From positions 1-33,342 of IMG/VR virus record IMGVR_UViG_3300045988_104900: a DNA stretch of 33,342 bases. One strand, 5' to 3'. Below the pieces are notes generated by a model, which ran no database searches, was not told the origin of the DNA, and saw nothing but the letters and a program-made list of their open reading frames with translations. The translations under genes and the position numbers were made by a program. Origin of the DNA: a virus. This document shows positions 1 through 33,342 of this stretch, piece after piece. Every line of letters starts with the position of its first letter. Within the stretch, counting starts at the first letter, position 1.

Positions 1-32
1 TAGTCTTTTTTACATTACTTTACAAAGAAAAA

Positions 33-44
33 GAAAACGTTTTC
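33..44. promoter_or_regulatory. Perfect 12-bp palindrome GAAAACGTTTTC just upstream of the -35 at 53; candidate operator
   Basis: Self-complementary by inspection. Related GAAAACGGTTTC lies in the spacer of the promoter at 27018..27046. Confidence 0.4.
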
Positions 45-52
45 ATTTCCTA

Positions 53-81
53 TTGACTATATAGGTAATAAGTGATAAATT
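53..81 (+). promoter_or_regulatory. SigA/sigma-70-type promoter (TTGACT, 17-nt spacer, TAAATT, with TG extended -10)
   Basis: TTGACT 53-58, TG 73-74, TAAATT 76-81. Follows terminator 33208..33234 on the circular map and precedes SD GAGGAGG 91-97. Confidence 0.6.
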
Positions 82-107
82 AAAGATACAGAGGAGGTAA
101 AAAGAAT

Positions 108-218
108 ATGAAAAAAAGATATGTATTAAAAGCAGAAGTGAAAGACGAAATAATAGGTTTATCAATGATATCATTACCAATACTAACATTATTCATTTAT
201 TTATTTATAACTAGATAG
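108..218 (+). CDS. Small hydrophobic protein, 36 aa (MKKRYVLKAEVKDEIIGLSMISLPILTLFIYLFITR)
   Basis: ATG 108 lies 10 nt after GAGGAGG. Below the 60-aa ORF-track cutoff. C-terminal hydrophobic segment. TAG stop 216-218. Confidence 0.5.
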   Translation: MKKRYVLKAEVKDEIIGLSMISLPILTLFIYLFITR

Positions 219-233
219 TTTCAAAAAGTAAAA
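218..233 (+). repeat. Intergenic motif copy (GTTTCAAAAAGtAAAA)
   Basis: Variant of the GTTTCAAAAAGAAAA family, immediately after a stop codon. Confidence 0.5.
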
Positions 234-279
234 AATAAAACAGTAAAATATTCTATATGGAAAAGTGGGAGGTGATAGT

Positions 280-447
280 TTGAAACTAGTAAAGCAAAAA
301 TACTATATAGCATCTGGAGAAGCAAAAGTAAATTGCTATAAGCTAGCGATATCTAAAAAGCATTTAGAAAAAGCAGGTATAAAAGAAACAGACGATTTAG
401 AAGTATATACAGAAGGAAATAAAATAATAATCAGAAAAAAGGGATAA
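280..447 (+). CDS. AbrB/SpoVT (MazE-like) DNA-binding protein, 55 aa
   Basis: TTG 280 lies 7 nt after GGAGG (268-272), preferred over the track's GTG 265. KLAISKKHLEKAGIKETDDLEVYTEGNKIIIRK resembles the SpoVT-AbrB pattern (recollection, no search). Confidence 0.55.
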   Translation: MKLVKQKYYIASGEAKVNCYKLAISKKHLEKAGIKETDDLEVYTEGNKIIIRKKG

Positions 448-448
448 A

Positions 449-901
449 ATGAAAAAACTACTTTTACTAGCAATTCTACTAATAGCAACAAAAGAAGTAA
501 GAGCAGAACAAAACGCATATACAGTAACTTACGAGTACGAAACTAGACTAACTTCTTACTATCCGAAGAAGCCAGTAAGCCCTACAGGTAGTGGACTAGG
601 TATAGAAGACTTCGGAGTAAATGAGTTCGGCTGGTATACTTACAAAGGTAAGCTAGTGGTAGCTACAGCTACGAGCTATCTACTTAACTACGGCTGGAGA
701 TATCAAAACGGAGTAAGATTATATAACTACTATGACGTACTGATATTAACCATAGACGGAGTAGACTACGAAGCAATAGTGCTAGATAGTTGCGGTATCT
801 GTATGACAACAGGAAGGATAGACTTATTCGTAGTAAACAGAGATGCGGTAAAAGATACACAAATAACAGTAAAAGAAGTAATTAATAATGAAATGGTATA
901 A
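449..901 (+). CDS. Secreted 3D-domain (RlpA/MltA-like double-psi barrel) protein
   Basis: N-terminal signal peptide MKKLLLLAILLIATKEVRA. C-terminal VLDSCGICMTTGRIDLFV resembles the 3D-domain D..G....RIDL motif. Confidence 0.55.
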   Translation: MKKLLLLAILLIATKEVRAEQNAYTVTYEYETRLTSYYPKKPVSPTGSGLGIEDFGVNEFGWYTYKGKLVVATATSYLLNYGWRYQNGVRLYNYYDVLILTIDGVDYEAIVLDSCGICMTTGRIDLFVVNRDAVKDTQITVKEVINNEMV

Positions 902-913
902 GGAGAAAAGAGT

Positions 914-1120
914 ATGAAAAAGAAAATAAAACTAAAAAAGGCGGGTAAGGTTTTAATAACAGCATTAGTAATAGCATTAGGAATATTAATATACTCAAAA
1001 TTAGGAGATATCGGATCAGAAGCAACTAACAGTAAGCTAGCATTAACACTTTGTTTTCTAGGCTGGTATTATGTACTATTCGTACAGTTTGCAATACTAA
1101 TAGGTTTATGGGAGTTTTAA
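914..1120 (+). CDS. Small membrane protein (two hydrophobic segments)
   Basis: SD AAGGAG before ATG. Hydrophobic stretches VLITALVIALGILIY and YYVLFVQFAILIGLW. Confidence 0.65.
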   Translation: MKKKIKLKKAGKVLITALVIALGILIYSKLGDIGSEATNSKLALTLCFLGWYYVLFVQFAILIGLWEF

Positions 1121-1121
1121 A

Positions 1122-1319
1122 ATGGAACATTTACTAACAGATAAAGAATATAAAAGAATGACAGAACAATACGATAAGGTAAAATATAAATGCAGATGCG
1201 GACACAGAGTAATTATATCCAGTAAAAGAGATAAATCTATTTGTAACTGGTGCGGTAGTTATGTATTTAAAGATAAAAAAAGGGAGTTCGAATATAGATT
1301 AAAGGAGAAGATAAAATGA
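1122..1319 (+). CDS. Small zinc-ribbon protein
   Basis: CRCG...CNWCG Cys4 pattern. SD GGGAG. Ends in TGA followed by gta-taa. ATGA overlap with the next gene. Confidence 0.65.
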   Translation: MEHLLTDKEYKRMTEQYDKVKYKCRCGHRVIISSKRDKSICNWCGSYVFKDKKREFEYRLKEKIK

Positions 1320-1567
1320 GTATAACAAAGGCTATATACGAGCATCTAATAACAAAGAAGAAATATAATACTTTAAAGCTAAAGTATGAAGTAGCGAGAG
1401 AAGATCTGGAGAGAAAGCAAGTAGAATTAAATACAGAAAGAAGAATACGTTTAAAAGAAAAAGAAATATGGGAACAAAGGCTAAAAGATCAGGAAGAAGA
1501 AATAATTAAGTTAAAAAGAAGGAGGAGAAAAAATGAAGGGAAACAGAGTAGCACTGATAATAGCTAA
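1316..1567 (+). CDS. Hypothetical coiled-coil protein
   Basis: SD AAGGAG. Lys/Glu-rich heptad-like sequence. Confidence 0.6.
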   Translation: MSITKAIYEHLITKKKYNTLKLKYEVAREDLERKQVELNTERRIRLKEKEIWEQRLKDQEEEIIKLKRRRRKNEGKQSSTDNS

Positions 1568-1760
1568 TATAGGAGTAATATTTATAATACTAGGGCTAGG
1601 TATTCAAATGATCCAGTATCAAGAGCGAATAGACGACCTTACAGGCTTATTAAACAGAGTTGCAACAGAGAACGCAAAGCTAAAGGCAGAGAATGAAAGC
1701 CTATGGGATAACTACTATATGAATTCAACAAATTATGAAGGATATGTATATTACGAATAG
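1533..1760 (+). CDS. Hypothetical membrane-anchored coiled-coil protein
   Basis: Strong SD GAAGGAGGAG. N-terminal TM segment VALIIANIGVIFIILGLGI. Confidence 0.65.
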   Translation: MKGNRVALIIANIGVIFIILGLGIQMIQYQERIDDLTGLLNRVATENAKLKAENESLWDNYYMNSTNYEGYVYYE

Positions 1761-1768
1761 GAGAGTTT

Positions 1769-2098
1769 ATGATAGACACAAGAAGTACAAAAGCCTACAA
1801 GCTAGAAAAAGAGAATAGAGAGCTTAAAAAGGAAATAAAAGATTTAATAGAGTTATGCAATAAATATGAGTTAGAACATAATACAACATTTAAGTTGTGG
1901 ACTATGAAACTGGAAGAAATACCAAATTATGAAGAAAGTATTAGTTTAAAACAAAGAAACGAAAAGGCAATAGAATATATAAAAACATATAAGTTATTTA
2001 ATTATATTTATGATGAAGAAGAATTATTTGAAATAATAAGTGATAAAAAAGCAAAAGAAGATTTATTAGAAATATTAAAAGGAAGTGATAAAGAGTGA
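1769..2098 (+). CDS. Hypothetical early protein, LLEIL C-terminal family
   Basis: SD TAGGAGAG. C-terminus DLLEILKGSDKE is shared with 2874..3068 and 3055..3258. Ends TGA-TAG. Confidence 0.65.
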   Translation: MIDTRSTKAYKLEKENRELKKEIKDLIELCNKYELEHNTTFKLWTMKLEEIPNYEESISLKQRNEKAIEYIKTYKLFNYIYDEEELFEIISDKKAKEDLLEILKGSDKE

Positions 2099-2152
2099 TA
2101 GATATAGTAGATATTTTAAAAGAAAAAGATATATAACTAATATGGAGGTATT

Positions 2153-2329
2153 ATGAAAGAGTACGAAAAAGAAGAAATAATAAGATACTTGATAGATAAT
2201 ACACCTATGATCCTAGATATAGGAGATAACAACTTAAAATATGATGCAAGAAACATACATTATAAGATTTATAGATACATAAAAGAACTACAAGAAGAAA
2301 TAAACAGGTTAAAGGAGAAGAAAAAATGA
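2153..2329 (+). CDS. Hypothetical small protein, 58 aa
   Basis: SD TGGAGG before ATG 2153. Below the track cutoff. Ends TGA-TAA. ATGA coupling to the next ORF. Confidence 0.55.
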   Translation: MKEYEKEEIIRYLIDNTPMILDIGDNNLKYDARNIHYKIYRYIKELQEEINRLKEKKK

Positions 2330-2412
2330 TAAAATTTATAGCAGGTTATTTTTTAGGCTTTCTAACAGTTTTTATTATTTGTGCCTGCTTAGTAGCTGGT
2401 AGAGACGACTAA
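2326..2412 (+). CDS. Hypothetical 28-aa membrane peptide (MIKFIAGYFLGFLTVFIICACLVAGRDD)
   Basis: ATGA overlap with the upstream ORF, with SD AAGGAG upstream. One hydrophobic helix. Confidence 0.4.
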   Translation: MIKFIAGYFLGFLTVFIICACLVAGRDD

Positions 2413-2415
2413 AAC

Positions 2416-2430
2416 GTTTCAAAAAGAAAA
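2416..2430 (+). repeat. Intergenic motif copy GTTTCAAAAAGAAAA
   Basis: Exact 15-mer. The 19-mer gtttcaaaaagaaaataaa is identical to the copy at 15111. Confidence 0.6.
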
Positions 2431-2445
2431 TAAAGAGGTGATATA

Positions 2446-2865
2446 TTGCTATACGAAGAATACGAGGAGTATAAAAGTAGATATTACGAAGCACAAAGAA
2501 TATATAACGATATTTTAAACGAAAAAGAAGAATTATTCACAAAGACACAGCCTAAAGCAACCAAGATAACTGGAGAAAAGACAGGCGGAGGCAAGCACGA
2601 AAATTTATTTGACGAGTATCTGATCCAGAAAGAAAGAAAAAACATAGATAAGAGACTAGAAGAAGCAAAGTCTATCCTAGACGATAGAGAAAGGCTTTTA
2701 AAACTAAAAGAAGTGGAGTTAAGAGCCAGTAAGCATAGCCACGACAAAATATACAGATGCAGATATATAGATAGACTTACAATAGAAAAGACAGCTAGAT
2801 TATCAAACTACAGCCGAAGCCAAGTATTTAATATTTTAAAAGATATCAGGAAGAAAATAAAATAG
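2446..2865 (+). CDS. Sigma-70 region-4-like HTH protein (candidate late-gene activator, ArpU/RinA/Xpf-type)
   Basis: TTG start after AGAGGTGA. C-terminus IYRCRYIDRLTIEKTARLSNYSRSQVFNILKDIRKKI looks like a sigma region 4 HTH (recollection). Confidence 0.5.
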   Translation: MLYEEYEEYKSRYYEAQRIYNDILNEKEELFTKTQPKATKITGEKTGGGKHENLFDEYLIQKERKNIDKRLEEAKSILDDRERLLKLKEVELRASKHSHDKIYRCRYIDRLTIEKTARLSNYSRSQVFNILKDIRKKIK

Positions 2866-2873
2866 GAGGAAGT

Positions 2874-3068
2874 ATGGAAGGAGAATATTTAAGTCTAGAT
2901 ACGGCTAAGAAGATAGCAGAAAAAGACAAAGAAATAGAAAAACTAAATAATATTATAAATGAATTAGAAAAATATATAAGAAGTAATGAATGGGGAATTG
3001 ACTATGAACATAGTAATTGTAGAACTCATTTATTAGATATTCTAAAAAGAAGTAATGATAATGGATAA
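2874..3068 (+). CDS. Hypothetical early protein, LLEIL C-terminal family
   Basis: SD TAGGAGGA. C-terminus HLLDILKRSNDNG. Confidence 0.65.
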   Translation: MEGEYLSLDTAKKIAEKDKEIEKLNNIINELEKYIRSNEWGIDYEHSNCRTHLLDILKRSNDNG

Positions 3069-3258
3069 CAGAACAATAGAACAAATAAGAGATAATGAAA
3101 CAAAATTAATCAAGGAATTACAACAAAAAGAAAACATAATAAAAGAAGTTAGAGAATATATAAAAGAAAGTTGTTATGATTATGATTTTGATACATATAG
3201 CAATATGACAAGTGATGAAGTTAAAGAACTTTTAGAAATATTAGACAAAGGAGAATAA
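3055..3258 (+). CDS. Hypothetical early protein, LLEIL C-terminal family
   Basis: C-terminus ELLEILDKGE. Ends in the AAAGGAGAATAAGT junction. The start could instead be ATG 3061. Confidence 0.6.
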   Translation: MIMDNRTIEQIRDNETKLIKELQQKENIIKEVREYIKESCYDYDFDTYSNMTSDEVKELLEILDKGE

Positions 3259-3260
3259 GT

Positions 3261-3467
3261 ATGAGTGAAGATAAAAAAGAAACATTAGGATTTATATTAT
3301 TATTTGTAATAATGGTAGGTGGAATGATTTTAATAGTATTTGTAGATAGTTGGCAAAATGGTTTTAAAACTAATAGACAAATATGTGAAGAAAATGGTGG
3401 TGTTTATATAGAAGATTTATCTGCACATAATCAAAATAAATGTATATATGGTATGAAAGGAGAATAA
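3261..3467 (+). CDS. Small membrane protein
   Basis: Junction SD AAAGGAGAATAAGTATG. TM segment LGFILLFVIMVGGMILIVFV. Confidence 0.65.
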   Translation: MSEDKKETLGFILLFVIMVGGMILIVFVDSWQNGFKTNRQICEENGGVYIEDLSAHNQNKCIYGMKGE

Positions 3468-3469
3468 GT

Positions 3470-3733
3470 ATGAAACATTGTGATTTATGTAAGAATAAAA
3501 AAAATATGAATTGTCCTAATAGTGCAGAGTGTTATAACAATGCTGATAGACCTTATTTTCAAGATAAATATTTATATACTAGAATATCTTTTATAGACAA
3601 GATTAAATTATTATTTAAGAAAACTTATATAAGTGTAGATACAACACCATATTTTAGAAGCAAGTTATACTATAAGATTTTACACAACAACATATATGTA
3701 ATAAAAGAAGTTTTAGAAAGCAAAGGAGAATAA
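3470..3733 (+). CDS. Cys-rich small protein, 87 aa (possible zinc finger), last gene before the late leader
   Basis: ATG 3470 follows junction SD AAAGGAGAATAAGT, preferred over the track's 3440. N-terminus CDLCKNKKNMNCPNSAEC. Confidence 0.6.
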   Translation: MKHCDLCKNKKNMNCPNSAECYNNADRPYFQDKYLYTRISFIDKIKLLFKKTYISVDTTPYFRSKLYYKILHNNIYVIKEVLESKGE

Positions 3734-4108
3734 GTGAAAAGCAGGTAAAAATAGGTGAGAACTTATAACATTGGACTAAATTAGACTTTTTTAGTGAGAT
3801 AATAGTAGTGTGAAATAATACATAAAAAGAAAAAGCTATCCTTACAGGTAGCATAGAGTAGATATACCTAGTATTGCATTGTGAAGTTTAGAGACCTATT
3901 ACGAGGGACATATAAGTCAATACATATAGGGAATGAAAGTTCATATTTGATAGGTCAAGAATGACTAATTCTATATCTATTCTATGGTACTTATAAGAGT
4001 ACCTAGCATAGCACCACAAACAGACACGAACGGTGGAAGACAGCGACAAGCTGTCTAGAGGGTATATTTTTTTCATATTCTTTATGTATCCTCTAGAGAG
4101 CTTATCAG
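3734..4108 (+). promoter_or_regulatory. About 375 nt with no credible ORF; hairpin-rich leader upstream of the lysis and late genes
   Basis: Stops in all + frames. Hairpins include gcta(t)cc/ggtagc about 3835-3852, gacctat 3893-3899 with ataggtc 3950-3956, ggtact/agtacc 3986-4003, and agacagc/gctgtct 4038-4056. Candidate extended -10 TGaGATAAT at 3795-3803. Confidence 0.45.
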
Positions 4109-4131
4109 AAGACTAGCAATAGTCTTTTTTT
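4109..4131 (+). terminator. Rho-independent terminator directly upstream of the holin
   Basis: Stem agacta/tagtct with a gcaa loop, followed by 7 T (4125-4131). Confidence 0.7.
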
Positions 4132-4150
4132 ATTGCAGAAAGGAGGACTT

Positions 4151-4360
4151 ATGATACTAAATAATAAAGTTTTTACAGTATTAAAGTGGATCTTAGCAAC
4201 AGCAGTAGCACCTACAATAGCCTTAATTACAGGACTAGGAGAATTATATAACTTTGATGCAACTTTAATAGTAGGGACTATTTCATTAGTAGCTACATTC
4301 TTAGGAGCATTACTAGGAGTATCAAATTATAACTATCAAAAAGAGAAGGAGGATAGATAA
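4151..4360 (+). CDS. Holin (SPP1/LL-H phage_holin_1-like)
   Basis: ATG 4151 after AAAGGAGG. NNKVFTVLKWILATAVAPTIALITGLGELY...GTISLVATFLGALLGVS matches the holin_1 pattern. Sits upstream of the endolysin. Confidence 0.75.
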   Translation: MILNNKVFTVLKWILATAVAPTIALITGLGELYNFDATLIVGTISLVATFLGALLGVSNYNYQKEKEDR

Positions 4361-4361
4361 G

Positions 4362-4892
4362 ATGCTTGAAATATGGAGAGATATCAAAAATTATGAGGGA
4401 ATATATGAAGTCAGTAATTTAGGAAGAATAAAAAGTATTTCAAGAAATGGAACTATCAAAGAAAATAGAATATTAAAGCCTAATAAAGTAATGGGATATA
4501 GCCAAGTAGGGCTACAAAAGTACGGAACTAGAAAATATAAAAAAATACATAGATTAGTAGCCGAAGCATTTATACCTAACCCAGAAAACAAGAAAGAAGT
4601 TAATCATAAAGACGGAAATAAGACTAATAATTGCGTAGATAATCTAGAATGGGTAACAACTAGCGAAAATCAGTTACATTCTTATTACGAATTAAAAAAT
4701 AATATTAAATCAGTTATACAACTATCATTAAATAATGAAATTATTAAAGAATGGGAAAGTATAGCTAAAGTAGAACAAGAATTAAAAATATCAAATGCGG
4801 ATATATGCAAGTGCTGTAAAGGTAAAAGAAAAACAGCAGGAGGCTATAAATGGAGATATAAAGAAAATATAGGAGGTATGATATTATGTTAA
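4362..4892 (+). CDS. Free-standing HNH homing endonuclease (NUMOD4 plus HNH_3 type)
   Basis: EIWRDIKNYEGIYEVSNLGRIKS (NUMOD4), HRLVAEAFIPNP...NHKDGNKTNNCVDNLEW (HNH), C-terminal GGYKWRY. Paralogue of 16469..16951 and 28754..29281. Confidence 0.85.
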   Translation: MLEIWRDIKNYEGIYEVSNLGRIKSISRNGTIKENRILKPNKVMGYSQVGLQKYGTRKYKKIHRLVAEAFIPNPENKKEVNHKDGNKTNNCVDNLEWVTTSENQLHSYYELKNNIKSVIQLSLNNEIIKEWESIAKVEQELKISNADICKCCKGKRKTAGGYKWRYKENIGGMILC

Positions 4893-5866
4893 AGGGACTA
4901 GACCTTAGCCATTGGCAAAGTAACTTTGACGCATTTAACAGCGTAGACTTTGCAATAATTAAAGCTACAGAAGGAGTAGGATATAAAGATCCAGCATTCG
5001 ATACTTTATATCAAAGAGCTAAAAACTCAGGTAAATTATTAGGAGTATATCACTTTGCTAGACCAGATCTAAATAATAGTGCAGTAGCAGAGGCAGACTG
5101 GTTTATTAAAGTAGTAAGACCTTATGTAAGAGAAGCTATTCTAGTATTAGACTGGGAAAGCGGATATCTAGGTAATGTAGCGTGGGCTAAAGCCTTCCTA
5201 GATAGAGTAAGAGAGCAAACAGGAATAAAAGCATTATTATACGCTAGTAGAAGTCCTATTAATTCTTTTAACTGGAGTAGCGTAGCAAACGCAGACTACG
5301 GACTATGGGTAGCAGACTACGGAGCTAATACAGGCCAAGAATGTACTAAGCCAGTAGTTAAGTGGTGGCCTTTTTATATTCTATGGCAATATACTAGCAA
5401 AGGTAGAGTAGCAGGATATAACGGAAACGTAGACTTAAATAACTTCTATGGAGATGCGGAAACGTGGAGAAAGTACGCTACGTCAGAAAGTAACCCAGCA
5501 CCTACACCAGCTCCAGAGCCAGCTAAGAAGACTAACGAGCAACTAGCAGAAGAAGTACTAGAGGGCAAATGGGGAAACGGAGAAGAAAGAAAGAAAAGAC
5601 TAACAGATGCAGGCTATAACTATCAAGCAGTACAAGATATAGTAAATGCTAAACTAGGAATTAATAAGAACGAGATAAAAGTAGGTACTAGAGTAAAGAC
5701 AGTAAAAGTAGGAAACGGAGCTAGTGACGGATCAGGTAATAGGGCAAGATCAGGAATAACAGGAACTATTACAAGAATTATAGACGGAGCTAAGTATCCA
5801 TATCTAGTATCTAATGGGAATACACCTATAGGCTGGTACAAGAAAGAAGCGTTACAAATTGTATAA
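4886..5866 (+). CDS. Endolysin: GH25 muramidase, Cpl-7 (CW_7) repeat, SH3-like C-terminus
   Basis: GLDLSHWQ...IIKATEG...GVYHFARP (GH25). PAPTPAPEPA linker. LEGKWGNGEERKKRLTDAGYNYQAVQDIVN (Cpl-7-like). Confidence 0.9.
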   Translation: MLKGLDLSHWQSNFDAFNSVDFAIIKATEGVGYKDPAFDTLYQRAKNSGKLLGVYHFARPDLNNSAVAEADWFIKVVRPYVREAILVLDWESGYLGNVAWAKAFLDRVREQTGIKALLYASRSPINSFNWSSVANADYGLWVADYGANTGQECTKPVVKWWPFYILWQYTSKGRVAGYNGNVDLNNFYGDAETWRKYATSESNPAPTPAPEPAKKTNEQLAEEVLEGKWGNGEERKKRLTDAGYNYQAVQDIVNAKLGINKNEIKVGTRVKTVKVGNGASDGSGNRARSGITGTITRIIDGAKYPYLVSNGNTPIGWYKKEALQIV

Positions 5867-6218
5867 AAGCTGTAGTAGATGCGGTAAGGTACATAGTACA
5901 AAGTATATATGCAACCATAACAAAGATAAAAAAGATACAGAAGTAAGAAGGCTAAGACAAAAAAATATATGGCATAAGAAATCAGAAGAAATAAGAAAAG
6001 CTAGTAATTATATATGTAGTGTATGTAGGGAAGAAGGTAGATACACTCATACAGGATTAGAGGTACACCATATAACACCAGTAAAAGAAGACAGAGATAG
6101 ACTACTAGATAACTATAATCTAATATGTTTATGTCAGGAACACCACAAACAAGCGGAGATAGGTAAGATAGACAGAGACTATTTATATCTACTAGCTAGG
6201 GACAGGGAGGACGACTAA
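5859..6218 (+). CDS. HNH endonuclease associated with cos packaging
   Basis: CSRCG...CSVC...EVHHITP...LCLCQEHH. Lies immediately upstream of the C-rich region and the P27 TerS. TTG start, weak SD. Confidence 0.8.
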   Translation: MYKSCSRCGKVHSTKYICNHNKDKKDTEVRRLRQKNIWHKKSEEIRKASNYICSVCREEGRYTHTGLEVHHITPVKEDRDRLLDNYNLICLCQEHHKQAEIGKIDRDYLYLLARDREDD

Positions 6219-6320
6219 CACCCCCCTACACTCAGGAGGGAATAAAAAGAAATTTTTCAAAACCCACCCGCCACCTTTCTTTACAAAAATTATAAAATTT
6301 ATAAGTTTTTTTTGTAAAAC
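6219..6320. other. Candidate cos/packaging region (C-rich tracts plus an AT-rich imperfect palindrome)
   Basis: cacccccctacactcaggaggg (6219-6240) and cccacccgccacc (6263-6275) stand out in AT-rich DNA. tttacaaaaa...tttttgtaaa inverted repeat at 6280-6318. Position is between the HNH gene and TerS. Confidence 0.45.
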
Positions 6321-6446
6321 TAACAAAAAACGCACAATAATTAAGAAAAACAGTGCAAAAATGTATAAAAAGAGTAAAAAAAATTAAGGGTACTATAAAA
6401 TAAGCATATTTAAGTAATGAAATAAAAGAAAATGAGGTGAAGAAAT

Positions 6447-6815
6447 ATGCAAAACGAAAAAATAAAGAAACAAGCAGAGCAAATAATGAGGATAGCAGAA
6501 GAAAACGGAGTACAGGGTAACTTCTTATTTACTACTACCTTCGATAGATACCTATTTTTACTGGATAACTTAGAAAATCTAAAAGAACAGATTAAAAAAG
6601 AAGGAATGACAGTAGAAAAGGAATATATCAAAGGAGAAAAGAACTCATATTCAAGCCCTAGTGTAAGGAGTTATAATTCTACGTGCGACTTAGCTAATAA
6701 GACTGTATCTACATTAATGAAAATTATTAAAAGTTTCAATGTAGAAGAAAATACAGACGAAGAAGACGAAGATCCACTACTAAAAGCTATTAATGGTAGT
6801 GGTGAATATGACTAA
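6447..6815 (+). CDS. terS: Terminase small subunit (P27 family-like)
   Basis: SD GAGGTGA. Position upstream of TerL. Pattern ...IKKEGMTVEKEYIKGEKNSYSSPSVRSY... as in P27-type TerS (recollection). Confidence 0.7.
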   Translation: MQNEKIKKQAEQIMRIAEENGVQGNFLFTTTFDRYLFLLDNLENLKEQIKKEGMTVEKEYIKGEKNSYSSPSVRSYNSTCDLANKTVSTLMKIIKSFNVEENTDEEDEDPLLKAINGSGEYD

Positions 6816-8487
6816 TAAAGCACTAGAGTATTGTAAAGTATCAGTAAAAGAAAAAACTACGCCTAAGTACGTAAAGTTACAGATGCAGGAGTTTATAAAC
6901 GTATGCGAAGATAAAGATAATAAATATAAGATCAGTAAAATAAAATTAAATCAGATAAACAATATTTTAAAGTTATTGATAATGCCTAAAGGACTAAAAG
7001 CAGGACAAACACTTTACGAGTGTACTGTAGGCTATCAATGGCTTTTTTATATAGCTATCTTATGTACCGTATATAGAGATAACCCTAAGAAGCGAAGATA
7101 CGAAATAGGAGTACTGGAGATATGCAGAAAGAACTTTAAAACTTTTACAATAGCAACTATCTTTATACTACTATTCTTAACAGAACCACGATTTAGTAAG
7201 TTCTTCAGTGTAGCACCTGACGGAGCTTTATCTAGAGAAGTAAGAGAAGCAATAAGCGAAATTATTAGAAGTTCGCCACTAATATACGAGTACAAAGATA
7301 CAAAAAGATTTAAGATATTAAGAGATTATATTTTATTTAAACCTAATCAGGTAACATATATACCGCTAAGTTATTCTACAAGTAGACTAGACGGTAGACT
7401 TCCTTCGGCTTTTATAGTAGACGAAGCAGGAGCTTTACCTAGTAGTTATGCTATAGAAAGTATGAAATCAGGACAATTAAATATACTAAATAAATTAGGC
7501 TTTATAATTAGTACTAAATATCCTACAATAGATAACCCATTCGAAGACGAGGTAAACTATTCTAAGAAAGTACTAGACGGACTAGAGAAGGACGAAACTA
7601 GATTTAGTTTATTATACGAGCCAGATAAAACTAAGAGCTGGGAAACGGACGATATGATATTAAAACAAAGTAACCCAGTAGCACTAGAGATACCTGAGAT
7701 CTGGGACGACTTAGTAAAGAAAAGAGCGTACGCTGTAGCCGTAGAAAGTGCTAGAGAAAACTTTGTAACTAAGCACTGTAACGTAGTATATCAGGGAACA
7801 GGTACAGAAACCTATATAGACGTAAAAGACGTACAGGAGTGTAGAAAAGCTAAAATAGACTGGAAGGGTAGAGTAGTATATGTAGGACTAGACTTATCAG
7901 AGAGTAACGATAATACTTCGGTAAGTATGGTAACAGTAGACGACGATAATAATATCCTAGCAGATAGTTTCGCATTCATACCAGAAGGAAGAATAGAAGA
8001 AAAGACAGTAACAGAGAAGGTAAACTATAGAGAATTAATCAGATCAGGAAAAGTAATAGCCTGCGGAGATAAAGTAATAGACTACGCAGTAGTAGAAGAC
8101 TTTATATTAAATCTAGAAAACAAATATGGAGTACAGATCCAAGCAATAGGATACGACCGCTGGAATGCACTTAGCACAGCTCAGAAGCTAGAAAGAGCAG
8201 GATATAATCTAGTAGAGATAAGACAGCATTCTAGTATATTACACCCACCTACAAAGTTACTAAAAGAAAAGATATTAGCAAAAGAGTTCGGATATGAAAA
8301 TAATACGTTATTAGAGATTAACTTCCAAAATGCAAGATGCAGTTACGATACAAATAAAAATATGTACGTACATAAAAAGAAGTCTACAGGAAAAGTCGAT
8401 ATGGTAGTATCAATGCTAAACGCAATATATCTACTACAACAAGACGTATTCTTAAATCAAATGGACTTCGCTATACAAGTTATATAG
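6793..8487 (+). CDS. terL: Terminase large subunit (Terminase_1 type)
   Basis: 564 aa. Walker-B-like AFIVDEAG. C-terminal nuclease region. The start could be ATG 6808. Confidence 0.9.
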   Translation: MVVVNMTNKALEYCKVSVKEKTTPKYVKLQMQEFINVCEDKDNKYKISKIKLNQINNILKLLIMPKGLKAGQTLYECTVGYQWLFYIAILCTVYRDNPKKRRYEIGVLEICRKNFKTFTIATIFILLFLTEPRFSKFFSVAPDGALSREVREAISEIIRSSPLIYEYKDTKRFKILRDYILFKPNQVTYIPLSYSTSRLDGRLPSAFIVDEAGALPSSYAIESMKSGQLNILNKLGFIISTKYPTIDNPFEDEVNYSKKVLDGLEKDETRFSLLYEPDKTKSWETDDMILKQSNPVALEIPEIWDDLVKKRAYAVAVESARENFVTKHCNVVYQGTGTETYIDVKDVQECRKAKIDWKGRVVYVGLDLSESNDNTSVSMVTVDDDNNILADSFAFIPEGRIEEKTVTEKVNYRELIRSGKVIACGDKVIDYAVVEDFILNLENKYGVQIQAIGYDRWNALSTAQKLERAGYNLVEIRQHSSILHPPTKLLKEKILAKEFGYENNTLLEINFQNARCSYDTNKNMYVHKKKSTGKVDMVVSMLNAIYLLQQDVFLNQMDFAIQVI

Positions 8488-8502
8488 TAAGGAGGTGAAA
8501 AA

Positions 8503-9840
8503 ATGGGAGTATTCGATAGATTTAGAAAGAGAGATACAGAGGAAACAACTACTACAACTACGACAACAGCTACACCAGAAGAAAAAATTCCTAACGATAT
8601 ATTATTACAAGCATTATTTAATAATGAAGTAATAACTAGAGAACAAGTTTTAACACTACCAGCAGTATCAGGAGCAGTAGACTTAATAAGTGGAATGATA
8701 GCATCAATGCCAATAAAACTTTATAAGTATAAAGACGGAAAAGTAGAAAGCAAGGACGACGATCCGAGAGTAACACTACTAAATGGAGATACTGGAGATA
8801 CGCTAGACGCTTATCAAATGAAAAAAGCAATGGTAGAAGACTATTTATTAGGAAAAGGTGGATACAGTTATATTAGAAGAAATAGAAATAATGTAACAGG
8901 CCTATTCTATGTAAAAGATATATTCGTAAGTGCTATACCTAACTTTAAACCAATATATAAAGACTTTTATATTTTAGTAGAAGGTGAAACTTATCAAAAA
9001 TACGAGTTTATCAAACTACTTCGTAATACAAAAGACGGAGCTACAGGAATAGGGCTAACAGAAGAAGTAGGAACAGCCTTAGAAACAGCTTTTAATACAT
9101 TACTATATCAATTAAATATAGTTAAGTCTGGAGGAAATAAAAAAGGTTTCTTAAAATCACAAAGAAAACTAGGACAAGACGAAATAAACGTATTAAAGCA
9201 AGCATGGAATAACTTATATGGAAATAGTACAGAAAACGTAGTAGTTTTAAATAATGGGCTAGAGTTTCAAGAAGCTAGTAATAGTTCGGTAGAAATGCAA
9301 TTAAACGAAAGTAAAAAGACTTTACAGGACGAAATAAATAATATATTTCATATATACCCTAACGACTTCTATAGAACATTTAAAGAGGGAATATATCCAA
9401 TAGTAAAAGCATTTACTACAGCATTAAATAAAGATTTATTACTAGAAAAAGAAAAAAATAAAATGTTTTTTGAGTTCGACGTTAAGGAGATTATAAAAGC
9501 TAACCCTAAAGAACAAGCAGAAATATATAAATTATATAAAGAAGTGGGAATGCTTACTATAAACGAATTAAGAAGAATGGATAATAGAAATCAAATAGAA
9601 GGAATGGACGTATTAAACGTAGGACTAGGAGCAGTACTATACGATACTAATACGCATAAATTCTATACACCTAATACAGATACTACAGCTAATATTACAG
9701 ACACACCAGAAGAAACACCTTTAGAAGACGAGCCAATAAGTGCAATATCAGAAGATGCAGAAGCACAGATACAAAAACTTTTAGAAGATAAAGTACTAGA
9801 TACTGAGTTCGAACAAAGCGGAAACAGTTCAGATGCATAA
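8503..9840 (+). CDS. Portal protein (HK97 family)
   Basis: 445 aa. SD AAGGAGGTGA. LPAVSGAVDLISGMIASMPIKLYK is portal-like. Position after TerL. Confidence 0.85.
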   Translation: MGVFDRFRKRDTEETTTTTTTTATPEEKIPNDILLQALFNNEVITREQVLTLPAVSGAVDLISGMIASMPIKLYKYKDGKVESKDDDPRVTLLNGDTGDTLDAYQMKKAMVEDYLLGKGGYSYIRRNRNNVTGLFYVKDIFVSAIPNFKPIYKDFYILVEGETYQKYEFIKLLRNTKDGATGIGLTEEVGTALETAFNTLLYQLNIVKSGGNKKGFLKSQRKLGQDEINVLKQAWNNLYGNSTENVVVLNNGLEFQEASNSSVEMQLNESKKTLQDEINNIFHIYPNDFYRTFKEGIYPIVKAFTTALNKDLLLEKEKNKMFFEFDVKEIIKANPKEQAEIYKLYKEVGMLTINELRRMDNRNQIEGMDVLNVGLGAVLYDTNTHKFYTPNTDTTANITDTPEETPLEDEPISAISEDAEAQIQKLLEDKVLDTEFEQSGNSSDA

Positions 9841-9851
9841 AGGAGGAGTAA

Positions 9852-10403
9852 ATGTATACAGTTTATATGCATATTACACCTAATAACAAAAGATATATAG
9901 GTATAACAAAGCAAAAACCTAAACAAAGGTGGAATAGTGGTTATGGTTATATTCAAAATAAATATTTTTTTAGTGCCATTTTAAAATATGGCTGGAATAA
10001 CATAGAACACAAAGTTTTATTTACTAATTTATCAAAAGAAGAAGCAGAAGCAAAAGAAGTAGAACTTATTTCTTTTTATAAAAGTAATAATAGAAATTAT
10101 GGATATAACATAGAAAAAGGCGGACACGTAAATAGAGGTTTTCCAGCGTGGAACAAAGGGAAAAAAACACCTTTAGAAACAAGAGAAAAGCAAAAACAAG
10201 CGAAAATAGGAAAATATACAGGTGCTAAACATTGGAACTCTAAAAAAGTTGTTAATTTAGAAACTGGTAAGATTTATAATTCGTTTGGAGAAATTGCTAG
10301 AGAATTAAATATTAAAAATGGAAGTCATATAGTAGAAGTATGCAAAGGCAAAAAGCCAAGTGCATACGGTTATCATTGGGCTTATGTAAAGGAGGTGATA
10401 TAA
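9852..10403 (+). CDS. GIY-YIG homing endonuclease (I-TevI-like)
   Basis: YTVYMHITPNNKRYIGIT...YGYNIEKGG (GIY-YIG core), NUMOD3-like WNKGKK, C-terminal YGYHWAY. Inserted between portal and protease. Confidence 0.85.
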   Translation: MYTVYMHITPNNKRYIGITKQKPKQRWNSGYGYIQNKYFFSAILKYGWNNIEHKVLFTNLSKEEAEAKEVELISFYKSNNRNYGYNIEKGGHVNRGFPAWNKGKKTPLETREKQKQAKIGKYTGAKHWNSKKVVNLETGKIYNSFGEIARELNIKNGSHIVEVCKGKKPSAYGYHWAYVKEVI

Positions 10404-11099
10404 ATGTTAGTTAGAGTAAAAGAAGATAAAGTAGAAATCTCTGGCTATGTCTGAGTAAACGCTATAGAGCGTGATAGTAAGCCACTATGGAGTAGAGTAG
10501 GACAATTCATAGAAAGAATATGTAAGGGAGCATTTAAAAAAGCACTAAAAAGAAATGACGACGTACATATCCTACTTAACCACGACTGGAGTAGAGATCT
10601 AGGAAGTACTAAAAAAGGAAACTTAGAACTAGAGGAAGATAATATAGGACTAAAAGTAAGAGCCTGTATTACTGATCCAGAAGTAGTTAAAAAAGCCCGT
10701 AGCGGAGATCTAGTAGGCTGGAGTTTCGGTTTCTCAGATAGAGACGTAGTAAATTCTATAAGAGACGGAATGCCACACAGAGCAGTCAAAGACTTAGACT
10801 TAGCCGAAGTATCCATACTAGATAGAACTAAGTCACCAGCCTATGAAGGAACTTTAATAAGTGCAAGATCAGAAGACGATATAATGCATTTTAGAGGAGA
10901 AGACTTTATAGACGAAGTAAAAGTAAAAGAAGAAGAACAGCCAGAAGAAACACCAGAAAAAGAAGTATCTACAGAAGATACAGAGGTACGAGAAGAAGTA
11001 CCAGAGGACGTAGAGCCTAAGCAACAAGAAATTGTTGATAAAAATATAGATTATTCTAAATATGAAGAAATCATAAAAGAAATGAAGGAGGAAAAATAA
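10404..11099 (+). CDS. Prohead (maturation) protease, HK97/S78 family, interrupted by an in-frame TGA at 10452-10454
   Basis: ATG 8 nt after GGAGG (10391-10395). VEISGYV-TGA-VNAIERD... stays in one frame. LLNHD (His codon 10581), GWSFGF (Ser codon 10722), LAEVSIL. No canonical start in frame between 10455 and 10769. Confidence 0.8.
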
Positions 11100-11101
11100 T
11101 T

Positions 11102-12247
11102 ATGGAAAAAGAATTAAACGAAAAGAAGAATGATCTTATTACTAGAGCTGAGGAAGTTCTAAATAAGGCTAAAGAAGAAAAAAGAGAATTAACAGAAGCA
11201 GAAGCAGAAGAATTAGCAGAAATCAGAGATAATGTAAGACGCATTATTAAAACATTAGGTATCAAAGAAGACTTTGATAAAATGGAAGGAGGAAAGCCAG
11301 TGGAAGAAGTAAAAGAAGTAGAAATCGAAAAAGAAGAAAGAGCAGAAGACGAAGAAAAAGCATTCGCTAGTTATATCAGAGGAGTAGTAACTAACGAAAG
11401 AGCTACTAATATGACTTTAACAGATAATGGAGCAGTTATTCCAACTACAATAGCTAATCGTATTATCAAAAAAGTTTATGATATTTCACCAATTTTAGAA
11501 AGATCAACTAAATATAACGTAAAAGGAAAATTAGAATTACCATACTATGACGAAAGCACACAAGCTATTACAGTAGCATTCGCTACAGAGTTCCAAGAAC
11601 TAGAAAGTAATATCGGTAAATTAGATAGTATCGAATTAACAGGATACTTAGCAGGAGCTTTATCTTTAATATCTAGATCTTTAATTAATAATTCACAATT
11701 CGATATTGTAGCATTCGTAGTAGACGTAATGGCTTATGATATTTCAAGATTTATCGAAGATACATTATTAAATGGTAAAGGATCAGTAACAGGTTTATCA
11801 GATTTAACTAACGTTAAAACTACAGCAAGTGCTACAACTATTACAGCTGACGAATTAATCTTAGCTCAAGGACAAGTAAAAGACGTTTATCAAAATAATG
11901 CTATCTGGATCATGTCACCAGCTACAAGAGATGCTATCCGTAGTTTAAAAGACGGAATGGAAAGATATCTATTACAAGACGATATTTCATTACCATTCGG
12001 AAAAAGCTTATTAGGAAAACCAGTTTATGTATCTGATAATATGCCAGATATGGAAGCAGGAAAAACAGCAATTTACTATGGAGATATGTCAGGTTTAGCT
12101 ACTAAATTCTCAGAAGATTTAAGTATCCAAGTATTAAGAGAAAAATACGCTACTATGCACGCAGTAGGAGTAGTAGGCTGGATCGAATTCGATAGTAAAG
12201 TAGAAAACGCTCAAAAAATCGTAGCAGTTCAAATGAAATCAGCATAA
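11102..12247 (+). CDS. Major capsid protein (HK97 family) with N-terminal coiled-coil delta domain
   Basis: 381 aa. Follows the protease. Sequence pattern typical of the Phage_capsid family. Confidence 0.9.
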   Translation: MEKELNEKKNDLITRAEEVLNKAKEEKRELTEAEAEELAEIRDNVRRIIKTLGIKEDFDKMEGGKPVEEVKEVEIEKEERAEDEEKAFASYIRGVVTNERATNMTLTDNGAVIPTTIANRIIKKVYDISPILERSTKYNVKGKLELPYYDESTQAITVAFATEFQELESNIGKLDSIELTGYLAGALSLISRSLINNSQFDIVAFVVDVMAYDISRFIEDTLLNGKGSVTGLSDLTNVKTTASATTITADELILAQGQVKDVYQNNAIWIMSPATRDAIRSLKDGMERYLLQDDISLPFGKSLLGKPVYVSDNMPDMEAGKTAIYYGDMSGLATKFSEDLSIQVLREKYATMHAVGVVGWIEFDSKVENAQKIVAVQMKSA

Positions 12248-12259
12248 GAGGTGAATTAA

Positions 12260-12436
12260 ATGTATAAAGCGTTAAAATCATTCGCTGGTAAAGTTTCAAT
12301 GAGAAAAGGTGAAGTAAAAGAAATTAACGATAAAGAAATCGTAAAAGATTTACTAAACGCTGGATACATTGAAGAAGTAAAGCCAGCAAAAAAAGAAAAA
12401 AAAGTACAAGAAGTACAAGAAGAATTAGAAGATTAA
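12260..12436 (+). CDS. Hypothetical 58-aa protein downstream of the capsid gene
   Basis: ATG 12260 after AGAGGTGA. MYKALKSFAGKVSMRKGEVKEINDKEIVKDLLNAGYIEEV.... Below the track cutoff. Confidence 0.55.
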   Translation: MYKALKSFAGKVSMRKGEVKEINDKEIVKDLLNAGYIEEVKPAKKEKKVQEVQEELED

Positions 12437-12484
12437 AAAATATTATTTGTTGCTTAGGTAACTCCAAAAAGAAGGAGGTAGAAA

Positions 12485-12781
12485 ATGAATAGTATTTCAA
12501 AAGTAAGTGATATAACTACAGACGATATAGCAGAATATATCAGGATAGTAGATTATACACAAGAAGACGAAAATACACTATCTAATTTATTAGAAATTGC
12601 TAAAACTTTTATATCAAATTATACAGGGCAAACAAACCTAGATCAGTTTCAAGACTTCGTAATAGTTGCACTAATACTATGTCAGGATATGTGGGATAAC
12701 AGGACGCTATATGTAGATAAAGCGTCTTTATCCTATCCAGTAGAAACAATTCTAGGAATGCATAGTATTAATTTACTATGA
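12485..12781 (+). CDS. Head-tail connector (gp6-like)
   Basis: ITTDDIAEYIRIVDYTQEDENTLSNLLEIAKTFISNYTGQ resembles Phage_connect_1. Ends TGA then 3 codons then TAA. Confidence 0.7.
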   Translation: MNSISKVSDITTDDIAEYIRIVDYTQEDENTLSNLLEIAKTFISNYTGQTNLDQFQDFVIVALILCQDMWDNRTLYVDKASLSYPVETILGMHSINLL

Positions 12782-13140
12782 GTAAGCCAGTAAACGCAGG
12801 CAAGTATAATCGTAAAATAGTTATATATGAAATAGTGGAGGGTATAGACAGTGCAGGCTTCCCAGCACCAATAGAAAAAGATATACTTACTACTTATGCA
12901 GAAGTAAAAACTTTACGAGGCTATACCCTAATTACTAATAATAGTGACTTTGACAAAGCATACGTAAACTTTACTATTAGATATTCGAGTACAGTAGAAG
13001 AAACATACTACAATAGCAATAATTCAAATAGAGATATTTTAATTAAGTTTAGAGGTAAAGACTATAAGATAGAATACCTAAATAATTTAGACTTTGCTAA
13101 CGTAGAACTAGAACTACAAGCTAAGGAGGTAACTCATTAA
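12778..13140 (+). CDS. Head closure / head-tail joining protein
   Basis: Synteny, ATGA overlap, and SPP1 gp16-like size and pattern. Confidence 0.6.
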   Translation: MSKPVNAGKYNRKIVIYEIVEGIDSAGFPAPIEKDILTTYAEVKTLRGYTLITNNSDFDKAYVNFTIRYSSTVEETYYNSNNSNRDILIKFRGKDYKIEYLNNLDFANVELELQAKEVTH

Positions 13141-13562
13141 TGGCTAAGTTCGTGATGCAACTACCTACAGAGATATTAAAAGATATAGAATACATTAATG
13201 GCAATAGTGATAAGATATTCGGAGAAATGACACAAGCAGGAGCAGAAGTTACATTAAACAATATCAGAGCAAATATTCCTAAAGGCTTTGCTGATAGTAA
13301 TATAATGAATTGCTTAAAAGTAACTAGAGTATATAAAACTCCTACAGATCAGGGAATAAATACGAAAGTAGGCTTTTTCGGATATTTTATAAATAAGAAT
13401 GGAGTATCAACTCCAGCGCCACTAGTAGCTAATATATTCGAGTACGGATCAAGTAAGTTTACTAAACAGCCTTTTTTTAGAAGATCTTTTAGAAAGGCAC
13501 AAATAGAAAAAGCTATGTTAGAAGCACAAAAAAGATATAGTAAAGGGCTATTAAATGAATAA
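13140..13562 (+). CDS. HK97 gp10-family neck protein
   Basis: FEYGSSKFTKQPFFRRSF-type C-terminal motif, and synteny. Confidence 0.6.
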   Translation: MAKFVMQLPTEILKDIEYINGNSDKIFGEMTQAGAEVTLNNIRANIPKGFADSNIMNCLKVTRVYKTPTDQGINTKVGFFGYFINKNGVSTPAPLVANIFEYGSSKFTKQPFFRRSFRKAQIEKAMLEAQKRYSKGLLNE

Positions 13563-13911
13563 CGAACTGCAAACAATATTCGCAAACTTCACAGTAGAAG
13601 GAAAAAGTATTCCAGTATCTTTTTTAAGATATACTGGTAAAAGTTCGACCTACATTACTTATCAGGAAATACAGGACGATACTTCTTTTAGTGCAGACGA
13701 CGATCTACAAGCCTACGTAACTTACTATGACTTTGATATATATAGTAAAAGTAATTATCTAAATATAATAGAAAGTGTAAAAGAAATATTAAAAGCTAAC
13801 GACTGGAGATATCAACCTAGTATGACTTCGCAAGACTTATACGAAGACGATACAGGCTATTATCATAAGACGTTATGCTTCGCAAAAATAAAGGAGGAGA
13901 ACAATGGCTAA
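13555..13911 (+). CDS. Putative tail completion/terminator protein
   Basis: Position only (between the neck protein and the major tail protein). Confidence 0.4.
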   Translation: MNNELQTIFANFTVEGKSIPVSFLRYTGKSSTYITYQEIQDDTSFSADDDLQAYVTYYDFDIYSKSNYLNIIESVKEILKANDWRYQPSMTSQDLYEDDTGYYHKTLCFAKIKEENNG

Positions 13912-14464
13912 AATAGGAGTACAAAACTTTTTATATGGAATACTTACAGAAGCATCAGACGGAACAGCTACATACGGAGCAGGCTTAAAGCCAGGTAAAG
14001 CTGTTAGCTGTAACGTAAGTATTTCAAGTAATGATGCTAAATTATACGCAGACGACGGACTAGCAGAAAGCGATACAAGTTTCCAAAGTGGAACAGTAAC
14101 AATGGAATTAGATAACGCAGATATGACTACACAAGCTACATTATTAGGACACACTATTTCAGGAGAAGAAATGATAAGAAATGCTAACGACGTAGCACCT
14201 TATGTAGCACTAGGACGTATCGTAACTAAAATGGTAGACGGAGCTTATAAATACAAAGTAGAGTTTTTAAACAAAGTAAAATTCTCAGAGCCAAGCCAAG
14301 AAAATACAACTAAAGGAGAAAGCGTAGAGTTCGGAACTACTACAATAGAAGGTATCGTATCTACACTAGCTAACGGAAACTGGAGCAAAACTCAAACATT
14401 CGATACAATAACAGAAGCAAGAACTTACTTAAATGGTTTATTCGGATCAGCTCCAAGCCACTAA
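13904..14464 (+). CDS. Major tail protein (phi13-family-like)
   Basis: MAKIGVQNFLYGILTE...KLYADDGLAE... pattern. Followed by a strong terminator and the chaperone genes. Confidence 0.75.
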   Translation: MAKIGVQNFLYGILTEASDGTATYGAGLKPGKAVSCNVSISSNDAKLYADDGLAESDTSFQSGTVTMELDNADMTTQATLLGHTISGEEMIRNANDVAPYVALGRIVTKMVDGAYKYKVEFLNKVKFSEPSQENTTKGESVEFGTTTIEGIVSTLANGNWSKTQTFDTITEARTYLNGLFGSAPSH

Positions 14465-14470
14465 TAACAG

Positions 14471-14498
14471 GGTAGGTACATAAACCTACCTTTTTTTT
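14471..14498 (+). terminator. Rho-independent terminator after the major tail gene
   Basis: ggtaggt-acataa-acctacc followed by T8 (14491-14498). Confidence 0.75.
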
Positions 14499-14520
14499 AA
14501 TATATAGGAGGTAAAATGAA

Positions 14521-14871
14521 ATGAAAGATAATGCAGGAAAAGTAATATATAAAGAAAAAGAATATAAAGTAGTATTTAATTTAAACGTAATGGAAGCTAT
14601 CCAAGAAGAATACGGAACACTAGATAAGTGGACGGAATTAACTTCAGGAGCTAATCAAGAAGTAAACGTAAAAGCGTTAAAGTTCGGATATACTAAGATG
14701 CTAAACGAAGGACTAGAAATAGAAGCAGAAGAAAAAGGCGAAGAATATAAGCCAGTAACTCCAGCCTTCGTAGGTAGAATGCTTACAGATATCGGACTAG
14801 AAAATATGACAAAAACATTACAAGATACAGTAATCGAAAGTACAAAGACAGACGAAGGAAAAAACGCATAA
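14521..14871 (+). CDS. Tail assembly chaperone (G-like)
   Basis: Position between the major tail protein and TMP. Slippery heptamer near the 3' end. Confidence 0.75.
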   Translation: MKDNAGKVIYKEKEYKVVFNLNVMEAIQEEYGTLDKWTELTSGANQEVNVKALKFGYTKMLNEGLEIEAEEKGEEYKPVTPAFVGRMLTDIGLENMTKTLQDTVIESTKTDEGKNA

Positions 14872-15110
14872 TTCCTGATATAATCGAAGGAGAAGAAAGT
14901 AAGCCTATAGACTTTACTTTCTTTTATTATATCGGGAAAACTAAACTAAATTTATCATTTAAAGAAACTGGAAAACTAACATATAGACTATTTAGTAAAC
15001 TATATCAGCATTATAAAGATAACTTCGATTTAGAATTACAAATGAAAATAAAAAATGTAACATATGGAGAACTATATAATAGACAACAAGAAGCGGACGA
15101 ATGGTTTTAA
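14521..15110 (+). CDS. Tail assembly chaperone -1 frameshift fusion product (GT-like)
   Basis: After a slip at A_AAA_AAC (14859-14865) the -1 frame is open for 81 codons (KKRIIPDIIEGEESKPIDF...EADEWF) to TAA 15108-15110, checked codon by codon. Confidence 0.7.
14859..14865 (+). promoter_or_regulatory. Programmed -1 ribosomal frameshift slippery site A_AAA_AAC
   Basis: X_XXY_YYZ heptamer in the zero frame (gg-a aaa aac), 2 codons before the G stop. Confidence 0.7.
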
Positions 15111-15125
15111 GTTTCAAAAAGAAAA
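15111..15125 (+). repeat. Intergenic motif copy GTTTCAAAAAGAAAA
   Basis: Exact 15-mer starting the base after the GT stop codon. Confidence 0.6.
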
Positions 15126-15139
15126 TAAATAATAAAAAA

Positions 15140-15157
15140 ATGTTCCACGTGGAACAT
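15140..15157. promoter_or_regulatory. Perfect 18-bp palindrome ATGTTCCACGTGGAACAT upstream of the tape-measure gene
   Basis: Self-complementary by inspection. Preceded by A7, so on the - strand it reads as a hairpin plus T7. Confidence 0.4.
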
Positions 15158-15174
15158 AGAAAGGACGGTGAAAT

Positions 15175-16157
15175 ATGGCTAGCTTCGGAGGATCAATAAA
15201 ATTAACAGGAGCAGACGAGTATAAAAGTGCTTTAAAGCAAATAACACAAAGTCTAAGAGAAACAGGATCAGAACTAACAGCAGTAGCTAGTAGATATGAT
15301 AAAAACGATAGTTCTTTATCTACATTAAAGGCTAAAACTACCGAAATGACAGGAGTATTAGCTAAACAAAATCAAGCCTACCAGCAATTAAAGAGTGCAT
15401 ATGATAGCTTTAGTGCTAAAGTAAGCCAACAAGCACAGGCACACGATAAACTAGTTCAAACATACGAAAAAGAAAAGCAAGAATTAGAAAATATTCGTAA
15501 GGCATCTGGAGAAAGTTCACAAGCCTTCCAAGATCAACAGGCTAAAGTAAACGACTTAGCAACCGCAGTAGCTAAAAGTTCTCAAAATATGAATGAGAAC
15601 GAGATAGCACTAAGTAAAATGAAGACACAATTAAATCAAGCGGAAGCATCAGTAAATAAAACAACTAAAGAAATAGACGAGCTAGGAAATGAAACAGAAG
15701 AAAGCGGAAAAAAAGCCGAAAAATCTGGAGAAGGATACACAGTATTTAAGAATATTTTAGCTAATTTAGGTACACAGGCTATTAATAGTGCTATAAATGG
15801 ACTAAAAAACTTAGGAAGTGCTTTCGTAGACGTAGGAAAACAGGCTTTAAATAGCTATGCTAACTACGAACAGCTAACAGGTGGAGTAGAAACTCTATTC
15901 GGAGAAAGTGCAAAAGTGGTAGAAGGCTATGCAAACGAGGCTTATAAGACAGCAGGACTAAGTGCTAACGAATATATGGAGACTGTTACTTCTTTTAGTG
16001 CATCAATGTTACAAAGTCTAGATAATGATACTCAAAAATCGGCAGAATACAGTAATAGAGCTATTATAGATATGTCAGATAACGCTAATAAAATGGGTAC
16101 TAGTATGGAAATGATCCAAAATGCCTATCAGGGCTTCGCTAAACAAAATTATACGAT
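15175..16157 (+). CDS. Tail tape measure protein, exon 1
   Basis: Coiled-coil N-terminus. Ends within the conserved ...IQNAYQGFAKQNYT motif. The unspliced frame hits TAG at 16174-16176. Confidence 0.75.
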
Positions 16158-17007
16158 AAATTTAATGTCGGCTTAGTTAGTGATAACTAGGTCAGCGTAT
16201 GTGAACTCTACCAGAGGTGTGGGAATAACGATAAAGTTTTTATAGGAAATGATAAATTAATATTCCTGCTAACTGGGGAAGCCTAAGTCTTAAAAAAAGA
16301 TATGGTTATCCAGTGCCAAGCCTAGAAATAGGAAGGTCAAACGACTATGAGTTCGTTACTCAGTACGGTATCTATTGGTACGATATCGGAAGTGCATACT
16401 ATCTCAAACAAAAATATCTATCTTGCAAAAGTTTCGGTAAGTGATATAATATTACTAGGAGGTAATATATGGAAACTTTTAAAAAGATAGAAGAATATCC
16501 TAATTACTCAGTAAGTAACTTAGGAAATATAAGAAATGATAAAACTGGAAGAATATTAAAACAATATACTAAGCCTAGCGGATACAAACAAGTACAATTA
16601 GGGCGTAATACAACGCCACAGTACGTACATAGGTTAGTATGTAAAGCATTTATACCTAATAAAGAAAATAAGCCACAAATAAACCACAAAAACGGTAATA
16701 AAGGCGACAATAACAAAGATAATCTAGAATGGGTAACAGCTAGAGAAAACGACTTAGCATACGGTTATACTTCTAGAGTAGAAAATAGAAAGAAAAAAAT
16801 AATAGCAATTAATAAAAATGGAGAAAAAATAATATTCAATTCCAGAAATGAAACAGCCGAATATTTTAAGTGTCATAAAAGCCAAATATCATACGGAAGA
16901 TATTACACTAAAGGAAATAAAAAAGGCTGGAAATTTGAGATAATGATATAGTCTAAACCCACTCCTAAACGAGTGTTAAAGTATCGTGAAAACGAGGGTA
17001 GAAATTG
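16158..17007 (+). mobile_element. Putative group I intron (850 nt) carrying an HNH homing-endonuclease ORF
   Basis: Interrupts a contiguous TMP motif. 5' exon ends in U16157, pairable as CGAU/GUCG (16154-57 with 16167-70). Intron ends in G17007. About 310 nt of stop-rich, hairpin-rich sequence precede the HEG. Confidence 0.65.
16469..16951 (+). CDS. Intron-encoded HNH homing endonuclease (NUMOD4 plus HNH_3)
   Basis: Own SD GGAGG 16458-62. IEEYPNYSVSNLGNIRN...HRLVCKAFIPNKENKPQINHKNGNKGDNNKDNLEW. Confidence 0.85.
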   Translation: METFKKIEEYPNYSVSNLGNIRNDKTGRILKQYTKPSGYKQVQLGRNTTPQYVHRLVCKAFIPNKENKPQINHKNGNKGDNNKDNLEWVTARENDLAYGYTSRVENRKKKIIAINKNGEKIIFNSRNETAEYFKCHKSQISYGRYYTKGNKKGWKFEIMI

Positions 17008-18445
17008 GTTAGATAATTTAAAATTAGGCTACGGTGGTACTAAAGGCGAAATGGAGCGACTAATAGCAGATGCAAATAAAGTAAAAGAAGCTAACGGAGA
17101 AATGGCTAACCTATCTATAGACAGTTTCGCAGACGTAACAGAAGCAATACATATAATTCAAACAGAAATGGGTATTACAGGTACAACTTCTAAAGAAGCA
17201 AGTACAACTATAGAAGGATCTGTAAAATCTATGAAGTCAGCATATCAGAACTTTTTAACAGGACTAGCTAACGGAAATGCAGATATGGGAAAATTAATGC
17301 AAAACTTAGTAGATAGTGTACTAACAGCAGGAAATAATATATTACCAGCAATAAACCAGATAGCACAAAGTATTATAGACGTATTACCACAAATATTAAA
17401 TAGTATTATAGAAGCACTACCACAGTTCTTAGAAGCAGGTACAAATATTTTAAATACTTTAATAACAGGTATTCAACAAAATATGCCAGCTATAATGCAA
17501 GCAGTATTAACTATAGTAACTACAATAATAAATACGATCCTACAAAACCTACCACAAATATTACAAATGGGTATCCAAGTAATAGTATCATTAATACAGG
17601 GAATAGCACAGCAATTACCTACATTAATACCACAAATGGTAGAGACAGTATTAACAATGGTAGAAACTTTAATAGATAATATAGATTTAATAATTGACGC
17701 TGGAATACAACTACTAATAGGACTAGCAGAAGGACTAATAGAGGCTTTACCACAGTTGATAGATAAAATACCTATCATAATAGATAAATTAGTAACAGCT
17801 ATCGTAAATAACTTACCTAAATTAATCGAAATGGGTATAACTTTAATAGTTAAACTTGCAGAAGGACTAATAAAAGCTATACCTCAATTAGTAAGTAAAA
17901 TACCTCAGATTATTAGTTCTTTAGTAAATGGAATTATAAGTTATTATGGAAAACTATTTAGTATAGGTGGAAATTTACTAAACAAAGTAAAAGACGGAAT
18001 AGTATCAGGAATAGGAAAACTAGCAGACGTAGGTAAAAACTTAGTACAGGGCTTATGGAATGGTATTAATAATGCTAAAGACTGGGTATTAGGTAAAATA
18101 AAAGGTTTCGGTAAATCTATCTTAAACGGAATTAAAGGAATATTCGGTATTCACTCACCTTCTACAGTATTTAGAGATCAAGTAGGAAAGAACTTAGCAC
18201 TAGGACTAGGTGAAGGTTTCGAGGACGAAATGAAAGAAGTTACTAACGAGATGCAAAACGCAATACCTACAAGTTTCGATACAGACGTAAACATAGGAAG
18301 TAATAATATTGCATCAGGAAGTAGCAATTATTATAGTATGGTAGATGCATTTAAAGAAGCACTAAGCGAAATGAAGATAGAACTAGACGACGAAGTAGCT
18401 GGACGCTTCGTAGAAACTACCGTAACAAACGCTATATATAACTAG
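17008..18445 (+). CDS. Tail tape measure protein, exon 2
   Basis: Resumes (M)LDNLKLGYGGTKGEMERL. Long hydrophobic-repeat region. at(16156-57)+g(17008) makes ATG and keeps the frame. The spliced product would be 806 aa. Confidence 0.75.
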
Positions 18446-18456
18446 GAGGTGGTAAA

Positions 18457-19170
18457 ATGAGAGATTATATAATATTAAACGGAGTAAACTCTAATACAAT
18501 AACAGGACTACTAATATCTAAACTACCACCTATTACAAAACCTAAACAAAGGACACAAATAGAAGAAATAGACGGTAGAGACGGAGATATAGTAACTAAA
18601 CTAGGATACTCAGCATACGACAAAGAAATAGAAATAGGACTATATGGAGACTTTGATATAGACGATGTTATGACTTTCTTTAATGGAGAAGGTACGGTAA
18701 CTTTTTCAAATGAAGAAGACAAATATTATAACTATCAAATACTAGATCAGATAGACTACGAAAAATTAATCAGATTTAAGACAGCTAAAGTAAAAATGCA
18801 CGTGCAACCATTCAAATACTCAGCAGTAGAAGGAACACGTACATTTACAATAAGTAGCGAAGAAGAAATAACAATAAATAATAGTGGTAACTATGTATCT
18901 AAGCCAGTAGTAACAATAAACGGCACAGGAACGATAAACTTAGAAGTAAACGGATATGAAGTATTAGTAATTAATCTAGGAGACAGTGCAAATACAGTCA
19001 CAATAGATACGGCTAATATGGAAGCATATAATCAAAATACAGGCCAGCTAATGAATAGAGACGTAACAGGAGACTACGATAACTTATATTTAAACGCAGG
19101 AAAAAATATTATTTCGTGGACTGGAACTATAACACAGATCCAGATAACAAACTATTCTAGGTGGCTATAG
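18457..19170 (+). CDS. Distal tail protein (Dit, Sipho_tail-like)
   Basis: Position after TMP. YIILNGVNS...IDGRDGD... pattern. Confidence 0.65.
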   Translation: MRDYIILNGVNSNTITGLLISKLPPITKPKQRTQIEEIDGRDGDIVTKLGYSAYDKEIEIGLYGDFDIDDVMTFFNGEGTVTFSNEEDKYYNYQILDQIDYEKLIRFKTAKVKMHVQPFKYSAVEGTRTFTISSEEEITINNSGNYVSKPVVTINGTGTINLEVNGYEVLVINLGDSANTVTIDTANMEAYNQNTGQLMNRDVTGDYDNLYLNAGKNIISWTGTITQIQITNYSRWL

Positions 19171-19183
19171 AGGAGGTAATAGA

Positions 19184-19516
19184 ATGAATACAAACTTATT
19201 TATGGTACGAGGCGATACGTTTAGATTTAATCTAGAAATAGAAGGACTAGAAGGAGACTTAACAAACGCTTATTTTTCGTGCAAAAAGAATAAAGACGAT
19301 ACAGAATATTTATTTCAAAAGTCTTTAGGTGACGGAATAACAAAAAAAGAAGATACAGATACCAGTAAAATATATGAAGTAGTAGTAGCTCCAGAAGATA
19401 CAGAAGACGCAGAAGACGGCAACTATTTTTATGATTTACAGATCCAAGTAGGCGAAGACGTATTCACACCATTATTAGCAATTTTAAAAATAGAAAAAGA
19501 CGTAACGAGGGAGTGA
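19184..19516 (+). CDS. Hypothetical tail/baseplate-associated protein
   Basis: Strong SD GAGGAGG. Ends TGA-TAA. Function unknown. Confidence 0.6.
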   Translation: MNTNLFMVRGDTFRFNLEIEGLEGDLTNAYFSCKKNKDDTEYLFQKSLGDGITKKEDTDTSKIYEVVVAPEDTEDAEDGNYFYDLQIQVGEDVFTPLLAILKIEKDVTRE

Positions 19517-19520
19517 TAAC

Positions 19521-20804
19521 GTGACTTGTAAATATAAAGTAAAAATAAAAGATATCCAGTATAACTACAAAGTACAAATGACGGATATCCAAAGTAAATA
19601 TAAGTTTAAAGTTTTTTGTACTGGCTATGACGATAGCGAAATAAAAGAAAAAATAGATACAATGTACGAAGCGTGGCCTAAAGCATCAGGAGAAGGAGAA
19701 ACATTTACACTAGATAATACAATACAAGCTCCTATAAAAGTAAATTTAAAAGGTAATACTTACCAAAAAACTACTACTGGGAAGAATATGTTTGATATAA
19801 GTAAAGTAATAACTTCTAATCGTGTAGTAAATAATGGAGATGGAACATTAACGATAACAACTCCTAGTGGCTCTTCTGCAAGTAGTGCTTCAACACCAAA
19901 TAAATTAAGTGATTATTGTCCTACATTACAAGTAGGAGATACTGTTTATATTAATGCAACAACAGCAGGAACTGATAAACAAATATATTTAGGCACATCT
20001 TCATTTTTTTGGCAATTTGGAACACAAAGAACAATAACTCAAAATGATTTAGATAGTATAGTGTATTGGTATGCAAGTGGAATTAGTACAACTGCAACAA
20101 TATCAGATATTATGATTTCAACAAGTGGAGGAGACTACGAACCATACACAAATGGTGCTTCACCAAACCCTGACTTCCCACAAGATATTCATGTTGTTAG
20201 TGGAGAAAATACAATTATGATAGCTAACGAAGATAGTTCAGAAAGTCAAAACTATACTATAGACTTAGGAGATATAGAACTATGTAAAATCGGAGACTAT
20301 CAGGACTATTTTTATAAAGATAATGGTAAGTGGTATTTACATAAAGAGATAGGTAAAGTCGTTTATGATGGTTCTGGCGATGAAGATTGGCGCTATTCTC
20401 AAAGTAATGCCCCATACAGAATTTCAATAAACAATATTGATGATATTAAATCTAGTACAGTGCCTATTTTATATTGTAATTATTACATTCCTGTTAGCTG
20501 GAGTGATACGTGGACAAATTATGAATATTTAGTATCGGGTTATATCAAAAACATAGCATTTAGAAATATAAATATAACTTCGTTAGAAGATTGGAAGTCT
20601 TGGCTAGGAACACATAACACAATAGTATATTATGTACTAGCAACACCAACCTACACAGAAATAACAGACACTACGTTATTAAGTCAACTAGAAGCATTAA
20701 AAGAAGCAGAAAGCTACTCAGGACAGACTAATATATCACAAACTAACGACGATAAGCCATTTATACTAACAGTAAAGGCATTAAAAGACTTATCTAATTT
20801 ATAG
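19521..20804 (+). CDS. Hypothetical tail protein with a compositionally distinct central segment
   Basis: GTG after GAGGGAG. 427 aa. Central part (about 19790-20640) uses T-ending codons, unlike its flanks. Confidence 0.6.
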   Translation: MTCKYKVKIKDIQYNYKVQMTDIQSKYKFKVFCTGYDDSEIKEKIDTMYEAWPKASGEGETFTLDNTIQAPIKVNLKGNTYQKTTTGKNMFDISKVITSNRVVNNGDGTLTITTPSGSSASSASTPNKLSDYCPTLQVGDTVYINATTAGTDKQIYLGTSSFFWQFGTQRTITQNDLDSIVYWYASGISTTATISDIMISTSGGDYEPYTNGASPNPDFPQDIHVVSGENTIMIANEDSSESQNYTIDLGDIELCKIGDYQDYFYKDNGKWYLHKEIGKVVYDGSGDEDWRYSQSNAPYRISINNIDDIKSSTVPILYCNYYIPVSWSDTWTNYEYLVSGYIKNIAFRNINITSLEDWKSWLGTHNTIVYYVLATPTYTEITDTTLLSQLEALKEAESYSGQTNISQTNDDKPFILTVKALKDLSNL

Positions 20805-20814
20805 GAGGTAAAAT

Positions 20815-22518
20815 ATGATTAAACTATTTGACGCTACAGACAAGATATATAATTCAAATGGTAATAAAATTATTCTACCTACAAAAGCAAAAGTACATAA
20901 AGAAGATAACGGAGACTTCTATATTAACGTAGAAGCTCCGCTTTCTTATATTGACGACTTAGTACCTAATAATATCTTAGTAGCTAATACACCACAGGGA
21001 GACCAGCCTTTTAGGATAACAAACGTAGAGAATACCAGAACAAAGATAAAAGTAAAAGCATATCACGTATTCTATGATAGTAAAAACTATCTAATACAAG
21101 ATAGCTACGTAGTAGATAAAAACTGTAATGATGCACTAGACCATTTAAACAATTCTACAGATAATACAAGCCCTTTTACTACGATATCAGACATAACTAA
21201 GATAGCAAGTTATAGATGCGTTAGAAAAAGCCTATATGAAGCTATACAAGTGCTATTAGAACGTTGCGGAGGGCATTTAACTAGGGATAACTGGACTATA
21301 GGCATCAGAGCAAGCATAGGACAGGATAACGGAGTAACTATTCGCTATGGAAAAAACTTAAAAGATATTAAAGCTACATATAACTGGGATAACGTTTGTA
21401 CTAAATTGCTTCCAGTAGGAAAAGACGGACTTTTACTAAACGCTACTGATCCGACAGCATCAGTATATTTACAAAGTACTACACAGTACGAGATACCATA
21501 TACAAAAACAGTATCATTCGACCAGAGTAATATAGTAGAAGACGACTATAAGGACGAAGAAACAGGAGAACTGGACGAAGACGCTTATAAGCAAGCACTA
21601 GTAAACGAGCTAGCAGAAAAAGGACAAAACTACTTAGCTACTAACTCTATACCAGTAGTAAATTACACACTATCCGCAAACGTGGAGAAAATATCTGATA
21701 TAGGAGATACTATCGAAGTAGTAGACGAGAAGCTAGGAATAAATATAACTACTAATATTATTAGTTTCGAATACGACTGTATTTTAGATAAATACACACA
21801 AATAGAGTTCGGAAACTTTACACCTACTTTATCTGGGCTTATGAATAGTATTACAAGCCAGACACAGCAAATAGTAGACGAAAGTACCGCAACCCTACAA
21901 ATAACACTAGGACAAGAACTACAAGATGCAACTAATCAGATCTGGAATGCACTAGGTAATAGTTATGTTATTTATGAAGGAGACAAGATACTAGTAGTAG
22001 ATAGTTTACCTAAAGAAACAGCTAGAAACGTAATAATGATAAATAACGGAGGTATAGCCTTCGGGCAAAACGGAATAAATGGAACTTTTAATAGTGCATG
22101 GACTATAGATAACGTTTTAAATATGGAGCAAATAAACGTAATTAACTTAACAGCAGACTTAATTAAAGGTGGAACACTTAAATTAGGTAATAATTTAAAT
22201 CAAAACGGACAGCTAGAAGTATACGACGAGGCTAATTCTTTAATAGCTCAGTTGAATAAAGACGGCTTAAAAATGTACGGAGTAGACGGATCGTATATTT
22301 TAATGAATAATACCGTAGGCTTCTCAGGATATGATAGGCTAGGTAATCAGATATACTGGGTAAGTAAAGACGAGTTTCACCAGAAGAAAAGTGTAATAGA
22401 AGAAGAAATAACTTTATGTAATAAAATGAGATTTATACCTATTACGATAACAGATAGCAATAATAACGTAGTAAATGACGGAATAGGACTAGTATCAGTA
22501 GCAGGAGGTGGTAACTAA
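20815..22518 (+). CDS. Tail-associated (Tal-like) minor structural protein
   Basis: N-terminus MIKLFDATDKIYNSNGNKIILPTKAKVHKEDNGDFYINVEAP typical of 'phage minor structural protein, N-terminal region' (recollection). Confidence 0.7.
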   Translation: MIKLFDATDKIYNSNGNKIILPTKAKVHKEDNGDFYINVEAPLSYIDDLVPNNILVANTPQGDQPFRITNVENTRTKIKVKAYHVFYDSKNYLIQDSYVVDKNCNDALDHLNNSTDNTSPFTTISDITKIASYRCVRKSLYEAIQVLLERCGGHLTRDNWTIGIRASIGQDNGVTIRYGKNLKDIKATYNWDNVCTKLLPVGKDGLLLNATDPTASVYLQSTTQYEIPYTKTVSFDQSNIVEDDYKDEETGELDEDAYKQALVNELAEKGQNYLATNSIPVVNYTLSANVEKISDIGDTIEVVDEKLGINITTNIISFEYDCILDKYTQIEFGNFTPTLSGLMNSITSQTQQIVDESTATLQITLGQELQDATNQIWNALGNSYVIYEGDKILVVDSLPKETARNVIMINNGGIAFGQNGINGTFNSAWTIDNVLNMEQINVINLTADLIKGGTLKLGNNLNQNGQLEVYDEANSLIAQLNKDGLKMYGVDGSYILMNNTVGFSGYDRLGNQIYWVSKDEFHQKKSVIEEEITLCNKMRFIPITITDSNNNVVNDGIGLVSVAGGGN

Positions 22519-24572
22519 TGGCGAGTGCTTCTAATTCAAAAACTTTATATAATAACAACGGAAACGGCTTTACATTAACGGCCAGTTTTAACGAAAATAG
22601 TACAAGTACAGCTAATAATACTTCTAATATCACTTGTACGGCTACTTTTTCTTCTAGTAATGCAAACTGGCAGACTGGATATCCTTCTACTTTAACTATT
22701 TACTGGCACGATAACAGAGAAAATTACGATAGACAAGTAGCTAGCATAAACTTTTCAGGTATAGGACAATGGGACAGTAGAACAGCATCAGGAACAATTA
22801 ACGTAACACACAAAGACGACGGAACATTATCAGGATATGCTTACGCTTATTTTAGCAAAGGAAGTACTACTACAAGCTGGGCTTGTAATAGTGGTGGAGT
22901 TACTACAAGCTGGACGGCACTAACTACAATAGCCAGAGCAAGCCAACCTTCTATAAATACGTGGCCTCAAAACAGCCCAGACTTTAATATAGGTGATACA
23001 ATAACTATTCATATGAATAGAAAAAGTACAGCATTTACCCACACAGTAACGCTATACTTCGGAAACTATTCATATCAGATAGCAACGGGAGTAACTGATA
23101 ACTGTAAACTAAATACTTCTACAATAGCAAACAAACTATATCAGCAAATACCAAACGCAAGCGTAGGAGAAGGAAACATTACAGTAAAAACCTACAATGG
23201 ATCTACTCTAGTAGGTACTAAAAGCTGTCTATTTTACGCCCACGTAGTAAACTCAAACCCTACGTTTAATACGTCGTATTTAGATACTAATTCAACTACT
23301 ACGGCTATTACAGGCAATAATCAGCAAATTATAAGAAATAATAGTACGCTACAGGTAAAAGTAACGAGTGCAAGTGCTAAAAACTACGCTACACTAAATA
23401 AGGCAACCTGTGTAATAAACGGAACTACTTATAACGCTAGTTTTAGTGGATCAAACGCTACATTTAATATAGGAAAACTAAACGTATCTTCTAATACTAC
23501 AGCAAAAGTAACAGTAATAGATAGTAGAGGAATATCTACAAGTAAAACTCTGACTATAACCGTACTAGACTGGGTACTACCAACGGCTATTATAAGTCTA
23601 CAAAGACAAAATAACTTTTATAGTGAAACAGATATAAACGTAAATGCAGAATATTCTAACTTAGACAATAAAAACACTATAACTATCAAAATCAGAGAAA
23701 AAAAGACAAGTGATAGCACTTATGGAAGTTATACAACTTTACAGGACAACGTAACAACCACTTTAACCCTAGATAATACTTATGCATGGGACGTACAAGT
23801 ATTATTACAAGACAAGCTAGGAAGCACGACATATAATTTAACAATAGACAGAGGTATTCCGATTGCATTTTTTGATAGATTAAAAAGAAGTTTAGGTATT
23901 AATTGTTTTCCAGACGATCAAGAAAGCCTAGAAGTAGACGGGGATAACATTTTAACCAGAATAGCAGGCTATGGAACGACTTGTAAAAGAGCAACTACTA
24001 ACGACTGGAATACAGCGTGTGGAGAAGCATCAGGCTTTTATATGGGAGCAGATATGAATAATAGCCCGAATGGATCTACCGTAGCTGGCTGGTGGTGGGT
24101 AATACACTTAGCACACAATAACCTATATCAAAGACAGATAGCTTTTTCATTTTTAAACAATTCACAAATGTTTACTAGAATAATGAATAACGGAACGTGG
24201 AATAACTGGACTTTAGTTAATCAGGCTATGGTAACAGCAGATAGCAACGCAGTAGCAACAGGAAGGTACGTAGACGGTAAGCCAGAGTATGTTAAAAGAA
24301 TAACAACAAGCATAGCTTCTAGCACTAATAAAGCGGTATCAACTGGCTTAACAGCAGGGACACACGAAATAACAGATTTAAAAGGGTATATTACTAATAA
24401 TTCGGCAACGGGAATAAAAGTAAAAGACGGTTTTTACTCTGGATCAGGCAATTCTTTTATGATACACGTAATCGGCGGTACTAATATTCAAGTAATTACA
24501 GGAAGTAATACTAGCTGGATAACGGCTGACGACGTATGTATTTTAGAAGTTTATTATATAAATATTAGTTAA
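22518..24572 (+). CDS. Putative tail fibre / receptor-binding protein
   Basis: 684 aa, Ser/Thr/Asn-rich, last large structural gene. N-terminus reminiscent of siphovirus DUF859 proteins (recollection). Confidence 0.5.
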   Translation: MASASNSKTLYNNNGNGFTLTASFNENSTSTANNTSNITCTATFSSSNANWQTGYPSTLTIYWHDNRENYDRQVASINFSGIGQWDSRTASGTINVTHKDDGTLSGYAYAYFSKGSTTTSWACNSGGVTTSWTALTTIARASQPSINTWPQNSPDFNIGDTITIHMNRKSTAFTHTVTLYFGNYSYQIATGVTDNCKLNTSTIANKLYQQIPNASVGEGNITVKTYNGSTLVGTKSCLFYAHVVNSNPTFNTSYLDTNSTTTAITGNNQQIIRNNSTLQVKVTSASAKNYATLNKATCVINGTTYNASFSGSNATFNIGKLNVSSNTTAKVTVIDSRGISTSKTLTITVLDWVLPTAIISLQRQNNFYSETDINVNAEYSNLDNKNTITIKIREKKTSDSTYGSYTTLQDNVTTTLTLDNTYAWDVQVLLQDKLGSTTYNLTIDRGIPIAFFDRLKRSLGINCFPDDQESLEVDGDNILTRIAGYGTTCKRATTNDWNTACGEASGFYMGADMNNSPNGSTVAGWWWVIHLAHNNLYQRQIAFSFLNNSQMFTRIMNNGTWNNWTLVNQAMVTADSNAVATGRYVDGKPEYVKRITTSIASSTNKAVSTGLTAGTHEITDLKGYITNNSATGIKVKDGFYSGSGNSFMIHVIGGTNIQVITGSNTSWITADDVCILEVYYINIS

Positions 24573-24588
24573 TAAGAAGGGAGGAACA

Positions 24589-24873
24589 ATGCAAAACATA
24601 ATAATAGCTATCATAACAGTTTTAATACCTTCACTTACTACAATATATACAAATAAAATAACAAAAAAAGAAAATAGAATGCATAATGCAAAACAAAGTA
24701 TTTTTCAATTAATTTTAGAAGATCACGTAAGAGTATCCGAAGGAAAACTACCAGAAAACTATCAAGAAGTATGCAAAGAGTTTGATATATATACGAAAAA
24801 TAGCGGTAACTCATACGTAAAAAAGAAAGTAAATGACTATTATAACTGGTACGATAAAATAAAAAGAGACTAG
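24589..24873 (+). CDS. Hypothetical N-terminally membrane-anchored protein (moron-like position)
   Basis: SD GGGAGGA. TM segment IIIAIITVLIPSLTTIY. Lies between the tail genes and the integrase. Confidence 0.6.
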   Translation: MQNIIIAIITVLIPSLTTIYTNKITKKENRMHNAKQSIFQLILEDHVRVSEGKLPENYQEVCKEFDIYTKNSGNSYVKKKVNDYYNWYDKIKRD

Positions 24874-24980
24874 GTGGTAAGTCTAGTCTCAGTCAGGAAG
24901 TTATTAAAGAAAGAGTATTTTATAATGAGAGGTGCGTACGCAGTAATAGTATTCACTAATCAGAAATAAATAATACAAAC

Positions 24981-25010
24981 AGGCTAGGATATTCCTAGCT
25001 TCTTTTTTTT
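24981..25010 (+). terminator. Rho-independent terminator ending the late operon
   Basis: gctagga-tat-tcctagc followed by a T-rich run (ttcTTTTTTTT). Confidence 0.7.
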
Positions 25011-25043
25011 ACTAACATATACAAGCCATTCGGATAAAATAAG

Positions 25044-26387
25044 TTAGTAGAAAATAACTTTTATATTATAATCACTATCTACGTGTATTTCTTTTATTAA
25101 ATTACGCCAAAAAGTACGCTTGTTTTCTCTATTCATAATATCGTAACCATTTCGCCAACCACTAGATAAAAAAGCCGTCAGAGGAGCTGTATCTATTTTT
25201 TTAGAAGGACATAGTTTTAAGGCTTTTATTTTATTTTCTATTTTTTCATATAGACGGTCATACTCAGCAACAGATATACGTTTTTTCATAAAAATATAAT
25301 TTAAGTTATCTAGCTCAGCACGTAAGGACTTTATTTTTTTATCAGTATTTACACTATTAGTAGGCTCAATAGATTTTATATAAGCTATACGATTTGATAC
25401 TAAAATATCTATATTTTCTAGTAGATATTTTTCTATCAAGTTTTCATTGTAGTTTTTTTTCTCAGTACATAATTTAGAAACATAATGCTTATTACATCGA
25501 TAATAATAGTAATAACTACCTTTATATAGATTATTGCTACCAGCGAGCAAGTTATTACACTTAGGGCAACAAACTAGACCACTAAATATATAAGTAACTT
25601 TTTTATCACTAGCCTTTATATTTTTAGAGATAAGTTCCTGTATTTTATCGAAAGTATCACGATCTATGTATGGATCAACATAATTATTATTACTTCGATA
25701 CGTACCAGTATATATTTCGTTTTTTAATAATTTACTATAGACTTGGTAACTTTTACGTATATCATATTTTTTATTTATTAAATCGGTAACTAAACGGATA
25801 GACTGATATTTTAGAAAGTAATTAAAAATATCTATAACTATAGGAGCTTCGTCTTCGTCTTTAACTAGACGTTTTATACCATTTATAGTAGCTATTTTAT
25901 AACCGAAGGCAGTAACTCCAGATATAACCTGCCCTTCTTTTACTTTATATTCAAATACAGAGCGAATTCGTTCCGACGTTTTTTTAATTTCACGTTCAGC
26001 TAGCGATACCTTTAAATTAAACATAAAAAGCCCGTCGGCATCAGTAGTATTGATATCTTCTTCTTCTATAGCTATCATACTAACATTATTTTTTTGTAAA
26101 GTATCTAGCATTTTATTAGCTTCTAATACATTACGGGAAAACCTATCTAAGCGAGTAAAGACTATAGCATCTATTTTATCTAAGCTATTAAATAGATCCA
26201 GAAGACGAGGGCGTTTCATATTAGAAGCAGTAAAGCCTTCGTCTATATAAATATCTACAAGCTGATAATTTTTCAATTCACAATATTTTTTTATTTTATC
26301 TACCTGAGCTTCTATAGAGTATCCGTACTTTTTTTGTTCTTCGTGAGATACCCTAGCGTATCCGCCTACACGTATAATTTTTTTCAA
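25044..26387 (-). CDS. int: Large serine recombinase (integrase)
   Basis: GGYARVSHEEQ resolvase catalytic motif, recombinase domain, CCPKCN...YYRCNKH zinc ribbon. TTG 26387 lies 8 nt after GGAGG (26400-26396), preferred over the track start 26402. Confidence 0.9.
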   Translation of the reverse strand: MKKIIRVGGYARVSHEEQKKYGYSIEAQVDKIKKYCELKNYQLVDIYIDEGFTASNMKRPRLLDLFNSLDKIDAIVFTRLDRFSRNVLEANKMLDTLQKNNVSMIAIEEEDINTTDADGLFMFNLKVSLAEREIKKTSERIRSVFEYKVKEGQVISGVTAFGYKIATINGIKRLVKDEDEAPIVIDIFNYFLKYQSIRLVTDLINKKYDIRKSYQVYSKLLKNEIYTGTYRSNNNYVDPYIDRDTFDKIQELISKNIKASDKKVTYIFSGLVCCPKCNNLLAGSNNLYKGSYYYYYRCNKHYVSKLCTEKKNYNENLIEKYLLENIDILVSNRIAYIKSIEPTNSVNTDKKIKSLRAELDNLNYIFMKKRISVAEYDRLYEKIENKIKALKLCPSKKIDTAPLTAFLSSGWRNGYDIMNRENKRTFWRNLIKEIHVDSDYNIKVIFY

Positions 26388-26463
26388 AAAGAAAACCTCC
26401 AATGTTTACAAATAGAAAATAAAGTACATAATATTACTAACTTTTTAGAAAGGAGTAATAAAA

Positions 26464-26574
26464 ATGGACGTAAATAATTTTTATAAATTGCTATACGAAC
26501 TTATAGCGGAGCAGGAACAGGTTAAAATTGAGTATGAAATAGTTAAAAGTAGCGAAATAGTTTCAAATAGCTAA
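26464..26574 (+). CDS. Hypothetical 36-aa acidic protein between integrase and repressor
   Basis: ATG 8 nt after AAAGGAG (26449-55). MDVNNFYKLLYELIAEQEQVKIEYEIVKSSEIVSNS. Overlaps the repressor 3' end convergently. Confidence 0.3.
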   Translation: MDVNNFYKLLYELIAEQEQVKIEYEIVKSSEIVSNS

Positions 26575-26909
26575 TCTTCTATGCTATCTAGATATATTTT
26601 CATAATTTTACGATAAAGTTCTTCTTTTTTCTCAGTAGGAAGATCACTATTAAATAGGGCATCTATACGAGAAATAATATCTACTGCGTCGTCAAAGTTA
26701 TTAGTTTCAATACCGAAATAACTTATATCTATTTCGAACACTTCGCAGAAGCGTTTTAAAGTATTAAGAGTGAGACTACGTTTACCAGCTTCTATATTAC
26801 AAATAGCAGGACGAGACATACCCACTTTATCCGCTAATTCGTACTGCTTCCAGCCACGACGTATACGCAGTTCTCTTATTTGTCTACCTATTCGCTTATG
26901 ATTTATCAT
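26571..26909 (-). CDS. cI-like repressor (XRE-family HTH)
   Basis: ATG 26909 lies 7 nt after GGAGG. IGRQIRELRIRRGWKQYELADKVGMSRPAICNIEAGKR HTH_3 pattern. Divergent from the cro-like gene. Confidence 0.8.
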   Translation of the reverse strand: MINHKRIGRQIRELRIRRGWKQYELADKVGMSRPAICNIEAGKRSLTLNTLKRFCEVFEIDISYFGIETNNFDDAVDIISRIDALFNSDLPTEKKEELYRKIMKIYLDSIED

Positions 26910-27017
26910 ATTATAACCTCCAATATTATTATGTAACAATGATACCAAAAAAGTTACATTAAGAAAATAAAAATATGTAAATATAACAATTAATTGCCAA
27001 TATTTAGTAAAAAAATA

Positions 27018-27046
27018 TTGACATAGTGAAAACGGTTTCTTATAAT
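27018..27046 (+). promoter_or_regulatory. Consensus early rightward promoter (TTGACA, 17-nt spacer, TATAAT)
   Basis: TTGACA 27018-23, TATAAT 27041-46. GAAAACGGTTTC near-palindrome in the spacer (27028-39). Confidence 0.75.
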
Positions 27047-27068
27047 GAAAATAGAAAGGAGTAGCAAA

Positions 27069-27275
27069 ATGAAACGATTTAATTTAAAAAGTTTCCGAGA
27101 GAAACAGGGCTTAACTCAACAAGAAATGGCGGATAAACTAGGAATATCTAAAAGTTATTACGTAGATATAGAACTAGGAAACTCTAACCCTTCATTTAGA
27201 GTAGCAGAAGCATTATATAATAACTTCCACGATAAATACGAAGACATATTCGAACTATTAAAAAAAGGAGTTTAA
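27069..27275 (+). CDS. Cro-like XRE-family HTH regulator
   Basis: ATG 27069 lies 7 nt after GAAAGGAG. LKSFREKQGLTQQEMADKLGISKSYYVDIELG HTH pattern. Confidence 0.8.
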   Translation: MKRFNLKSFREKQGLTQQEMADKLGISKSYYVDIELGNSNPSFRVAEALYNNFHDKYEDIFELLKKGV

Positions 27276-27277
27276 AT

Positions 27278-27409
27278 ATGGAGAAAAAATATCAAGATGC
27301 ACTAATACTACTAAGCGAATTATTAAGTCAAAAAGATAAACAAAAAGAAATAGAAGCATTAGAAAGAGAAATTAAAGAATTAGAGAATTATAGAAAAGAG
27401 GAAATTTAA
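27278..27409 (+). CDS. Hypothetical 43-aa coiled-coil protein
   Basis: ATG after AAGGAG. TAATG overlap with the next gene. Confidence 0.5.
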   Translation: MEKKYQDALILLSELLSQKDKQKEIEALEREIKELENYRKEEI

Positions 27410-28224
27410 TGAAAGAAGATATAAAAGTAAGTTACGAGCAAATAAAAAAAGCAAATGAAGAAATAGAAACGATAAAATTGGGTACTAAAGGATACGCTCA
27501 GGTAAATGAGAGAATAAAGGCCTATAGAAAAGTTTATCCTACAGGATCAATAATTACACAGATAGAAGAAATAAGAGACGACTACGTAAGAGTAAGAGCA
27601 GAAATAAGAAACGAGCTAAGCGAAATTATAGCAACAGGAACAGCTAGCGAGATGCTAACAGGAGATAGTAAAAAAGACTATATAAATAAAACGTCAATGA
27701 TAGAGAACTGCGAAACGTCAGCAGTAGGTAGAGCTTTAGGCTTTGCAGGTTTCGGAGTAGATACAGCTATAGCAAGTGCAGAAGATATAGAACGATCTAA
27801 GCAAAAAAATAAGACCTTTGAAATTTATAATAATATGTTTATTAGAGACGAGGAAGCTAAATACGTAATAAAAGTGGTAATCGGAGATTTAATGCGAAAA
27901 ATGGGAGTAGTAAAAGCAGGACTAAGTGACGTAGTAGAAAAAGAACTATGGACTTCTTTAGAAGAAATGACTACACACCAGCTATTAAAGTTAGAAGGTA
28001 AATTAAAGACTTTAAATATGGAAACTAATAGCTGGCACGACTTATATAACGAAAATGTAAAAATAAAAGACGTAGTACCAAAAGGACAAGAAGTAGTATA
28101 CGAGAGTAGCTGGTATAAGTTCGGTAAAATGGCACTAGAGCAAGCAGGAACGGACGAATTATTAAGAAATGATATTATAAATAGTTATATTGATATGGGA
28201 ATTAATTTAGAAGACAAAAAATAG
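27409..28224 (+). CDS. Putative single-strand annealing protein (Rad52/Sak-like), weak call
   Basis: ENCETSAVGRALGFAGFG resembles the helix plus G-x-G motif of Rad52-like phage SSAPs (recollection). Early recombination-module position near SSB. Confidence 0.4.
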   Translation: MKEDIKVSYEQIKKANEEIETIKLGTKGYAQVNERIKAYRKVYPTGSIITQIEEIRDDYVRVRAEIRNELSEIIATGTASEMLTGDSKKDYINKTSMIENCETSAVGRALGFAGFGVDTAIASAEDIERSKQKNKTFEIYNNMFIRDEEAKYVIKVVIGDLMRKMGVVKAGLSDVVEKELWTSLEEMTTHQLLKLEGKLKTLNMETNSWHDLYNENVKIKDVVPKGQEVVYESSWYKFGKMALEQAGTDELLRNDIINSYIDMGINLEDKK

Positions 28225-28232
28225 GAGGATAT

Positions 28233-28502
28233 ATGAAAGTAACTGGAGATAACTACGACATATTAAAAAAAGCGTCAGATATAACGCTAGTAGACTATGA
28301 GATAAAATGGTTTGATGCAGAAAACTTCGACGGATATATAGATAGTGACGGTTTGCTATCAATGATAGAAGACTTAATAGTAGAATATAACCATAAAGAA
28401 GAAGAATTAGAAGATTTAAAGCAAGATCTAGAAGACAATTACGTACCTAGAAGAATTGATCCGTACGAAGAATACGGAGTATCAAGAAATGATTTTTTTT
28501 AG
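28233..28502 (+). CDS. Strongly acidic 89-aa protein
   Basis: SD TAGGAGGA. Hand count gives 25 D/E against 9 K/R. Confidence 0.65.
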   Translation: MKVTGDNYDILKKASDITLVDYEIKWFDAENFDGYIDSDGLLSMIEDLIVEYNHKEEELEDLKQDLEDNYVPRRIDPYEEYGVSRNDFF

Positions 28503-28511
28503 GAGGATAAT

Positions 28512-28673
28512 ATGAAAAAAATAATGATAGAACTAGATACAAATTACTATATTCAGACAGATATAAGGTATAAAACACTAGTAAATTATTTAAAAGAAGC
28601 GATCCAGAAAGAAACATATATAAATAGCGACGAGATCAAAAAAATATTAAAAGCACTAGAGGAGGTAGAGTAA
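28512..28673 (+). CDS. Hypothetical 53-aa protein
   Basis: ATG 28512 after AGGAGGA. TAATG overlap downstream. Confidence 0.5.
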   Translation: MKKIMIELDTNYYIQTDIRYKTLVNYLKEAIQKETYINSDEIKKILKALEEVE

Positions 28674-28753
28674 TGAAAGCAATTATAATTACTACGATTA
28701 TATGCGTAACTTTGATAATTTTATCAGTACTAAGTAAAAGAGGAGGTAAATAA
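28673..28753 (+). CDS. Hypothetical 26-aa membrane peptide (MKAIIITTIICVTLIILSVLSKRGGK)
   Basis: Translationally coupled. Single hydrophobic helix. Confidence 0.4.
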   Translation: MKAIIITTIICVTLIILSVLSKRGGK

Positions 28754-29281
28754 GTGAATAGTGAAGTAGAAATATGGAGAGATATAAAAGGCTATGAAGG
28801 ACTTTATCAAGTATCTAATATAGGTAGGATAAAAAGTTTATATGGCTGGAATGGAAAAGAGCATATAAAAAGAGAAAGAATATTAAACCCATATAAGAGA
28901 AAAGATAAAAGAACGACTTATCCAAGATCAGTTATAAAACTTGTTAAGGGAGATATAAAAAAAGAATACAAAGTACATAGACTAGTAGCCGAAGCGTTTA
29001 TATCTAACCCAGAAAAAAAACCGCAAGTAAACCATATAGACGGAAACCCATTAAACAATAATGTAAGTAATTTAGAATGGACTACAGATAGAGAAAATAA
29101 GGTACACGCAATAGAAAACAATTTAAAAATAAATACAATAAATACAATAGATAGAGAAACAATGCTAGAACTATTAAATAATGGCAAAAGTTATGACGAA
29201 ATAGCAAAATTATTAGGGATAGCAAAAGGAACGGTATTTAATTATATAAGAAAGTTTCAAATAAAAAAAATATATGTATAG
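28754..29281 (+). CDS. Free-standing HNH homing endonuclease (NUMOD4 plus HNH_3 plus C-terminal HTH)
   Basis: EIWRDIKGYEGLYQVSNIGRIKS, HRLVAEAFISNP...NHIDGNPLNNNVSNLEW, C-terminus SYDEIAKLLGIAKGTVFNYI. About 41 nt are near-identical to 4548-4588. Confidence 0.85.
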   Translation: MNSEVEIWRDIKGYEGLYQVSNIGRIKSLYGWNGKEHIKRERILNPYKRKDKRTTYPRSVIKLVKGDIKKEYKVHRLVAEAFISNPEKKPQVNHIDGNPLNNNVSNLEWTTDRENKVHAIENNLKINTINTIDRETMLELLNNGKSYDEIAKLLGIAKGTVFNYIRKFQIKKIYV

Positions 29282-29293
29282 GAGGAATGACTT

Positions 29294-29698
29294 ATCAATA
29301 AATGTATTATAACAGGGCGTATAGCTAACGATTTAGAACTAAAACAAACAACTACAGGTAAAAGTATATGTGACTTTAGAATAGCAACCAATAGACCAGT
29401 ATTAAGAGACGGAGTAAGAGTAGCAGACTTTATAAATTGTAGAGTATGGAATAAAACAGCCGAAAACTTAGTAAAGTACCAAACTAAAGGAAATTTAATA
29501 ACAGTAAGTGGAAGAATGCAAGTAGACGTATATCAAGATAACGAAGGCAAAAATAAATATAATACTTACATATTAGTAGAAGAATTAGAATTTTTAGAAA
29601 GTAGAAAAAAAGAAGAAGATAACGAATTTAAAGATTTTAAAATAAATACAGAAGTACAACAACAATTCGACTACGATAGTTCAGATTTACCATTTTAG
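29294..29698 (+). CDS. ssb: Single-stranded DNA-binding protein; start codon uncertain (ATC 29294 proposed)
   Basis: Frame is open from 29291. INKCIITGRIANDLELKQTTTGKSICDFRIATNRP...DFINCRVWNKTAENL... OB fold and C-terminal SSDLPF tip. No ATG/GTG/TTG in frame before 29516. ATC lies 8 nt after GGAGG 29281-85. Confidence 0.8.
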   Translation: MNKCIITGRIANDLELKQTTTGKSICDFRIATNRPVLRDGVRVADFINCRVWNKTAENLVKYQTKGNLITVSGRMQVDVYQDNEGKNKYNTYILVEELEFLESRKKEEDNEFKDFKINTEVQQQFDYDSSDLPF

Positions 29699-29707
29699 GA
29701 GGTAGTT

Positions 29708-30043
29708 ATGGACTTATTGAATGAATTAGAAATGAAAATACAAGAACTTGAAGTAAGTATCAGGTCATTAAGAAAAACGGGGCAAAATTACGCCGAAGCC
29801 GAAAGAGAATATAAGATACTATTAAGACAGGAAGTATTAAAGTTAAGGGACGAAGGTCAAGCAATAGGGGTAATAAGTTTAATATGCTATGGTATTCCGT
29901 CAGTAGCAGAAGCAAGATTTAAAAGAGATACAGCCGAAGCCATTTATAAAGCTAATCTAGAAGCAATAAATAGTATTAAGTTACAACTAAGATTATTAGA
30001 AAACCAGATCCAGAGGGAATATGGTACGCAAATATCACAATAA
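29708..30043 (+). CDS. Hypothetical coiled-coil protein
   Basis: SD TAGGAGG. 111 aa. Confidence 0.65.
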   Translation: MDLLNELEMKIQELEVSIRSLRKTGQNYAEAEREYKILLRQEVLKLRDEGQAIGVISLICYGIPSVAEARFKRDTAEAIYKANLEAINSIKLQLRLLENQIQREYGTQISQ

Positions 30044-30353
30044 GAAAGTAGAATATGACGGCTATACCTTCGATAGCATCAGAGAAAAGAATTACTATAT
30101 AAAATTAAAACTTCTAGAGAAAGCAGAAAAAATAAAAGAACTGGAGCTACAAAAAGAGTACGAACTCCAGCCAAGTTTTAAACTAAACAATAAAACAAGC
30201 CGAAAAATAACGTATAGGGCAGACTTTACGTACAAAACAACCGAAGACGATAAATTACACGTAATCGACGTAAAAGGCTTTAGAACAGACGTTTATAGGC
30301 TTAAAAAGAAGCTATTTGAATATAAATACAAGATAGAAATAGAAGAAATATAG
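30021..30353 (+). CDS. DUF1064-family putative nuclease/resolvase
   Basis: KYHNKKVEYDGYTFDSIREKNYY..LKLLEKAEKIKELELQ...YRADFTY...VIDVKG pattern (recollection of PF06356). Confidence 0.6.
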   Translation: MVRKYHNKKVEYDGYTFDSIREKNYYIKLKLLEKAEKIKELELQKEYELQPSFKLNNKTSRKITYRADFTYKTTEDDKLHVIDVKGFRTDVYRLKKKLFEYKYKIEIEEI

Positions 30354-30361
30354 GAGCAAAT

Positions 30362-30514
30362 ATGAAAAGAATACTAAAAAATAAATATTTTATCAGTATA
30401 TTAGCTTTTATAGTAAGTATGGCACTAGTAGTATACGGAGTAGGCCATAGGTATTACTGCTTCGAAAATGACGCTAGGATAATATGCGTCTGGAAAAGTG
30501 CCGTAAATGGATAA
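30362..30514 (+). CDS. Hypothetical 50-aa membrane protein
   Basis: ATG after TAGGAG. TM segment FISILAFIVSMALVVYGV. Confidence 0.5.
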   Translation: MKRILKNKYFISILAFIVSMALVVYGVGHRYYCFENDARIICVWKSAVNG

Positions 30515-30535
30515 AAATAAAAAGGAAGTGTAAGA

Positions 30536-30886
30536 ATGAAAAAATTAGAAACTATCGAAAATGAAGTAAAGAAGATCCTAGAGAAAGAGCCACTAGCAAG
30601 AAAAGACGATATGTACCTATACTATATCTACTGTACTAAATATGGAGTGCTAAATAGTAAAGCATTCGTACAGCTATTTTATAGCAAGAACTTTAGAAAA
30701 GAGTACAATATACCAGTATTCGAGAGCGTATCTAGATCAAGAAGAAAACTACAACAAGAATACGAATATTTAAGACCAGAAAAAAACGTACAAGATGCAA
30801 GAATTAATAAAGAAGCCGACTATATCAGATATGCTATAGACGATAATAGAAGTTCTAACTTTAAGAAGCTAATTAATCAGGACTAA
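30536..30886 (+). CDS. Hypothetical protein
   Basis: SD AAAGGAAG. 116 aa. Confidence 0.65.
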   Translation: MKKLETIENEVKKILEKEPLARKDDMYLYYIYCTKYGVLNSKAFVQLFYSKNFRKEYNIPVFESVSRSRRKLQQEYEYLRPEKNVQDARINKEADYIRYAIDDNRSSNFKKLINQD

Positions 30887-30889
30887 AAG

Positions 30890-30904
30890 GTTTCAAAAAG
30901 AAAA
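30890..30904 (+). repeat. Intergenic motif copy GTTTCAAAAAGAAAA
   Basis: Exact 15-mer. Its last A is the A of ATG 30904. Confidence 0.6.
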
Positions 30905-31149
30905 TGAATAAAGCAGAAAAAGAAGTATATCAGAAGACTATAGAGCTATATAACGGACGCTGTGCTATATGTGGTAACCCTAATATAGCTATGCATCATA
31001 TTAGATACGGAGGACTACAGGGAGGACGTAAAACATACTTAGGAAATGTTATACCATTATGCGAAAGACACCATAGGCTAGTACATACAAACAAAAAAAA
31101 GTATATGCCTATACTAATAGATATGATAGATAGGAAAATTTTAGGATAA
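30904..31149 (+). CDS. Small HNH-motif nuclease-like protein
   Basis: CAICG...HHIRY...NVIPLCERHHRLVH. No obvious SD. Confidence 0.6.
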   Translation: MNKAEKEVYQKTIELYNGRCAICGNPNIAMHHIRYGGLQGGRKTYLGNVIPLCERHHRLVHTNKKKYMPILIDMIDRKILG

Positions 31150-31196
31150 AAATTATCAAAGAGATAATAAAATTATAAAGAAATTATAAAAAGTAA

Positions 31197-31226
31197 GTGA
31201 CATTATTCGACATAGCGTGCTATAAT
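31197..31226 (+). promoter_or_regulatory. Promoter for the replication operon (GTGACA, 18-nt spacer, TATAAT, with TGc extended -10)
   Basis: GTGACA 31197-202, TGcTATAAT 31218-26. Confidence 0.6.
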
Positions 31227-31230
31227 CAAA

Positions 31231-31289
31231 TTAGGTTAAGACATTAAGAAGATTATATAGAGTGTATCTATGGTAATGTCTTAACCTAA
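31231..31289 (+). promoter_or_regulatory. 16-bp perfect stem-loop in the 5' leader of the replication initiator gene
   Basis: ttaggttaagacatta (31231-46) pairs with taatgtcttaacctaa (31274-89), 27-nt loop. The loop 5' half can pair with 31307-20. Confidence 0.6.
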
Positions 31290-31347
31290 AAAACCAAAGG
31301 TACATTCTATATAGTCTTCTTTTTGTATAACAATAAGGAGGCACGAA

Positions 31348-32097
31348 ATGAAAGAAAGCAAAGTAAAAGACGAAAATTACATTAATATTCAGGGGTTTAT
31401 GGTTACTAAATTAGGGCTAAAAGGAAACGAGCTACTAATATATGCGATAATTTACGGTTTTTCTCAGACAGAAGACCAAGTATTCAACGGATCATTACAA
31501 TACCTAGCCGACTGGACTAATTCCACGAAGCAGGGCGTAACTAAAAACTTAAAGTCATTAGTAGATAAAGGCTATATAGTAAAAGAAGATAAATATATTA
31601 ATAGCGTAAAGTTTTGTGAATACTATACAACAAAGTTAGATACGGTATTAAACAAAGTTGCATACCCTATGCAACAAAGTTTAACAGGGTATGCAACAAA
31701 GTTTAATAGGGGTATGCAACAAAGTTTAACTAATAATCTAAATAATAATATAAATAATAAACTAAATAATATTATAGAATTAAAAGATAGTATACCGTAT
31801 GAAGAAATTACAAAATATCTAAATGAAGTAGCAGGAACTAATTACAGAGCATCTAGCAAAAAAACTCAGCAACTAATAAAAGCTAGAATAAATGAAGGCT
31901 TTACATTAGAGGACTTTAGAGTAGTAATAGAGAAGAAAACTAGAGAATGGATAAACGATAATAAAATGAAGGCATATCTAAGACCAGAAACGTTATTCGG
32001 TACAAAGTTCGAAGGATACTTAAATCAACCAGTAAAAGAACTTACTACTAAAGATCTGACACCATATACAGACTTTAGCGAGTTTTATACGAACTAA
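31348..32097 (+). CDS. Replication initiator / replisome organizer (N-terminal winged HTH, phage Phg_2220_C-like C-terminus)
   Basis: SD AAGGAGG. C-terminus IPYEEITKYLNEVAGTNYRASSKKTQQLIKARINEGFTLEDFRVVIEKKTREW...LRPETLFGTKFEGYL (recollection). Internal iterons. Confidence 0.7.
   Translation: MKESKVKDENYINIQGFMVTKLGLKGNELLIYAIIYGFSQTEDQVFNGSLQYLADWTNSTKQGVTKNLKSLVDKGYIVKEDKYINSVKFCEYYTTKLDTVLNKVAYPMQQSLTGYATKFNRGMQQSLTNNLNNNINNKLNNIIELKDSIPYEEITKYLNEVAGTNYRASSKKTQQLIKARINEGFTLEDFRVVIEKKTREWINDNKMKAYLRPETLFGTKFEGYLNQPVKELTTKDLTPYTDFSEFYTN
31627..31729. repeat. Iteron array (candidate origin) inside the initiator gene
   Basis: AACAAAGTT core five times, at 31631, 31653, 31675, 31697 and 31720 (22-23 bp phasing). 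TATGCAACAAAGTTTAA three times (31668, 31690, 31713). Palindrome gttgcata-ccc-tatgcaac at 31657-75. Confidence 0.7.
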
Positions 32098-32100
32098 GAG

Positions 32101-32115
32101 GTTTCAAAGAGAAAA
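32101..32115 (+). repeat. Intergenic motif copy (GTTTCAAAgAGAAAA)
   Basis: One mismatch to the consensus. Begins 4 nt after the initiator stop. Confidence 0.5.
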
Positions 32116-32127
32116 GGAGAAAAGAAT

Positions 32128-32346
32128 ATGAAATTAATAGACTTACTAAATAAAATTGCAAATAATGAGGAACTACCTAAAAAGATATATTTTTATGACG
32201 ATTTATTCGAACTACACCAAGTAGAGCAATACGGAGAAATTTATACAGATTATAAGTGCGTAAATGAAGGCACAATGCTATTTAAAGACGAGATTATTAA
32301 AATAACTATGTTATTAAATGAAAAAGTAGTAGTAGAGGGAGAATAA
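32128..32346 (+). CDS. Hypothetical protein
   Basis: SD AAAGGAGAAA. 72 aa. Confidence 0.65.
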   Translation: MKLIDLLNKIANNEELPKKIYFYDDLFELHQVEQYGEIYTDYKCVNEGTMLFKDEIIKITMLLNEKVVVEGE

Positions 32347-32351
32347 AGAAT

Positions 32352-32786
32352 ATGAGAATAGAAGAATTAGTAAAAGGCCTTAACTTTCTAGGCCTAGCAT
32401 ACGGTAAAGAATACAGCCAGTTAGAGTGTCAGCAGGTATACGAGTTCGTAAAGGAATATGAATACGATACATTTATTAAAGCTACAAAAGAAATTATAAG
32501 AACGTCTAAGTTTTTACCTAGAATAGCAGATCTAATAGAAGCCTGCGAGAAATATAAAGGGAGCGAAAGAAAAGAAGTAATAGATTATATGAGGGAAGTA
32601 GGATACTTTAAATATTCTCCATACGGCGAAGTAACAGACGAAAAAGCATCTAGGAACTATAGTAAGGCGTTAAGGTTTATAGAACTAGGAGTAATTCCAG
32701 ACTGGCTACAGGAAGATATCGACTATTACGTAAATCAGATGCACCAATTAAGACTACAGGATAAACAAAATAAATTACTAAGCTAG
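32352..32786 (+). CDS. Putative helicase loader (SPP1 G39P-like), weak call
   Basis: Follows the initiator. ...YEYDTFIKATKEIIRTSKFLPRIADLIEACE resembles the G39P family (recollection). Confidence 0.4.
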   Translation: MRIEELVKGLNFLGLAYGKEYSQLECQQVYEFVKEYEYDTFIKATKEIIRTSKFLPRIADLIEACEKYKGSERKEVIDYMREVGYFKYSPYGEVTDEKASRNYSKALRFIELGVIPDWLQEDIDYYVNQMHQLRLQDKQNKLLS

Positions 32787-32810
32787 ATATTATTCTAGCT
32801 TTTTTATTTT
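32781..32810 (+). terminator. Rho-independent terminator after the replication genes
   Basis: agctaga-tattat-tctagct followed by TTTTTaTTTT. Confidence 0.7.
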
Positions 32811-32821
32811 CAAAAAGAAAA
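32807..32821 (+). repeat. Intergenic motif copy (tTTTCAAAAAGAAAA)
   Basis: 14/15 match, overlapping the terminator T-tract. Confidence 0.45.
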
Positions 32822-33003
32822 AAACAATAATTTAATATGTACTATTTGAAAAACTAGAGCATATATTGTAATGTAAGGAGGTGATAAAAAAGGCATTCCA
32901 TTATAAAAGCATCTTCTTTTAATCAAGCATCTATATTCATTCATTATTCATTTTCCTTTTTTCCTTTGTAAAGACCTTTTAGTCGATTTAGAGGTGATAT
33001 TCT

Positions 33004-33213
33004 TTGTTTAATTTAATTGACGGACTGGAAACGTTAGAAGCAGTAAAACTAGACGAAGATAGCAACGTATATATTTTTTATACTGTAACAGACGACTTTA
33101 TGCTAGAAAACGGGCTGACATATAAGCATAGAGTATATGAAATTAACTTATACGGATCAGATCAACCACGTTTCGTAAGCTATGCTATAGCAGTAGAGCC
33201 AGACGAAGACTAG
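33004..33213 (+). CDS. Hypothetical acidic protein
   Basis: TTG start after AGAGGTGATAT, the same SD-TTG context as 2446. 69 aa. Confidence 0.55.
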   Translation: MFNLIDGLETLEAVKLDEDSNVYIFYTVTDDFMLENGLTYKHRVYEINLYGSDQPRFVSYAIAVEPDED

Positions 33214-33234
33214 GACTTTTTCCTAGTCTTTTTT
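33208..33234 (+). terminator. Rho-independent terminator
   Basis: gactagga-ctttt-tcctagtc followed by T6. The right arm and T-tract lie in the terminal repeat. Confidence 0.75.
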
Positions 33235-33342
33235 ACATTACTTTACAAAGAAAAAGAAAACGTTTTCATTTCCTATTGACTATATAGGTAATAAGTGATA
33301 AATTAAAGATACAGAGGAGGTAAAAAGAATATGAAAAAAAGA
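33224..33342. repeat. Terminal direct repeat copy 2 (duplicates palindrome, promoter and start of the small ORF at 108)
   Basis: Exact copy of 1..119 by inspection. Confidence 0.95.

Follow-up and report, generated by a model that had tools for sequence, protein, structure and literature searches.

A probable mobile group I intron of the IA2 type, carrying an I-HmuI-like endonuclease gene, in the tape measure gene of a temperate human-gut siphophage

Within the tape measure protein (TMP) gene of a temperate human-gut siphophage of approximately 33 kb, the segment 16158-17007 is most probably a mobile group I intron of the phage IA2 type, a reading to which we assign a probability of about 0.93. 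All positions refer to the window, i.e. the whole 33,342-nt stretch of viral DNA that was analysed, and the features are collected in Table 1. A preliminary description, made from the DNA letters only, had proposed a group I intron with an HNH homing endonuclease at this place. The proposal is borne out by a fold that covaries across a 16-sequence alignment of relatives, by the homology of the encoded protein to I-HmuI, and by ORF-less copies of the element at the same codon in other phages.

Table 1. Predicted features of the interrupted TMP gene and of the intervening element
Feature	Position	Strand	Basis
TMP exon 1 (327 codons + AT of junction Met codon)	15175..16157	+	ORF list, PHROG profiles, spliced translation
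TMP exon 2 (G of Met codon + 478 codons + stop)	17008..18445	+	ORF list, PHROG profiles, spliced translation
Probable group I intron, 850 nt, IA2-like, endonuclease ORF in P8 loop	16158..17007	+	Rfam partial matches, same-site homologous introns, covariation
P1	16154..16171	+	Exon CGAU and intron A16158 with U16166-C16169 and G16171 (or G16170)
P10 guide UUUAAU	16161..16166	+	Pairs with first 3'-exon bases GUUAGA, 17008-17013
P2 hairpin, 8 bp, GUGA tetraloop 16180-16183	16172..16191	+	5/7 counted pairs change on both sides (helix 4)
P3 5' strand	16197..16203	+	Pairs with 16393-16399, pseudoknot with P7; helix 5, 100% paired, 3 both-side changes
P3.1 + P3.2, extra hairpins between P3 and J3/4	16206..16266	+	Helices 6-8
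P3.1	16206-16216	+	
P3.2	outer stem 16222-27/16261-66, inner stem 16239-43/16252-56	+	
P4-P6 domain	16272..16337	+	Rfam alignment, model positions 60-148; helices 9-13
P4; P5; P5a	16272-77/16309-14; 16282-83/16304-05; 16287-91/16297-16301	+	
P6; P6a with GAAA loop	16315-17/16335-37; 16321-24/16329-32	+	
P7 5' strand GACUAU, preceded by J6/7 CAAAC	16343..16348	+	Pairs with 16948-16953; fits RF00028 consensus; invariant (helix 14)
P7.1 (16349-61) and P7.2 (16367-87)	16349..16387	+	Helices 15 and 16, 2 and 5 both-side changes
P3 3' strand	16393..16399	+	Helix 5
P8 5' strand	16400..16408	+	Pairs with 16934-16942; helix 17, 4/6 pairs change on both sides
Candidate expression signals: TTGCAA, 16 nt, TG-n-TATAAT (16423-16450); Shine-Dalgarno AGGAGG (16457-16462)	16423..16462	+	Consensus match
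HNH homing endonuclease gene, 160 aa, NUMOD4 + HNH_3, I-HmuI-like	16469..16951	+	Pfam, PHROG HNH families, PDB 1U3E
P8 3' strand (16934-42), J8/7 AUGAU (16943-47), P7 3' strand AUAGUC (16948-53)	16934..16953	+	Rfam pieces, alignment
P9 region: CCC 16958-60/GGG 16996-98; hairpin 16960-75; GAAA-tetraloop hairpin 16984-95; omega-G 17007	16958..17007	+	

The interrupted gene and its junction

The exon-1 ORF (15175..16176) enters the insert by only five codons before it ends at the TAG codon 16174-16176, and the TMP frame resumes downstream, as the preliminary description had noted from the ORFs. When 15175-16157 is joined to 17008-18445, spliced translation gives a single ORF of 806 aa in which the junction codon, AT|G, encodes Met. 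Direct reading of the window identifies 16157|17008 as the sole junction restoring ...ACG ATG TTA GAT...; a shift of one boundary or the other by a single base destroys the frame or the motif. The earlier claim of a unique junction, with U as the last exon base and G as the last intron base, thus stands, and the predicted junction of the spliced RNA reads ...AAUUAUACGAU|GUUAGAUAAU....

The break bisects the most conserved TMP motif, whose junction sequence …FAKQNYT-M-LDNLKLGYGGTK… is unbroken in uninterrupted homologues, with query residues M68, L69 and D70 invariant in 13 of 13 aligned homologues. When both TMP pieces were searched against the PHROG profiles, piece 1 ended at position 168 of the TMP profile phrog_3981 and piece 2 restarted at 169, while phrog_991 crossed the junction at 477|479 and the tape-measure profile phrog_6900 matched exon 1 (E 1e-65). 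In 366 of 381 motif-bearing GenBank phage records a single match covered at least 80% of a junction-spanning query, so the motif is unbroken in those records. These contiguous matches in both halves, together with the location of the gene, flanked upstream by the tail chaperone (a tail protein) and downstream by Dit, identify it as the TMP gene; the structural module outside it is intact. A -1 slippery site is present inside the chaperone ORF upstream of the TMP gene.

A conserved and covarying group I fold

The fold was assessed in an alignment of 16 sequences, including the window, covering 83 pairs in 19 helices. In the proposed fold 96.8% of cells are paired, compared with 33-42% when the partners are slid, and both sides have changed in 40 of the 83 pairs; in the row of the window itself none of the 83 modelled pairs is broken. 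None of 500 shuffles reached the observed values on four of five measures, a significance inflated by the relatedness of the 16 sequences, so that the slid controls and the both-side changes are the safer measures. P7, P6 and the CCC/GGG pairing are invariant, and covariation is therefore uninformative on them. The core junctions AACGACUA and GAUAUAGUCU (J6/7-P7 and J8/7-P7') align to the RF00028 consensus with high posterior probability, and their sequences in the window are those of the 15 other aligned members.

The structure thus comprises the P1 U·G wobble, the omega-G, a P3-P8 core with the P3/P7 pseudoknot and P4-P6, and the junctions flanking P7, as found in group I introns. Between P7 and the P3 3' strand lie P7.1 and P7.2 (100% and 99% paired, respectively), which are reportedly hallmark pairings of subgroup IA in the classification of Michel and Westhof. 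The endonuclease gene sits in the 525-nt loop of P8, which is of only 4 nt in ORF-less relatives, and in all long members P8 forms around the ORF despite quite different sequences. The 5' 311 nt of the intron have a G+C content of 35.0% against 28.8% in the ORF (31.5% in the whole window), in agreement with the earlier remark that the 5' part is less AT-rich.

At the 5' splice site the wobble pair is U16157·G16167, and P1 (helix 1), which involves only 4-5 exon pairs, is paired in 97.5% of cells across the 16 sequences. The pairing originally drawn, CGAU 16154-57 with GUCG 16167-70, works in the window but does not hold family-wide: position 16170 is G, C or U, and C16154 pairs with the invariant G16171, leaving 16170 bulged, while one intron pair (A16158-U16166) is gained. 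In P2 the closing pair C16172-G16191 was left uncounted owing to a register shift in three rows. Five pairs were counted for P10 (16161-16165 with 17009-17013), the inner four being paired in 93.8% of cells and the outermost in 31%; G17008·U16166 was omitted because U16166 is already taken by P1, and some members, e.g. L152, have a weak P10 or none. At the other end of the intron, all four pairs of the GAAA hairpin of the P9 region (helix 19) change on both sides, and the terminal G (G17007 in the window) is invariant in all 16 members.

Of the extra hairpins, P3.1 is an optional pairing that was already known (PMC3873408), and the P3.2 loop AGGAAAUG (16244-51) occurs in every aligned member with the inner stem (13 of 16). 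An alternative register of P3.1 with a 4-nt loop was rejected because it is broken in the window. Likewise, placement of the P3 5' strand directly before J3/4, where the RF00028 alignment has it, or in the conserved GGUGUG was abandoned because 16197-16203 covaries perfectly with 16393-99; the stretch adjacent to J3/4 forms a local covarying hairpin.

A check against the Rfam Intron_gpI model (RF00028), suggested in the preliminary description, succeeded only in part. A search of the whole window at the gathering score (50 bits) gave no match, and a permissive search of short stretches recovered two pieces flanking the ORF (20.7 and 17.7 bits), so the score of at least 50 bits that operationally defines membership in RF00028 is not reached. 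Four ORF-less relatives also gave no match at the gathering score; in a permissive search the ORF-less relative L048 aligned to the model over its full length with 48.6 bits (E 1.5e-11). The shortfall is consistent with the 525-nt insert in the P8 loop and the P3.1/P3.2 insertion; moreover, the 50-bit score is a detection threshold and no defining biological feature.

The endonuclease gene

The intron ORF encodes a protein in which both HNH_3 (PF13392; 46.2 bits, cut-off 24.8) and NUMOD4 (PF07463; 44.9 bits, cut-off 23.4) score well above the Pfam cut-offs, as expected from the earlier assignment of a NUMOD4/HNH ORF with its own Shine-Dalgarno sequence. Residues 5-127 match I-HmuI (PDB 1U3E; E 7e-12), and ...NHKNGNK...NLEWVT... 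of the query is aligned with ...DHKDGNK...NLRWVT... of this characterised enzyme, which places the protein in the I-HmuI type. Other long introns carry homologous ORFs with 39-81% amino acid identity; one relative, L136, matches the HNH protein at residues 70-160 only. The 3' end of the ORF overlaps the P8 3' strand, J8/7 and the P7 3' strand, its TAG stop codon (16949-51) lying inside the latter. Upstream, a promoter-like site agrees with the consensus at 10 of 12 positions and has the TG extension. Since the scan gave 15 such sites against 13.4 expected, i.e. not above chance, this candidate promoter is a consensus-level suggestion.

A family of introns at one codon

A search of public contigs with a pattern of the core found the family at 36 loci. 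The pattern first used, extending from P6 to P7, was too generic (more than 120 stretches, drawn from many phage introns), and the family was isolated by a longer pattern through P7.1, P7.2 and P3'. Both splice sites could be located at 30 of the 36 loci, always at the same TMP codon, and these 30 introns fall into three size classes: ORF-less (313-316 nt), deletion remnants (377-388 nt) and HNH-bearing (819-882 nt). Alleles with no intron, with an ORF-less intron and with an ORF-bearing one exist side by side, Lactococcus phage phismq86 being an example of an intron-less phage. The DNA that the window shares with the other intron-bearing phages is restricted to about 15833-17295, the intron and its flanks. 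Both observations are indirect evidence of homing. Comparison of the TMP region with GenBank phages by megablast gave only three weak matches.

It is conceivable, at somewhat less than even odds, that these introns represent an uncatalogued, site-specific IA2-like lineage, distinguished by the covarying P3.1/P3.2 insertion, the P3.2 loop shared by 13 of 16 members and the I-HmuI-like gene in L8. Such a lineage would have spread among the TMP genes on contigs assigned to Lactococcus, Streptococcus, Oscillospiraceae, Faecalibacterium, Lachnospira and even Collinsella, and would have been missed by standard Rfam annotation. Among the papers searched, none dealt with Str-PAP-1, a phage with an intron close to this site (see below), or with this intron at the 16157|17008 site.

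Alternative explanations

The two TMP pieces are separate coding sequences in gene-caller output and GenBank annotation, and free-standing HNH genes are common among phages (PMC10448857); the region could thus be taken for such a gene lying between two halves of TMP that are made as separate proteins, with no splicing. We consider this highly improbable. TMP piece 2 has no ATG, and its sole upstream in-frame start, GTG 16973, lies inside P9 and has no Shine-Dalgarno sequence; the break falls within the most conserved TMP motif, and the non-coding flanks of the HNH gene show a covarying group I fold. It is the occurrence in other phages of ORF-less copies of about 314 nt, with in-frame stops, interrupting the identical codon that rules this explanation out. 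Other intervening elements, namely an intein, a group II intron or translational bypassing, are all able to interrupt phage genes, but their probability here is practically negligible: an intein requires a continuous frame, whereas that of exon 1 is closed at 16174-76; the window contains no reverse-transcriptase ORF and no Rfam group II match; bypassing would have to span 850 nt, which is far too much; and the RNA fold is specifically that of group I.

A group I intron might also have decayed and lost the ability to splice, leaving TMP as a pseudogene in a defective prophage. Eventual decay is predicted by homing-cycle theory, and the partial match of L136 would fit it, yet this is very unlikely for the window, where the modelled pairs are all (83/83) intact, the core junctions are those of the 15 other aligned members, the HNH ORF is full-length with its HNH_3 domain aligned to I-HmuI, and the remaining structural module is intact. 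Moreover, the same contig of about 33.3 kb was recovered from a gut metagenome (ERR1136705 / SAMEA3664502) in both the Logan and ENA assemblies. A mobile group I intron therefore remains by far the best explanation.

Proposed splicing and homing

From these sequence features we infer splicing at 16157|17008, and likewise catalysis by the RNA, the activity and target of the endonuclease, and homing. The late transcript would fold into the ribozyme, and an external guanosine would attack after U16157, positioned in P1 by its U·G wobble to G16167. The 3'-OH released in this step could then attack after omega-G17007, the 3' exon being aligned by P10, and exon joining would create the ATG codon and a spliced message for one TMP of 806 aa. 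By analogy with I-HmuI, the encoded enzyme may nick or cut TMP alleles that have no intron, close to the insertion site, when phages co-infect a cell or a phage meets a prophage, and repair would copy the intron, together with adjacent exon sequence, into the intron-less allele. Because P8-3', J8/7 and P7-3' overlap the end of the ORF, a ribosome translating the final codons would be expected to compete with core folding on the same RNA molecule.

Comparison with known introns

Group I introns in TMP genes have been described in prophages of the Bacillus cereus group (TMP-IVS1, IVS2 and IVS3; Tourasse & Kolstø 2008, PMC2504315). Like the intron of the window, these are IA1/IA2 introns of temperate Firmicutes phages; they occupy several TMP sites, show presence/absence polymorphism and, at least in some copies, have no complete endonuclease gene (PMC2504315). 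They differ in their hosts and in their TMP family (proteins of more than 1200 aa), and the term HNH is absent from PMC2504315. In vibriophage ICP1 the TMP gene, referred to as a 'frequently interrupted' gene, is also split by introns carrying HNH_3-type endonuclease genes, and the splice junctions are conserved among isolates that differ in endonuclease content (Barth et al. 2023, PMC10448857). This phage has a Gram-negative host and three TMP introns, whose splicing was demonstrated experimentally by RNA-seq and RT-PCR, whereas that in the window is predicted.

The DNA-polymerase intron of SPO1/SP82 with I-HmuI/I-HmuII (PDB 1U3E) likewise combines a phage group I intron with an HNH endonuclease, of which the window ORF encodes a direct homologue of I-HmuI, although the interrupted gene is not TMP. 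Nicking and homing by I-HmuI have been proven experimentally (work cited in PMC3706429) and are presumed for the window ORF. The group IA intron of Streptococcus thermophilus phages (Foley et al. 2000, cited in PMC5601072) is widespread, with full-length and deletion forms at one site, but resides in the lysin gene.

Closest in location are intron 1 of Str-PAP-1 and the introns of MissG1 and IPP23, group I introns in homologous TMPs, at most about 40 codons from the window site. They score above the RF00028 gathering score (82.1, 69.4 and 64.3 bits, respectively), and that of MissG1 is annotated as ncRNA in GenBank. Their sites (NKMG|TSME and LKLG|YGGTK) are different and they belong to other intron lineages; one carries an ORF annotated differently, as 'homing endonuclease'.

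In Staphylococcus phage Twort the introns of orf142 interrupt the gene of the tail tube, i.e. a tail structural gene other than TMP. We take these to be IA2 introns with the core layout of the window, consisting of J6/7, P7 GACUAU, P7.1, AGUA-, P7.2, P3', P8 and J8/7 GAUAUAGUC. The structure and catalysis of the Twort intron have been solved experimentally and, to our knowledge, it has no P3.1/P3.2 insertion.

Significance

The assignment of a group I intron is well supported but ordinary, as such introns have already been documented in TMP genes (PMC2504315, PMC10448857). Its value lies mainly in annotation. In the window phage and dozens of its relatives, TMP is annotated as a pair of proteins separated by an 'HNH endonuclease', and the resulting protein lengths are wrong. 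Estimates of tail length commonly rely on the length of TMP. A family-specific covariance model would correct many phage annotations, given that the single group I model of Rfam misses this lineage at threshold.

The family shows every stage of the homing cycle, from intron-less and ORF-bearing alleles to deletion remnants and ORF-less copies, and opens no new question. Should the lineage indeed be an uncatalogued one, the TMP motif DMSDNANKMG...LKLGYGGTK of about 40 codons would constitute an intron hotspot with four sites in phages of gut and dairy Firmicutes. The TMP introns described here provide a further, well-populated case of homing elements aimed at the part of an essential structural gene that is most conserved.

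A tape-measure gene in two pieces

What the preliminary description had observed in this DNA is confirmed, and its interpretation, a tape-measure protein (TMP) gene split by a group I intron in which an HNH homing endonuclease gene resides, is supported; we put the probability of this reading at about 0.93. In the ORF list the TMP frame does run into a stop codon and a second long ORF lies downstream (see table). TMP profiles of the PHROG collection match both flanking ORFs and run on over the gap: in the first piece phrog_3981 stops at position 168, to resume at 169 with the first residue of the second, and phrog_991 passes from 477 to 479. Joined, 15175-16157 and 17008-18445 form a single 806-aa frame in which the junction falls within an ATG codon (AT|G), as spliced translation verified, and by reading of the sequence no other nearby pair of boundaries gives ...ACG ATG TTA GAT..., so the junction originally proposed is indeed the only fitting one.

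Features of the window and intron sites of relatives (L-numbers denote loci of relatives)
Feature	Position	Strand	Remarks
TMP ORF, piece 1	15175-16176		ATG start 15175; ends at TAG 16174-16176
Promoter-like TTGCAA-16-TGnTATAAT	16423-50		consensus match
Shine-Dalgarno AGGAGG	16457-62		upstream of ORF
ORF between TMP pieces	16469..16951		160 aa
TMP piece 2	to 18445		long ORF, third frame
Intron_gpI match, piece 1	16272-16347		P4-P6-J6/7-P7; 20.7 bits, E 0.0096
Intron_gpI match, piece 2	16853-16976		J8/7-P7'-P9; 17.7 bits
Large serine recombinase/integrase	25044-26402	−	phrog_95, E 5e-101
Site DMSD|NANKMG	L054 (hotspot stretch 3660-4925)
Site NKMG|TSME	L002 (hotspot stretch 2830-4723)		Str-PAP-1 intron 1
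Site LKLG|YGGTK	L042, ~7560-6990	−	also L054, MissG1, IPP23
Further hotspot loci	L154, 1725-2003; L155

A 172-aa query spanning the joint retrieved 5,270 proteins (E ≤ 1e-10), with full (100%) query coverage in many of the best 120. The motif ...QGFAKQNYTMLDNLKLGYGGTK..., taken as contiguous in the preliminary description, is unbroken in 13 aligned TMP homologues, with invariant M, L and D residues where the pieces join. It is likewise unbroken (one match, at least 80% of the query) in 366 of the 381 GenBank phage records that contain it, and the interrupted state is therefore a derived one, held by a minority.

A covarying group I fold

Sixteen diverse members of the intron family were aligned with MAFFT after the long introns had been stripped of their P8-loop inserts, and the group I structure was written onto the alignment columns before its 83 pairs were counted. 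It comprises P1, P2 (GUGA loop), P3 in a pseudoknot with P7, P4, P5, P5a, P6, P6a (GAAA loop), P7, P7.1, P7.2, P8, a P9 region and P10 (UUUAAU 16161-66 with GUUAGA 17008-13). P3 and J3/4 are separated by two additional hairpins (P3.1 and P3.2), and the P9 region includes a GAAA hairpin. Across the 83 pairs, 96.8% of cells are paired, and sliding the 3' partners by 1-3 columns lowers this to 32.8-41.6%; both sides change in 40 pairs (5-13 after sliding), and the covariation score is 0.427 (0.045-0.089 after sliding). On four of five measures none of 500 shuffles attains the observed values. The covarying helices are P2, P3, P3.1, P3.2, P5a, P7.1, P7.2, P8 and the GAAA hairpin; P7, P6 and the CCC/GGG pairing are invariant and thus carry no covariation information.

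In the window itself none of the 83 modelled pairs is broken, and its junctions show the splice-site features of group I introns: a last exon base U in the U16157·G16167 wobble of P1, a last intron base G (omega-G17007) and the P10 pairing. The presence of P7.1 and P7.2 places the intron in subgroup IA, with a layout that presumably resembles that of phage IA2 introns such as Twort's. P3.1 is listed among the known optional pairings (PMC3873408). The P3.2 loop (16244-16251, AGGAAAUG) is common to the 13 of 16 members with the inner stem, and the stems beneath it covary; the clade of Lactococcus phage 38502, Str-PAP-1 and L134 has a shorter hairpin without this loop, which may be a tertiary-contact element.

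Rfam backs the group I assignment in part: nothing in the window matches at gathering score, but the top two matches in a permissive search of 16050-17100 are both sub-threshold pieces of Intron_gpI (RF00028) flanking the ORF. The ORF-less relative L048 matches the whole model (positions 1-253; 48.6 bits, E 1.5e-11), 1.4 bits short of the curated cut-off of 50. The low score in the window is consistent with its 525-nt P8-loop insert and with the P3.1/P3.2 insertion, which RF00028 pushes into its P2 and P3 positions.

The intron family and its endonuclease gene

Megablast of the TMP region against GenBank phages gave only three matches, yet informative ones: that to Lactococcus phage 38502 spans the exon-1/intron boundary, and that to Streptococcus phage Str-PAP-1 covers core and ORF. 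The pattern J6/7-P7-P7.1-P7.2-P3' found 26 viral and 7 genome contigs. The family numbers 36 loci; both splice sites were located in 30, all at the same TMP codon (CARAAYTWYACNAU|A...G|GUURGAYAA). By size they form three classes: ORF-less introns of ~314 nt; introns of ~380 nt whose P8 loop retains a remnant of 33-70 nt (L124, L145 and L153; 377-388 nt); and ORF-bearing introns of 820-883 nt. From the first class it is directly apparent that the predicted ribozyme is complete without the ORF, and that P8 (UAUCUC/GAGAUA) closes around the ORF of the window. Ribozymes of the other long members share 67-86% nt identity with the window's. In one sub-clade (L135, L138, L146 and L152) an insertion of ~30-45 nt (alignment columns ~194-240) replaces the GAAA tetraloop of P6a. 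Besides those of Firmicutes, contigs with the core include ones assigned by binning to Candidatus Saccharibacteria and Collinsella (Actinobacteria; L150, L152); either phages have spread it very widely or the binning is wrong.

The intron ORF has NUMOD4 and HNH_3 domains above Pfam cut-offs and matches PHROG HNH families, which, with its Shine-Dalgarno sequence, bears out the earlier identification. Its only homologue of solved structure is I-HmuI from the SPO1 intron (PDB 1U3E; E 7e-12, residues 5-127, HNH motif aligned). The promoter is putative, since such matches are no commoner than chance in the region. The P7 3' strand contains the ORF's stop codon (16949-51), and the last codons also overlap P8-3' and J8/7. 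All other long members have homologous ORFs (39-81% aa identity); in L136 the match is limited to residues 70-160 of the HNH protein, and this ORF may be decaying. Together with L124, L145 and L153 it looks like a stage of endonuclease-gene decay in a homing cycle.

Proposed mechanism and alternatives

GenBank gives Lactococcus phage 38502 and Str-PAP-1 an 'HNH endonuclease' CDS amid two 'tape measure' CDSs. Taken literally, this describes a free-standing HNH gene and a TMP made as two separate proteins, an explanation contradicted by the ORF-less copies at the same codon, by the covarying fold of the non-coding flanks and by the position of the break within the most conserved TMP motif. A dead intron is likewise contradicted, with every modelled pair of the window in place. 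The covarying group I fold also speaks against a group II intron, an intein and translational bypassing.

The anatomy, unique junction, covarying fold, HNH homology and allele series are seen in the sequences themselves. From group I biology, guanosine-initiated two-step splicing would yield the 806-aa TMP, and the endonuclease gene would be expressed from its own signals; by analogy with I-HmuI, the enzyme would nick intron-less alleles, with homing through repair.

The phage genome and a possible mobile island

The window is essentially the whole genome of a siphophage, temperate as judged by its phrog_95 serine integrase, and encodes endolysin, large terminase, major head protein, tail protein, TMP, Dit and further tail proteins. 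It is apparently complete, in a circularly permuted form in which the endolysin (4886-5866) precedes the terminase. The same contig (~33.3 kb), from a human-gut metagenome, is found in Logan (ERR1136705) and ENA (SAMEA3664502) assemblies, where the TMP is split into two gene calls. The tail-chaperone ORF (14521..14871) has a canonical −1 slippery heptamer, A_AAA_AAC (14859-14865), at its end, and the −1 frame is open for ~110 codons (14775-15105) to just short of the TMP start. This arrangement resembles the standard G/GT frameshift of tail assembly chaperones, which is missed by ORF lists. A 7-bp perfect palindromic hairpin (ATGTTCCACGTGGAACAT, 15140-15157) in the A/T-rich spacer 5' of the TMP start codon was flagged as terminator-like on the minus strand.

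The only DNA similarity (72-83%) of the window to the intron-bearing contigs compared covers about 15833-17295, comprising the intron, ~325 nt on its 5' side and 66-290 nt on its 3' side. This would fit a mobile element with co-converted flanks; it could also reflect strong protein conservation of the flanks, the stretch coinciding with the most conserved protein motif.

Introns in tape-measure genes

Group I introns of subgroups IA1 and IA2 occupy three TMP sites in B. cereus-group prophages (PMC2504315). Barth et al. 2023 called TMP 'frequently interrupted', and the ICP1 TMP, whose introns contain HNH-3 endonuclease genes, is spliced from four exons, as shown by RNA-seq and RT-PCR (PMC10448857). 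Introns in TMP genes, also with HNH-3 genes, were thus known before; our literature search found no paper describing this lineage or site. The reasoning from raw sequence was accurate, and the value of the finding lies in annotation and cataloguing rather than in conceptual advance. In relatives, introns interrupt the TMP motif at no fewer than three sites besides that of the window; three of these neighbouring-site introns exceed the RF00028 gathering score, the MissG1 intron is already annotated as ncRNA, and some phages have two introns with differing endonuclease genes in a single TMP gene. As judged from these loci, the conserved motif DMSDNANKMGTSME...QNYTMLDNLKLGYGGTK serves as an intron hotspot with several insertion sites.
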